Below the pieces are notes generated by a model, which was given only the letters and a program-made list of their open reading frames with translations, was not told where the DNA came from and did not search any database. A stretch of DNA of 64,000 nt from Macrostomum lignano. Lineage: Eukaryota. Both the position numbers and the translations under genes were made by a program. Shown piece after piece: positions 1-64,000 of the stretch. Location: contig NIVC01001546.1 in the NCBI GenBank assembly GCA_002269645.1, forward strand, positions 186,001 through 250,000. The letters run 5' to 3'. Each line of letters starts with the position of its first letter. Positions within the stretch are counted from its first letter, which is position 1.

Positions 1-309
1 CCGCTTTGCGTCGCAGGTCGGTGTCTGGCACGGCTGCACTCCTGGCGTTCTTAATCAGAATCGGCAGACGACGGGCGCCAACTCGCCAGATGAGATGGGG
101 CACCCAGGTGAGCATAGCCTGGCCTGCTAGCACTATGGCTACCCACTGGTAATAGGTGAGGTGCTGCACCTTGGCTAATTCCTTCGCATTGATTGGAATA
201 TCGTCGCTAGCCATGAGGAAATAGGTGTTTGATACCCAGCAGTAGTTCTCGGCGAAGTCTTCCCAAGCTTTGGAGAACTCTTGCGGCACCCAGCATTGAA
301 TTGGTTTGC
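1..309 (-). CDS. inx: Innexin (gap-junction protein), coding exon 2; continues beyond the window start
   Basis: Manual translation: (G)KPIQCWVPQEFSKAWEDFAENYCWVSNTYFLMASDDIPINAKELAKVQHLTYYQWVAIVLAGQAMLTWVPHLIWRVGARRLPILIKNARSAAVPDTDLRRKA. It contains the innexin extracellular-loop cysteines (IQCW, NYCW) and the YYQW signature. Acceptor ...cattcag|GC at 311-310, phase 1, matches exon 1. Absent from the ORF track because it has no ATG. Confidence 0.96.
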
Positions 310-1982
310 CTGAATGCGGGTTTGATGCGTTAGGAATATTTGAATTAGTATTAATATCACTCAATAATCAATTAATATTAGAATTTAAAAGATAAATCAA
401 GTAAATATAAATTAGAACTAAAATGTATCCGGACAAATCAAAATTGTTTTTATAATTAAAGCAAATAGTTAATTTTTTGTTTTAAATAATGATAAACATT
501 GCAAATAAACAAATTTACTATTAGAGGAGCGGATTTGGTCATGTTTTACGATCTAGCTGTAATTACTTCTTCGTTTTTTATATTTCGATTTAAAATAAAA
601 TGTTTGACCGTAATATACAATCTACGCTTGTATATTAATAATACGTAAATACATACTTTTACGACCGTAAATATTTTTAAATACGATTGTCTGGCTTTTG
701 TTTGTTTTTAAAATTAATTTGTTTTAATACAGAAACTGCGGTAGCTGAATATAACTACTCAAACAGTTTTTATTTTGAAAGACGTAATTCTAGTACGTTA
801 TTCTAGTTTCTACAATATATTGTAGTAATTGCAGATATTTTATACCGTAACAATTTTCGCAATCTCTATTGAACTAGCTAAATCAGTCATTAATCTTGGG
901 CAGGAGGCGGAACAAATATTCTGGACAAGCGCTTCCTACATTAATCCATCTGCTGGCTCTTTTTCTGCTAGCAGGGACCCCCGAGAAAAAACTGTAGCCA
1001 AACATTGGCAGTCAGGGTGGGATGTTCTCTTCCGCCGCGTATAGCCGCCATGGCTCTAATGCTTCAACGGCTGCTGTGCTACTTTTGAGTTCCAGCTCTC
1101 CCTCTCTCTCTCTCGTGTCGGACTCATTTTTCTCGGGACTTCCTTTAGCTCTACAGGGAGCTGGACTTTGGCATCCGGTTAATAATTCAGATAGAAACAG
1201 CCATGCAGGGCAGAGGGAGAGGAAAAGAGGGAGATTGGAGGGATTCGGGTGAACCAGCTATGGTGTAGAAGATGTTGAACAAGAACCTACAGTGTAGTAT
1301 AGGCATCCTTCACACACGGCGTCGAGTAGGTCGACTTCCGGAACACAAAAAGAGTCTATAGCTAGCTACTCCACTTTTAGCTACTGCATAAGCTCTAGCT
1401 ACATGCCTAATTCAGCTGCTCAGGTTTTTGCTCAGTTCTGCTTTGCAAAACAGCTCTGCATGGCTAAAGTGTAATGCGACTGCAGACTTGAGTAATCGAA
1501 TCGAAACTCTACAGAGGAAGTTTTAAAGGAAGTTTTTAATAGAAAACAGTTGGAGTTGGGATTCTCGGCCCCAGAGCAGGACTTCCGGAGTATAGCGTTT
1601 TGAATGAGGTCGGATGAATAGGAACGCGAAATGGCTTGATTGAAAGCTCGCGGATTGATCGAGAGTGGGTCCCAAATGAGTTGAGCTCATGGAGCCGTTA
1701 TTAATGGCTCTTCGTGAATTGACCTATTTTTACTGTTCTTTTTAAGCCTCCCTGAGCTGTTCTTATTGAGAACAGAAATTTCTGGTTAAAAATAGCCAAA
1801 CCAAGGGCGAGTCCTGACTCGGAATAAAGATTGACGGCGTATTGAAAGCTCAGCATGTGGCTCACTGATGCGAAATATTGTTGTAAACAGCTCGTTGTAC
1901 CGAGTAATAATAAGGGGAGAAATATGTAGAGATGCTTAGAGGCATTTGCATGTGAAGGCTGTCGAGAGGTGTTAAAGAAGTT

Positions 1983-2600
1983 TTAGAGACGTTTAGAGAC
2001 GTGCAGAGACGTTTAGAGACGTGCAGAGACGTTTAGGGACGTGCAGAGACGTTTAGAGACGTGCAGAGACGTTTAGGGACGAGCAGAGACGTTTAGAGAC
2101 GTGCAGACGTTTATAGACTTGCAGACGTTTAGGGACGTGCAGAGACGTTTAGAGATGTGCAGACGTTTATAGACTTGCAGACGTTTAGGGACGTGCAGAG
2201 ACGTTTAGAGACGTGCAGAGACGTTTAGGGACGTGCAGAGACGTTTAGAGACGTGCAGACGTTTAGGGACGTGCAGAGACGTTTAGAGACGTGTAGAGAC
2301 GTGTAGAGACGTGTAGAGACGTGTAGAGACGTGTAGAGACGTGTAGAGACGTGTAAAGACGTTTAGAGACGTGCAGACGTTTATAGACTTGCAGACGTTT
2401 AGAGACGTGCATAGACGTTTAGAGACGTGCAGACGTTTATAGACTTGCAGACGTTTAGGGACGTGCAGAGACGTTTAGAGACGTGTAGAGACGTGTAGAG
2501 ACGTGTAGAGACATGTAGAGACGTGTAGAGATGTGCAGAGACGTGTACAGACGTGTTGAGACCTGTAGATACGTTTAAAGGTGTATAGAGACATGTAGAG
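1983..2600. repeat. 10/20-bp minisatellite (AGAGACGTGC / AGAGACGTTT / AGAGACGTGT variants)
   Basis: Directly visible tandem units with an ACGT core. Confidence 0.95.
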
Positions 2601-3460
2601 TTGAAAAAACGCGTAGAAATTTGTGGAGAGAGCAGTGAGAGGTGGAGAGAAGTGGAAACGTACATATGGTGTGAGGGAAATTAACAACCGACACAAGTAA
2701 GTGAATCGGCGACAAAATTGCCCACCAAACCCGATCTGCAAAAATCAGAGGGCCTGTCATGAACGAATCTAGAGAATCATTTTCTCGATTTCGCCTCGTC
2801 GTAGTCTGTTTCTGTGTCAACGTCAAATCTTGTCGAATTTCTGGGTCAGATTTTTATCTGAAGAATCTTGCGCAGGTTTTCTAACCGCGGGGGTTTTTCC
2901 CGCCTAAGTTCAGACGGTGCGCGGTTCAGAAAGTTAAAGAAAGCCAAAAAGTATATGTACATCATGTGGGAAAGACAAATAAATACTCCAGCCAATGAGA
3001 ACTAGAATTAGGCATCTGGGTTGGACACTAACGGGCGAAACCTTTCTGTCTCGTCGGCATATACTTAGTCTGTAAAGCCTATTTTCCAGGACGTTCTTAG
3101 TAATCCATGCTCGAGCGAGTGCAACCTTGCCCATCGAGTTCCCCACAGGGGAAGAGCATCGATTTCTATGCATTCGGGCCGCTGTACTGCATTTTTTGAC
3201 AAGCGTCATCAATAGGGTTGGACAGACTTTTCAGTTCGAGGAAACGTCGTCAATCACCTTCCTTAGCCTTGCTTCGTTACGAACAGCCTGCGGAATGCAG
3301 CGCTCCGAGCAGCCGCTGCCTCCTTTGCGTGTGCACGGAATTCTGGCTCGTTAGTGTTCTGTCATTCAGGCACTGCGGCCTCCATGGCAAGGGAAATCAA
3401 GGTGCCGTGTCAGTCACAGCGAGCTGATCAGAGCTGAGGACTGCGGAATCCATCCATCTG

Positions 3461-5756
<2,296 letters not shown>

Positions 5757-6572
5757 ACAGAAGCACTATTCAGAGCCTGTGTTATGTGAGCAGTATAAGC
5801 AGCATACCCAAACAGTGACCAATAAAGAGATAAATAAACTGCAAGGCCTGTCACATTCGAGTCCGAGGCAGCCGCGGGACGGACTGCAGCAAAATGAAAG
5901 AGATACCCATTGCAGTTGAGTATTAAGGGGCAGTGGCTGGACTCAGGGCGGGCAACTCCTGCTCAGGGAAATTGCTGGACCGAGAAATCAGGCCCGCCTC
6001 CTCCCTTGAATCCCTTGGCCATCGCAATTTTCCCCAAGCCGAGATTCCTTGATTAGCCCCGGCGCAGAGCCGCAAAATAACTGAGCACCAACTTGGCAAA
6101 CTGATTTTTTCCTCCACTGCTCCCCCATTCTCGTGACTGTCTTTGCCTGACAGTGCGCGAGAGGCCGCACTGTGCGCCTCTGTTGTCTTTTAATTCCCCG
6201 CTTTGTGCCCTCGGCCGCCCCGGGTCTCCTGTGAGCCACGGGAAAGGGGAAGAAACTGCCCGAAAAGTCTGCGTGCCGTGCCTTCTGTGCAGGCGATTCC
6301 AGTCCGAGGATCGGGGACAATGCTCTGAGATAAGTGGCGAATTGTGCAAATATTAATCAGTTGGAAGGGGCCAGAGACTCAATAGAGAGTCCATCCCCTG
6401 ATTGCTTGACTTGGCGATTGCGTGAAGCCCAAATCCCGTTCCCTGACGGACCAGAATATGAGAGGCGAAAAATTAATTATTTCTTCTGAGGTTCAACCAC
6501 ACACAGTCTATTCATGGCGCTAATTCTTGAGAACACGGTTGCGCCTCACGGTTTCCTGTGTTTATCTGATTG

Positions 6573-8133
<1,561 letters not shown>

Positions 8134-8912
8134 CAGCTCAGCGGGAGCAGCTGAGGGAAAGCATTGCCATCCGGAAGCCCAGTTTCCCGATAAAAGCATG
8201 ATGCTGAGGCACCCAGGGCCAATGCAAATAATGAAGGAACTGCTCGCGTGGTCCCAGCTTCCCAGACTCACAGATCTTTCATCAGCCTCAAGGCGGCCTC
8301 CCCGGGAGCAGCAGCTGACGGGCGCGCTAATGGGAAATCAGAGACAGATAAAAAATGATGAAGGAAAAGGGGATCGTGGAGCCACCGATGATGAAACACA
8401 GAAAAAAGTTGCTAAGCCGAAGCAGTATAGAAATGCACTACGCGAAATATTTCTATTTTTTAGATTCGGTTCAATTTTCTGGATAAATCTCAGTTAAACT
8501 TTGTGCCTTTTAGCAGTCAGTTAAACTGCCCCTCAATGCCAGGTCAGGTTTCTGAGCTGCTGGAAAAGCCCAAGGCCGGGCCATCTGTTGCCCAGGTGTT
8601 TCAGTGGCGAGAACCGCTCGATTGCTTTTCCAGTTTTTTGTCGACGAATTTCTCATTTATTCTGGACTCGATGAGGCTCAGAGCCTGCCTGCTCTATCAG
8701 TTGTCAGTTGTGCTCAGGCTCTTAGATGTCTGACCGAAAATTATTATTTTGCAGACTGAATCTCCCATTCCATTACCTGGGTTGCTTTAATTCCAAATTT
8801 ATTTTCAAGCCCAAACTCTCGAATCCCACATCGAGAATTTGTCTAATCTAGCTCTGGGGTGAGATGCGATCTAGTTTCAGAACCAGATATTGTTCTCTTA
8901 GATCTAGAATCT

Positions 8913-9702
8913 TACATGACTAAATTCCTGCATGTGCATTATTTTCAGAATCAGTGTTGTCAGCACTCATTTTAGCGCCGCAGGCACTCATTTTAGCGCC
9001 GCAGGCACTCATTTTAGCGCCGCAGGCACTCATTTTAGCGCCGCAGGCACTCATTTTAGCGCCGCATGCACTCTTTTTAGCGTCCCAGGCACTCATTTTA
9101 GCGCCGCAGGCACTCATTTTAGCGCCCGCAGGCACTCATTTTAGCGCCGCAGGCACTCATTTTAGCGCCGCAGGCACTCATTTTAGCGCCCCAGGCACTC
9201 ATTTTAGCGCGGCAGGCACTCATTTTAGCGCCGTAGGCACTCATTTTAGCGCCCCAGGCACTCATTTTAGCGCCGCAGGCACTCATTTTAGCGCCCCAGG
9301 CACTTATTTTAGCGCGGCAGGCACTCATTTTAGCGCCACAGGCACTCATTTTAGCGCCCCAGGCACTCATTTTAGCGCCCCAGGCACTCATTTTAGCGCC
9401 ACAGGCACTCATTTTAGCGCCGCAGGCACTTATTTTAGCGCGGCAGGCACTCATTTTAGCGCCACAGGCACTCATTTTAGCGCCCCAGGCACTCATTTTA
9501 GCGCCCCAGGCACTCATTTTAGCGCCCCAGGCACTCATTTTAGCGCCACAGGCACTCATTTTAGCGCCACAGGCACTCACTTTAGCGCCACAGGCACTCA
9601 TTTTAGCGCCACAGGCACTCACTTTAGCGCCACAGGCACTCATTTTAGAGCCGCAGGCACTCATCTTGGCGCCCTGAAACAAAAGTATTTATTTTCATAA
9701 CG
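8913..9702 (+). repeat. 21-bp minisatellite cassette (GGCACTCATTTTAGCGCCGCA) with conserved flanks, locus 1
   Basis: Array at ~8963-9675. The 5' flank TACATGACTAAATTCCT...GTGTTGTCAGC and the 3' flank GCGCCCTGAA...ATAACG are shared with loci at 30859 and 38660. Confidence 0.93.
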
Positions 9703-9822
9703 GGTCACAAGGTGATTAGGGGGGTGGGCAACAAAGCATTGGCATGCCCCCATAGCTATTATTGGGAGAGCCCCTGGTATTAGTTCAGGTTCTCCATATC
9801 CGGAAGTCACCACCGCACTCAC

Positions 9823-9991
9823 CAACGTACTGCCGCAGTCCAATAATCACTATAAATATGGTCATCAGGCCTCCGGTGAACTGGTAATTGAGCTGGTCAA
9901 TAAAATCAACTCCGTGACCGCCGTAGGGGGTCTTGAAGATTCTGCCGAGCTTCAACACGAAGCCGGCGTCCATTACGCCGCCTCGAGTCAT
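9823..9991 (-). CDS. inx: Innexin, first coding exon (ATG at 9991 or 9973)
   Basis: MTRGGV-MDAGFVLKLGRIFKTPYGGHGVDFIDQLNYQFTGGLMTIFIVIIGLRQYV-G, the typical innexin N-terminus plus TM1 (DxxDxLNYxxT...QYVG). Donor G|gtgagt at 9822, phase 1; G+GC gives Gly and joins in frame to KPIQCW. Confidence 0.94.
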
Positions 9992-11045
9992 GATGGTGCT
10001 GTTGCTGATGCCTCCGCTGTTGCTTCTGTTGCTGTTGCTGCTTCAAGTGACCAAAATTAAAATTTCTTCTCTAGCTATTTGCTAGTGAAACTCTACGGCT
10101 TCTTTGTGAACCATCTTCTTTCAATTATCTGTCGGATGACAAGCGGTGTCCAAGATAATCGCTAACACGTGGGTGGGGCCAAGTGACGGCACCTTTTACG
10201 CGGCTTAACAGACGGGTCGGGTGAGCAGACAGTCACACAGGTGGGCAGCGCTGTAGCATACAGTCAGCGTGGGAAAAGACAGAAAGGGAAATGACACTGG
10301 GGTCTTTAGGCGCTGCACCACTGGCCTAAGCTAAGAAGCGATTAACTTTAGAAAGAGGAAAGAACGAAGCGAAAGAAGACAGGAAAATGAGGGAAGAGAG
10401 TAAAAGAGAGAGAGAGGAGGGTCTCGGCAGGGTTGGGATCTGAGGTGCAGAGGGAGGGAGAAATTTGGGTTAGGAAATTCTCGCCCTTCTCTCTCCGTAG
10501 CCCTCTCGCCCCTTTCTCGCTCTCTATCTCACAGCGCACCTCAGCCTGGCCTGTGCAGTGGAACTCCGACTCAGGCGCTGGGGTGGGCAGCGGTGGCGGG
10601 CAAGCAAAATATTTTCTAGTGGTTCACCTCGTCCACCTATGGAAGGGATTTGAAGGAACACGCGAGGGAGAGAGAAGGAGGGAGAGGAAGGGGGCCGCGT
10701 AGAGGTGCGCAGAGTTTGTGTCCGGATGCTGCGGAACTGCGGAATCAACTGACCAAGGCGGAGGGGGAGAGGGTGAGCAATGCTGGGTGAGGGACGAGAG
10801 CCTCCCCCGCCCAGCCCAGCCTCTGTTCCCCATCAGCCCGCTTGTGTCCAACCATTTCTAAGGATGAAAAATAACCCCACTATCTCAAAGTGAACCGGGC
10901 TCACCGCGCTTTCCCTTGATCCCCAACTACATCCTGACGCCTCTCGCCTCCCGCCCAGCCAGTCCTCATCCTGTGTCTGTTTGGTTGCCAAGATGCAGGA
11001 CACAAATAGTGTGTAATGCTTATAGTTTTTTCTGCCAGCGTGCAC

Positions 11046-11812
<767 letters not shown>

Positions 11813-12306
11813 GTTTATCTACCCTCCACTGTTTGATAACAAGATAATGCTTTTTCCTCTTGCAGCTCACTGAGCCCACGGCGCTATTCTGTGCATGCGG
11901 AGGAATGGAACAGAAAAGCTATTTTTAGCCGGACTGTATACCAGAGCCAGAGCTGTTCCCAAAGCAATCCCATCCTATAATATCCTAGCCCGAGAGGCGC
12001 TCGCAGAGTCTTAGCTGGGAGTGGATGTGAAGCCGCTCTCTAACTGAGGCAAGAGAAATCTATAAGCTAGCCCAGCGGCAGTTGGGTTCATTTCGACTTT
12101 TTATCTGGCATATAATTTTTTTATGAATTTGGAGTTTGCCAACCTATTATCTTCTATAATCCTTGGTATGGGATAGGCTTTAGCCTAGTGAGCTGCTCAG
12201 TGTGCTTATAGTTGATATTATTTCTATACTAAACTGCTTCATTTGCCAAAATATATAATTCTGGAGCTTAAGTGTTTCAGATTTTAAAAATAAATTTGAG
12301 TTTGAG

Positions 12307-13100
12307 GTTGGCGGTGACTCAGTGAAGAGTCTGAGTGGTGGTGTGTTTAGGACTGGCGGTGACTCAGTGAAGAGTCTGAGTGGTGGGGTGTTTAGGGCTG
12401 GCGGCGACTCAGTGAAGAGTCTGAGTGGTGGGGTGTTTAGGGCTGGCGGCGACTCAGTGAAGAGTCTGAGTGGTGGGGTGTTTAGGGCTGGCGGCGACGC
12501 AGTGAAGGGTCTGAGTGGTGGGGTGTTTAGGGCTGGCGGCGACTCAGTGAAGAGTCTGAGTGGTGGGGTGTTTAGGGCTGGCTGTGACTCAGTGAAGGGT
12601 CTGAGTGGTGGTGTGTTTAGGGCTGGCGGCGACTCAGTGAAGGGTCTGAGTGGTGGTGTGTTTAGGGCTGGCGGTGACTCAGTGAAGGGTCTGAGTGGTG
12701 GTGTGTTTAGGGCTGGCGGTGACTCAGTGAAGAGTCTGAGTGGTGGTGTGGTTGGAGTTGGCGGCGACGCAGTGAAGGGTCTGAGTGGTGGGGTGGTTGG
12801 GGTTGGCGGTGACTCAGTGAAGGGTCTGAGTGGTGGGGTGGTTGGGGTTGGCGGCGACGCAGTGAAGGGTCTGAGTGGTGGGGTGGTTGGGGTTGGCGGC
12901 GACGCAGTGAAGGGTCTGAGTGGTGGGGTGGTTGGGGTTGGCGGTGACTCAGTGAAGGGTCTGAGTGGTGGGGTGGTTGGGGTTGGCGGTGACTCAGTGA
13001 AGGGTCTGTGTGGTGGGGTGGTTGGAGTTGGCGGCGACGCAGTGAAGGGTCTGAGTGGTGGGGTGGTTGGAGTTGGCGGCGACGCAGTGAAGGGTCTGAG
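12307..13100. repeat. 45-bp G-rich minisatellite (GACTCAGTGAAGAGTCTGAGTGGTGGGGTGTTTAGGGCTGGCGGC)
   Basis: About 17-18 units; the 15-codon periodicity is visible in the ORF track on both strands. Confidence 0.96.
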
Positions 13101-14394
13101 CTTCATGAGTTCATATTCGAAATCTTTTCTGTCTTAGGCATTTAAGTAATAATAATAATAAACATAATAATCATTATCGCATAAAAGCGTAAAATTTCGC
13201 AAAGTCTCACCTGAAACAAGCTCGGCTCAAGCCACCGGATTCCCTGATGCTCGAATCGCAATCGACTGACGCCAGTAGCCATGTGCAGCACGCATGTTGC
13301 TGATGACGGCCAGACTCTGCAGATTCGCTCCCAAGCTCTCTCTGATCCGATCATTTTCATTGTCGTGATCGAGGCAAAGCAGCCTTCATGGATATCATCT
13401 TACAGCATATCGCGTGCAATCAACTCTTTCTCATTTTGTATGCATAGATATATATGAGTCATGTAATATATATGCATAAAAATATATGCATCGACGTAAA
13501 GGCTGCAAAAATGTTACTAATTTGACGTCGTAATCTCATGGCCTTCTAAAACTAGCTATCTGGATAGGAAACAGATTGAATTGCTATATTTCTATATTTA
13601 TGGCGCGTACTGGAAAGCCAGATCTGATTTTGAATTTCAGTTATGAAAATAAGAATAAATCCTGTCTCTTAAGCGTTTTCACCGGATTTTGTTTCAATTC
13701 AGAAATACCTATAGCAAACATTGAAAGCTTTCCAGATGCTGTTTATAAAACTCCGTGGCAGACAAATTTCGGAAGATGAAAATTCGTCAAGAAATTCTGC
13801 TAGGATGCAGAATAGACGCTTGGATGAAATTTAACAGTCAATATTCGTATATTTCTACTTTCAGTAGAGCAAATCAGCGAAAATATGAAACTTTTGTTTA
13901 AAAAATTGCAACCAACTTCAAGACTGCCAGAATTTACTTTGACTGAAATTACCACACTCACTGCCATCATTTTCATCAGTCAGTCACACCTCTAGCACTT
14001 TCATGCTTGGTTTAGATAACCCTATAGTAAGATTTATATAATTTTTGGCAACAGCCTACTCACGAGAATATGTAGACTATGTTGACGCACCGACTTCAAA
14101 AGTTCTAATCGACCTTCAGTTCGTTTTGGCTCGCCGCAATCATTCTGAAATTTTGTTTGAGAATTAAAAAACTCAAACATCCAGAACAAGAAAACACTGT
14201 TTTATGATTATGCAAATTTTGAATGAAAACACTCACGAAAGCTGTTATCTTGATCGGTAGAGGCAGTTCGATTTACAATTTACAGTTGCAAAATATACCG
14301 CGTGATGCAGACGAACGGCAACTGCAATTGGTGCATTGGAAAATTGATTTTGTTCACCTCTGAGATAAACTGAGAAATTAAAGAAGTGGGGAAC

Positions 14395-15052
14395 CGGAAG
14401 CGGATGTGGAAGCGGAAGTGGAAATGAAAGTGGAAGCAGAAATGGAAGTGGCAGTGGAAGTAAAAGTGGAAGTGGAAGCGGGAGTGGAAATGAAAGTGGA
14501 AGTGGAAGTGGAAGCGGAAGTGGGAAAGTGGAAGTGGAAATGAAAGTGGAAATGGAAGCGGAAGTGGAAGCGGGAGTGGAAGCGGAAGTGGAAAAGTGGA
14601 AGTGGAAGCGGAAGCGGAAGTGGGGAAGTGGGAGTGGAAGTGGAAGCGGAAGTGGAAGCGGAAGTGGAAAAGTGGAAGTGGAAGTTGAAGTGTAAATGGA
14701 AGCGGAAGTGGAAGCGGAAGTGGGAAAGTGGAAATGGAAATGAAAGTGGAAATGGAAGCGGAAGTGGAAGCGGGAGTGGAAGCGGAAGTGGAAAAGTGGA
14801 AGTGGAAGCGGAAGCGGAAGTGGGGAAGTGGGAGTGGAAGTGGAAGCGGAAGTGGAAGCGGAAGTGGAAAAGTGGAAGTGGAAGTTGAAGTGGAAATGGA
14901 AGCGGAAGTGGAAGCGGAAGTGGAAAAGTGGAAGCGGAAGTGGAAAAGTGGAATTGGAAGTGGAAGTGGAAGTGGAAAAGTGGAAGTGGGAGCGGAATCG
15001 GAATCGGAAGTGGAAGTGGAAGCGGAAGCGGAATCGGAATTGGAAGTGGAAA
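14395..15052. repeat. (GGAAGT/GGAAGC/GGAAAT)n hexamer repeat
   Basis: Directly visible. Confidence 0.96.
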
Positions 15053-15558
15053 CGGATATAATGCGAGAGAAGAAACGAGTATATAAGTGAAAGTACCCAA
15101 ATTAGACAGATTTGGCATGCGCATTCTAAATCCTCCCAAGCATATCCTAATCCCCGATCCAATGGGCGAAATAGCCATTGTTGAATAAGATAAAACTTTA
15201 TACAAGCATACTGACGCGAGTTGTAAATCGCAAAGCAAGTGAACCGGGATCGGAGCAGCCATGTACCCGATGAACTGGTGAATATGCCCAAAGGCCGTCT
15301 CCAATTATAAGCTGGCCCATAACCCTCTAGCCCGAAGGCCAAAGCAGCTTTACAATCTATCTGAATAGCACAGCCCCAAGCAATTCTGCATTTGTATGTG
15401 AGCTGTGGCGTTTTACAACTTGATTCCTCCATATCCTGCCATCCTGCCATCCTGCAGTTAGTGCGGCAGTTTACGGCGTAGAAAGTCAGATTGCTGCATT
15501 TGGCTTTAATATGTGGCTGAATGCTTGGCTATAGCATCCACTGCTGATGCAGCTCCCT

Positions 15559-16720
15559 ACCATTGCCCAGCCTCATCTCTGCTTCCACTGTCTCCCCCTC
15601 TCCCATTGCCCAGCCTCATCTCTGCTTCCACTGTCTCTTTCTCTACCATTGCCCAGCCTCATCTCTGCTTCCACTGTCTCCCTCTCTCCCATTGCCCAGC
15701 CTCATCTCTGCCTCCCCTGTCTCCCTCTCTCCCATTGCCCAGCCTCATCTCTGCCTCCCCTGTCTCCCTCTCTCCCATTGCCCAGCCTCATCTCTGCCTC
15801 CCCTGTCTCCCTCTCTCCCATTGCCCAGCCTCATCTCTGCTTCCACTGTCTCCCTCTCTCCCATTGCCCAGCCTCATCTCTGCCTCCCCTGTCTCCCTCT
15901 CTCCATTGCCCAGCCTCATCTCTGCCTCCCCTGTCTCCCTCTCTCCCATTGCCCAGCCTCATCTCTGCTTCCACTGTCTCCCTCTCTCCCATTGCCCAGC
16001 CTCATCTCTGCTTCCACTGTCTCCCTCTCTCCCATTGCCCAGCCTCATCTCTGCTTCCACTGTCTCCCTCTCTCCCATTGCCCAGCCTCATCTCTGCTTC
16101 CACTGTCTCCCTCTCTCCCATTGCCCAGCCTCATCTCGGCTTCCACTGTCTCCCTCTCTCCCATTGCCCAGCCTCATCTCTGCTTCCACTGTCTCCCTCT
16201 CTCCCAGTGCCCAGCCTCATCTCTGCTTCCACTGTCTCCCTCTCTCCCATTGCCCAGCCTCATCTCTGCTTCCACTGTCTCCCTCTCTCCCATTGCCCAG
16301 CCTCATCTCTGCTTCCACTGTCTCCCTCTCTCCCATTGCCCAGCCTCATCTCTGCTTCCACTGTCTCCCTCTCTCCCAGTGCCCAGCCTATCTCTGCCTC
16401 CCCTGTCTCTTTCTCTACCATTGCCCAGCCTCATCTCTGCTTCCACTGTCTCCCTCTCTCCCATTGCCCAGCCTCATCTCTGCCTCCCCTGTCTCTTTCT
16501 CTACCATTGCCCAGCCTCATCTCTGCCTCCCCTGTCTCCCTCTCTCCCATTGCCCAGCCTCATCTCTGCCTCCCCTGTCTCCCTCTCTCCCATTGCCCAG
16601 CCTCATCTCTGCCTCCCCTGTCTCCCTCTCTCCCATTGCCCAGCCTCATCTCTGCCTCCCCTGTCTCTTTCTCTACCATTGCCCAGCCTCATCTCTGCCT
16701 CCCCTGTCTCCCTCTCTACC
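15559..16720. repeat. 43-bp pyrimidine-rich minisatellite (CCATTGCCCAGCCTCATCTCTGCTTCCACTGTCTCCCTCTCTC)
   Basis: Directly visible; all three + frames are open and rotate with a 43-aa period. Confidence 0.96.
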
Positions 16721-17516
16721 TCTCTCCATCTTACAGTTCTCTGCATCTCCTACCTCTACTATCCTACCACAGTGCACTCAATAAAATATCTTAATTAGAT
16801 TATTAAAAGTAAGTTTATAAAGCTAGCAGCTTACCTAATCCTATAACAGCGATATTTGCTCATCCCAAAACAGTTTAAACAGTGCAAGACTTATATCTGC
16901 ATAAGCTTAACCAGCCCCCCCCCCCACTGCCGAGATCCCATATCCGCTATCTGGACAAATAAACGCTAGCTGTATTTATTGGCTTGCGACCGACCGGTCC
17001 GCTGCTCAGTGTGGCTTCGTCCTGATTGAGGCCGCCACCACTGGCCGCGTGGATTAAAGGGGAGAGAGGGGAGAGAGGGGAGAGAGGGTGACAGAAGCCT
17101 CAACGAGAGAAAGTTGAAGTCCCGGCTACGCTCAGTAGATTAGCGAGCTCTTGTGCAATTATCTGTAATGCAATTTTTTCTAAACAAGCTCCCCCATCAT
17201 CAGGAGGCAGGGCAGGACAGCTTGAGAAATGCCGCATTTTCTCAGCGTGCAACCGCGCGAAGAAAGTCACGTATTATTCAATATGATCAGTTTGAGTAAA
17301 CTGCAATTCTAGAGACGACTTGTAACAGCTGCATCAGAGGGGTCTCTTATTAAAAAGAATCCCCAGGCCTTTTGATTACGCAACTCACCGCATCGTGACA
17401 GATTTTCCTATTCAGAATATTTTGGGTGGCAATTTTCATGCTTTTGAGGAGATGGCATAATGATGAGGGATACAGAAGCTCAGAATTTCATTTTGTTGAA
17501 GAAAGCACATTTTACT

Positions 17517-19315
17517 AGCTCAAAACTTTTACAAGATCAAAACTTCTACAAACTCGAAACTTCCACAAGCTCGAGACTTCTACAAACTCGAAACTTCTAC
17601 AAACTCGAAACTTCTACAAACTCGAAACTTCTACAAACTCGAAACTTCTACAAACTCGAAACTTCTACAAACTCGAAACTTCTACAAACTCGAAACTTCT
17701 ACAAGCTCAAAACTTCTACAAGCTCAAAACTTCTACAAACTCGAAACTTCTACAAGATCAAAACTTCTACAAACTCGAAACTTCTACAAGCTCAAAACTT
17801 CTACAAACTCGAAACTTCTACAAACTCGAAACTTCTACAAACTCGAAACTTCTACAAACTCGAAACTTCTACAAACTCGAAACTTCTACAAACTCGAAAC
17901 TTCTACAAACTCGAAACTTCTACAAGCTCAAAACTTCTACAAACTCGAAACTTCCACAAGCTCGAGACTTCTACAAACTCGAAACTTCTACAAGCTCGAA
18001 ACTTCTACAAACTCGAAACTTCTACAAGCTCAAAACTTCTACAAACTCGAAACTTCCACAAGCTCGAGACTTCTACAAACTCGAAACTTCTACAAACTCG
18101 AAACTTCCACAAGCTCGAGACTTCTACAAACTCGAAACTTCTACAAGCTCAAAACTTCTACAAACTCGAAACTTCTACAAGATCAAAACTTCTACAAACT
18201 CGAAACTTCTACAAGCTCAAAACTTCTACAAACTCGAAACTTCTACAAACTCGAAACTTCTACAAACTCGAAACTTCTACAAACTCGAAACTTCTACAAA
18301 CTCGAAACTTCTACAAACTCGAAACTTCTACAAACTCGAAACTTCTACAAACTCGAAACTTCTACAAGCTCAAAACTTCTACAAACTCGAAACTTCCACA
18401 AGCTCGAGACTTCTACAAACTCGAAACTTCTACAAGCTCGAAACTTCTACAAACTCGAAACTTCTACAAGCTCAAAACTTCTACAAACTCGAAACTTCCA
18501 CAAGCTCGAGACTTCTACAAACTCGAAACTTCTACAAACTCGAAACTTCCACAAGCTCGAGACTTCTACAAGCTCAAAACTTCTACAAACTCGAAACTTC
18601 TACAAACTCGAAACTTCTACAAACTCGAAACTTCTACAAGCTCAAAACTTCTACAAACTCGAAACTTCTACAAACTCGAAACTTCTACAAACTCGAAACT
18701 TCTACAAACTCGAAACTTCTACAAGCTCAAAACTTCTACAAGATCAAAACTTCTACAAACTCGAAACTTCTACAAACTCGAAACTTCTACAAACTCGAAA
18801 CTTCTACAAACTCGAAACTTCTACAAGCTCAAAACTTCTACAAGATCAAAACTTCTACAAACTCGAAACTTCTACAAGCTCAAAACTTCTACAAACTCGA
18901 AACTTCCACAAGCTCGAGACTTCTACAAACTCGAAACTTCTACAGGATCAAAACTTCTACAAACTCGAAACTTCTACAAACTCGAAACTTCTACAAACTC
19001 GAAACTTCTACAAGCTCAAAACTTCTACAAACTCGAAACTTCCACAAGCTCGAGACTTCTACAAACTCGAAACTTCTACAAGCTCGAAACTTCTACAAAC
19101 TCGAAACTTCTACAAGCTCAAAACTTCTACAAACTCGAAACTTCCACAAGCTCGAGACTTCTACAAACTCGAAACTTCTACAAACTCGAAACTTCCACAA
19201 GCTCGAGACTTCTACAAACTCGAAACTTCTACAAGCTCAAAACTTCTACAAACTCGAAACTTCTACAAACTCGAAACTTCTACAAACTCGAAACTTCTAC
19301 AGACTCGAGACTTCC
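17517..19315. repeat. 17-bp minisatellite (AAACTTCTACAAACTCG), ~1.8 kb
   Basis: Directly visible; the stop-free unit explains the 631-aa ORF. Confidence 0.97.
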
Positions 19316-19917
19316 AAAGCAGAAAATTGTGAATTTAGACGATATAAAATTTTGATGATTGACACATTTTTCATAGTAAAGTCGAGCTCAGGACAAAGAA
19401 AATATGTTTTCTACTTCTCAGAGCGTAATGCACAAGGCTATAATATTCGAGGCAAGTCCTCACCGCATGGCCTTAGCGTCGAAATCAATCAAACTGGGAA
19501 GTTGGGAGCTGTTCATCCTTGCCAGTCGATGCTTGCAAGAGACAGACGAAGCAAAATGATGATGAAAAACGGCTGCCTAACAGGGGGCGGGGGTTGCGGC
19601 ATGGAAGGGCTAAGCCTAGCTTAGCAAATTCTGGGAAACGACTCGGGAGGTTGTGGGTTGGGACTGAAAAAAAGATCGATTTCTTGGAATGGAGAGCTCC
19701 TCTTCTGTGAGTTTTGTGCGCATATGGTGGAGGCAGCTGGCAATTCCACTGCCTCGTTTTGTCGAGTTTTCCATTCTGTCTAAAAAGAAATTGTAGAATA
19801 ATGGCAGAGCTCGAACTTGGGTATAGAGAGAGAGAAATGAGAGAGGAAGGAGTGAACTAAATTGTAAGTCAGAGGGGGGAGACCAACGCTAAGATAAAGA
19901 GGAGAAAGACGTAGACG

Positions 19918-20730
19918 AGAAGGGAGAAGAGATGGAGAAGAGAAGAGAGAAAAGAGAACAGAGAGGTAGAAGAGATGGAGAAGAGAAGAGAGAAAAGAGA
20001 GCAGAGAGGTAGAAGAGATGAAGAAGAGAAGAGAGAAAAGAGAACAGAGAGGTAGAAGAGATGAAGAAGAGAAGAGAGAAAAGAGAACAGAGAGGTAGAA
20101 GAGATGGAGAAGAGAAGAGAGAAAAGAGAACAGAGAGGTAGAAGAGATGAAGAAGAGAAGAGAGAAAAGAGAACAGAGAGGTAGAAGAGATGAAGAAGAG
20201 AAGAGAGAAAAGAGAACAGAGAGGTAGAAGAGATGGAGAAGAGAAGAGAGAAAAGAGAGTAGAGAGGTAGAAGAGATGGAGAAGAGAAGAAAGAAAAGAG
20301 AGTAGAGAGGTAGAAGAGATGAAGAAGAGAAGAGAGAAAAGAGAGTAGAGAGGTAGAAGAGATGAAGAAGAGAAAAGAGAAAAGAGAGTAGAGAGGTAGA
20401 AGAGATGGAGAAGAGAAGAGAGAAAAGAGAACAGAGAGGTAGAAGAGATGGAGAAGAGAAGAGAGAAAAGAGAGTAGAGAGGTAGAAGAGATGAAGAAGA
20501 GAAGAGAGAAAAGAGAACAGAGAGGTAGAAGAGATGGAGAAGAGAAGAGAGAAAAGAGAACAGAGAGGTAGAAGAGATGGAGAAGAGAAGAGAGAAAAGA
20601 GAACAGAGAGGTAGAAGAGATGAAGAAGAGAAGAGAGAAAAGAAAGTAGAGAGGTAGAAGAGATGGAGAAGAGAAGAGAGAAAAGAGAGCAGAGAGGTAG
20701 AAGAGATGGAGAAGAGAAGAGAGAAAAGAA
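19918..20730. repeat. 43-bp almost pure polypurine minisatellite (AGAGAGGTAGAAGAGATGGAGAAGAGAAGAGAGAAAAGAGAAC)
   Basis: Directly visible. Confidence 0.96.
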
Positions 20731-21206
20731 GCAGTAACATGTATCCACATTCCATTTTTAAACGAGTTTCAAGTAAAGTACAAAAATATTGCCTGCTCTA
20801 ACTGAAACGATAACTCTAGACAGTCTCAACGGCATCGCCATAAAAGACTATGGACACTGACTGTTATGAGAAATATATTCTGGGGGAACAAGCCCTGCCC
20901 CCTCAGTGCATTTCTCTGCTTGCAGAGCCAGCGCTCTGTCCAGGTGTTGATCGAGGGGAGACGACAGATACTACAAGAAATTGGTCGATTTTTTGTCACT
21001 TCAGTTTAGATCTTACAGTGTGGACTTGGAAAATAAAGAAATTCTTTATTCAAACACCTAGCTCCCTCTGTCTTTAAGTGGATTGTGCCAAAAGTCTTCT
21101 TTTGTGGCTCTGGAAAAGAAAAAAGGAAGGCACGGCAGAGATAGGTTAGCTTAATACGAAGGCTAGATAAGGGTCAGAGAGGGTGAATGGGGCCGTTTGG
21201 AGACTA

Positions 21207-21700
21207 GAGAGAGATCAGGGAGGGCAGAGAGAGATCAGGGAGGGCAGAGAGAGATCAGGGAGGGCAGAGAGAGATCAGGGAGGGCAGAGAGAGATCAGAG
21301 AGGGCAGAGAGAGATCAGAGAGGGCAGAGAGAGAGAGATCAGGGAGGGCAGAGAGAGATCAGGGAGGGCAGAGAGAGATCAGGGAGGGCAGAGAGAGATC
21401 AGGGAGGGCAGAGAGAGATCAGGGAGGGCAGAGAGAGATCAGGGAGGGCAGAGAGAGATCAGGGAGGGCAGAGAGAGATCAGTGAGGGCAGAGAGAGATC
21501 AGGGAGGGCAGAGAGAGATCAGGGAGGGCAGAGAGAGATCAGGGAGGGCAGAGAGAGATCAGGGAGGGCAAAGAGAGATCAGGGAGGGCAGAGAGAGATC
21601 AGGGAGGGCAGAGAGAGATCAGGGAGGGTAGAGAGAGATCAGGGAGGGCAGAGAGAGATCAGGGAGGGCAGAGAGAGATCAGGGAGGGCAGAGAGAGATC
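21207..21700. repeat. 20-bp purine-rich minisatellite (AGGGAGGGCAGAGAGAGATC)
   Basis: Directly visible. Confidence 0.96.
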
Positions 21701-22074
21701 ACTCATAAAAGCTAAAGCCGCCACAATCCCCGGTGCCCCCCCCCCCTCATAATCCGCACTGGGCAGATTCGTCTTCCATTCGTGACTGAAAAGAATTTTC
21801 AGAGTGTCAGGAACTGTGGAATGGCAAGTCAAAAAAAACGAATGAAACAGTTTTGCCAGTTGGACTTTTTCCCCTGATCGATCGGGCGCTAATTCTTCCC
21901 ATTTTAAATTCTTCCCCTTGGCCAATTAGAAATTCCTAGGGAGAAATCCCCTTCTGTTTTAAAACCGTAGCGATTCCAGATTTCAGATGAACCCAGACCT
22001 TGAAATACAGAAACCTGCTGTATGGCATGTCAAGCACTAAGTCTGCAAAATAATATTGCACCCGTCTAATGTGT

Positions 22075-22960
22075 GCTGATGATTGGTGCCAGAAATATGG
22101 AGATGATGATTATCGGTGTCAGAAATGTGGAGATGATGATTATCGGTGTCAGAAATATGGAGATGATGATTATCGGTCTCAGAAATATGGAGATGATGAT
22201 TATCGGTGTCAGAAATATGGAGATGATGATTATCGGCGTCAGAAATATGGAGATGATGATTATCGGTGTCAGAAATATTGAGATGATGATTATCGGTGTC
22301 AGAAATGTGGAGATGATGATTATCGGTGTCAGAAATGTGGAGATGATGATTATCGGTGTCAGAAATATGGAGATGATGGTTATCGATGTCAGAAATGTCA
22401 GATAATGATGATTATCGGCGTCAGAAATATGGAGATGATGATTATAGGTGTCAGAAATGTCATAGATGATGATTATCGGTGTCAGAAATATGGAGATGAT
22501 GATTATCGGTGTCAGAAATATGGAGATGATGATTATCGGTGTCAGAAATATGGAGATGATGATTATCGGTGTCAGAAATATTGAGATGATGATTATCGGT
22601 GTCAGAAATGTGGAGATGATGGTTATCGATGTCAGAAATGTCAGATAATGATGATTATCGGCGTCAGAAATATGGAGATGATGATTATAGGTGTCAGAAA
22701 TGTCATAGATGATGATTATCGATCTCAGAAATGTCAGATAATGATGATTATAGGTGTCAGTAATGTGGAGATGATGATTATCGGTGTCAGAAATGTGGAG
22801 ATAATGATTATCGGCGTCAGAAATATGGATATGATGATTATCGGTGTCAAAAATATTGAGATGATGATTATCGGTGTCAGAAATATGGATATGATGATTA
22901 TCGGTGTCAAAAATATTGAGATGATGATTATCGGTGTCAAAAATATTGAGATGATGATTT
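22075..22960. repeat. 30-bp minisatellite (TATCGGTGTCAGAAATATGGAGATGATGAT)
   Basis: Directly visible, with occasional indel variants. Confidence 0.95.
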
Positions 22961-24530
22961 AACTCTGCCAAAAATTTTTTTCAATGTCCAAGTCAGATAT
23001 TGGTTGGCGCCAAAAACATTAGGAAGAATAGCGCCAAACAGAATGTCATTGGCGCCAACCAATATGTACTTTTATGAACAACAACTCATTGCTGCCTGCG
23101 AATCCACGCCTTGGTCCTTGAGGAGTATATTTCTAAGAAAGCGCTTTCTAAGAATCTCGCTAACCTTAAGCAAAGCTGCGCACGACTACTCCGCAAGGCT
23201 ACAGAGAACGCGTTGTGACTCCGCTGGAGTGACGGCTTCAGCCCGCATGGTTGAATGGGAAAAATTTGGCTGCAAAGGTTGCCTGGGTATTGAATGTCTG
23301 CGCTGCTCCTTGATGAGGCTGGTGGATGCTGGGTCGGGGGAGCAGCTTCCGGTTTTCCTCTTGGCTAGGCCCCACACTTCCTATCAGCTCTCGTCACCTC
23401 CCAGTCTATCTTCGACCTTGAAGTCTCGTGGAGTGCTTCGCTTCGCAGCAGCTGTCTCCTTCTCTATTCTAATGACTAACACAGACTTGCACTTTCACTA
23501 AGAGAATCAGCAAAGCGGATTATTAAAAAAATCACTTCCGGAAATCCCAAGCGAGAACTCCGACCCGAGACAAGTACACAAACGCGTGACACTCACGCAG
23601 GAGTGCACAGCGGCCCTGACTTTATTTATCGGGCGTTAATTGCACCTCTGACACCTGACACTGACACCTCTTAAATCTGCATCACATCACTGACAACCCA
23701 TGCTGCATCAGAAGCTGCTGGAAAATCTCACTGGAACTGGTCGCCAGCGAGCAGCTAAAATCGTGGCAATTCGATCTTCCATGCCTATTGCTCAACCCAC
23801 TGAAAATAAGAGATGATTTTTTCTCGCAATTTCCTGTCAAAAGCCCTACTCGACAACAAAGCCGTCAAGCCCTCAAAAGCATTCGACATGCGACACCACT
23901 GTACCCTCAAGCACTCAAAACACATGCGGAGTGCAGACCTAATGGATTCCTGACTGAATCCTACTGTGCTAATACACTTCTGACCTCGATTGGTTTGAAT
24001 CATTTCATCCTAACTGGTCATACCAGGGGTCATGCAGCGCTCTGTCCCCTGTGCGATAGTCTAGATAAGCAAAAATGCTAAAAATAGTAGAAAATAATGC
24101 TGAACTTATAAATATTCAACACTCTCTGACTGTATTTACACACTAAAGAAGTTTTTGATCTATGAGCGTCCATGAACTCATCATCATCATCACTCAGCGC
24201 TGAGCCGGCTCCGGCATCAGTGTCATCTGTCCCAGCCCAGAATGTAAAAATACCCCCCAAAATCCTTAGCAGGAAATGAAGATGAATTTGCGTGGGATCA
24301 AAGGGTGCAGGGTCGAAAGGACTGCAGGAGAGGAAGGTGGGTAGTACGAAGGGGAATTCTGGTCAGAGGAATCAGATCATGACGTTAATAGGTTCGCGGC
24401 ATCAAGAGGTTGGTTAGCCGTGTGCAGCCTGCTGGCGGGAACAGGATGAAGGAATAATCAGCTGGGTGGGATAGTGAAGGACATGAGGCACTGGTAATTA
24501 TCCGCCTGGCTTCCTGCGCCCACAGGGCCC

Positions 24531-25792
<1,262 letters not shown>

Positions 25793-27640
25793 AAAGAAGT
25801 ATCAAAGTTTTAATCGAGAAGCCGTTCGCAGCAAATCACTGGAATTCAACCTTCAATTTGCTATCAAGTGGTGCAGTTGAGGCATAAGTAAGCTGAGCTA
25901 GAATAGTGTAGTGGCTGACGCTACTCAGCCAGCCCGCCTGTCAGCAGCTCAACTTCGCTCCAGCTCCCATGGGATCTCAATGGCCAAGCGGTCGGCAGGG
26001 GGGTAGCGGCTGCCAATTAGAGCAGTATTTTTAATCTGCTCTTCATGAAGAGAAGGGAGAGTGAGAGGACAGAGAATGGGCGAGAATGAGACTTGGCCTC
26101 TCGGTGAGAGAGAGTTAAAAAAGTGCAAGCGTGGCAAAAAATCAATAGCCCGATTGCTTGGCATGCGGTGTACTGCCAGGCTCATGGAAATTTGCGATTT
26201 TTTTCTCTCAGTCAAGTTTCAAACACGACGTAACTACTGTACATGCCAGATTCTTGAGAAACTAACGATAATACCTAATTCTATAGCTAATCATAAATCC
26301 AGTACTGACTCCAACCAGTTGCCATCGAACTATATCATAATCATAATCATAATCTATCCTAGTTATTCCTAACACTAATCTTTATCTAACTCCAAATCGT
26401 ATTCCTAATACCAGTCTGGTTCCTAATCCTAATCCCAATATAGGCTCTGACTTATACCTTATAGTGGCTCATAAAATACTTGTAATTAATATCAAAAGCC
26501 AACCATAAATTTTGGTCTTGCCCATAGACATATAGACACTGTCGGTAAAACTGCAACCAAGTTGATAAGTTTGGCCATAGACATCAGCACTAAGAAGGCT
26601 GATCAACTGGCTAATCTCCATTTGCTGCAACAGCAGCCACTCTCGGCCATAGACAATAAAGTCAATCGAGTTGATAAAATCCCAATCAAGTTGACAGCTC
26701 AAGCTTGACAGCAGTTTAAGACGGTCCTGTCTGGCTGAAAGTCAAAATACAAGCGATTACTGCAGGCGGCTTGTGGACATCCGGGTGCAACACCTTGGGT
26801 GACGTCCACCCCCCCCCATTCCCACAACCAGGCACAACCAGTGCACAGCAGCCCTGACTTTCTATAGTCTGGCATGTACACCCTCTGTGCCTTGGGGGTT
26901 GGGCCCTGAATGGCACGACAGCCCACCGGCCAAGCTAGTGTTTTAGTAGTCCCTGGATCATACCAATCAAATTTCAATTTTTCCCCTGAATAACAAGGAG
27001 TCAGATACAAAACTCAGTTTTAGATCTACACTATAATATATAATCCTAATCTCTCTTATCGATAAAAAATTCAAGTAAAACTTAAAAATACCAATTGAAG
27101 TCGTATTTCTAATTGTGCGTACCTTAGTACTACCGTCACATATGCTGGAAAACTGAAGTCCATGAAACAAGGACAACATGCTCTCTGATCGGGCTACATT
27201 ACTGCTCAATTTATTTCAGCTTGAGCTGAAACCATCTCTCATCCATCCCCTTCTCCCTCTTTCTCCATCTCGCGAGACCAGTCAAGCAAACTCTCTGTGC
27301 ACGCTACAGACACGAACTTTGGAGGTAAATCGAGGAGCCTCTGAGGGCCCCGGTGCAGTACAACAGGGGAAAATGTTTTTTTTGCATCCCATTTTCCTGG
27401 CATTTTTCTGCTCGGCTTCACTCGCTCAGACTTGCTCTTGTTAAACCGAAAGCAATGGATGCAAATGTCTTTAAGCTGCCGCTTGGCCAAGTGAAAAGCA
27501 GGTAAACCCAGTTGGAAAACTGCTCTTTTCTGGGGACAACACGACTGCCAAGGCTGTGTTAATAATTCACGATGACTGATAGCCCTGCTGCCATGATGAT
27601 GCACATGGTGGCCAGTGTGGGAGGAACTGACGCTTCTAGC

Positions 27641-28171
<531 letters not shown>

Positions 28172-29409
28172 GAAAAATTTATTTCTATCAAAAGCTAGAC
28201 AGCTAGAAGGCACTTCAAGCCTTAGACGTGTTTGCAGCCAACTTTGAGGGAATTTCGCTTATTTTCCTGTTCCTAGCAAACAGGAAATCTATTTATGATA
28301 ACTGAATTGGGGAATGACATTTTGTTGCTCCAAGCTTTCTCGATACTTCTCAAACAGGCAGAGAGCTGCTCCAACAGTACTGTACACGATCAGATCTGGT
28401 AACGCAATATTTCTACTGCATTTACGAGCTACGCACCTCTCTGCCTATTTCTATCCCTTTAAAATTGGAATTGCTTTTAACGCTAAAACTGAATGAGAGG
28501 ATGACTGTTTTAGGAAGAGTATAGCATTAGCTAAGGAGATGAGATGATATGAGAATTGAAATAATAAGCCAGAGCGTCTGTACTGTACATAACTATGGAA
28601 TCGAGAGAGGTGACTCTGTCTTGCGCTAAAATTAGAATGTTTTTTTCAGTTCTTAAGCTCGTAGCTGAAGTGCATTTTTCGCTTTTTTTTCAAATCACGA
28701 TTCAGTTTGAGGGGAATCAAGGTCAGTAGAGGAGCTAATTTTGAGTAGGTGAGACTTAACGCTGGAGTCACCTCTTCCGAGCCTGAGCTGATGCAGGCAC
28801 TTTTACTTCAACGCTGATTTATCTCTAGTAAATTGAAAAGTGTAATTTTTCACACATTAGCGGCACAAACCCAGTGACCAGACCTTTTGAATTTGTGAAG
28901 CAGACGCAGACTCGATGACCCCAGAAGGCATGGTGGAAGCCCTAATTAAAACAAAATCGAATTATTCTGGCATGTAATTTTTTCACTGTGAATTTTTTTA
29001 AATGCCCAAAGCATCTGAACTGTCAGCTGATGCCGACTTGCTGCTTCAAATTTGCTGGTCAAGAATTGGATTAGGACTAATAGGGAGAAAAATCGAGGAT
29101 TAAACTCCAGGGAGCCTGTGAGTACAGCTGAAAGTTCAATCATTAAATATTTAGCCTACCAGCAATGGTGATGAGCCAATAGGAACAAAAGCGTGAAATG
29201 ACACAACTGAGAGGAACGGTTTGAGGAAGAGGAATGGAGGAAGGGCCCCGTGCGGATCCCATAAATGCTGCATGAGGCTCCCATGCATTGCTCTACGAAC
29301 TACAAGCAGCCCTAGCTCATCACCAGCTGTACAGAATCGACAGAAAGAATGATGCCCGAAAAATGCAGGGTTAAAAAATGAGTGCACATACATGTAGAGT
29401 TACAGTTTG

Positions 29410-30140
29410 TAATATAGCATTTTTCAAGCCAATTGAGCCTAGGAGCAAGCAATTTAATCCTTAGTGGGAAAATCAACCTATTGAAGACTTGATTTTCATC
29501 GTCTATGGCCCGAAAGGGGGTCTATGGAGCAACCAATTTGAGAATCTGGGCGCGCAATTAATCCTTTTCACAGTGCTCGTATATCCTTCACGAATAACTT
29601 CACTGAAAAACGTCTGCAAATAGATGGCATATCAAAAAACGATTGACATTAGCACTTTGATTTCAGAGAAACCAATCAAAACAGGCCCGTGATTTCATAG
29701 CGACGCCTGATAGAATACACAGCTTTTCTCTTTACGTCCAGCCATCGCGAAATGTGCTCAGCACTATCACCTCTCTCGATGGCAGCGACAATCAGGTCGT
29801 ACTTTTCATTGCTTATCTTGCGATAGGGTTCTTGCCCTGCAGGAATCTGCTCATCCACTGCATCTTGTGCTGTAGCAAAACTTTCGTCACTGCTCTGCTC
29901 GCTAAATTATTCGTCTGCCATATCCATGTTTGTCTAATGAAATCTGCTGTTTTCTATGGTTTAAGGCTTGCACAACTATGGAAAGGATTGATTGCGCGCC
30001 CAGATTCTCAAATTGGTTGCTTCATAGACCCCCCTTTCGGGCCATAGACGATGAAAAGCAAGTCTTCAATAGGTTGGTTTTCCCACTAAGGATTAAATTG
30101 CTTGCTCCTAGGCTCAATTGGCTTGAAAAATGCTATATTA
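29410..30140 (-). mobile_element. Non-autonomous Tc1/mariner-like DNA transposon (internally deleted), copy 1
   Basis: ~160-bp inverted repeats (~29410-29570 and ~29978-30140; TAATATAGCATTTTTCAAGCC... and ...GGCTTGAAAAATGCTATATTA) with TA at both outer ends. They enclose a truncated ORF resembling the N-terminal HTH of IS630-Tc1-mariner transposases. Confidence 0.78.
29676..29927 (-). pseudogene. Truncated transposase-like HTH fragment with in-frame TAA at 29909-29907
   Basis: MDMADE*FSEQSSDESFATAQDAVDEQIPAGQEPYRKISNEKYDLIVAAIERGDSAEHISRWLDVKRKAVYSIRRRYEITGLF*. The I-x-x-x-L-x-V-x-R-x-x-V-x-x-I-x-x-RY-x-x-TG pattern is typical of Tc1-family HTH domains. No DDE domain is present. Confidence 0.7.
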
Positions 30141-30858
30141 CGAGTATTACATGCGTTAACCACTGGAAAAGGAATCAATTATTTTAGAGCGGATTTTGCT
30201 CGATCGAATTCGTCTATGGCAAAACCTCTTCCGGCGCTATGCGTTCGCAAGAGATCATACTGAATTTCTAAGAAAATCGAGCGCAGTTTCCTTTTACTAA
30301 TAGTTGTCGGTTACGCAAATTTTAGTAAATAAAATAACACATAGAATTTACCGTTTGCTTCGATGTTGCTTATGTCAATGAAAATTTAACGAATCGACGA
30401 TAGACGGTTGAAATGAAAAAAAACTGGTCTCAATTGCTTCTAACTATTGCTGTCTGTTCGCGCACATTATATATATGGAGAGAGCGGTTGGGACTGTAAA
30501 ATCCTCCCAGTGATATAGGGCGTAGAAATAGAGTAAGAGATCCCATAGGAGAAGAGGGGAAAATGGGGCTGGAAGCCAAGGAACGCCATTGGTGGACAAT
30601 CATAGCGTGTAGGGACTTTACGTCTGGATTTGGAATCCTTTCCTTCGTTTTAACGGTTCTATACCCTAAATTTTTTTATAACTCAGCACAGACACGAAAT
30701 AACCCTCAACGAAACTTGTGAATTTTTATCGGAATTCTGCTATATAAGTCTTAAAGACACTGTAAAGTGCTTGATGCTTCACAGGTGTAATGCACTTTTA
30801 GATGATTGGTCACTTTGTGGTGTCAAATTTGGTCCATATCTTCCAAGAATTCAACATG

Positions 30859-33326
30859 TACATGACTAAATTCCTACATTTCCATTATTTTGAGAATCGT
30901 GTTGTCAGCCCTCATTTTGGCGCTTCAGACACTCATTTTAGCGCCTCAGGCACTCATTTTAGCGCCTCAGGCACTCATTTTGGCGCCTCAGGCACTCATT
31001 TTGGCGCCTCAGGCACTCATTTTGGCGCCTCAGGCACTCATTTTGGCGCCTCAGGCACTCATTTTAGCGCCTCAGGCACTCATTTTAGCGCCTCAGGCAG
31101 TCATTTTAGCGCCTCATGCACTCATTTTGGCGCCTCAGGCACTCATTTTAGCGCCTCAGGCACTCATTTTAGCGCCTCAGGCACTCATTTTAGCGCCTCA
31201 GGCACTCATTTTGGCGCTTTAGGCACTCATTTTAGCGCTACAGGCACTCATTTTAGCGCCTCAGGCACTCATTTTAGCGCCTCAGGCACTCATTTTGGCG
31301 CCTCAGGCACTCATTTTGGCGCCTCAGGCACTCATTTTGGCGCCTCAGGCACTCATTTTGGCGCCTCAGGCACTCATTTTAGCGCCTCAGGCACTCATTT
31401 TAGCGCCTCAGGCAGTCATTTTAGCGCCTCATGCACTCATTTTGGCGCCTCAGGCACTCATTTTAGCGCCTCAGGCACTCATTTTGGCGCTTTAGGCACT
31501 CATTTTAGCGCCGCAGGCACTCATTTTAGCGCCGTAGGCACTCATTTTAGCGCCTCAGGCACTCATTTTAGCGCCTCATGCACTCATTTTGGCGCCTCAG
31601 GCACTCATTTTAGCGCCTCAGGCACTCATTTTAGCGCCTCAGGCACTCATTTTAGCGCCTCAGGCACTCATTTTGGCGCTTTAGGCACTCATTTTAGCGC
31701 TACAGGCACTCATTTTAGCGCCGTAGGCACTCATTTTAGCGCCTCAGGCACTCATTTTGGCGCTTTAGGCACTCATTTTAGCGCCGCAGGCACTCATTTT
31801 AGCGCCTCAGGCACTCATTTTAGCGCCTCAGGCACTCATTTTAGCGCCTCATGCACTCATTTTGGCACCTCAGGCACTCATTTTAGCGCCTCAGGCACTC
31901 ATTTTAGCGCCTCAGGCACTCATTTTGGCGCTTTAGGCACTCATTTTAGCGCTACAGGCACTCATTTTAGCGCCGTAGGCACTCATTTTGGCGCTTTAGG
32001 CACTCATTTTAGCGCTACAGGCACTCATTTTAGCGCCGTAGGCACTCATTTTAGCGCCGTAGGCACTCATTTTAGCGCCGTAGGCACTCATTTTAGCGCC
32101 GCAGGCACTCATTTTAGCGCCGTAGGCACTCATTTTAGCGCCGCAGGCACTCATTTTAGCGCCGCAGGCACTCATTTTAGCGCCACAGGCACTCATTTTA
32201 GCGCCGCAGGCACTCATTTTAGCGCCTCAGGCAGTCATTTTAGCGCCTCAGGCACTCATTTTAGCGCCTCAGGCAGTCATTTTAGCGCCTCATGCACTCA
32301 TTTTGGCGCCTCAGGCACTCATTTTAGCGCCTCAGGCACTCATTTTAGCGCCTCAGGCACTTATTTTAGCGCCTCAGGCACTCATTTTGGCGCTTTAGGC
32401 ACTCATTTTAGCGCTACAGGCACTCATTTTAGCGCCGTAGGCACTCATTTTAGCGCCTCAGGCACTCATTTTGGCGCTTTAGGCACTCATTTTAGCGCCG
32501 CAGGCACTCATTTTAGCGCCGTAGGCACTCATTTTAGCGCCTCAGGCACTCATTTTAGCGCCTCATGCACTCATTTTGGCACCTCAGGCACTCATTTTAG
32601 CGCCGTAGGCACTCATTTTAGCGCCTCAGGCACTCATTTTAGCGCCTCAGGCACTCATTTTGGCGCTTTAGGCACTCATTTTAGCGCTACAGGCACTCAT
32701 TTTGGCGCCGTAGGCACTCATTTTAGCGCCTCAGGCACTCATTTTGGCGCTTTAGGCACTCATTTTAGCGCCGCAGGCACTCATTTTAGCGCCGTAGGCA
32801 CTCATTTTAGCGCCTCAGGCACTCATTTTAGCGCCTCATGCACTCATTTTGGCACCTCAGGCACTCATTTTAGTGCCTCAGGCACTCATTTTAGCGCCTC
32901 AGGCACTCATTTTGGCGCTTTAGGCACTCATTTTAGCGCTACAGGCACTCATTTTAGCGCCGTAGGCACTCATTTTGGCGCTTTAGGCACTCATTTTAGC
33001 GCTACAGGCACTCATTTTAGCGCCGTAGGCACTCATTTTAGCGCCGTAGGCACTCATTTTAGCGCCTCAGGCACTCATTTTAGCGCCGTAGGCACTCATT
33101 TTAGCGCCGCAGGCACTCATTTTAGCGCCGCAGGCACTCATTTTAGCGCCACAGGCACTCATTTTAGCGCCGCAGGCACTCATTTTAGCGCCGCAGGCAC
33201 TCATTTTAGCGCCGCAGGCACTCATTTTAGCGCCGCAGGCACTCATTTTAGCGCCGCAGGCACTCATTTTAGCGCCGCAGGCACTCATTTTAGCGCCCTG
33301 AAGAAAAATTATTGATTTCCATAACG
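30859..33326 (+). repeat. 21-bp minisatellite cassette, locus 2 (array ~30908-33298, ~114 units)
   Basis: Directly visible; flanks shared with locus 1. Confidence 0.96.
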
Positions 33327-33629
33327 TTTAAGTTTAGGTTTAAGTTTCATTAAGTTTCATTTGTAAACATTTTGAAATTTGTGTGTTTTAGGCTACAGCG
33401 AACTTCAGAGCCATCAAGGATTCAGTTATCTGCGGTATAGCAACCAAAGAGAGGAAAATCCTTTGAAAATTGATCAAACTGTCAGAAACAAAAATGCAGT
33501 GAAAAGATTTTGTTCAAAGATCTTTTCTTGCGTTGCTTGTCGGAAAAAAAGGAAATTGGCAAGTCATGCACATTCTGAACCCTGAGCAGGCCCACGCGCA
33601 CTCACACTGGGTGCCCAGAGGGCCTGTCC

Positions 33630-33670
<41 letters not shown>

Positions 33671-35470
33671 GGAATTCAACCTTCAATTTGCTATCAAGTG
33701 GTGCAGTTGAGGCATAAGTAAGCTGAGCTAGAATAGTGTAGTGGCTGACGCTACTCAGCCAGCCCGCCTGTCAGCAGCTCAACTTCGCTCCAGCTCCCAT
33801 GGGATCTCAATGGCCAAGCGGTCGGCAGGGGGGTAGCGGCTGCCAATTAGAGCAGTATTTTTAATCTGCTCTTCATGAAGAGAAGGGAGAGTGAGAGGAC
33901 AGAGAATGGGCGAGAATGAGACTTGGCCTCTCGGTGAGAGAGAGTTAAAAAAGTGCAAGCGTGGCAAAAAATCAATAGCCCGATTGCTTGGCATGCGGTG
34001 TACTGCCAGGCTCATGGAAATTTGCGATTTTTTTCTCTCAGTCAAGTTTCAAACACGACGTAACTACTGTACATGCCAGATTCTTGAGAAACTAACGATA
34101 ATACCTAATTCTATAGCTAATCATAAATCCAGTACTGACTCCAACCAGTTGCCATCGAACTATATCATAATCATAATCATAATCTATCCTAGTTATTCCT
34201 AACACTAATCTTTATCTAACTCCAAATCGTATTCCTAATACCAGTCTGGTTCCTAATCCTAATCCCAATATAGGCTCTGACTTATACCTTATAGTGGCTC
34301 ATAAAATACTTGTAATTAATATCAAAAGCCAACCATAAATTTTGGTCTTGCCCATAGACATATAGACACTGTCGGTAAAACTGCAACCAAGTTGATAAGT
34401 TTGGCCATAGACATCAGCACTAAGAAGGCTGATCAACTGGCTAATCTCCATTTGCTGCAACAGCAGCCACTCTCGGCCATAGACAATAAAGTCAATCGAG
34501 TTGATAAAATCCCAATCAAGTTGACAGCTCAAGCTTGACAGCAGTTTAAGACGGTCCTGTCTGGCTGAAAGTCAAAATACAAGCGATTACTGCAGGCGGC
34601 TTGTGGACATCCGGGTGCAACACCTTGGGTGACGTCCACCCCCCCCCCATTCCCACAACCAGGCACAACCAGTGCACAGCAGCCCTGACTTTCTATAGTC
34701 TGGCATGTACACCCTCTGTGCCTTGGGGGTTGGGCCCTGAATGGCACGACAGCCCACCGGCCAAGCTAGTGTTTTAGTAGTCCCTGGATCATACCAATCA
34801 AATTTCAATTTTTCCCCTGAATAACAAGGAGTCAGATACAAAACTCAGTTTTAGATCTACACTATAATATATAATCCTAATCTCTCTTATCGATAAAAAA
34901 TTCAAGTAAAACTTAAAAATACCAATTGAAGTCGTATTTCTAATTGTGCGTACCTTAGTACTACCGTCACATATGCTGGAAAACTGAAGTCCATGAAACA
35001 AGGACAACATGCTCTCTGATCGGGCTACATTACTGCTCAATTTATTTCAGCTTGAGCTGAAACCATCTCTCATCCATCCCCTTCTCCCTCTTTCTCCATC
35101 TCGCGAGACCAGTCAAGCAAACTCTCTGTGCACGCGACAGACACGAACTTTGGAGGTAAATCGAGGAGCCTCTGAGGGCCCCGGTGCAGTACAACAGGGG
35201 AAAATGTTTTTTTGCATCCCATTTTCCTGGCATTTTTCTGCTCGGCTTCACTCGCTCAGACTTGCTCTTGTTAAACCGAAAGCAATGGATGCGAATGTCT
35301 TTAAGCTGCCGCTTGGCCAAGTGAAAAGCAGGTAAACCCAGTTGGAAAACTGCTCTTTTCTGGGGACAACACGACTGCCAAGGCTGTGTTAATAATTCAC
35401 GATGACTGATAGCCCTGCTGCCATGATGATGCACATGGTGGCCAGTGTGGGAGGAACTGACGCTTCTAGC

Positions 35471-35977
<507 letters not shown>

Positions 35978-37209
35978 GAAAAATTTATTTCTATCAAAAG
36001 CTAGACAGCTAGAAGGCACTTCAAGCCTTAGACGTGTTTGCAGCCAACTTTGAGGGAATTTCGCTTATTTTCCTGTTCCTAGCAAACAGGAAATCTATTT
36101 ATGATAACTGAATTGGGGAATGACATTTTGTTGCTCCAAGCTTTCTCGATACTTCTCAAACAGGCAGAGAGCTGCTCCAACAGTACTGTACACGATCAGA
36201 TCTGGTAACGCAATATTTCTACTGCATTTACGAGCTACGCACCTCTCTGCCTATTTCTATCCCTTTAAAATTGGAATTGCTTTTAACGCTAAAATTGAAT
36301 GAGAGGATGACTGTTTTAGGAAGAGTATAGCATTAGCTAAGGAGATGAGATGATATGAGAATTGAAATAATAAGCCAGAGCGTCTGTACTGTACATAAGT
36401 ATGGAATCGAGAGAGGTGACTCTGTCTTGCGCTAAAATTAGAATGTTTTTTCAGTTCTTAAGCTCGTAGCTGAAGTGCATTTTTCGCTTTTTTTTCAAAT
36501 CACGATTCAGTTTGAGGGGAATCAAGGTCAGTAGAGGAGCTAATTTTGAGTAGGTGAGACTTAACGCTGGAGTCACCTCTTGCGAGCCTGAGCTGATGCA
36601 GGCACTTTTACTTCAACGCTGATTTATCTCTGGTAATTGAAAAGTGTAATTTTTCACACATTAGCGGCACAAACCCAGTGACCAGACCTTTTGAATTTGT
36701 GAAGCAGACGCAGACTCGATGACCCCAGAAGGCATGGTGGAAGCCCTAATTAAAACAAAATCGAATTATTCTGGCAATTTTTTCACTGTGAATTTTTTTA
36801 AATGCCCAAAGCATCTGAACTGTCAGCTGATGCCGACTTGCTGCTTCAAATTTGTTGGTCAAGAATTGGATTAGGACTAATAGGGAGAAAAATCGAGGAT
36901 TAAACTCCAGGGAGCCTGTGAGGACAGCTGAAAGTTCAATCATTAAATATTTAGCCTACCAGCAATGGTGATGAGCCAATAGGAACAAAAGCGTGAAATG
37001 ACACAACTGAGCGGAACGGTTTGAGGAAGAGGAAGGGAGGAAGGGCCCCGCGCGGATCCCATAAATGCTGCATGAGGCTCCCATGCATTGCTCTACGAAC
37101 TACAAGCAGCCGTAGCTCATCACCAGCTGTACAGAATCGACAGAAAGAATGATGCCCGAAAAATGCAGGGTTAAAAAATGAGTGCACATACATGTAGAGT
37201 TACAGTTTG

Positions 37210-37943
37210 TAATATAGCATTTTTCAAGCCAATTGAGCCTAGGAGCAAGCAATTTAATCCTTAGTGGGAAAATCAAGCTATTGAAGACTTGCTTTCATCG
37301 TCTATGGCCCGAAAGGGGGTCTATGGAGCAACCAATTTGAGAATCTGGGCGCGCAATTAATCCTTTTCACAGTGCTCGTATATCCTTCACGAATAACTTC
37401 ACTGAAAAACGTCTGCAAATAGATGGCATATCAAAAAACGATTGACATTAGCACTTTGATTTCAGAGAAACCAATCAAAACAGGCCCGTGATTTCATAGC
37501 GACGCCTGATAGAATACACAGCTTTTCTCTTTACGTCCAGCCATCGCGAAATGTGCTCAGCACTATCACCTCTCTCGATGGCAGCGACAATCAGGTCGTA
37601 CTTTTCATTGCTTATCTTGCGATAGGGTTCTTGCCCTGCAGGAATCTGCTCATCCACTGCATCTTGTGCTGTAGCAAAACTTTCGTCACTGCATGCTCTG
37701 CTCGCTAAATTCTTCGTCTGCCATATCCATGTTTGTCTAATGAAATCTGCTGTTTTCTATGGTTTAAGGCCTGCACAACTATGGAAAGGATTGATTGCGC
37801 GCCCAGATTCTCAAATTGGTTGCTCCATAGACCCCCCTTTCGGGCCATAGACGATGAAGAGCAAGTCTTCAATAGGTTGGTTTTCCCACTAAGGATTAAA
37901 TTGCTTGCTCCTAGGCTCAATTGGCTTGAAAAATGCTATATTA
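37210..37943 (-). mobile_element. Non-autonomous Tc1/mariner-like element, copy 2
   Basis: Same TIRs. ORF remnant at 37475-37730 has GAA where copy 1 has TAA, but carries a 4-bp insertion (~37691-37694) that shifts the frame. Confidence 0.78.
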
Positions 37944-38659
37944 CGAGTATTACATGCGTTAACCACTGGAAAAGAAATCAATTATTTTAGAACGGATTTT
38001 GCTCGATCGAATTCGTCTATGGCAAAACCCCTTCCGGCGCTATGCGTTCGCAAGAGATCATACTGAATTTCTAAGAAAATCGAGCGCAGTTTCCTTTTAC
38101 TAATAGTTGTCGGTTACGCAAATTTTAGTAAATAAAATAACACATGGAATTTACCGTTTGCTTCGATGTTGCTAATGTCAATGAAAATTTAACGAATCGA
38201 CGATGGACGGTTGAAATGAAAAAAAACTGGTTTCAATTGCTTCCAACTATTGCTGTGTTCGCGCACATTATATATATGGAGAGAGCGGTTGGGACTGTAA
38301 AATCCTCCCAGTGATATAGGGCGTAGAAATAGAGTAAGAGATCCCATAGGAGAAGAGGGGAAAATGGGGCTGGAAGCCAAGGAACGCCATTGGTGGACAA
38401 TCATAGCGTGTAGGGACTTTACGTCTGGATTTGGAATCCTTTCCTTCGTTTTAACGGTTCTATACCCTAAATTTTTTTATAACTCAGCACAGCCACGAAA
38501 TAACCCTCAACGAAACTTGTGAATTTTTATCGGAATTCTGCTATATAAGTCTTAAAGACACTGTAAAGTGCTTGATGCTTCACAGGTGTAATGCACTTTT
38601 AGATGATTGGTCACTTTGTGGTGTCAAATTTGGTCCATATCTTCCAACAATTCAACATG

Positions 38660-39259
38660 TACATGACTAAATTCCTACATTTCCATTATTTTGAGAATCG
38701 TGTTGTCAGCCCTCATTTTGGCGCTTCAGACACTCATTTTAGCGCTGCAGGCACTCATTTTGGCGCCGCAGGCACTCATTTTAGCGCCCCAGGCACTCAT
38801 TTTAGCGCTGCAGGCACTCATTTTGGCGCCGCAGGCACTCATTTTAGCGCCTCAGGCACTCATTTTAGCGCCTCAGGCACTCATTTTGGCGCCTCAGGCA
38901 CTCATTTTGGCGCCTCAGGCACTCATTTTGGCGCCTCAGGCACTCATTTTGGCGCCTCAGGCACTCATTTTAGCGCCTCAGGCACTCATTTTAGCGCCTC
39001 AGGCACTCATTTTAGCGCCTCATGCACTCATTTTGGCGCCTCAGGCACTCATTTTAGCGCCTCAGGCACTCATTTTAGCGCCTCAGGCACTCATTTTAGC
39101 GCCTCAGGCACTCATTTTGGCGCTACAGGCACTCATTTTAGCGCTACAGGCACTCATTTTAGCGCCGTAGGCACTCATTTTAGCGCCTCAGGCACTCATT
39201 TTGGCGCTTTTTTTTTTTCCTTTTTTTTTCCTGAAGAAAAATTATTGATTTCCATAACG
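38660..39259 (+). repeat. 21-bp minisatellite cassette, locus 3 (array ~38709-39210, ~24 units)
   Basis: Directly visible; paralogue of locus 2 within the duplication. Confidence 0.96.
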
Positions 39260-40554
39260 TTTAAGTTTAGGTTTAAGTTTCATTAAGTTTCATTTGTAAA
39301 CATTTTGAAATTTGTGTGTTTTAGGCTACAGCGAACTTCAGAGCCATCAAGGATTCAGTTATCTGCGGTATAGCAACCAAAGAGAGGAAAATCCTTTGAA
39401 AATTGATCAAACTGTCAGAAACAAAAATGCAGTGAACAGATTTTGTTCAAAGATCGTTGCTTGTCGGAAAAAAAGGAAATTGGCAAGTCATGCACATTCT
39501 GAACCCTGAGCAGGCCCACACGCACTCACACTGGGTGTCCAGAGGGCCTGTCCAGACAGACAGATAGGATCAGACAGTTTAAAATCAAAGAATTGGTAGG
39601 TGGGGGTGGGGGCTGTTTTACGGCTCTTGGAAGAGCTGCGGACCCTGACGGGCGTACAAGAGGTCGTCTCTAGTTGACCCCATGGGCAAGTGGGGGCGAA
39701 GGAATCCTATGGCATTTCTTAGAAAGGAACTGGAAAAGAGAGAGACGAAGGGAGCGGGACAGGCGAGAAGGAAACCGGCCTGTCGGTCTCTTTTTAACTG
39801 CACCCACGAGACGGTTGGAGAGGCTCGGTGTGAACCGAAGCACTTGGAGCACAATGTCAACACGAGTGTCGCCCCCGGATTCCCCGGGCCTGCCAGCCTC
39901 CAAATCTCTTCTCTACTTTTCCCTCGCCCGATCCTCTCCCCTTCATCAGCGGCTCCCATGCTATAGTCCTATTCCCTAGTTTTCAGTTAAGCCTCCAGCG
40001 GTCTATTTTGCTTCTACCCTTGACCGCATCTTAATCCCAAATCCCAATTTGTAGGGCAACAGCCGAGATGCCTGGGCCCCCCTTCTTAACAGGAAGAAAA
40101 CATATACTCGGACAGAGTCCGGCCGCGCCGGTCTTATTCGCAACCCAGGCCCGGCTAGATTGGCTTCCTCTAGGAGTAAGTTCCAAAAACTTTTTTTGGA
40201 AGCAAGGAGACTGAGCAAGAGTGAGAGCGAGTATAGCAGAGATTTCTGAGTAATCTTCTACGGAGATCAGGCATATGCTTCCAAAGGGGAAATAAAGTGG
40301 CAAATTCTTGAAACACACACACCCGGCGGCTGCATCAATCTTAAGATTTTGCGGGTTGCTATTTTCTAGGGATTTAAGGCTGGGTTTGGCAGGGGCGGTT
40401 CGATAGTTGATTCCCAAATGTTTTGAGTCTCGTACTTCAGTCGCTATAGATTCCGTAGCTGTATGTTTGGTTATTAAAAACTGAATTTTTGCAATTATTC
40501 CGTAGAAATCTGTTTCTAGGAAAATAAATATCAGAGCGAGGGGTAGCCGGATCA

Positions 40555-41205
40555 AGAGCGGGTGACAGAGAGGGTGACAGAGCGGGTGACAGAGCGGGTG
40601 ACAGAGCGGGTGACAGAGCGGAGCAAAAGCGGGTGACAGAGCGGGTGACAGAGCGGAGCAAAAGCGGGTGACAGAGCGGAGCAAAAGCGGGTGACAGAGC
40701 GGAGTAAAAGCGGGTGACAGAGCGGGTGACAGAGCGGAGCAAAAGCGGGTGACAGAGCGGAGCAAAAGCGGGTGACAGAGCGGAGTAAAAGCGGGTGACA
40801 GAGCGGAGCAAGAGCGGGTGACAGAGCGGGTGACAGAGCGGAGCAAAAGCGGGTGACAGAGCGGAGCAAAAGCGGGTGACAGAGCGGAGTAAAAGCGGGT
40901 GACAGAGCGGGTGACAGAGCGGAGCAAAAGCGGGTGACAGAGCGGAGTAAAAGCGGGTGACAGAGCGGGTGACAGAGCGGAGCAAAAGCGGGTGACAGAG
41001 CGGAGCAAAAGCGGGTGACAGAGCGGAGTAAAAGCGGGTGACAGAGCGGAGCAAAAGCGGGTGACAGAGCGGGTGACAGAGCGGAGCAAAAGCGGGTGAC
41101 AGAGCGGAGCAAAAGCGGGTGACAGAGCGGAGTAAAAGCGGGTGACAGAGCGGAGCAAAAGCGGGTGACAGAGCGGGGCAAAAGCGGGTGACAGCAGGGG
41201 TGACA
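40555..41205. repeat. Composite 12/23-bp minisatellite (AGCGGGTGACAG / AGCGGGTGACAGAGCGGAGCAAA)
   Basis: Directly visible. Confidence 0.95.
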
Positions 41206-41959
41206 GGGAACATAGAGCGGAGTTCAAAGTCAAGACTGCCTAAACTTGTCTAAAAAACAGTCGGCAACGACTCTGCACGCCCGCAGGATTAAGAAGGCAC
41301 AGCAAGGGCGAACAGAACTGGTCCAATTCCATTCAGATTAAACCCGAAAAGAACTCTACGCCGGCAGAGATTAGTGGATGCGGAGGGGATTATCCGCCAA
41401 GACAAAGTTGACAGCAGCTCATTAAGAGTCGTGACAGTCGTGGAGCATTGGACTAAGCGACTGCCAAAAAGTTTACAGTTACCATGGCAGTCTTGTCCAC
41501 ACGAAACCAACAGAGTTAGGAATGGCTGGAACTGGCCGCAGAAACTAAAAGACAATCAACTGCAGCAAAGCTGCTGTCAAGGGCGCTAAGCCACCCAATG
41601 CTGCAGTTGCTCCGAAGGATTCATGCAGCCAGCGGGAAGAGTTGCATCGTGCAACAAAGACTTCTCCGTCAGTTTGTGCAACTAAGCTATCAGTGCATCA
41701 ATCCAACACAGCTCGGGAGCTGAGCATTCCAGCTGCACTGGAGCTTCCGTTCTCTTGCTAGGGGAAAGAGAGACAGGAACGAACGATTCCAGATGCGCAT
41801 GTTGCTGAGCCACTGAAGGAAAATCAATGAAAATTCTATTTAGTCCGCGGAACGCATGGGAAAAGAACAGATCCTCTGCCTTGGCTACTAAAGACACGTC
41901 TGGAAAATCATTCGCCTCATGTCTGGATTGTGTCTTTAGTGTCCGTCTAAATGTGCATT

Positions 41960-42917
41960 TAGTGTCTGTCTCGTGTCTTTAGTGTCTGTCTCAGTGAGTC
42001 TTCAGTGTCTGTCTTAATGAGTCTTCAGTGTCTGTCTCAGTGAGTCTTCAGTGTCTGTCTCAGTGAGTCTTCAGTGTCTGTCTTAATGAGTCTTCAGTGT
42101 CTGTCTCAGTGACCCTTCAGTGTCTGTCTTAATGAGTCTTCAGTGTCTGTCTTAATGAGTCTTCAGTGTCTGTCTTAATGAGTCTTCAGTGTCTGTCTTA
42201 ATGAGTCTTCAGTGTCTGTCTTAATGAGTCTTCAGTGTCTGTCTTAATGAGTCTTCAGTGTCTGTCTTAATGAGTCTTCAGTGTCTGTCTTAATGAGTCT
42301 TCAGTGTCTGTCTTAATGAGTCTTCAGTGTCTGTCTTAATGAGTCTTCAGTGTCTGTCTTAATGAGTCTTCAGTGTCTGTCTTAATGAGTCTTCAGTGTC
42401 TGTCTTAATGAGTCTTCAGTGTCTGTCTTAATGAGTCTTCAGTGTCTGTCTTAATGAGTCTTCAGTGTCTGTCTCAGTGACTCTTCAGTGTCTGTCTTAA
42501 TGAGTCTTCAGTGTCTGTCTCAGTGAGTCTTCAGTGTCTGTCTCAGTGACTCTTCAGTGTCTGTCTCAGTGAGTCTTCAGTGTCTGTCTCAGTAAGTCTT
42601 CAGTGTCTGTCTCAGTGAGTCTTCAGTGTCTGTTTCAGTGAGTCTTCAGTGTCTGTCTCAGTGAGTCTTCAGTGTCTGTCTCAGTGACTCTTCAGTGTCT
42701 GTCTCAGTGAGTCTTCAGTGTCTGTCTCAGTGAGTCTTCAGTGTCTGTCTCAGTAAGTCTTCAGTGTCTGTCTCAGTGAGTCTTCAGTGTCTGTTTCAGT
42801 GAGTCTTCAGTGTCTGTCTCAGTGAGTCTTCAGTGTCTGTCTCAGTGACTCTTCAGTGTCTGTCTCAGTGAGTCTTCAGTGTCTGTCTCAGTGAGTCTTC
42901 AGTGTCTGTCTCAGTGT
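41960..42917. repeat. 23-bp minisatellite (CAGTGTCTGTCTCAGTGAGTCTT / CAGTGTCTGTCTTAATGAGTCTT)
   Basis: Directly visible. Confidence 0.96.
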
Positions 42918-44210
42918 GTGCTTCAAGAGCGTAAAAAACTATTGGTGTAACGGCAAACAGTTCTATATACAAAAATCTCTACGAAAAACAAATTCGTTTA
43001 TAAATAAATTTTATATGGCCCAAGCATGTCAACGGAGAAGTTAGCTTTAAAGTATTCTATAGCGACTTCATGCATCGAATTTAGAAGAAGCAGTTACCTA
43101 TCAGCGACATGACTTGGTGCAGTTATTAGAAATCTGATCATGATCAGTTTTGGCTTCAAGGCCGACCCCATCCCCCGACTTTTAATGGGTCCAAGCATCC
43201 TAATTCATTATTATTCAGGGCAGCTACTCACCAAACATCATCTACATGTCAATCCACAAAAGCCTTCACTCTCTCTGCAGTCTAGCAAAATGAAAAAAAA
43301 TCGCCCCATCAGCTGGGACAACACTGATCTCGTTTCCTCTTAACCTCGGGAGTCGGGACATGAGTGCGCTGCATGGCGCTGGTCATTGGCCCCCCCCCCC
43401 GGACCTCATTGTCCTATTAGGTTTCTATATTGTTGAAATCTTGATTCAGTAGTTGCGTGATGGCAGACAGACAGGCAGACAGGAAGGCTTAATGTTGGGC
43501 AGATTGGGGCAATGAGAGACTATGAACTCGACATTGGTGAAATTGGGACTAGATAGACAAGAAATGATGAAATTTGAAACACCCACAGACAGGCAGACTG
43601 ACTGACAAAACAATTTGCATCTTTAAATATTGAATATTAAAATAAACAGAAATTTTATAGTTTAGTCAATTCCTTCCAGAGAACTTTATCTGCTTAGTTT
43701 TCTGTTTACATCTTTTACAAGTGTGGGCAACTGTCTATTTTAAAGTTTTTTCAGACTTTAAACAAATTTCACAATCTCATTCATTTTATAAAGATTACTT
43801 CATGCTTCATTTAGAAAGATCGCGAAACTCACTATGCTATTTGTAAGTAGGGTATGCAGTTAAATTTTGTATAAAAATTGAGGGCATTGATATTTATAAA
43901 CATTGGGGATTTATGAAATGCAATCGTTTTACCTGTAATGCCGCCTGTGATTGAATATGAGTATTGTTAGGATTTTCACACTAAACAAAATTCAATAAGC
44001 AAGTGAAAGTGTGACGCAGTCGAAAGCGGAATAGGGCCAGTGCAAGCTACAGGTGCTTATCAATGATTGGCTGATTAGTGTATATATACGGAACCAAGGT
44101 TAGATGCACAACAAAACGCTGTTTGGTGTTTCAATTTTATGTACTTCTGTGCAAAATTCGTGCAGGTAAAATCCGTAGTCTGCGCCAAAAATCTCATTTT
44201 CCAAGAAACA

Positions 44211-44747
44211 CTATTTGGCATCGCCGAACAGAGCCATCAGCTGTTTGACACGAGAACCGCCGCCAACCTGTAGGCCGATCGCGCCGCTTGCTGACGCGCT
44301 TCTCGACGTTTTCGCAGCCGCCGACATCTCCGACACGCAGCGGCGCCAGGCGGAATCCCGACGCTCCGTCGTTGTAGGTGTCACCGACATCGTCGACACA
44401 CTGCCGTTCGACGGTCGCCGACGCTCTGGGGTGCGACAGTCTCTGGCAGGAGCCGGTTGCAGCTGCACTGGTGGCACGTAGGCAAAAGGCGAAGTCTTGG
44501 CCAGGCGTAGGGAGATCTCGATCTCGGATTCCACCTGAGGCGTGGCGGCGTCGACTGTGCTATCCGATTCGTCGGCGGTTGTTGTCTTTGTCGAACGATC
44601 GGAATTGGAGCAGCTCGGGGCTGGCGTGGAGATCTCGGGTATTTTAGACAGCTCAGTGACCACCGTGCTGCCGTCCTCGCCAATGGAGAGCAGCTTTTGG
44701 CGATCGCAGTCAGCGGGTAGCGATTCGGGCAGCTGCTCCTCCTCCAC
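44211..44747 (-). CDS. Uncharacterised Ser/Ala/Pro-rich protein, exon 3 (terminal)
   Basis: Acceptor ...aaatccag|GTG GAG GAG at 44749-44748, phase 0. Encodes VEEEQLPES...GGGSRVKQLMALFGDAK*; GC-rich against AT-rich flanks. An alternative acceptor at 44810 leads to a different frame and looks less protein-like. Confidence 0.62.
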   Translation of the reverse strand: MEEEQLPESLPADCDRQKLLSIGEDGSTVVTELSKIPEISTPAPSCSNSDRSTKTTTADESDSTVDAATPQVESEIEISLRLAKTSPFAYVPPVQLQPAPARDCRTPERRRPSNGSVSTMSVTPTTTERRDSAWRRCVSEMSAAAKTSRSASASGAIGLQVGGGSRVKQLMALFGDAK

Positions 44748-44825
44748 CTGGATTTGACACATTTATTAGGATAGATGAAAAACCATGACGAGCTATTTTT
44801 CTGAGGCACCTGAAGGACTTAAAGC

Positions 44826-45125
44826 TAGTCTTCTACACACACTAAAACGATATTTTAAAATCTAAAGCTACTTTTGGGGGGGCTTCTGTAACATGTAGGT
44901 CCAGGCACCTCAAGAGGGACTCATAGCTAGTCAATATACTAAAATGATACTAAATATAAAGCCCCTTTTTTGGGGCTTCTATAGAGGGCACCTCAAGAGG
45001 GACTTACAACTAGTCTACACACACTAAAACGATATTAAAATCTAAAGCTACTTTTTGGGGGGCTTCTGTAACATGTAGGTCCAGGCACCTCAAGAGGGAC
45101 TCATAGCTAGTCCATATATACTAAA
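44826..45125. repeat. A-B-A' tandem repeat of a ~90-105-bp unit in intron 2 of the uncharacterised gene
   Basis: CTACACACACTAAAACGATATT...GGCACCTCAAGAGGGACTCATAGCTAGTC occurs twice, with a diverged copy between. Confidence 0.85.
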
Positions 45126-45198
45126 TTTACAAGCACTATTCGGATACTAAAATACTATGCAAATAATACAGATTAGATCTTTTCATTTCATTGCGCAC

Positions 45199-45897
45199 CT
45201 TCAAGGCCACAAAATAATCATCGGCGTTTGATTGAAAGCGCCGGAACAATCTGCTCGGATTTTGATCCGGCGAGGTCGGCGAGCCGGTCCCGCTGGCTTT
45301 TGAACCTCGTCGACTCTGATTGAACGCCTCCAGCTCCTCCTGCGTTGTTTCGTGATGAAACAAGCGGTACATACCTCCGGTTGCGCCGCCAGCAGCTGAC
45401 GGTCGCCTAAGCAGTTGGGCAGGCCGACCGCCCAAGCTCGGCGTAGTCACTGTGCTGGCGTCCAACGAAAACTTTCGTCGGTTAGACGACGATATCGAAG
45501 ACATCGACTGAATAGGCTTTGCTGCCGTTTCAACAGCGCCTGGGGAAGCTTTACTTGTCACTAAAGTTTCCGAGGTCACTAGGGATCCTCTTGAAGACAG
45601 TCGCCTGTTGCGTCTCAGGTCGCAGCTGGAGACAGTGTTCAACCGACCGGCCCTGCCGATAGAGCCGTCGAAGCTCTCCGACAGGTTGTCAGTCACCAGT
45701 GGCGAATCCTCCTCAGCTAGAGTTGGCATGGGGTCCACAGAAGCAGACGGCGACACCGGCGCCGCCAGAAGACAGTGCGGCGAGTGCGGCTGCGACACCT
45801 GCGGCTGCGACGTCTGCGGCAGCTGGAGTAGTATTGGAGACTTCGCTGTGCTCGGTAGGGAAGCTGACGTGCTCGAGACAGTTGCGTACGGCTCGGG
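45199..45897 (-). CDS. Uncharacterised protein, exon 2 (699 nt, 233 codons)
   Basis: Acceptor ttttcaccttttcaag|CCC GAG CCG and donor AAG|gtgcgc, both phase 0. Open throughout: PEPYATVSSTSASLPSTAKSPILLQLPQTSQPQVSQPHSPH...NADDYFVALK. Confidence 0.68.
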
Positions 45898-46744
45898 CTT
45901 GAAAAGGTGAAAATTAATGCACTAGTTACAGCATATAAGTTCAATACCAATTTGCTTATTACTGTACTGTTAAACTATTATAAAACTATAGGCAAGATTT
46001 TGTAGAGCGCAGTCAGGTCAATTGTCAATGGCTAAACCCACCCTCGCAAAGAAACTGTTTAAAAGTCTTTACAGATATGCTGCCTCAAGCAACAGTCAAA
46101 CGAAATCAAGTAGCCACGAGGTTAATCGCCCGCTGAGAATGTCTATGGCCAAAAGATCATGAATTTATTCAATGCAAAGCTAGCAGGCGGTCAACGAAAC
46201 ACTTTACACATCCACCGAGACTGTCTATGGTAAATTCCTCACTTGACTCTAGTCCATAACTTCTATGGTCGAGATCGAATGGTCCAATATTACAAAATCA
46301 AACAGTAAAAATGGTTTTAAAACTAACCAAAAACCTGCGCGGTCTCATTCTGGACAAAGTATAGGCCTCGTAGCTGTAAGTCACCACACGGCTTTTGTGT
46401 CTGATTTATTCTTTATATATGAGTGTCAGGCAGGTATTAAAGGCCAGTTTTAAGTTAGCTAAATGGGCCATTCATGCACACACACTAACGCTGCAAGTCC
46501 ATGTACTTCTGCTGTATCAAGAAAATCCTAATCCTTTAATATAGCTACAGGAAGTGGGGCACAAGGCTAATTCATTCTCAAACAAGTAGAGCAAACTCTG
46601 AATTGCTCACAAGAAATATAGAGCATACCTTGGGACCCCGGTCTTTATAGGTAGCCACTGTATTGAAATAATTTTCGTAGCTTCGCCAGCAGTAACATCC
46701 AGTATATGACTATTAAATCTGTGTTTATTCAAATTCTATCTAGC

Positions 46745-46798
46745 TAAGATAGATAACTAGATAGATGAATAGACAGATAGATAGAGAGATAGATAGAC

Positions 46799-46856
<58 letters not shown>

Positions 46857-46956
46857 TTAGATAGATAGAGAGATAGATAGACAGATAGATAGATAGATAG
46901 AGATAGATAGATAGACAGATAGATAGATACATAGATAGATAGATAGATAGATAGAC

Positions 46957-46987
<31 letters not shown>

Positions 46988-46988
46988 C

Positions 46989-47027
<39 letters not shown>

Positions 47028-47142
47028 CAGATAGATAGATAGATAGATAGATAGAGAGATAGATAGACAGATAGATAGATAGATAGAGATAGATAGATAG
47101 ACAGATAGATAGATACATAGATAGATAGATAGATAGATAGAC

Positions 47143-47173
<31 letters not shown>

Positions 47174-47174
47174 C

Positions 47175-47209
<35 letters not shown>

Positions 47210-47222
47210 CAGATAGATAGAC

Positions 47223-47297
<75 letters not shown>

Positions 47298-47408
47298 GAG
47301 ATAGATAGATAGATAGATAGAGAGATAGATAGACAGATAGATAGATAGATAGAGATAGATAGATAGACAGATAGATAGATACATAGATAGATAGATAGAT
47401 AGATAGAC

Positions 47409-47439
<31 letters not shown>

Positions 47440-47440
47440 C

Positions 47441-47475
<35 letters not shown>

Positions 47476-47488
47476 CAGATAGATAGAC

Positions 47489-47551
<63 letters not shown>

Positions 47552-47552
47552 C

Positions 47553-47591
<39 letters not shown>

Positions 47592-47683
47592 CAGATAGAT
47601 AGACAGATAGATAGATAGATATATAATAGACAGATAGATAGATAGATAGATAGATGGATAGATAGATAGATAGATAGATAGAC

Positions 47684-47725
<42 letters not shown>

Positions 47726-47746
47726 CAGATAGATAGACAGATAGAC

Positions 47747-47808
<62 letters not shown>

Positions 47809-47829
47809 CAGATAGATAGACAGATAGAC

Positions 47830-47894
<65 letters not shown>

Positions 47895-47928
47895 GCAGAT
47901 AGATAGACAGATAGACAGATAGATAGAC

Positions 47929-47978
<50 letters not shown>

Positions 47979-47999
47979 CAGATAGATAGACAGATAGAC

Positions 48000-48073
<74 letters not shown>

Positions 48074-48094
48074 CAGATAGATAGACAGATAGAC

Positions 48095-48164
<70 letters not shown>

Positions 48165-48197
48165 CAGATAGATAGACAGATAGACAGATAGATAGAC

Positions 48198-48259
<62 letters not shown>

Positions 48260-48280
48260 CAGATAGATAGACAGATAGAC

Positions 48281-48334
<54 letters not shown>

Positions 48335-48355
48335 CAGATAGATAGACAGATAGAC

Positions 48356-48417
<62 letters not shown>

Positions 48418-48458
48418 CAGATAGATAGACAGATAGACAGATAGATAGACAGATAGAC

Positions 48459-48492
<34 letters not shown>

Positions 48493-48505
48493 CAGACAGA
48501 CAGAT
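46745..48505 (+). repeat. (GATA)n/(GACA) compound microsatellite, ~1.76 kb, in intron 1 of the uncharacterised gene
   Basis: Directly visible. Confidence 0.98.
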
Positions 48506-48607
48506 AGAAAGGCATACGAGCACGGACAGAGATTGAATAAAAAATGGACCAGAGCCAGATTTTATATAGATTTAAGAGTAGTGCAGTTTATTAAAGCAAA
48601 TTCTCAC

Positions 48608-49024
48608 CTGCACACAGACTCCTGCAGTAGACGCAGCAGCAGCCGCCCTGTCCCCATGCAGCCTGGCAAACTCTGCCATCACGGCTTCCGCATGCGCCCT
48701 GGTATGAAAGGGACTCCTGTCTGCCGGTCGGAACCTTCTAATCTCGCACTCCTCGCACAGCGCCGAACTGGACGAAGCACGACGAACTCCAGTCGTTGCA
48801 GAAGTATCTGCAGCACCGTCGCAGCTTACGTTGCTCAGCTCCTGCCAGGACCCTCGCCGATCCCCGTCGCTATAGGTTGAATAGTAAGCCGATTCTGCGG
48901 AACCGCGCCGCTCCTGATGCTGCAGAAGGTCCCGCGCGGCAGCAGCTGCCGCCACCGCTGCTGGCACATTCAGTGCCGCCCTATTAGACGGCGCATACAG
49001 ATGCTGAGGGGCTTCGGTTGTCAT
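48608..49024 (-). CDS. Uncharacterised protein, exon 1 (139 codons)
   Basis: ATG at 49024; MTTEAPQHLY...AAAAASTAGVCVQ; donor CAG|gtgaga at 48607, phase 0, compatible with exon 2. The joined product is ~550 aa. Confidence 0.68.
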
Positions 49025-49629
49025 TATAATATTATAATTAGATTGCCTATAGCTTGACGCGGTGTTTTTATCGCCAATTTCGTTGGAATTATGCTTCTTT
49101 ATATACAGCCTGCTGGTCTCTCATATCTGCTACCAGACAGCTGTTGTTTATTTGGCGCAAAATTCACGCACAGCTGTTGGTGAGGCGCAGACTCTATAGA
49201 GTGCGCGTACGAGTATAGAGAAGTATAAAAATTAAGCATTCAAAGCTTGTTTATTGGCTGAGAAGACTATATATGCACGAGTAAGTGAATATAGATGAGA
49301 TGCCAACCATTTTTATTTTTTACTGAAGTATCTCTCTGCGAAGTTTTTTTACTCCTCTGCTACTTTGCTTTTGTAGGTTTGGTTAGAAAATTGTTTTCTT
49401 TGAGTTTCATCGTTGCGTCCTGTTTACTTAAGTTTGTTTATTGCAGAGCAGTTGAGTGAATAAATAAATCCTTTATATTTGCATACACAAAATCTGATTG
49501 ACTTTCTATAATAAACGCATGTACGCGCTCGTAGATAAACTGATTGATTTTATGACACACACCGGCATGTAGGTGTCAAAAAGAATTATTGTATAACTTA
49601 TTGCAGATTGAGCTAGTGTTTCCTGTGCT

Positions 49630-49855
49630 GTGTGCATAAAGATCTGATCATCTGATTGATTGTTGCGCCCATCTGATTGACTGTGGCGCCAATCTGATCA
49701 ATTGTGGGCCTGTGGCGCCAATCTGATTGACTGTGGTGCTAATCTGATCGCTTGTGGCGCCGATTTGATCAACTGTGGCGCTAATCTGATTGACTCTGGC
49801 GCCAATCTGACTGATTGTGGCACCGATCTGATTGACTATGGGGCTAATCTGATAT
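49630..49855. repeat. Degenerate ~21-bp repeat (TGACTGTGGCGCCAATCTGAT)
   Basis: About 10 diverged units visible. Confidence 0.85.
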
Positions 49856-51108
49856 CATTGATGTCGAGCTTCCGTTAGCCTTTTGGAGTGCACCTCAGTC
49901 TTACGTTCTACTAAAGTACTTTACGTTAGATTTTAACGCTTCAATGAAGAATTTGCATGCCGTTGGCCTAAAGTGAACCCAATTCATAGAGGACGGTCTC
50001 TAGAGTAGACGGACAACTAATCGATTTACTTAAAAAAGCAAGTTCATGAACTCAACAAGCCCACGAAGCATGAATTGTTTCTTTAAAGATAAGAAAAATG
50101 AAGAGCAAGAAACGTCAGCCTGGTATTCCATGAGTGGTTTTTTAAGAGTCTGTTTAAGCTGTTCAAGATTCGTTCACATAGGCAGACAGAACGCGGTTCG
50201 CTTGTACGCAGGCTCTCGACAAGAGATATTCAACTGTTCCAGTGCTAAATTGCTTAGCAATGTTGCAGAGTAAAGACAATAGCAGCCTTTCTGGATACCC
50301 GCTGCGAAAAGAACTATCAACTGTTCTTATTTTTTCTATCTCTTAAACCAAACGAATCCCAGTCTCGGTTTAAGCTAGTCTTCTTTTGGTTTTTTTCAAA
50401 AACCTTTTTTGACCGAAAGCTTCGTAGCTCTTCTAATTAGTCTGGGCTATTTTCTCAGCGTAAATAAAAAACACACCTCGTGAGGCTGCCTTGCGCGTTA
50501 ACGGGCTGTTTTTTTATTGATCAAATATCGCGTGTTTACCTTTGCTTGCGTGCTGCATCACATGATGAACTGAGCAAACTCTTATTAGTTAGCTGTTCTG
50601 GTTAGCAAATTTAATAGATTTATGAGTATCGTTAGATAAGAGTCGTTTTTAGGCCCTATGTTTTAGCTATTCTCAATATAAATAACGAAGGACGAAACCA
50701 TTTGAGACCATCAAGATATTCAACTGACTTTTCGTTTTAAAATATCAGGAACTACAAATATAAGATAGTTATAGTTAGCTGACTAAGGTTTACACAAGCT
50801 GCTCTGGAATCTTCTAGCAAAACAATTGAAAAACTGCACTTAAGAACTACTTGTGTACCCATTTCAGCGAATATAGTTTACTATACTCCTATCGCATAAT
50901 TGCTAAATGAATTCTTAAAAAACTGTCTGAAAGAAGACTGAATTGTTGAAATTTAAATCGTTTATTACATATAGAAAACGTGATTTCATTTTATTTATTA
51001 GTAACGATAGAGATATACTTGCACTAATTAAATGCATTTAACAAATAAAAAGTTCTCAAACGGTGTCGAGTTATATAACCAAACCCAGCCCCCCTAATTT
51101 AAACACGA

Positions 51109-51351
51109 TTAAGCCTTGCGCTTTTGGGCGCTGATGTACAACACATTGTTGCCGCGAAGAAAAGCGATACCATACTTGGCCTTGAGCTGACCATTGATGT
51201 ACTCCTCGGTCTGGTCTAGCACAATATTCATAAAGCCATCCAGACAGACAAGAACGCCGCGATAGTCGACACCAGAGTTTAATTTAACAACAACCGGACG
51301 GTGGATTATTTGTTTAAGGAAATCGCTCGGCGTCTGTCGAGTGCTACTCAT
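51109..51351 (-). CDS. LSM6: U6 snRNA-associated Sm-like protein LSm6 (intronless CDS, 80 aa)
   Basis: MSSTRQTPSDFLKQIIHRPVVVKLNSGVDYRGVLVCLDGFMNIVLDQTEEYINGQLKAKYGIAFLRGNNVLYISAQKRKA is nearly identical to metazoan LSm6 (Sm1 and Sm2 motifs, RGNNVLYIS). AATAAA signals on the minus strand at ~50961-50994. Confidence 0.98.
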   Translation of the reverse strand: MSSTRQTPSDFLKQIIHRPVVVKLNSGVDYRGVLVCLDGFMNIVLDQTEEYINGQLKAKYGIAFLRGNNVLYISAQKRKA

Positions 51352-51374
51352 AGTAGGCTACGGTGGGCGATAGG

Positions 51375-51401
51375 CTGAAATAGTTAAAAAGTTAAGAAAA
51401 A
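51375..51401 (-). promoter_or_regulatory. Strong 3' splice acceptor 23 nt upstream of the LSm6 ATG (candidate SL trans-splice site)
   Basis: Minus strand tttttcttaactttttaactatttcag|cctatcgcccaccgtagcctactATG. Confidence 0.6.
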
Positions 51402-51611
51402 TGGTAGTTATTATTCTATAGAAGCCTTTCCAGTTTTCCATCTATTGCTATTAGTAAACCATAATAAGCTTGAAATGCTGCTACAGTCTGTGAATCTTTA
51501 AAAATAAGGAACTACTAATACACAAACTATTTTATACAGAAAATATATCATTTCTTAGAATCAAGTTCAACCTTGCTGACAGACAGAGATTGAACTGACG
51601 TACACTCATGT

Positions 51612-51617
51612 TTTATT
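51612..51617 (-). terminator. Candidate cyclin L polyadenylation signal (AATAAA)
   Basis: First canonical AATAAA I found on the minus strand after the cyclin L stop codon. Confidence 0.45.
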
Positions 51618-52876
51618 AAGGTTCCAACGGATGAAATGTTGTATTATTCATATCTAGTACACAGAGTTTTTATATCGTACAGGAAGGCAGTCAGCAGAAT
51701 TAAAATGTTTACATTTTTAAAAGATACTATTAGGCAGAGACACACTATACCTACTTAGAAGTAGCAATGACGGATAATTTTTTTATAAATTAGAACACAG
51801 CTTTTTTGCATCAACGTATGCAAGCCTAAAATAACAGGCAGACAATTTACATTTTCGGAATACAAGTACAACACTCAGTTAATTAATTAGCAGTTATTAC
51901 TGTGAGTAGTACGTACAACACACGCACGCCGAGTACACTGGCTTACATAGAACAAAGTTGAATTGAAGATTACACAGAATCGGAATCATTTTTTTACTTT
52001 TTGGTTAAAAAACGAAAGTAATTGTATTAACAAATTCCGCGAGAGTATAAAAACAAGGCCAATACGATTCTATTTGTTGATAAAGCAATTTTTGCGCATT
52101 TTTTCCAACGCAAACTCTTTCTGTTCTGTAGCACAGATACTAGAATAACTAGATTGGCCACTCAGGCATAATATACTTCGCAAAACAGCTTTCTACTTTC
52201 AGTTCAGTAGCAATGAAGAATACATAAGCTATTTTATAAAAATGAAGGCAGCTGAAATGACTTTGATAAGTTCAGAAGACCCAAGCTTGCAGGCGTAAAC
52301 AACTTGCTAATTGGTTCAACAATAATGTACATTAGCCAGTCCACTGAAATGTACATGGCAGCTTTAGGCTGGAATTCCGAGAAGGCAATAAAAATCGGGG
52401 CGGGGCGGTTGGAGGGTTTAAGCTGGAGGGGTAAGAGCCAATAAATGAGCCGTCTGTAAAAATACATTAAAATGCTTCTATTCAACTTACTACTGAACTG
52501 AAAGTAGCTTGCACGCAAATGTGCTGAGTGGCCCATTTAGTTATTTAGTATCTGTGGTTCTGTAGTAATTAACAATAATTATCATTGCTATTTTCGATAT
52601 TAATGGTTACAATCTGCAGATGTACATACATCGAACAAAAATGCAAACACAGTTTAGTGATACAATGGGCACGCGCATATCCTTGTCAGTAGATAAAAAT
52701 GTGTTTGTAGAAATAAGAATTTCATATTGAGACAGAGACACAGAGGACACTTCGGGCCTGTCAATTGATTACTGAAACCTTGCGCTTGTTTTTTTAGCCT
52801 CAAAATGCCAGTTTACACGCAGTTGAAGAAAACTACAGCCTCAACTCAAACAGAACTCTGTCCACCTGACGGATGT

Positions 52877-53714
52877 TTATCTCCGCCGTTTGTGAGCCGC
52901 CGGAACGCCGTAGCCGCCGCCCCCGCCGTGACCGTTTGGTCGGTCCCGGTGCCGCCGCTTCCCCCGATGCTGCTGCACGCCGCGAGAGTCTCTCTGGCCG
53001 CCGCCGCCGCCGCCGCCGCCATCGCGTCGTCGATGCCGCCGGCGTCGATCGCGGGAGAACGACCTCGACCTAGATCGCGTTCGCGACCTTGACCTTGAAC
53101 GCGACCTCGACCTCGATCGGCTATTCTCGTCAGCTTCGTCATCATAGGAGCTGCCAGCAGCTGCAGCGCCAGCGTCATTGTCGTCGGAGTCAGCGCCGCC
53201 ATTTTCGTCGTCTCCGCGGTGTCGATTTCGTCGAGAATTTTTCAACATCGACGAAGACTTTTTCGACGAAGATTTGTGCTGCTGTCGGGGAGAAAACTCG
53301 GATCGTTTCTGCGACTTGGAGTCGGCGCCGGCAGTAGATGATGAAGCAGCAACTGCCGGTGAGCTGACTCCAACAGGCGTGCCGGATGCGGAATCTGGGC
53401 CGCTAAGCTGCTGCTGTTGGCCGCTGGCGGCTCCGGCAGACTTGGCGGCAGCTTTCGCTCGGTCCATGCCTTTCTTAGCCTCGACTACAGCGGCCTCAGC
53501 TGCCGACCAGTCAATGGGCGGCCTGGCGTACAGATTCAACAGCGTGTGACAAATCTCCACAGACTGTTCGTAGGAGCAGTCCAACAGCTCCATCCAATCG
53601 TCTGGCAGCGGCACGCGCAGCTTCCTAGCCGATAACAGGATGCAGCCGCAGGCGACTTGCTCGGGACTGTATTGGCAGAACACGTGCGTTCGGAAACTGT
53701 CGTTCATGTAGTTC
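52877..53714 (-). CDS. CCNL1: Cyclin L, exon 4 (second cyclin-box half plus RS domain, terminal)
   Basis: Acceptor cattcgcag|G AAC TAC ATG; TG+G gives Trp. Encodes NYMNDSFRTHVFCQYSPEQVACGCILLSARKLRVPLPDDW...RSRSRSRSRSRTRSRSRSFSRDRRRRH...HKRRR*. Confidence 0.96.
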
Positions 53715-55064
53715 CTGCGAATGCGGACGAGAAGTTCCAATAAAATATTAAAAGGCACCGTAGAAGCAGGAATTCAAGAAATTAATTAGGAAACTTACCA
53801 AGGCAATGGATTGATATGCAAATTAGATAACCACTAGAGTCTATATTTATAAACCTGCTTCAATGTAAGCCAAATACAGTAGTGACAGATGGCTTCTACT
53901 GTTATAATTCAATAAATAGAAATGAACATACTGATAATTATAATAAATATTTTGCATTGCTACACTTGAAGGGCTGTCATCATCATATTAGAATTGATTC
54001 AAATTTCAACAAATGGTTTTACATCAATAAGCCAAGTTAGAAAACAAAAGTAAAAGAAAAAAAAACAATTAAACCTGGAATTTCTGACTGTTTGGTTTTT
54101 CTAGTAAACTAAAACACTTTAGTAGCCATTTTGTGAGCCACTGAACTTGTATATTTATTGGCAAATTGTGGTTCAATGAACAAATTTAGATTTCTAAATA
54201 ACAAAAACCATGATACGCTTAAAGATTAGGTAACCTTATTATACTGTTAACTAGTCTTAGTAGTATGGACCCGATAAAAATGGTACCTAGGCCAAGAAGC
54301 GTTCTTAGAGTCACTTAATTGCGTCGCCCCCAGGTAACACAGGTAAAACAGGAAGGGACTCTAGATGACGATTTTGCAACTCACGTGATCAGCGCTAGCG
54401 ACTCCATCGCAATCACAAGTCACCAGGAAGTTGTTCGCCAATGACTATTTAGCAATTTTGGTCACGGTAACGTTTTCAAACGGGCAAAACTTAAACCTAT
54501 TTATTTCTATGGTATATAAAGCCATAAATATTCTCTCTTTTACTCGTAAAGTTCATAATATAAATAATGTCAAAGACAAACTTAACAACAGTTGTCCAGG
54601 TGGTCCAGCACGCTTTAGACTACGGTGTGTGTTGATCTCCATTAAACCGCCTTCTGCTGCAACAAGAAAATCACCGCGCAATCAAGTGCCGCGACTGCCC
54701 TGATAAAGATATTGTATAAATCTGCTGAAAATCTTAATGCACAATATAAATCAACACGACAGGCGTAGAAGTAATAAATAAGTCACGTGTCTCGTTGTCC
54801 ATCATCAACTCGGGTGACCGTAGGGATGGTGCATTGCACAGCAGTCCGCGAGTATCACTTGTCTCTGATCTGTGTCAGGAATGCATTGCAAGCCCGGTGT
54901 TATTTAATCAAATCTTCTGACAAACGATACAAAGGCCTATAAACCGTTCGGACAGGCAGACAGGCAGTACTGCTGTTTGACAAACCTCTGACGACAAGAC
55001 TCTCGGAATTATCCTGGCTCGCTACCCTCCGTGGGTAATTAATTAACCTCTGGTGTACTTATTT

Positions 55065-55590
55065 AGGGCGCTGACTAACCAGGTGTACTTAATTAGGCCG
55101 CTGGCTTACATCAGGTATACCTAATTAGACCGCTGGTTTACCTCAGGTGTACTTGATTAGGCCGCTAGCTAACCTCAGGTGTACTTTATTGGGCCGCTGG
55201 CTTTAGTGGCTTACCTGAGGTGTACTTAATTAGGCCGCTAGCTAACCTCAGGTGTACTTAATTAGGCCGCCGGCTAATCACAGGTGTACTTAATTTGTCC
55301 GCTGGCTAATCACAGGTGTACTTAATTTGTCCGCTGGCTTACCTCAGGTGTTACCTAATTAGGCCGCTGGCTAACCTCAGGTGTACTTGATTAGGCCGCT
55401 GGCTAACCTCAGGTAAACCTAATTAGACCGCTGTTTCACCTCAGGTGTAGTTGGCCGCTGGCTAACCACAGGTGTACTTAATTAGGCCGCCGGCTAACCT
55501 CAGGTGTACCTAATTAGGCCGCTGGCTGACAACAGGTGTACCTAATTAGGCCGCTGGCTAACCACAGGTGTGCCTAATTAGGCCACTGGC
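55065..55590. repeat. Degenerate 32-bp minisatellite (TAACCTCAGGTGTACTTAATTAGGCCGCTGGC) in cyclin L intron 3
   Basis: About 16 units visible. Confidence 0.92.
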
Positions 55591-55841
55591 TAACATTCTG
55601 GGCACCCACAGATCCCGGTTGGATACCAACTAATCTTACGGCCATCAAGCAGAACTCAAGCACACAAATGAAGGCTGGTTAATAAAAAAATTGAACAGTA
55701 AAATGATATAAGGATACGGCTAACCAACCAACCAACCAATCGGACCGCAACGCAAACGCCACGCCACGGCTGAGCGAGCTTCATTTGGTAGCGACCGATC
55801 AGATGACTGACTGACTGACAGATGCTGCTGCGGCCGCTGAC

Positions 55842-55897
55842 CTCACTCGCTGCTGCAGGCTGAGCAGTGCTCTCATTGGCTTAGAGATCGCATAGAT
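55842..55897 (-). other. Candidate poison exon / cryptic acceptor in cyclin L intron 3
   Basis: Branch point CTAAC at 55971-55967, long polypyrimidine tract, first AG at 55899-55898. Exon 3 TG plus the first base A gives TGA. The donor is uncertain (55846 or 55841, or further downstream). Confidence 0.55.
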
Positions 55898-56228
55898 CTG
55901 AGCCGAGGATTGAGTAGTATCGAAGTGGGAGGGGGAGAAAGAGAAAGGCAAAAGGGGGAGAGTACGGTTAGAATTATGCTCGACAACTGCATTTATATTG
56001 ATTATTCTTCAAGCGGCTTGCGTTTGCAGTTATAAAAAATGTTATTTGATCTTCTAGAGACTTCCAGCTTCTTACATTTTAGAGATCGACAGTGTATCTA
56101 CTAAAGTGATGTACAGCCAGCCCTTCAAGATGTAGCAAAAATAACAAAATAATGAACGTAGTAATAAAACGCTGAAATTGTTTCTTCGAATTTCTTCGAA
56201 TGTCATTTTAGCTGTCTGTGGGGCAGTC

Positions 56229-57690
56229 GCTTCAGGGCTCTTACTGATTGTGACTTCAGGGCTCTTACTGTTGGTCACTTCAGGGTTCTTACAGGCTGTC
56301 CTTCAGGGTTCTTACAGGCTGTCTTTCAGGTTCTTACTGGTTGTCACTTCAGGGTTCTTACTGGCTGTCCTTCAGGGTTCTTACTGGCTGTCTTTCAGGT
56401 TCTTACTGGTTGTCACTTCAGGGTTCTTACTGGTTGTCACTTCAGGGTTCTTACTGGTTGTCACTTCAGGGTTCTTACTGATTGTCACTTCAGGGTTCTT
56501 ACTGGTTGTCACCTCAGGGTTCTTACAGGCTGTCCTTCAGGGTTCTTACTGGCTGTCTTTCAGGTTCTTACTGGTTGTCACTTCAGGGTTCTTACTGTTC
56601 GTCACTTCAGGGTTCTTACAGGCTGTCCTTCAGGATTCTTACTGGTTGTCACTTCAGGGTTCTTACTGGCTGTTCTTCAGGGTTCGTACTGTTGGTCACT
56701 TCAGGGTTCTTACAGTCTGTCCTTCAGGGTTCTTACAGGCTGTCCTTCAGGGTTCTTACAGGCTGTCCTTCAGGGTTCTTACTGGTTGTCACTTCGGGCT
56801 TCTTACTGGCTGTCCTTCAGGGTTCTTACTGGCTGTCACTTAGGGGTTCTTACTGGTTGTCACTTTGGGGTTCTTATTGGTTGTCACTTTGGGGTTCTTA
56901 CAGGCTGTCACTTCAGGGTTCTTACAGGCTGTCCTTCAGGGTTCTTACTGGCTGTCACTTCAGGGTTCTTACTGTTGGTCACTTCAGGGTTCTTACAGTC
57001 TGTCCTTCAGGGTTCTTACAGGCTGTACTTCAGGGTTCTTACAGGCTGTCCTTCAGGGTTCTTACAGGCTGTCACTTCAGGGTTCTTACAGACTACTTCA
57101 GGGTTCTGACAGGCTGAACTTCGGGGTTCTTACAGGCTATACTTCAGGGTTCTTACTAGCTGTCACTTTAGGGTTCTTACAGGCTGTACTTCAGGGTTCT
57201 GACAGGCTGTACTTCAGGGTTCTTACTGGCTGTCACTTCAGGGTTCTTACAGGCTGTACTTCAGGGTTCTGACAGGCTGTACTTCAGGGTTCTTACTGGC
57301 TGTCACTTCAGGGTTCTTACAGGCTGTCCTTCAGGGTTCTTACAGGCTGTCCTTCAGGGTTCTTACAGGCTGTCCTTCAGGGTTCTTACAGGCTGTACTT
57401 CAGGGTTCTTACAGGCTGTCCTTCAGGGTTCTTACAGGCTGTCCTTCAGGGTTCTTACTGTTGGTCTCTTTAGGGTTCTTACAGTCTGTCCTTCAGGGTT
57501 CTTGCAGGCTGTCCTTCAGGGTTCTTGCAGGCTGTCCTTCAGGGTTCTTACTGGCTGTCACTTCAGGGTTCTTGCAGGCTGTCCTTCAGGGTTCTTACAG
57601 CCTGTCCTTCAGGGTTCTTCCAGGTTGTCCTTCAGGGTTCTTACAGGCTGTCCTTCAGGGTTCTTACTGGCTGCCACTTCAGGTTCTTTA
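56229..57690. repeat. 23/24-bp minisatellite (CTTCAGGGTTCTTACAGGCTGTC / CTTCAGGGTTCTTACTGGTTGTCA) in cyclin L intron 3
   Basis: About 60 units visible. Confidence 0.96.
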
Positions 57691-57797
57691 CGGGTTGCAA
57701 CCTTTGAATTTAGGCTAAACTAATCTCAGGTATATGGAACATTAAATTCTAAACCTCGCAGAGGAGAAAAGCAAACAAAAAACAAAGACTAACTTAC

Positions 57798-57862
57798 CAG
57801 GCAGATTGTCTCAATTGCTGGTTGTCATCCAGCTGTAGCCAGTTCAGCCAAACTGGGATCAG
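57798..57862 (-). CDS. CCNL1: Cyclin L, exon 3 (65 nt)
   Basis: Acceptor aaaaatttcag|CTG; LIPVWLNWLQLDDNQQLRQSA-TG; donor gtaagt. Aligns with the cyclin L segment IIVMYLQVL...NQxLVQTAW. Confidence 0.92.
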
Positions 57863-58174
57863 CTGAAATTTTTGACGAAACGAGTCGCCATAAAAAGGCA
57901 ACAGAGGGCAAGCAGGTTAGCGTTTTGCGATACAGACACCGATCATTTATCATGGAAATTGTAATCAGTCACTTAATATCAAAAGCTGTGTAGTGTAGGA
58001 TTAAGGCTATTAAAATATTTTAACGGAACTTCACTTTTGTTCCGATTTTATATAGCATTTTACCATTTCATATAATAACTTGGTTGATTTATCCGCGACC
58101 GAGGCGCTCTTTGAAGACTTGAAAATTGATTTGCGCAACTTGATAATTAAATCAAATTCTTAGTGAAGCTCGTA

Positions 58175-58888
58175 GGTTAACTGGCTTAGTGGAGTTTCAG
58201 GTAACTGGCTAAGTGGAGTTTTAGGTTAACTGGCTTAGTGGAGTTTTAGGTAACTGGCTTAGTGGAGTTTTAGGTAGCTGGCTAAGTGGAGTTTTAGGTA
58301 ACTGGCTTAGTGGAGTTTTAGGTAACTGGCTAAGTGGAGTTTTAGGTAACTGGCTTAGTGGAGTTTTAGGTAACTGGCTTAGTGGAGTTTCAGGTAACTG
58401 GCTTAGTGGAGTTTTAGGTAACTGGCTAAGTGGAGTTTTAGGTAACTGGCTAAGTGGAGTTTTAGGTAACTGGCTTAGTGGAGTTTTAGGTAACTGGCTA
58501 AGTGGAGTTTTAGGTTAACTGGCTTAGTGGAGTTTTAGGTAACTGGCTAAGTGGAGTTTTAGGTGACTGGCTTAGTGGAGTTTGAGGTAACTGGCTAAGT
58601 GGAGTTTTAGGTAACTGGCTAAGTGGAGTTTTAGGTGACTGGCTTAGTGGAGTTTTAGGTAACTGGCTAAGTGGAGTTTTAGGTAACTGGCTAAGTGGAG
58701 TTTTAGGTAACTGGCTAAGTGGAGTTTTAGGTTAACTGGCTTAGTGGAGTTTGACGTAACTGGCTTAGTGGAGTTTGAGGTGACTGGCTTAGTGGAGTTT
58801 TAGGTAAACTGGCTTAGTGGAGTTTTAGGTAACTGGCTTAGTGGAGTTTTAGGTAAACTGGCTTAGTGGAGTTTTAGGTAACTGGCTC
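58175..58888. repeat. 24-bp minisatellite (GTAACTGGCTTAGTGGAGTTTTAG) in cyclin L intron 2
   Basis: Directly visible. Confidence 0.96.
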
Positions 58889-59170
58889 AGTCCATATAGT
58901 ACAATTTGATAAATAGGATCAGGTGGGATTTAGAACTGATTGGGGGAGATACCAAAAACCCTTTTGCCAGAAAAGACATGCGGTAAACAAGGCAATGATT
59001 ACAGACAGTAGGAGGAATTGTATTGTATCAAGCTGGTTTTCTGAGAATAATTCTATTTCAGCCCTAGAGACTAACAGATTTGACGCAATGTCGTTTAATA
59101 TTATGATTTGCCTGGGTATAAATTAGTTAACATGTGTTCTAACCGCGAATCAAAGAAGAAACGTGCTTAC

Positions 59171-59291
59171 CTTGTGAGGATGCTGTACATGTACAGAGAA
59201 GCCCAATTCTTTTAATAAACGGCGCTCCGCCTTGATGACTTGATTTTTTAGATTTACATAGTTGTTGTCTAACGGTAGCGGAGTGAACGGC
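59171..59291 (-). CDS. CCNL1: Cyclin L, exon 2 (121 nt)
   Basis: Acceptor gcatttcag|G; [40 protein letters not shown]; donor gtaagc. Matches the cyclin L signature [26 protein letters not shown]. Confidence 0.96.
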
Positions 59292-59329
59292 CTGAAATGC
59301 GATAGGAGAATCATGTGAGAATTTTAGGA

Positions 59330-60075
59330 ATTCTATCGGGTCTGCTAATAGGGAATTGTAATTGTTGAGGGTCTGCTAATAGGGAATTCTTTGGGGTCTT
59401 CTAATAGGGAATTCTATCGGGTCTGCTAATAGGGAATTCTATAGGGTCTGCTAATAGGGAATTGTAATTGTTGAGGGTCTGCTAATAGGGAATTGTTGAG
59501 GGTCTGCGAAAAGGGAATTCTTTGGGGTCTTCTAATAAGGAATTCTATCGGGTCTGCTAATAGGGAATTCTATAGGGTCTGCTAACAGGGAATTCTATAG
59601 GGTCTGCTAATAGGGAATTCTATAGGGTCTGCTAATAGGGAATTCTATAGGGTCTGCTAACAGGGAATTCTATAGGGTCTGCTAACAGGGAATTCTATAG
59701 GGTCTGCTAATAGGGAATTCTTTAGGGTCTGCTAATAGGTAATTGTTGAGTGTCTGCTAATCGTAAATTCTATCGGGTCTGCTAACAGGGAATTCTATCG
59801 GGTCTGCTAATAGGGAATTCTATAGGGTCTGCTAACAGGGAATTCTATAGGGTCTGCTAACAGGGAATTCTATAGGGTCTGCTAACAGGGAATTCTATAG
59901 GGTCTGCTAACAGGGAATTCTATAGGGTCTGCTAATAGGGAATTCTTTAGGGTCTGCTAATAGGTAATTGTTGAGTGTCTGCTAATCGTAAATTCTATCG
60001 GGTCTGCTAACAGGGAATTCTATCGGGTCTGCTAATAGGGAATTCTATAGGGTCGGCTAATAGGGAAGTCTATAG
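59330..60075. repeat. 25-bp minisatellite (GGGTCTGCTAATAGGGAATTCTATA) in cyclin L intron 1
   Basis: Directly visible. Confidence 0.95.
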
Positions 60076-60211
60076 CGACTGCTTTTATGACCTTCCTTGT
60101 AAGGAATTCCAGTGTCCATTATCAAGGAATTCAAGGTGTCTGTCTTTAGAAGATTTTAAAAGGTTCTGGTTGAAATCGACCTGATGATATAACTCAAGAA
60201 GTTCAACCTAC

Positions 60212-60780
60212 CGTTTCTCCCTAAACTGTCGGATATGATGAAACACATTAATAACGTCGCGAGCTCGTCTGGGCGCTTCTTCAATTTTAGCGGCTAGAAA
60301 TATACTAGCCATAGCAGTGTGCTCATAGTGATGCCTAACTAACGAGCGAGAATAATAGAATCGTTGATAGAGCACCTGGCCAGTGGCGCAGGCCACGTGC
60401 GGCAGTTTCAACAATATACTAGCAGATTGGATCAGCTCGCAGCCCATGTATCGCAAATTCCATTCGTCTGAATAGGACAGGCCATCTAGCCTAGATGGAC
60501 TATTAGCTGGGTCCAATCGTTCAGGCGGTAGCAGGACATTCTTCAGGGTCAGACAGACAAGTTCGGGAGGCTGCTGCTGCTGTTGCTGGGTTGGTTGCTG
60601 TTGTTGCTGCTGCGAGCGCAGAGGAGAGTTAGTTGCACTGGCGCTCCCAGCCGCACTGGGCACAGCGGACAGCAGTGGCACGGGAGGCCTCGAACCAGTC
60701 ACTGATTGGCTGGTAGACGAAGAGTTTGAAATGGCCGCCGCAGACGCTGAGAATGTTGGTACGCCAGCAATGGCTGACAT
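60212..60780 (-). CDS. CCNL1: Cyclin L, exon 1 (ATG at 60780; alternative ATG at 60798)
   Basis: Low-complexity polyQ N-terminus, then SPSRLDGL...[38 protein letters not shown]...[18 protein letters not shown]. Donor CG|gtaggt at 60211. The spliced product is ~530 aa. The ORF-track start at 60810 is a TTG. Confidence 0.96.
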
Positions 60781-61731
60781 GGCTTGTATAACTGGCATCA
60801 ATGGAAACAAAGTAGCCTTTTGTTATGAAATAGAAAGTCAACAGTCATTGTTTTATTTGTGGACAATAAATGAAGAATCGACCCCAATTGAAGCTTATTT
60901 ATGTTATTTCTTGAACTTGATACAGACTTTGGAAAAATAACTTTTGAATTTTTGACTTTTAGACTTATATATAGACACCTAATCAACAAAATCAGACTTC
61001 TAATCTGATAAACAACAAAAATAAGCAGCACAATTTAAATTATTTTCAAGTTTTGATAAATAATTATAAACAAATAATCTTAGCTCTAATATTATTTCAT
61101 ATTTTTGGGGGCAAAATAGATTGATCTTACGCAATAATACAAATTTTAATAAGGTCATCTGACCTGCCAATATACATTCAAAATGCTAATATACATTAAA
61201 AAATATTTATTGCAAAAAAGCTTATAAATACACATGGCACACTAATGAAATACTAGATTTTTTAAATAAATAATGCTTATTAAATTTTAATATTCAAAAT
61301 TTTTTTGGCCTTTTGTATTTTTTATAAACAGAAAAACAAGTTCAGGCAATAAAGTTATTATAAAAAGCACAGTTAATATCTATTATACTAAATAATTACT
61401 TTTAAATCTAACTTTAAGTTGAGTACTTGATCAAACTGAGGGGTTAGGCCAATCTTTTTAGTCAAGCTTTGTTGAATAGTTAAATAAAATTAAAATTTGG
61501 TAGTTAGTGAATTTCAAACCTCAACCTTGCTCAGTCTATTTGTCATATTTTTGCATTAAAATTTATATTTTTCATGTTGTTTATATTTCTAGGAATTGTG
61601 GATTCCAAAGCAATACTTTTAGAATGAAATATTGCTTTTTAATTACATTTTGTTTAACTTGTTGCATTGCATGTCTTAGCTTCTGTCTCTCTTATTGGGT
61701 GGATAAGAGTCCTCTCTGTATCCATGCTTAG

Positions 61732-61930
61732 GTGCAACCTAGGGATTCACCTAACCATTTCTATTGGCAACACACACATGTAAGTCACTATTAAAGAGAA
61801 TAGCAATTAATTCTTCTATTAGCCAATAGCAACTATTAATCAAATGCTCTTTTAGCCAAAGGCTTTTAGCCAATAATGATTTACATGTGTGTTGCCAATG
61901 GAAACAGCTAGGTGGTTGCCAAGGTTGCAC
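61732..61930. mobile_element. Decayed MITE-like element (~200 bp, ~60-bp imperfect TIRs)
   Basis: The left arm GTGCAACCTAGGGATTCACCTAACCATTTCTATTGGCAACACACACATGTAAGTCA matches the reverse complement of the right arm (GTGCAACCTTGGCAACCACCTAGCTGTTTCCATTGGCAACACACATGTAAATCA). No clear TSD. Confidence 0.6.
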
Positions 61931-64000
61931 ATGTATATTTGTGTCTCTCTTGGCTGAAGTAAGTTATTGATTTATTTAAATGAACATATTTTAGGAACTC
62001 AGAAAAACTTCAAACTTAAAAAACATATCAATTTGGCATAGTTGCAGATTGCAATGATCTTGGAAATGTATTCAATAAATGCAATATTTATGTACATATA
62101 TAAAATTTAACTACTCAACAATACTTGACAATTTTTGGCAAAACTAGGCAAGTTAAGTATCATATCTTTGAAAATGATCAAGTTATTCCAAGAGCACTGC
62201 AATACTTGCTTACACTTGATTGATTACACTTGATCTCAGTTAAATCCCAATTATCTTAAAAGCATAGATCTTAAGTCTTAAAAAATCTTAAAAAATGTGA
62301 TATTGTCCAACCCTTATCTATAGTCAATATATAAATAATGTATTTACTTAAGATACAGGCATTAAGACCCAATTAAAATGACTATATTGTATTTATACAA
62401 AAAGAAATAAAATAATAGAAATCGAAAAACTGGCAAGAAACTTACAGCTAGAAAGATAATATATCCTATGCCTAAAAATACTAAAACATGTTTGTTTATA
62501 CTACACACCAAAACCCAAAGCAGTTTTATAGAATTACAGTTACTTAGGTAACAATCAGTTTGGCCATACTCCAGATCATTTAGTATATACCCAAAAATCT
62601 AGGCATGCATTAGCCTTAGATGCCAAAAGTATATGTGCATAATTGGCATGTATCACTCCTAAGAAAATAGTATGCATGCACACTTGGTATGCACCTTATA
62701 GAATCACAGTTAGAGTATTAAATAGAAAAACATGAGAGAAATTCATTTTAAAGCATAAATTTCAAGCTTTCTAGGTTTTTTAAGCTTAGAATAAGGCATT
62801 TAAACATATTTTTGTGTGTTTTAATTTTTTGTTATAAATAATATCTATAGGCAAAAAAGCAAAAAATAAATCAAGTTATTAGCCAAAAAGGGTCTATTAT
62901 GCAACCTAAAAAGGTCATTTATTGTGGTAACATAAAAAGATCATTTATTTTGGCAATATTGGCATAGATTTGAGTATGAATATGCACTTTAAATTTTTTG
63001 GCATGCATTTGTAATTATTCTATTTTTGTTTAAGTATGCACCTAGCATGATCTAGACTATGGCAGCTTGGTAACAGTCAATTTAGTGCTAAATATATACA
63101 TGTGTATATATAAAGCATTGACTTTACTATCTATTATCTCATAATTATTCATATTTTTTTGTTTTTAAAGGAGATTAAAGAATTTATAGATATTAAAGCA
63201 CAAAACTTTTATTGCATCAATTGGATAAATTGGATACAAATTACAATTCTATATATCAAGTGAATGGCACATGCACTAAAGCTTTGCACCAATAAAAGAC
63301 CTTTTTTGTGTGTTACACATTTTTTAACAATAAAAATTTAACAAATGTGTGCTTTTCATTTAAAGTAAATTGGCTTACAGATAATGCCAACAAAAATCAA
63401 TTTTTTGTTTAAGTTTTTTTAGAAAATTAACTCGATTAGTTTGCGTGGAATTATAAATTTTTATAAATCACAAATAGTTATGAACTTTCATTTTATGAGT
63501 TTTATTGTTTTAATTGTTTTATTGTTTTAAGATTCTGAGGTTATGGCATTATGCCAACAATTGTTAATATTAACTTTGGCATAAAGGTTGGAGTTGGCAT
63601 ATGCTGCTTGGCATATTTACGCCATGGTGTCACACCAAAAAGTACGGTTAGTATGCCAAATATATTTTGCCTCATTTTTTACGCCAATTGAATGCCAAAA
63701 AAGTAAAATTTTCAATTGTATGCCAGAAATTTCCGGCGTAATATACATTATCTTGACTATGGCTCAAGTGTGACGGTCTTGGTGTGTGGCAATCTTAGTC
63801 CTATACCCTTGTGAGTTATATATGCCATATGGTCCAAAGGGGTGGTATCTAATAATTGCTAAATAAGGAAAGAGGAATAACAAAAAGCATTTTTTACCAA
63901 AAATATTTTTTTAAGTATAATTCTTATAAGTATATTTTACCACTTCAACTGAAAATGGCTAGACATCCAACTAGGCCAACAATTGATCCATGACCATAAC

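What the first reader, a model, noticed from the sequence alone, without database searches (positions are those of the whole stretch)
55842..55975. Poison exon in cyclin L whose inclusion creates a stop codon exactly at the splice junction
Deep in intron 3 is a textbook 3' splice site: CTAAC branch point, the tract ctctcccccttttgcctttctctttctccccctcccacttc, an ~70-nt AG-free zone, then ctcag|ATCTATG. Exon 3 ends in phase 2 with TG. The normal exon 4 supplies G (TGG, Trp), while this acceptor supplies A (TGA), ending the protein at 251 aa with no RS domain and a probable NMD target. As I recall, human CCNL1/CCNL2 short isoforms diverge right after the equivalent ...QTAW/QTSW, so this would be the same regulatory switch built from different sequence in a distant phylum.
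Basis: partly seen in the sequence, partly recalled or inferred. Interest (0 to 1): 0.74.

Follow-up and report, generated by a model that had tools for sequence, protein, structure and literature searches.

The report
Unproven poison-exon candidate in flatworm cyclin L
Inside the last intron of the cyclin L gene of the flatworm Macrostomum lignano there really is a good-looking splice acceptor that would end the protein at the junction, but no available data show it is ever used, and sites like it turn up by chance fairly often in this repeat-rich DNA.

Summary
The window is Macrostomum lignano (assembly Mlig_3_7, contig NIVC01001546.1). Its cyclin L gene is on the minus strand with 4 coding exons.

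- CTAAC at 55971-55967.
- A 41-nt tract, 39/41 pyrimidine, at 55962-55922.
- A 79-nt AG-free zone.
- CAG|A with first exon base 55897.
- Exon 3 ends ..TG, so TG+A gives TGA.

GTRAG donor motifs follow 51 and 258 nt downstream.

The interpretation, a regulated poison exon, could not be tested:
- No transcript data were reachable.
- The three other genomic copies are at least 99% identical across introns and exons alike, so they carry no conservation signal.

Comparable acceptor-like sites occur at 0.04-0.46 per kb in this window. About 0.1-0.6 are therefore expected in this intron by chance, and A at +1 is roughly a 1-in-4 event. The surroundings are a patchwork of simple repeats.

In its favour:
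- It is the best acceptor-like site in the intron.
- It has the same distal-branch-point layout as two of the gene's three real acceptors.
- The intron position and phase are conserved in clam, fish and lizard.
- Vertebrate CCNL1 and CCNL2 share an exon-like conserved block in that same intron.

Verdict: accurate observation, plausible but unproven function, about 30% likely real.

The parts
57798..57862 (-). Cyclin L coding exon 3 (LIPVWLNWLQLDDNQQLRQSA + TG of the Trp codon); donor TG|GTAAGT
   Evidence: same exon end and phase in lizard, clam, tarpon and catfish
53715..57797 (-). Intron 3 (4083 nt), the last and longest intron. It contains two minisatellite arrays (57688-56222, 23-bp unit; 55594-55044, 32-bp unit) and a 627-bp unique island (56221-55595) that holds the candidate.
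55967..55971 (-). CTAAC, putative branch point; branch A is 71 nt upstream of the first exon base
   Evidence: The real acceptors of introns 2 and 3 have CTAAC/CTAAT at 55 and 72 nt.
55922..55962 (-). 41-nt CT-rich tract, 39/41 pyrimidine. In the three other genomic copies its two C-runs are one C longer.
55898..55899 (-). Candidate acceptor AG (ctcAG|A), preceded by a 79-nt AG-free zone
55847..55897 (-). Candidate 51-nt cassette exon if the GTGAGG donor (GT at 55846-55845) is used. Its first base A completes TGA. Alternative 3' ends: 55842 (GAG|GTCAGC, 56 nt) or 55640 (GCC|GTAAGA, 258 nt).
   Evidence: donor motif GT[G/A]AG for M. lignano from PMC8629364. No transcript evidence.
55720..55897 (-). 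Patch of 52-60% GC directly downstream of the acceptor, built from micro-repeats: CAG-rich, (GTCA)4 at 55819-55804, GCGTG repeats, (GGTT)4.5 at 55739-55722
52877..53714 (-). Cyclin L exon 4 (G of Trp, then NYMNDS...; second cyclin fold and RS domain, through the stop codon)

Best explanation
The feature is a real, well-formed 3' splice-site-like motif: CTAAC, a CT-rich tract, a long AG-free zone and CAG. It lies in the unique island between two minisatellite arrays in the last intron of M. lignano cyclin L.

Most likely it is a silent or only sporadically used pseudo-acceptor. One of the CT-rich low-complexity tracts that are common on this strand probably created it, rather than selection for a regulatory exon.

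The same truncation, ...QSAW-TAA, arises by default whenever this phase-2 GTAAGT intron is simply not removed. That is a generic property of the conserved intron, not of the candidate exon.

Shown: the motif, the reading frame, and the conserved intron position. Inferred: that the site is not under selection.
For: - CT-rich tracts of at least 37/41 pyrimidine occur 7 times on this strand in 64 kb, so about 0.45 are expected in a 4.08-kb intron.
- Ten equally good acceptor-like sites occur in 128 kb, most of them trailing simple repeats.
- Composite sites that also have a branch motif occur at 0.04-0.46 per kb.
- 39% of the window is tandem repeat.
- Intron 3 alone carries 62 GTRAG donor motifs, 56 of them inside arrays, so consensus matches are abundant here without implying use.
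- The sequence after the acceptor is a chain of micro-repeats, not complex sequence.
- It shows no excess RNA structure and no Rfam or tRNA hit.
- The gene call on record covers this locus with a single 535-aa product, and no nested gene is called.
- Exact look-ups of the truncated products and of the small ORFs in the island found nothing.
- Retention of the intron gives an immediate stop in flatworm, clam, lizard and tarpon alike.
Against: - It is the best of 117 AG sites in the unique part of the intron.
- Its unusual layout, a branch motif about 70 nt upstream with an AG-free zone of about 80 nt, is the same as at the gene's genuine intron-2 and intron-3 acceptors: 55 and 72 nt, with zones of 107 and 77 nt.
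- A GTGAG donor follows after 51 nt.
- GC rises to exon-like values right after the acceptor.
- At least 2 of the 8 CTAAC-type composite sites on this strand are real acceptors.
- Vertebrate CCNL1 and CCNL2 carry a conserved exon-like block, also preceded by C/T runs, in the homologous intron.
- M. lignano lost 7 of about 10 ancestral introns but kept this one.
- Absence from the protein collection says little, because the full-length protein is absent from it too.
Confidence: 0.5

Rival explanations
1. It is a genuine alternative (poison) cassette exon. Regulated use of the 55897 acceptor with the 55846 donor (or 55841/55639) inserts an exon whose first base creates TGA. That would yield an NMD-sensitive mRNA and/or a 257-aa cyclin L lacking the second cyclin fold and the RS domain. 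It would be a flatworm counterpart, built from unrelated sequence, of the vertebrate CCNL1/CCNL2 short-isoform switch in the same intron.
For: - It is the best acceptor-like site in the intron and shares its architecture with the real acceptors.
- A GTGAG donor lies 51 nt downstream, matching the species' donor motif.
- The patch after the acceptor is GC-rich.
- Intron position and phase are conserved across Bilateria.
- Lizard CCNL2 and catfish CCNL1 share a 69-nt intronic block (77% identity, E 2e-6) ending in G|GTAAGT in this intron.
- The literature describes RS-less cyclin L isoforms, and a review reports regulated retention of what it calls intron 6 of rat Ania-6/cyclin L1; that this is the intron after the Trp codon was not established here (PMC3246316; PMC11734941).
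Against: - There is no transcript evidence of any kind.
- No conservation test was possible.
- The motif statistics are compatible with chance.
- With the 51-nt exon, the stop lies only 50 nt upstream of the last exon junction, which is borderline for EJC-type NMD.
- There is no sequence similarity to the vertebrate or clam introns.
- The exon body is simple-repeat sequence.
Confidence: 0.3
2. The regulatory switch at this intron, if any exists in the flatworm, is plain intron retention or detention, not a cassette exon. The phase-2 TG|GTAAGT donor makes any unspliced transcript read TGG TAA, giving a 258-aa RS-less protein. Because this is the last intron, no downstream exon junction would mark the transcript for decay. 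The CT tract and acceptor would be irrelevant.
For: - Read-through gives an immediate stop in M. lignano, clam, lizard (TAA) and tarpon (TGA).
- A review states that intron 6 of rat Ania-6/cyclin L1 is retained in a stimulus-dependent way (PMC3246316).
- The intron is the last one in the M. lignano gene.
Against: - An immediate stop is a generic consequence of any phase-2 GTRAGT donor, so it is not evidence of regulation.
- No retention data exist for this species.
- A 4-kb, repeat-filled retained intron would make an unusual mRNA.
- Whether 'intron 6' of the rat gene is the intron after the Trp codon was not established here.
Confidence: 0.1
3. The acceptor belongs to some other transcript. 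Examples are an SL trans-spliced or internally initiated RNA starting in the island, an alternative terminal exon, or an unannotated non-coding exon.
For: - About 20-30% of Macrostomum genes are SL trans-spliced.
- A GC-rich patch follows the acceptor.
- AATAAA or ATTAAA signals occur further down the intron at 55190, 54908, 54505 and 54159.
Against: - The last six bases, GCTCAG, do not fit the trans-splice acceptor motif [T/C]TNCAG.
- An upstream cis donor is available, which favours cis-splicing.
- There is no ORF above 50 aa in the island.
- No nested gene is called.
- The nearest poly(A) signal is 700 nt away, inside a tandem array.
- Joining the SL's terminal ATG to the 51-nt exon and then exon 4 is out of frame with cyclin L (reading of the sequence).
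Confidence: 0.1

Closest known systems
Vertebrate cyclin L1/L2 short (beta) isoforms and the conserved exon-like element in the intron after ...QTAW/QTSW
   Same: The gene is the same and so is the intron: position and phase 2 inside the Trp codon. An exon-like element with upstream C/T runs and a strong donor lies in that intron in lizard CCNL2 and catfish CCNL1. The predicted product lacks the RS domain, like the described beta isoforms (PMC11734941, PMC2361229).
   Different: There is no sequence similarity. The vertebrate element is conserved between paralogs across fish and reptile, whereas the flatworm candidate has no conservation evidence. Which acceptor vertebrates use, and where exactly the human short isoforms diverge, was not established here. 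My recollection of 232 aa for L1-beta and 226 aa for L2-beta is memory only.
Poison (NMD) cassette exons of splicing regulators such as SR proteins and hnRNPs
   Same: The gene encodes a splicing-regulatory protein with an RS domain. The candidate is a short cassette with an in-frame stop, giving potential for negative feedback.
   Different: Known cases are defined by transcript evidence, NMD sensitivity and usually strong conservation. None of these could be shown here.
Pseudo-exons / decoy splice sites in long introns
   Same: Consensus-matching acceptor and donor lie a short distance apart, deep in a long repeat-rich intron. They are embedded in low-complexity sequence and there is no evidence of use.
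   Different: It ranks first among the acceptor-like sites of the intron and copies the distal-branch-point architecture of the gene's real acceptors, which most decoys would not.
Retained or detained intron of rat Ania-6 (cyclin L1)
   Same: It also produces a truncated, RS-less cyclin L from the middle of the gene. Read-through of the flatworm donor gives a stop immediately after Trp.
   Different: That mechanism needs no internal acceptor. Identity of the rat 'intron 6' with this intron is not verified.

Membership tests
Poison (NMD-inducing) cassette exon | Competent 3' splice site (branch point, pyrimidine tract, YAG) | tested here: met
   Met at motif level only. CTAAC, a 39/41-pyrimidine tract, a 79-nt AG-free zone and CAG are present. 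The layout is comparable to the real acceptors of the same gene.
Poison (NMD-inducing) cassette exon | Competent 5' splice site at a plausible exon length downstream | tested here: met
   Met at motif level only. GTGAGG follows at 51 nt and GTAAGA at 258 nt. However, GTRAG occurs 62 times in this intron.
Poison (NMD-inducing) cassette exon | Inclusion introduces a premature in-frame stop | tested here: met
   TG+A gives TGA at the junction, and the product is 257 aa from the first ATG.
Poison (NMD-inducing) cassette exon | Stop at least 50-55 nt upstream of a downstream exon junction (EJC rule) | tested here: inconclusive
   The distance is 50 nt for the 51-nt exon, 55 nt for the 56-nt version and 257 nt for the 258-nt version. 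Whether flatworm NMD follows the EJC rule is unknown.
Poison (NMD-inducing) cassette exon | Exon observed in transcripts, at a level that rises when NMD is blocked | not testable with these tools
   No M. lignano RNA data were reachable. Spliced proteins cannot be looked up, exact look-ups were negative for all isoforms including the full-length protein, and the metagenome scan found nothing.
Poison (NMD-inducing) cassette exon | Conservation of exon and splice sites above the intron background | tested here: inconclusive
   The three other copies in the assembly are 99.7% identical over the island, but equally so over all other intron sequence from 59326 to 52877. No other Macrostomum genome is available here.
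Orthologue of the vertebrate CCNL1/CCNL2 intronic alternative exon | Located in the homologous intron | tested here: met
   The position and phase are the same in lizard, tarpon, catfish and clam. The vertebrate conserved block lies in that intron.
Orthologue of the vertebrate CCNL1/CCNL2 intronic alternative exon | Detectable sequence similarity to the vertebrate element | tested here: not met
   There was no significant match between the M. lignano intron and the lizard, catfish or clam introns.
SL trans-splice acceptor (M. lignano) | [T/C]TNCAG motif with no upstream cis donor | tested here: not met
   The sequence is GCTCAG, and an upstream cis donor exists at 57797 (motif from PMC8629364; sequence).

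The most novel reading that the evidence does not exclude
The intron that splits the Trp codon after the first cyclin fold is an ancient bilaterian control point of cyclin L. Different lineages have installed unrelated poison exons in it: a conserved element in vertebrate CCNL1/CCNL2 and the 55897 exon in Macrostomum. In each case the spliceosome-activating CDK11 cofactor would throttle its own production or switch to an RS-less form. This would also explain why the flatworm kept this intron while losing seven others.
Probability: 0.2. Interest if true: 0.55.

Novelty: new member of a known kind. Interest (0 to 1): 0.3.

Why it matters
Cyclin L is the activating partner of CDK11, the kinase that phosphorylates SF3B1 during spliceosome activation. 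If the exon is real, it would show that negative feedback by unproductive splicing of cyclin L exists outside vertebrates and sits at the same intron, built from unrelated sequence. That would be another example of the evolutionary flexibility of splicing-factor autoregulation, in a species where RNAi by soaking makes it easy to test. If it is not real, it illustrates that vertebrate-style 'textbook' splice motifs are poor predictors in a genome that is 39% tandem repeat locally and full of consensus matches.

Tried and rejected
- **Rfam, tRNA and RNA-fold scans.** The intron and island gave no hit, and fold z-scores were +0.4 and +0.5. A structured RNA is rejected.
- **Repeat family or transposon.** The island and the rest of the intron have no second copy in the window.
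- **Nested gene.** There are no ORFs above 50 aa in the island outside the array-derived ones, and no gene is called there.
- **Conservation among the four assembly copies.** This was uninformative. The copies are near-identical throughout the gene body, and the mismatches of copy L008 cluster 3' of 54900 as a block boundary, not as constraint.
- **Transcript evidence.** Exact look-up of 10 isoform and ORF sequences found none, full-length included. A scan of metagenome contigs with the end of exon 3 found nothing.
- **Homologue search.** The best hit was only 58% identical, with no Macrostomum or other close relative, so no cross-species intron was available.
- **Vertebrate short isoforms.** Ten hypothetical ...QTA and ...QTAW products from five species are not in the collection. 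Several vertebrate isoform look-ups were not on record. The primary papers on cyclin L isoforms (Loyer 2008) and poison exons (Thomas 2020) are not held.
- **Weak clam-vertebrate intron matches.** On inspection these were chance matches.
- **Recursive splice site.** Rejected, because the junction CTG|ATCTAT does not regenerate a donor.
- **Bacterial promoter/terminator scan.** At background level and irrelevant for a eukaryote.

Full report
**Source and gene model**

An intronless LSm6 gene in the window (51351-51109, minus strand) matches four contigs of GCA_002269645.1 exactly. One of them, NIVC01001546.1, is 100% identical to window 61351-41109. That accession is the Macrostomum lignano Mlig_3_7 assembly (PMC5730564).

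Cyclin L lies on the minus strand with four coding exons:

| Exon | Window coordinates |
|---|---|
| E1 | 60798-60212 |
| E2 | 59291-59171 |
| E3 | 57862-57798 |
| E4 | 53714-52877 |

The product is 536 aa from the first ATG. Its closest database relatives are only 58% identical: cyclin L1/L2 of molluscs, priapulids and vertebrates. The gene call on record spans the same start and stop, begins at codon 2, and has 535 aa.

**The observation**

- E3 ends GCC TG|gtaagt, phase 2.
- E4 begins with G, completing TGG (Trp).
- In intron 3, CTAAC lies at 55971-55967.
- The quoted 41-nt tract lies at 55962-55922 and is 39/41 pyrimidine.
- No AG occurs for 79 nt.
- Then comes ctcag|ATCTATG, with first exon base 55897. 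Joining 57798 to 55897 reads GCC TGA.

The truncated product is 257 aa from the first ATG.

Downstream, GTRAG donor motifs occur after 51 nt (GCGA|GTGAGG) and 258 nt (GGCC|GTAAGA).

**Context in the intron**

Intron 3 (57797-53715, 4083 nt) is half minisatellite. A 23-bp array covers 57688-56222 and a 32-bp array covers 55594-55044. The candidate sits in the 627-bp unique island between them.

GC rises to 0.52-0.60 at 55700-55900, against 0.33-0.39 just upstream. This patch is a chain of micro-repeats: CAG-rich, (GTCA)4, GCGTG repeats and (GGTT)4.5.

Several alternative identities were checked and not supported:
- There is no Rfam family, tRNA or excess RNA structure.
- There is no second copy in the window.
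- There is no ORF of note and no nested gene call.

**Is it more than chance?**

- CT-rich tracts of at least 37/41 pyrimidine occur 7 times on this strand and once on the other.
- Sites with YAG, at least 12/17 proximal pyrimidines, at least 46/62 distal pyrimidines and an AG-free zone of at least 60 nt occur 10 times in 128 kb. Most trail simple repeats. That gives 0.3-0.6 expected in this intron.
- Requiring also a CTRAY or CTAAC motif inside the AG-free zone gives 0.04-0.46 sites per kb of non-repeat sequence.
- A at +1 is about a 0.29 event.
- Intron 3 contains 62 GTRAG motifs, 56 of them in the arrays. Consensus matches alone therefore mean little in this sequence.

Some points do favour a real acceptor.
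- It is the best of the 117 AGs in the unique parts of the intron. Only three pass even moderate criteria.
- Its odd layout matches real sites in the same gene. The genuine intron-2 and intron-3 acceptors have CTAAC/CTAAT at 55 and 72 nt with AG-free zones of 107 and 77 nt, against 71 and 79 nt for the candidate.
- Of the eight CTAAC-type composite sites on this strand, at least two are real acceptors: cyclin L exon 3 and an innexin-like exon.

**Conservation**

The only related DNA reachable is the three other copies in the same neopolyploid assembly. They are identical over the island except for one extra C in each of two C-runs of the tract. They are equally identical (99.1-100%) over all other unique intron and exon sequence from 59326 to 52877, whereas the flanks are 96-97% identical. 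The few mismatches of copy L008 cluster 3' of 54900. There is therefore no differential conservation signal.

No other Macrostomum sequence and no transcript data could be reached.

**The comparative claim**

This part could be partly tested. All three M. lignano introns are at ancestral positions and phases: REK[K/R] phase 2, HPHK phase 0 and Trp phase 2. The flatworm has lost the other seven or so introns seen in vertebrates.

The Trp intron is present with the same TG|G split in lizard CCNL2, tarpon CCNL2, catfish CCNL1 and the clam Mya arenaria. In all of them, reading through the GTRAGT donor gives TGG followed at once by TAA or TGA. An RS-less protein ending at Trp is therefore the default product of not splicing this intron, whatever lies inside it.

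Comparing the lizard CCNL2 and catfish CCNL1 loci at the DNA level recovers the coding exons plus a single non-coding block:
- It is 69 nt long, 77% identical, E = 2e-6.
- It lies inside this same intron in both species and ends in G|GTAAGT.
- It is preceded by C- and T-runs.

I take this to be the vertebrate alternative exon.

The acceptor used in vertebrates and the exact divergence point of the human short isoforms were not established. The papers held say only that alpha, beta and gamma isoforms exist, that alpha carries the RS domain, and that 'intron 6' of rat Ania-6 is retained in a regulated way. The M. lignano intron shows no similarity to the vertebrate or clam introns.

**Mechanism and likelihoods**

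What the sequence shows directly:
- If the 55897 acceptor is used, the protein ends after ...LRQSA.
- It then lacks the second cyclin fold, which SAP30BP encircles in the human complex (PMC13324802), and the RS domain.

What is inferred, for the 51-nt version of the exon:
- The stop would lie only 50 nt upstream of the last junction. That is borderline for EJC-type NMD, although the 3' UTR would be lengthened by more than 800 nt.

My estimates:

| Explanation | Probability |
|---|---|
| Silent or sporadic pseudo-acceptor created by low-complexity sequence | 0.5 |
| Genuine alternative (poison) exon | 0.3 |
| Intron retention is the relevant switch | 0.1 |
| The site belongs to another transcript | 0.1 |

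The last option is weakened because the site does not fit the SL trans-splice acceptor motif [T/C]TNCAG and has an upstream cis donor.

**Novelty and verdict**

If real, this is a new member of a known kind: an unproductive-splicing exon in a splicing regulator. It would be notable for sitting in the same ancestral intron as the vertebrate element while being unrelated in sequence.

As it stands, it is an accurate observation with a plausible but unproven interpretation. The decisive data are junction reads, with and without NMD, and the orthologous intron in M. cliftonense and M. hystrix. Both are easy to obtain but were outside these tools.

Noticed in passing
window 60083-59327, 58891-58173, 57688-56222, 55594-55044: Each cyclin L intron carries its own unrelated minisatellite (units of 25, 24, 23 and 32 bp; 17-63 copies). 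TRF masks 25.2 kb, 39% of the whole window. The 23-bp unit contains a GTAAGA donor-like motif, which gives 56 of the 62 GTRAG matches in intron 3.
   Followed up: partly
window 60798-52877 (-) versus L009, L011, L012: M. lignano cyclin L retains only three of about ten ancestral introns, all at conserved position and phase. They are three consecutive middle introns. The two 5' introns and all introns 3' of the Trp codon are gone.
   Followed up: partly
L009 10377-10443 and L012 5736-5803: A 69-nt non-coding block is conserved between lizard CCNL2 and catfish CCNL1. It lies inside the intron after the Trp codon, ends in G|GTAAGT and is preceded by C/T runs. The only AG shared by both species at its 5' edge (GGAG|A) would also give TG+A = TGA. 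Which acceptor is actually used was not established.
   Followed up: partly
window 57797, and the equivalent donors in L009, L010, L011: Because the conserved intron is phase 2 with a GTRAGT donor, read-through gives TGG followed at once by TAA or TGA in flatworm, clam, lizard and tarpon. Retention alone truncates cyclin L right after the first cyclin fold.
   Followed up: yes
window 59326-52877 versus L005, L006, L008: The cyclin L gene body, introns included, is 99.1-100% identical among the four assembly copies, whereas the upstream and downstream flanks are 96-97% identical. This suggests recent homogenisation or collapsed haplotypes in the neopolyploid genome.
   Followed up: partly
window 60795 (L007 557); L006 976; L008 861: The recorded gene calls for cyclin L start at codon 2 or 3, just after the ATG (5'-partial CDS). 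Neither the 535/536-aa product nor any isoform was found by exact look-up in the protein collection.
   Followed up: partly
window 51351-51109 (-): An intronless LSm6 gene (80 aa) lies 1.5 kb downstream of cyclin L on the same strand and is present in all four copies. In this trans-splicing species, a possible operon partner.
   Followed up: no
window 53798 (-): A perfect donor-like TTG|GTAAGT lies 84 nt upstream of the exon 4 acceptor, immediately before the CTAAT that is the likely branch point of intron 3.
   Followed up: no
window ~309 downstream (-): An innexin-like coding exon (…YYQWV motif) follows a CTAAC-type acceptor at the window edge. It was used only as a positive example of the acceptor architecture.
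   Followed up: no
window 20739-19891 (-): An 850-bp CT-rich array lies on the minus strand. CT-rich tracts are strongly strand-biased in the window: 7 on the minus strand, 1 on the plus strand.
   Followed up: no
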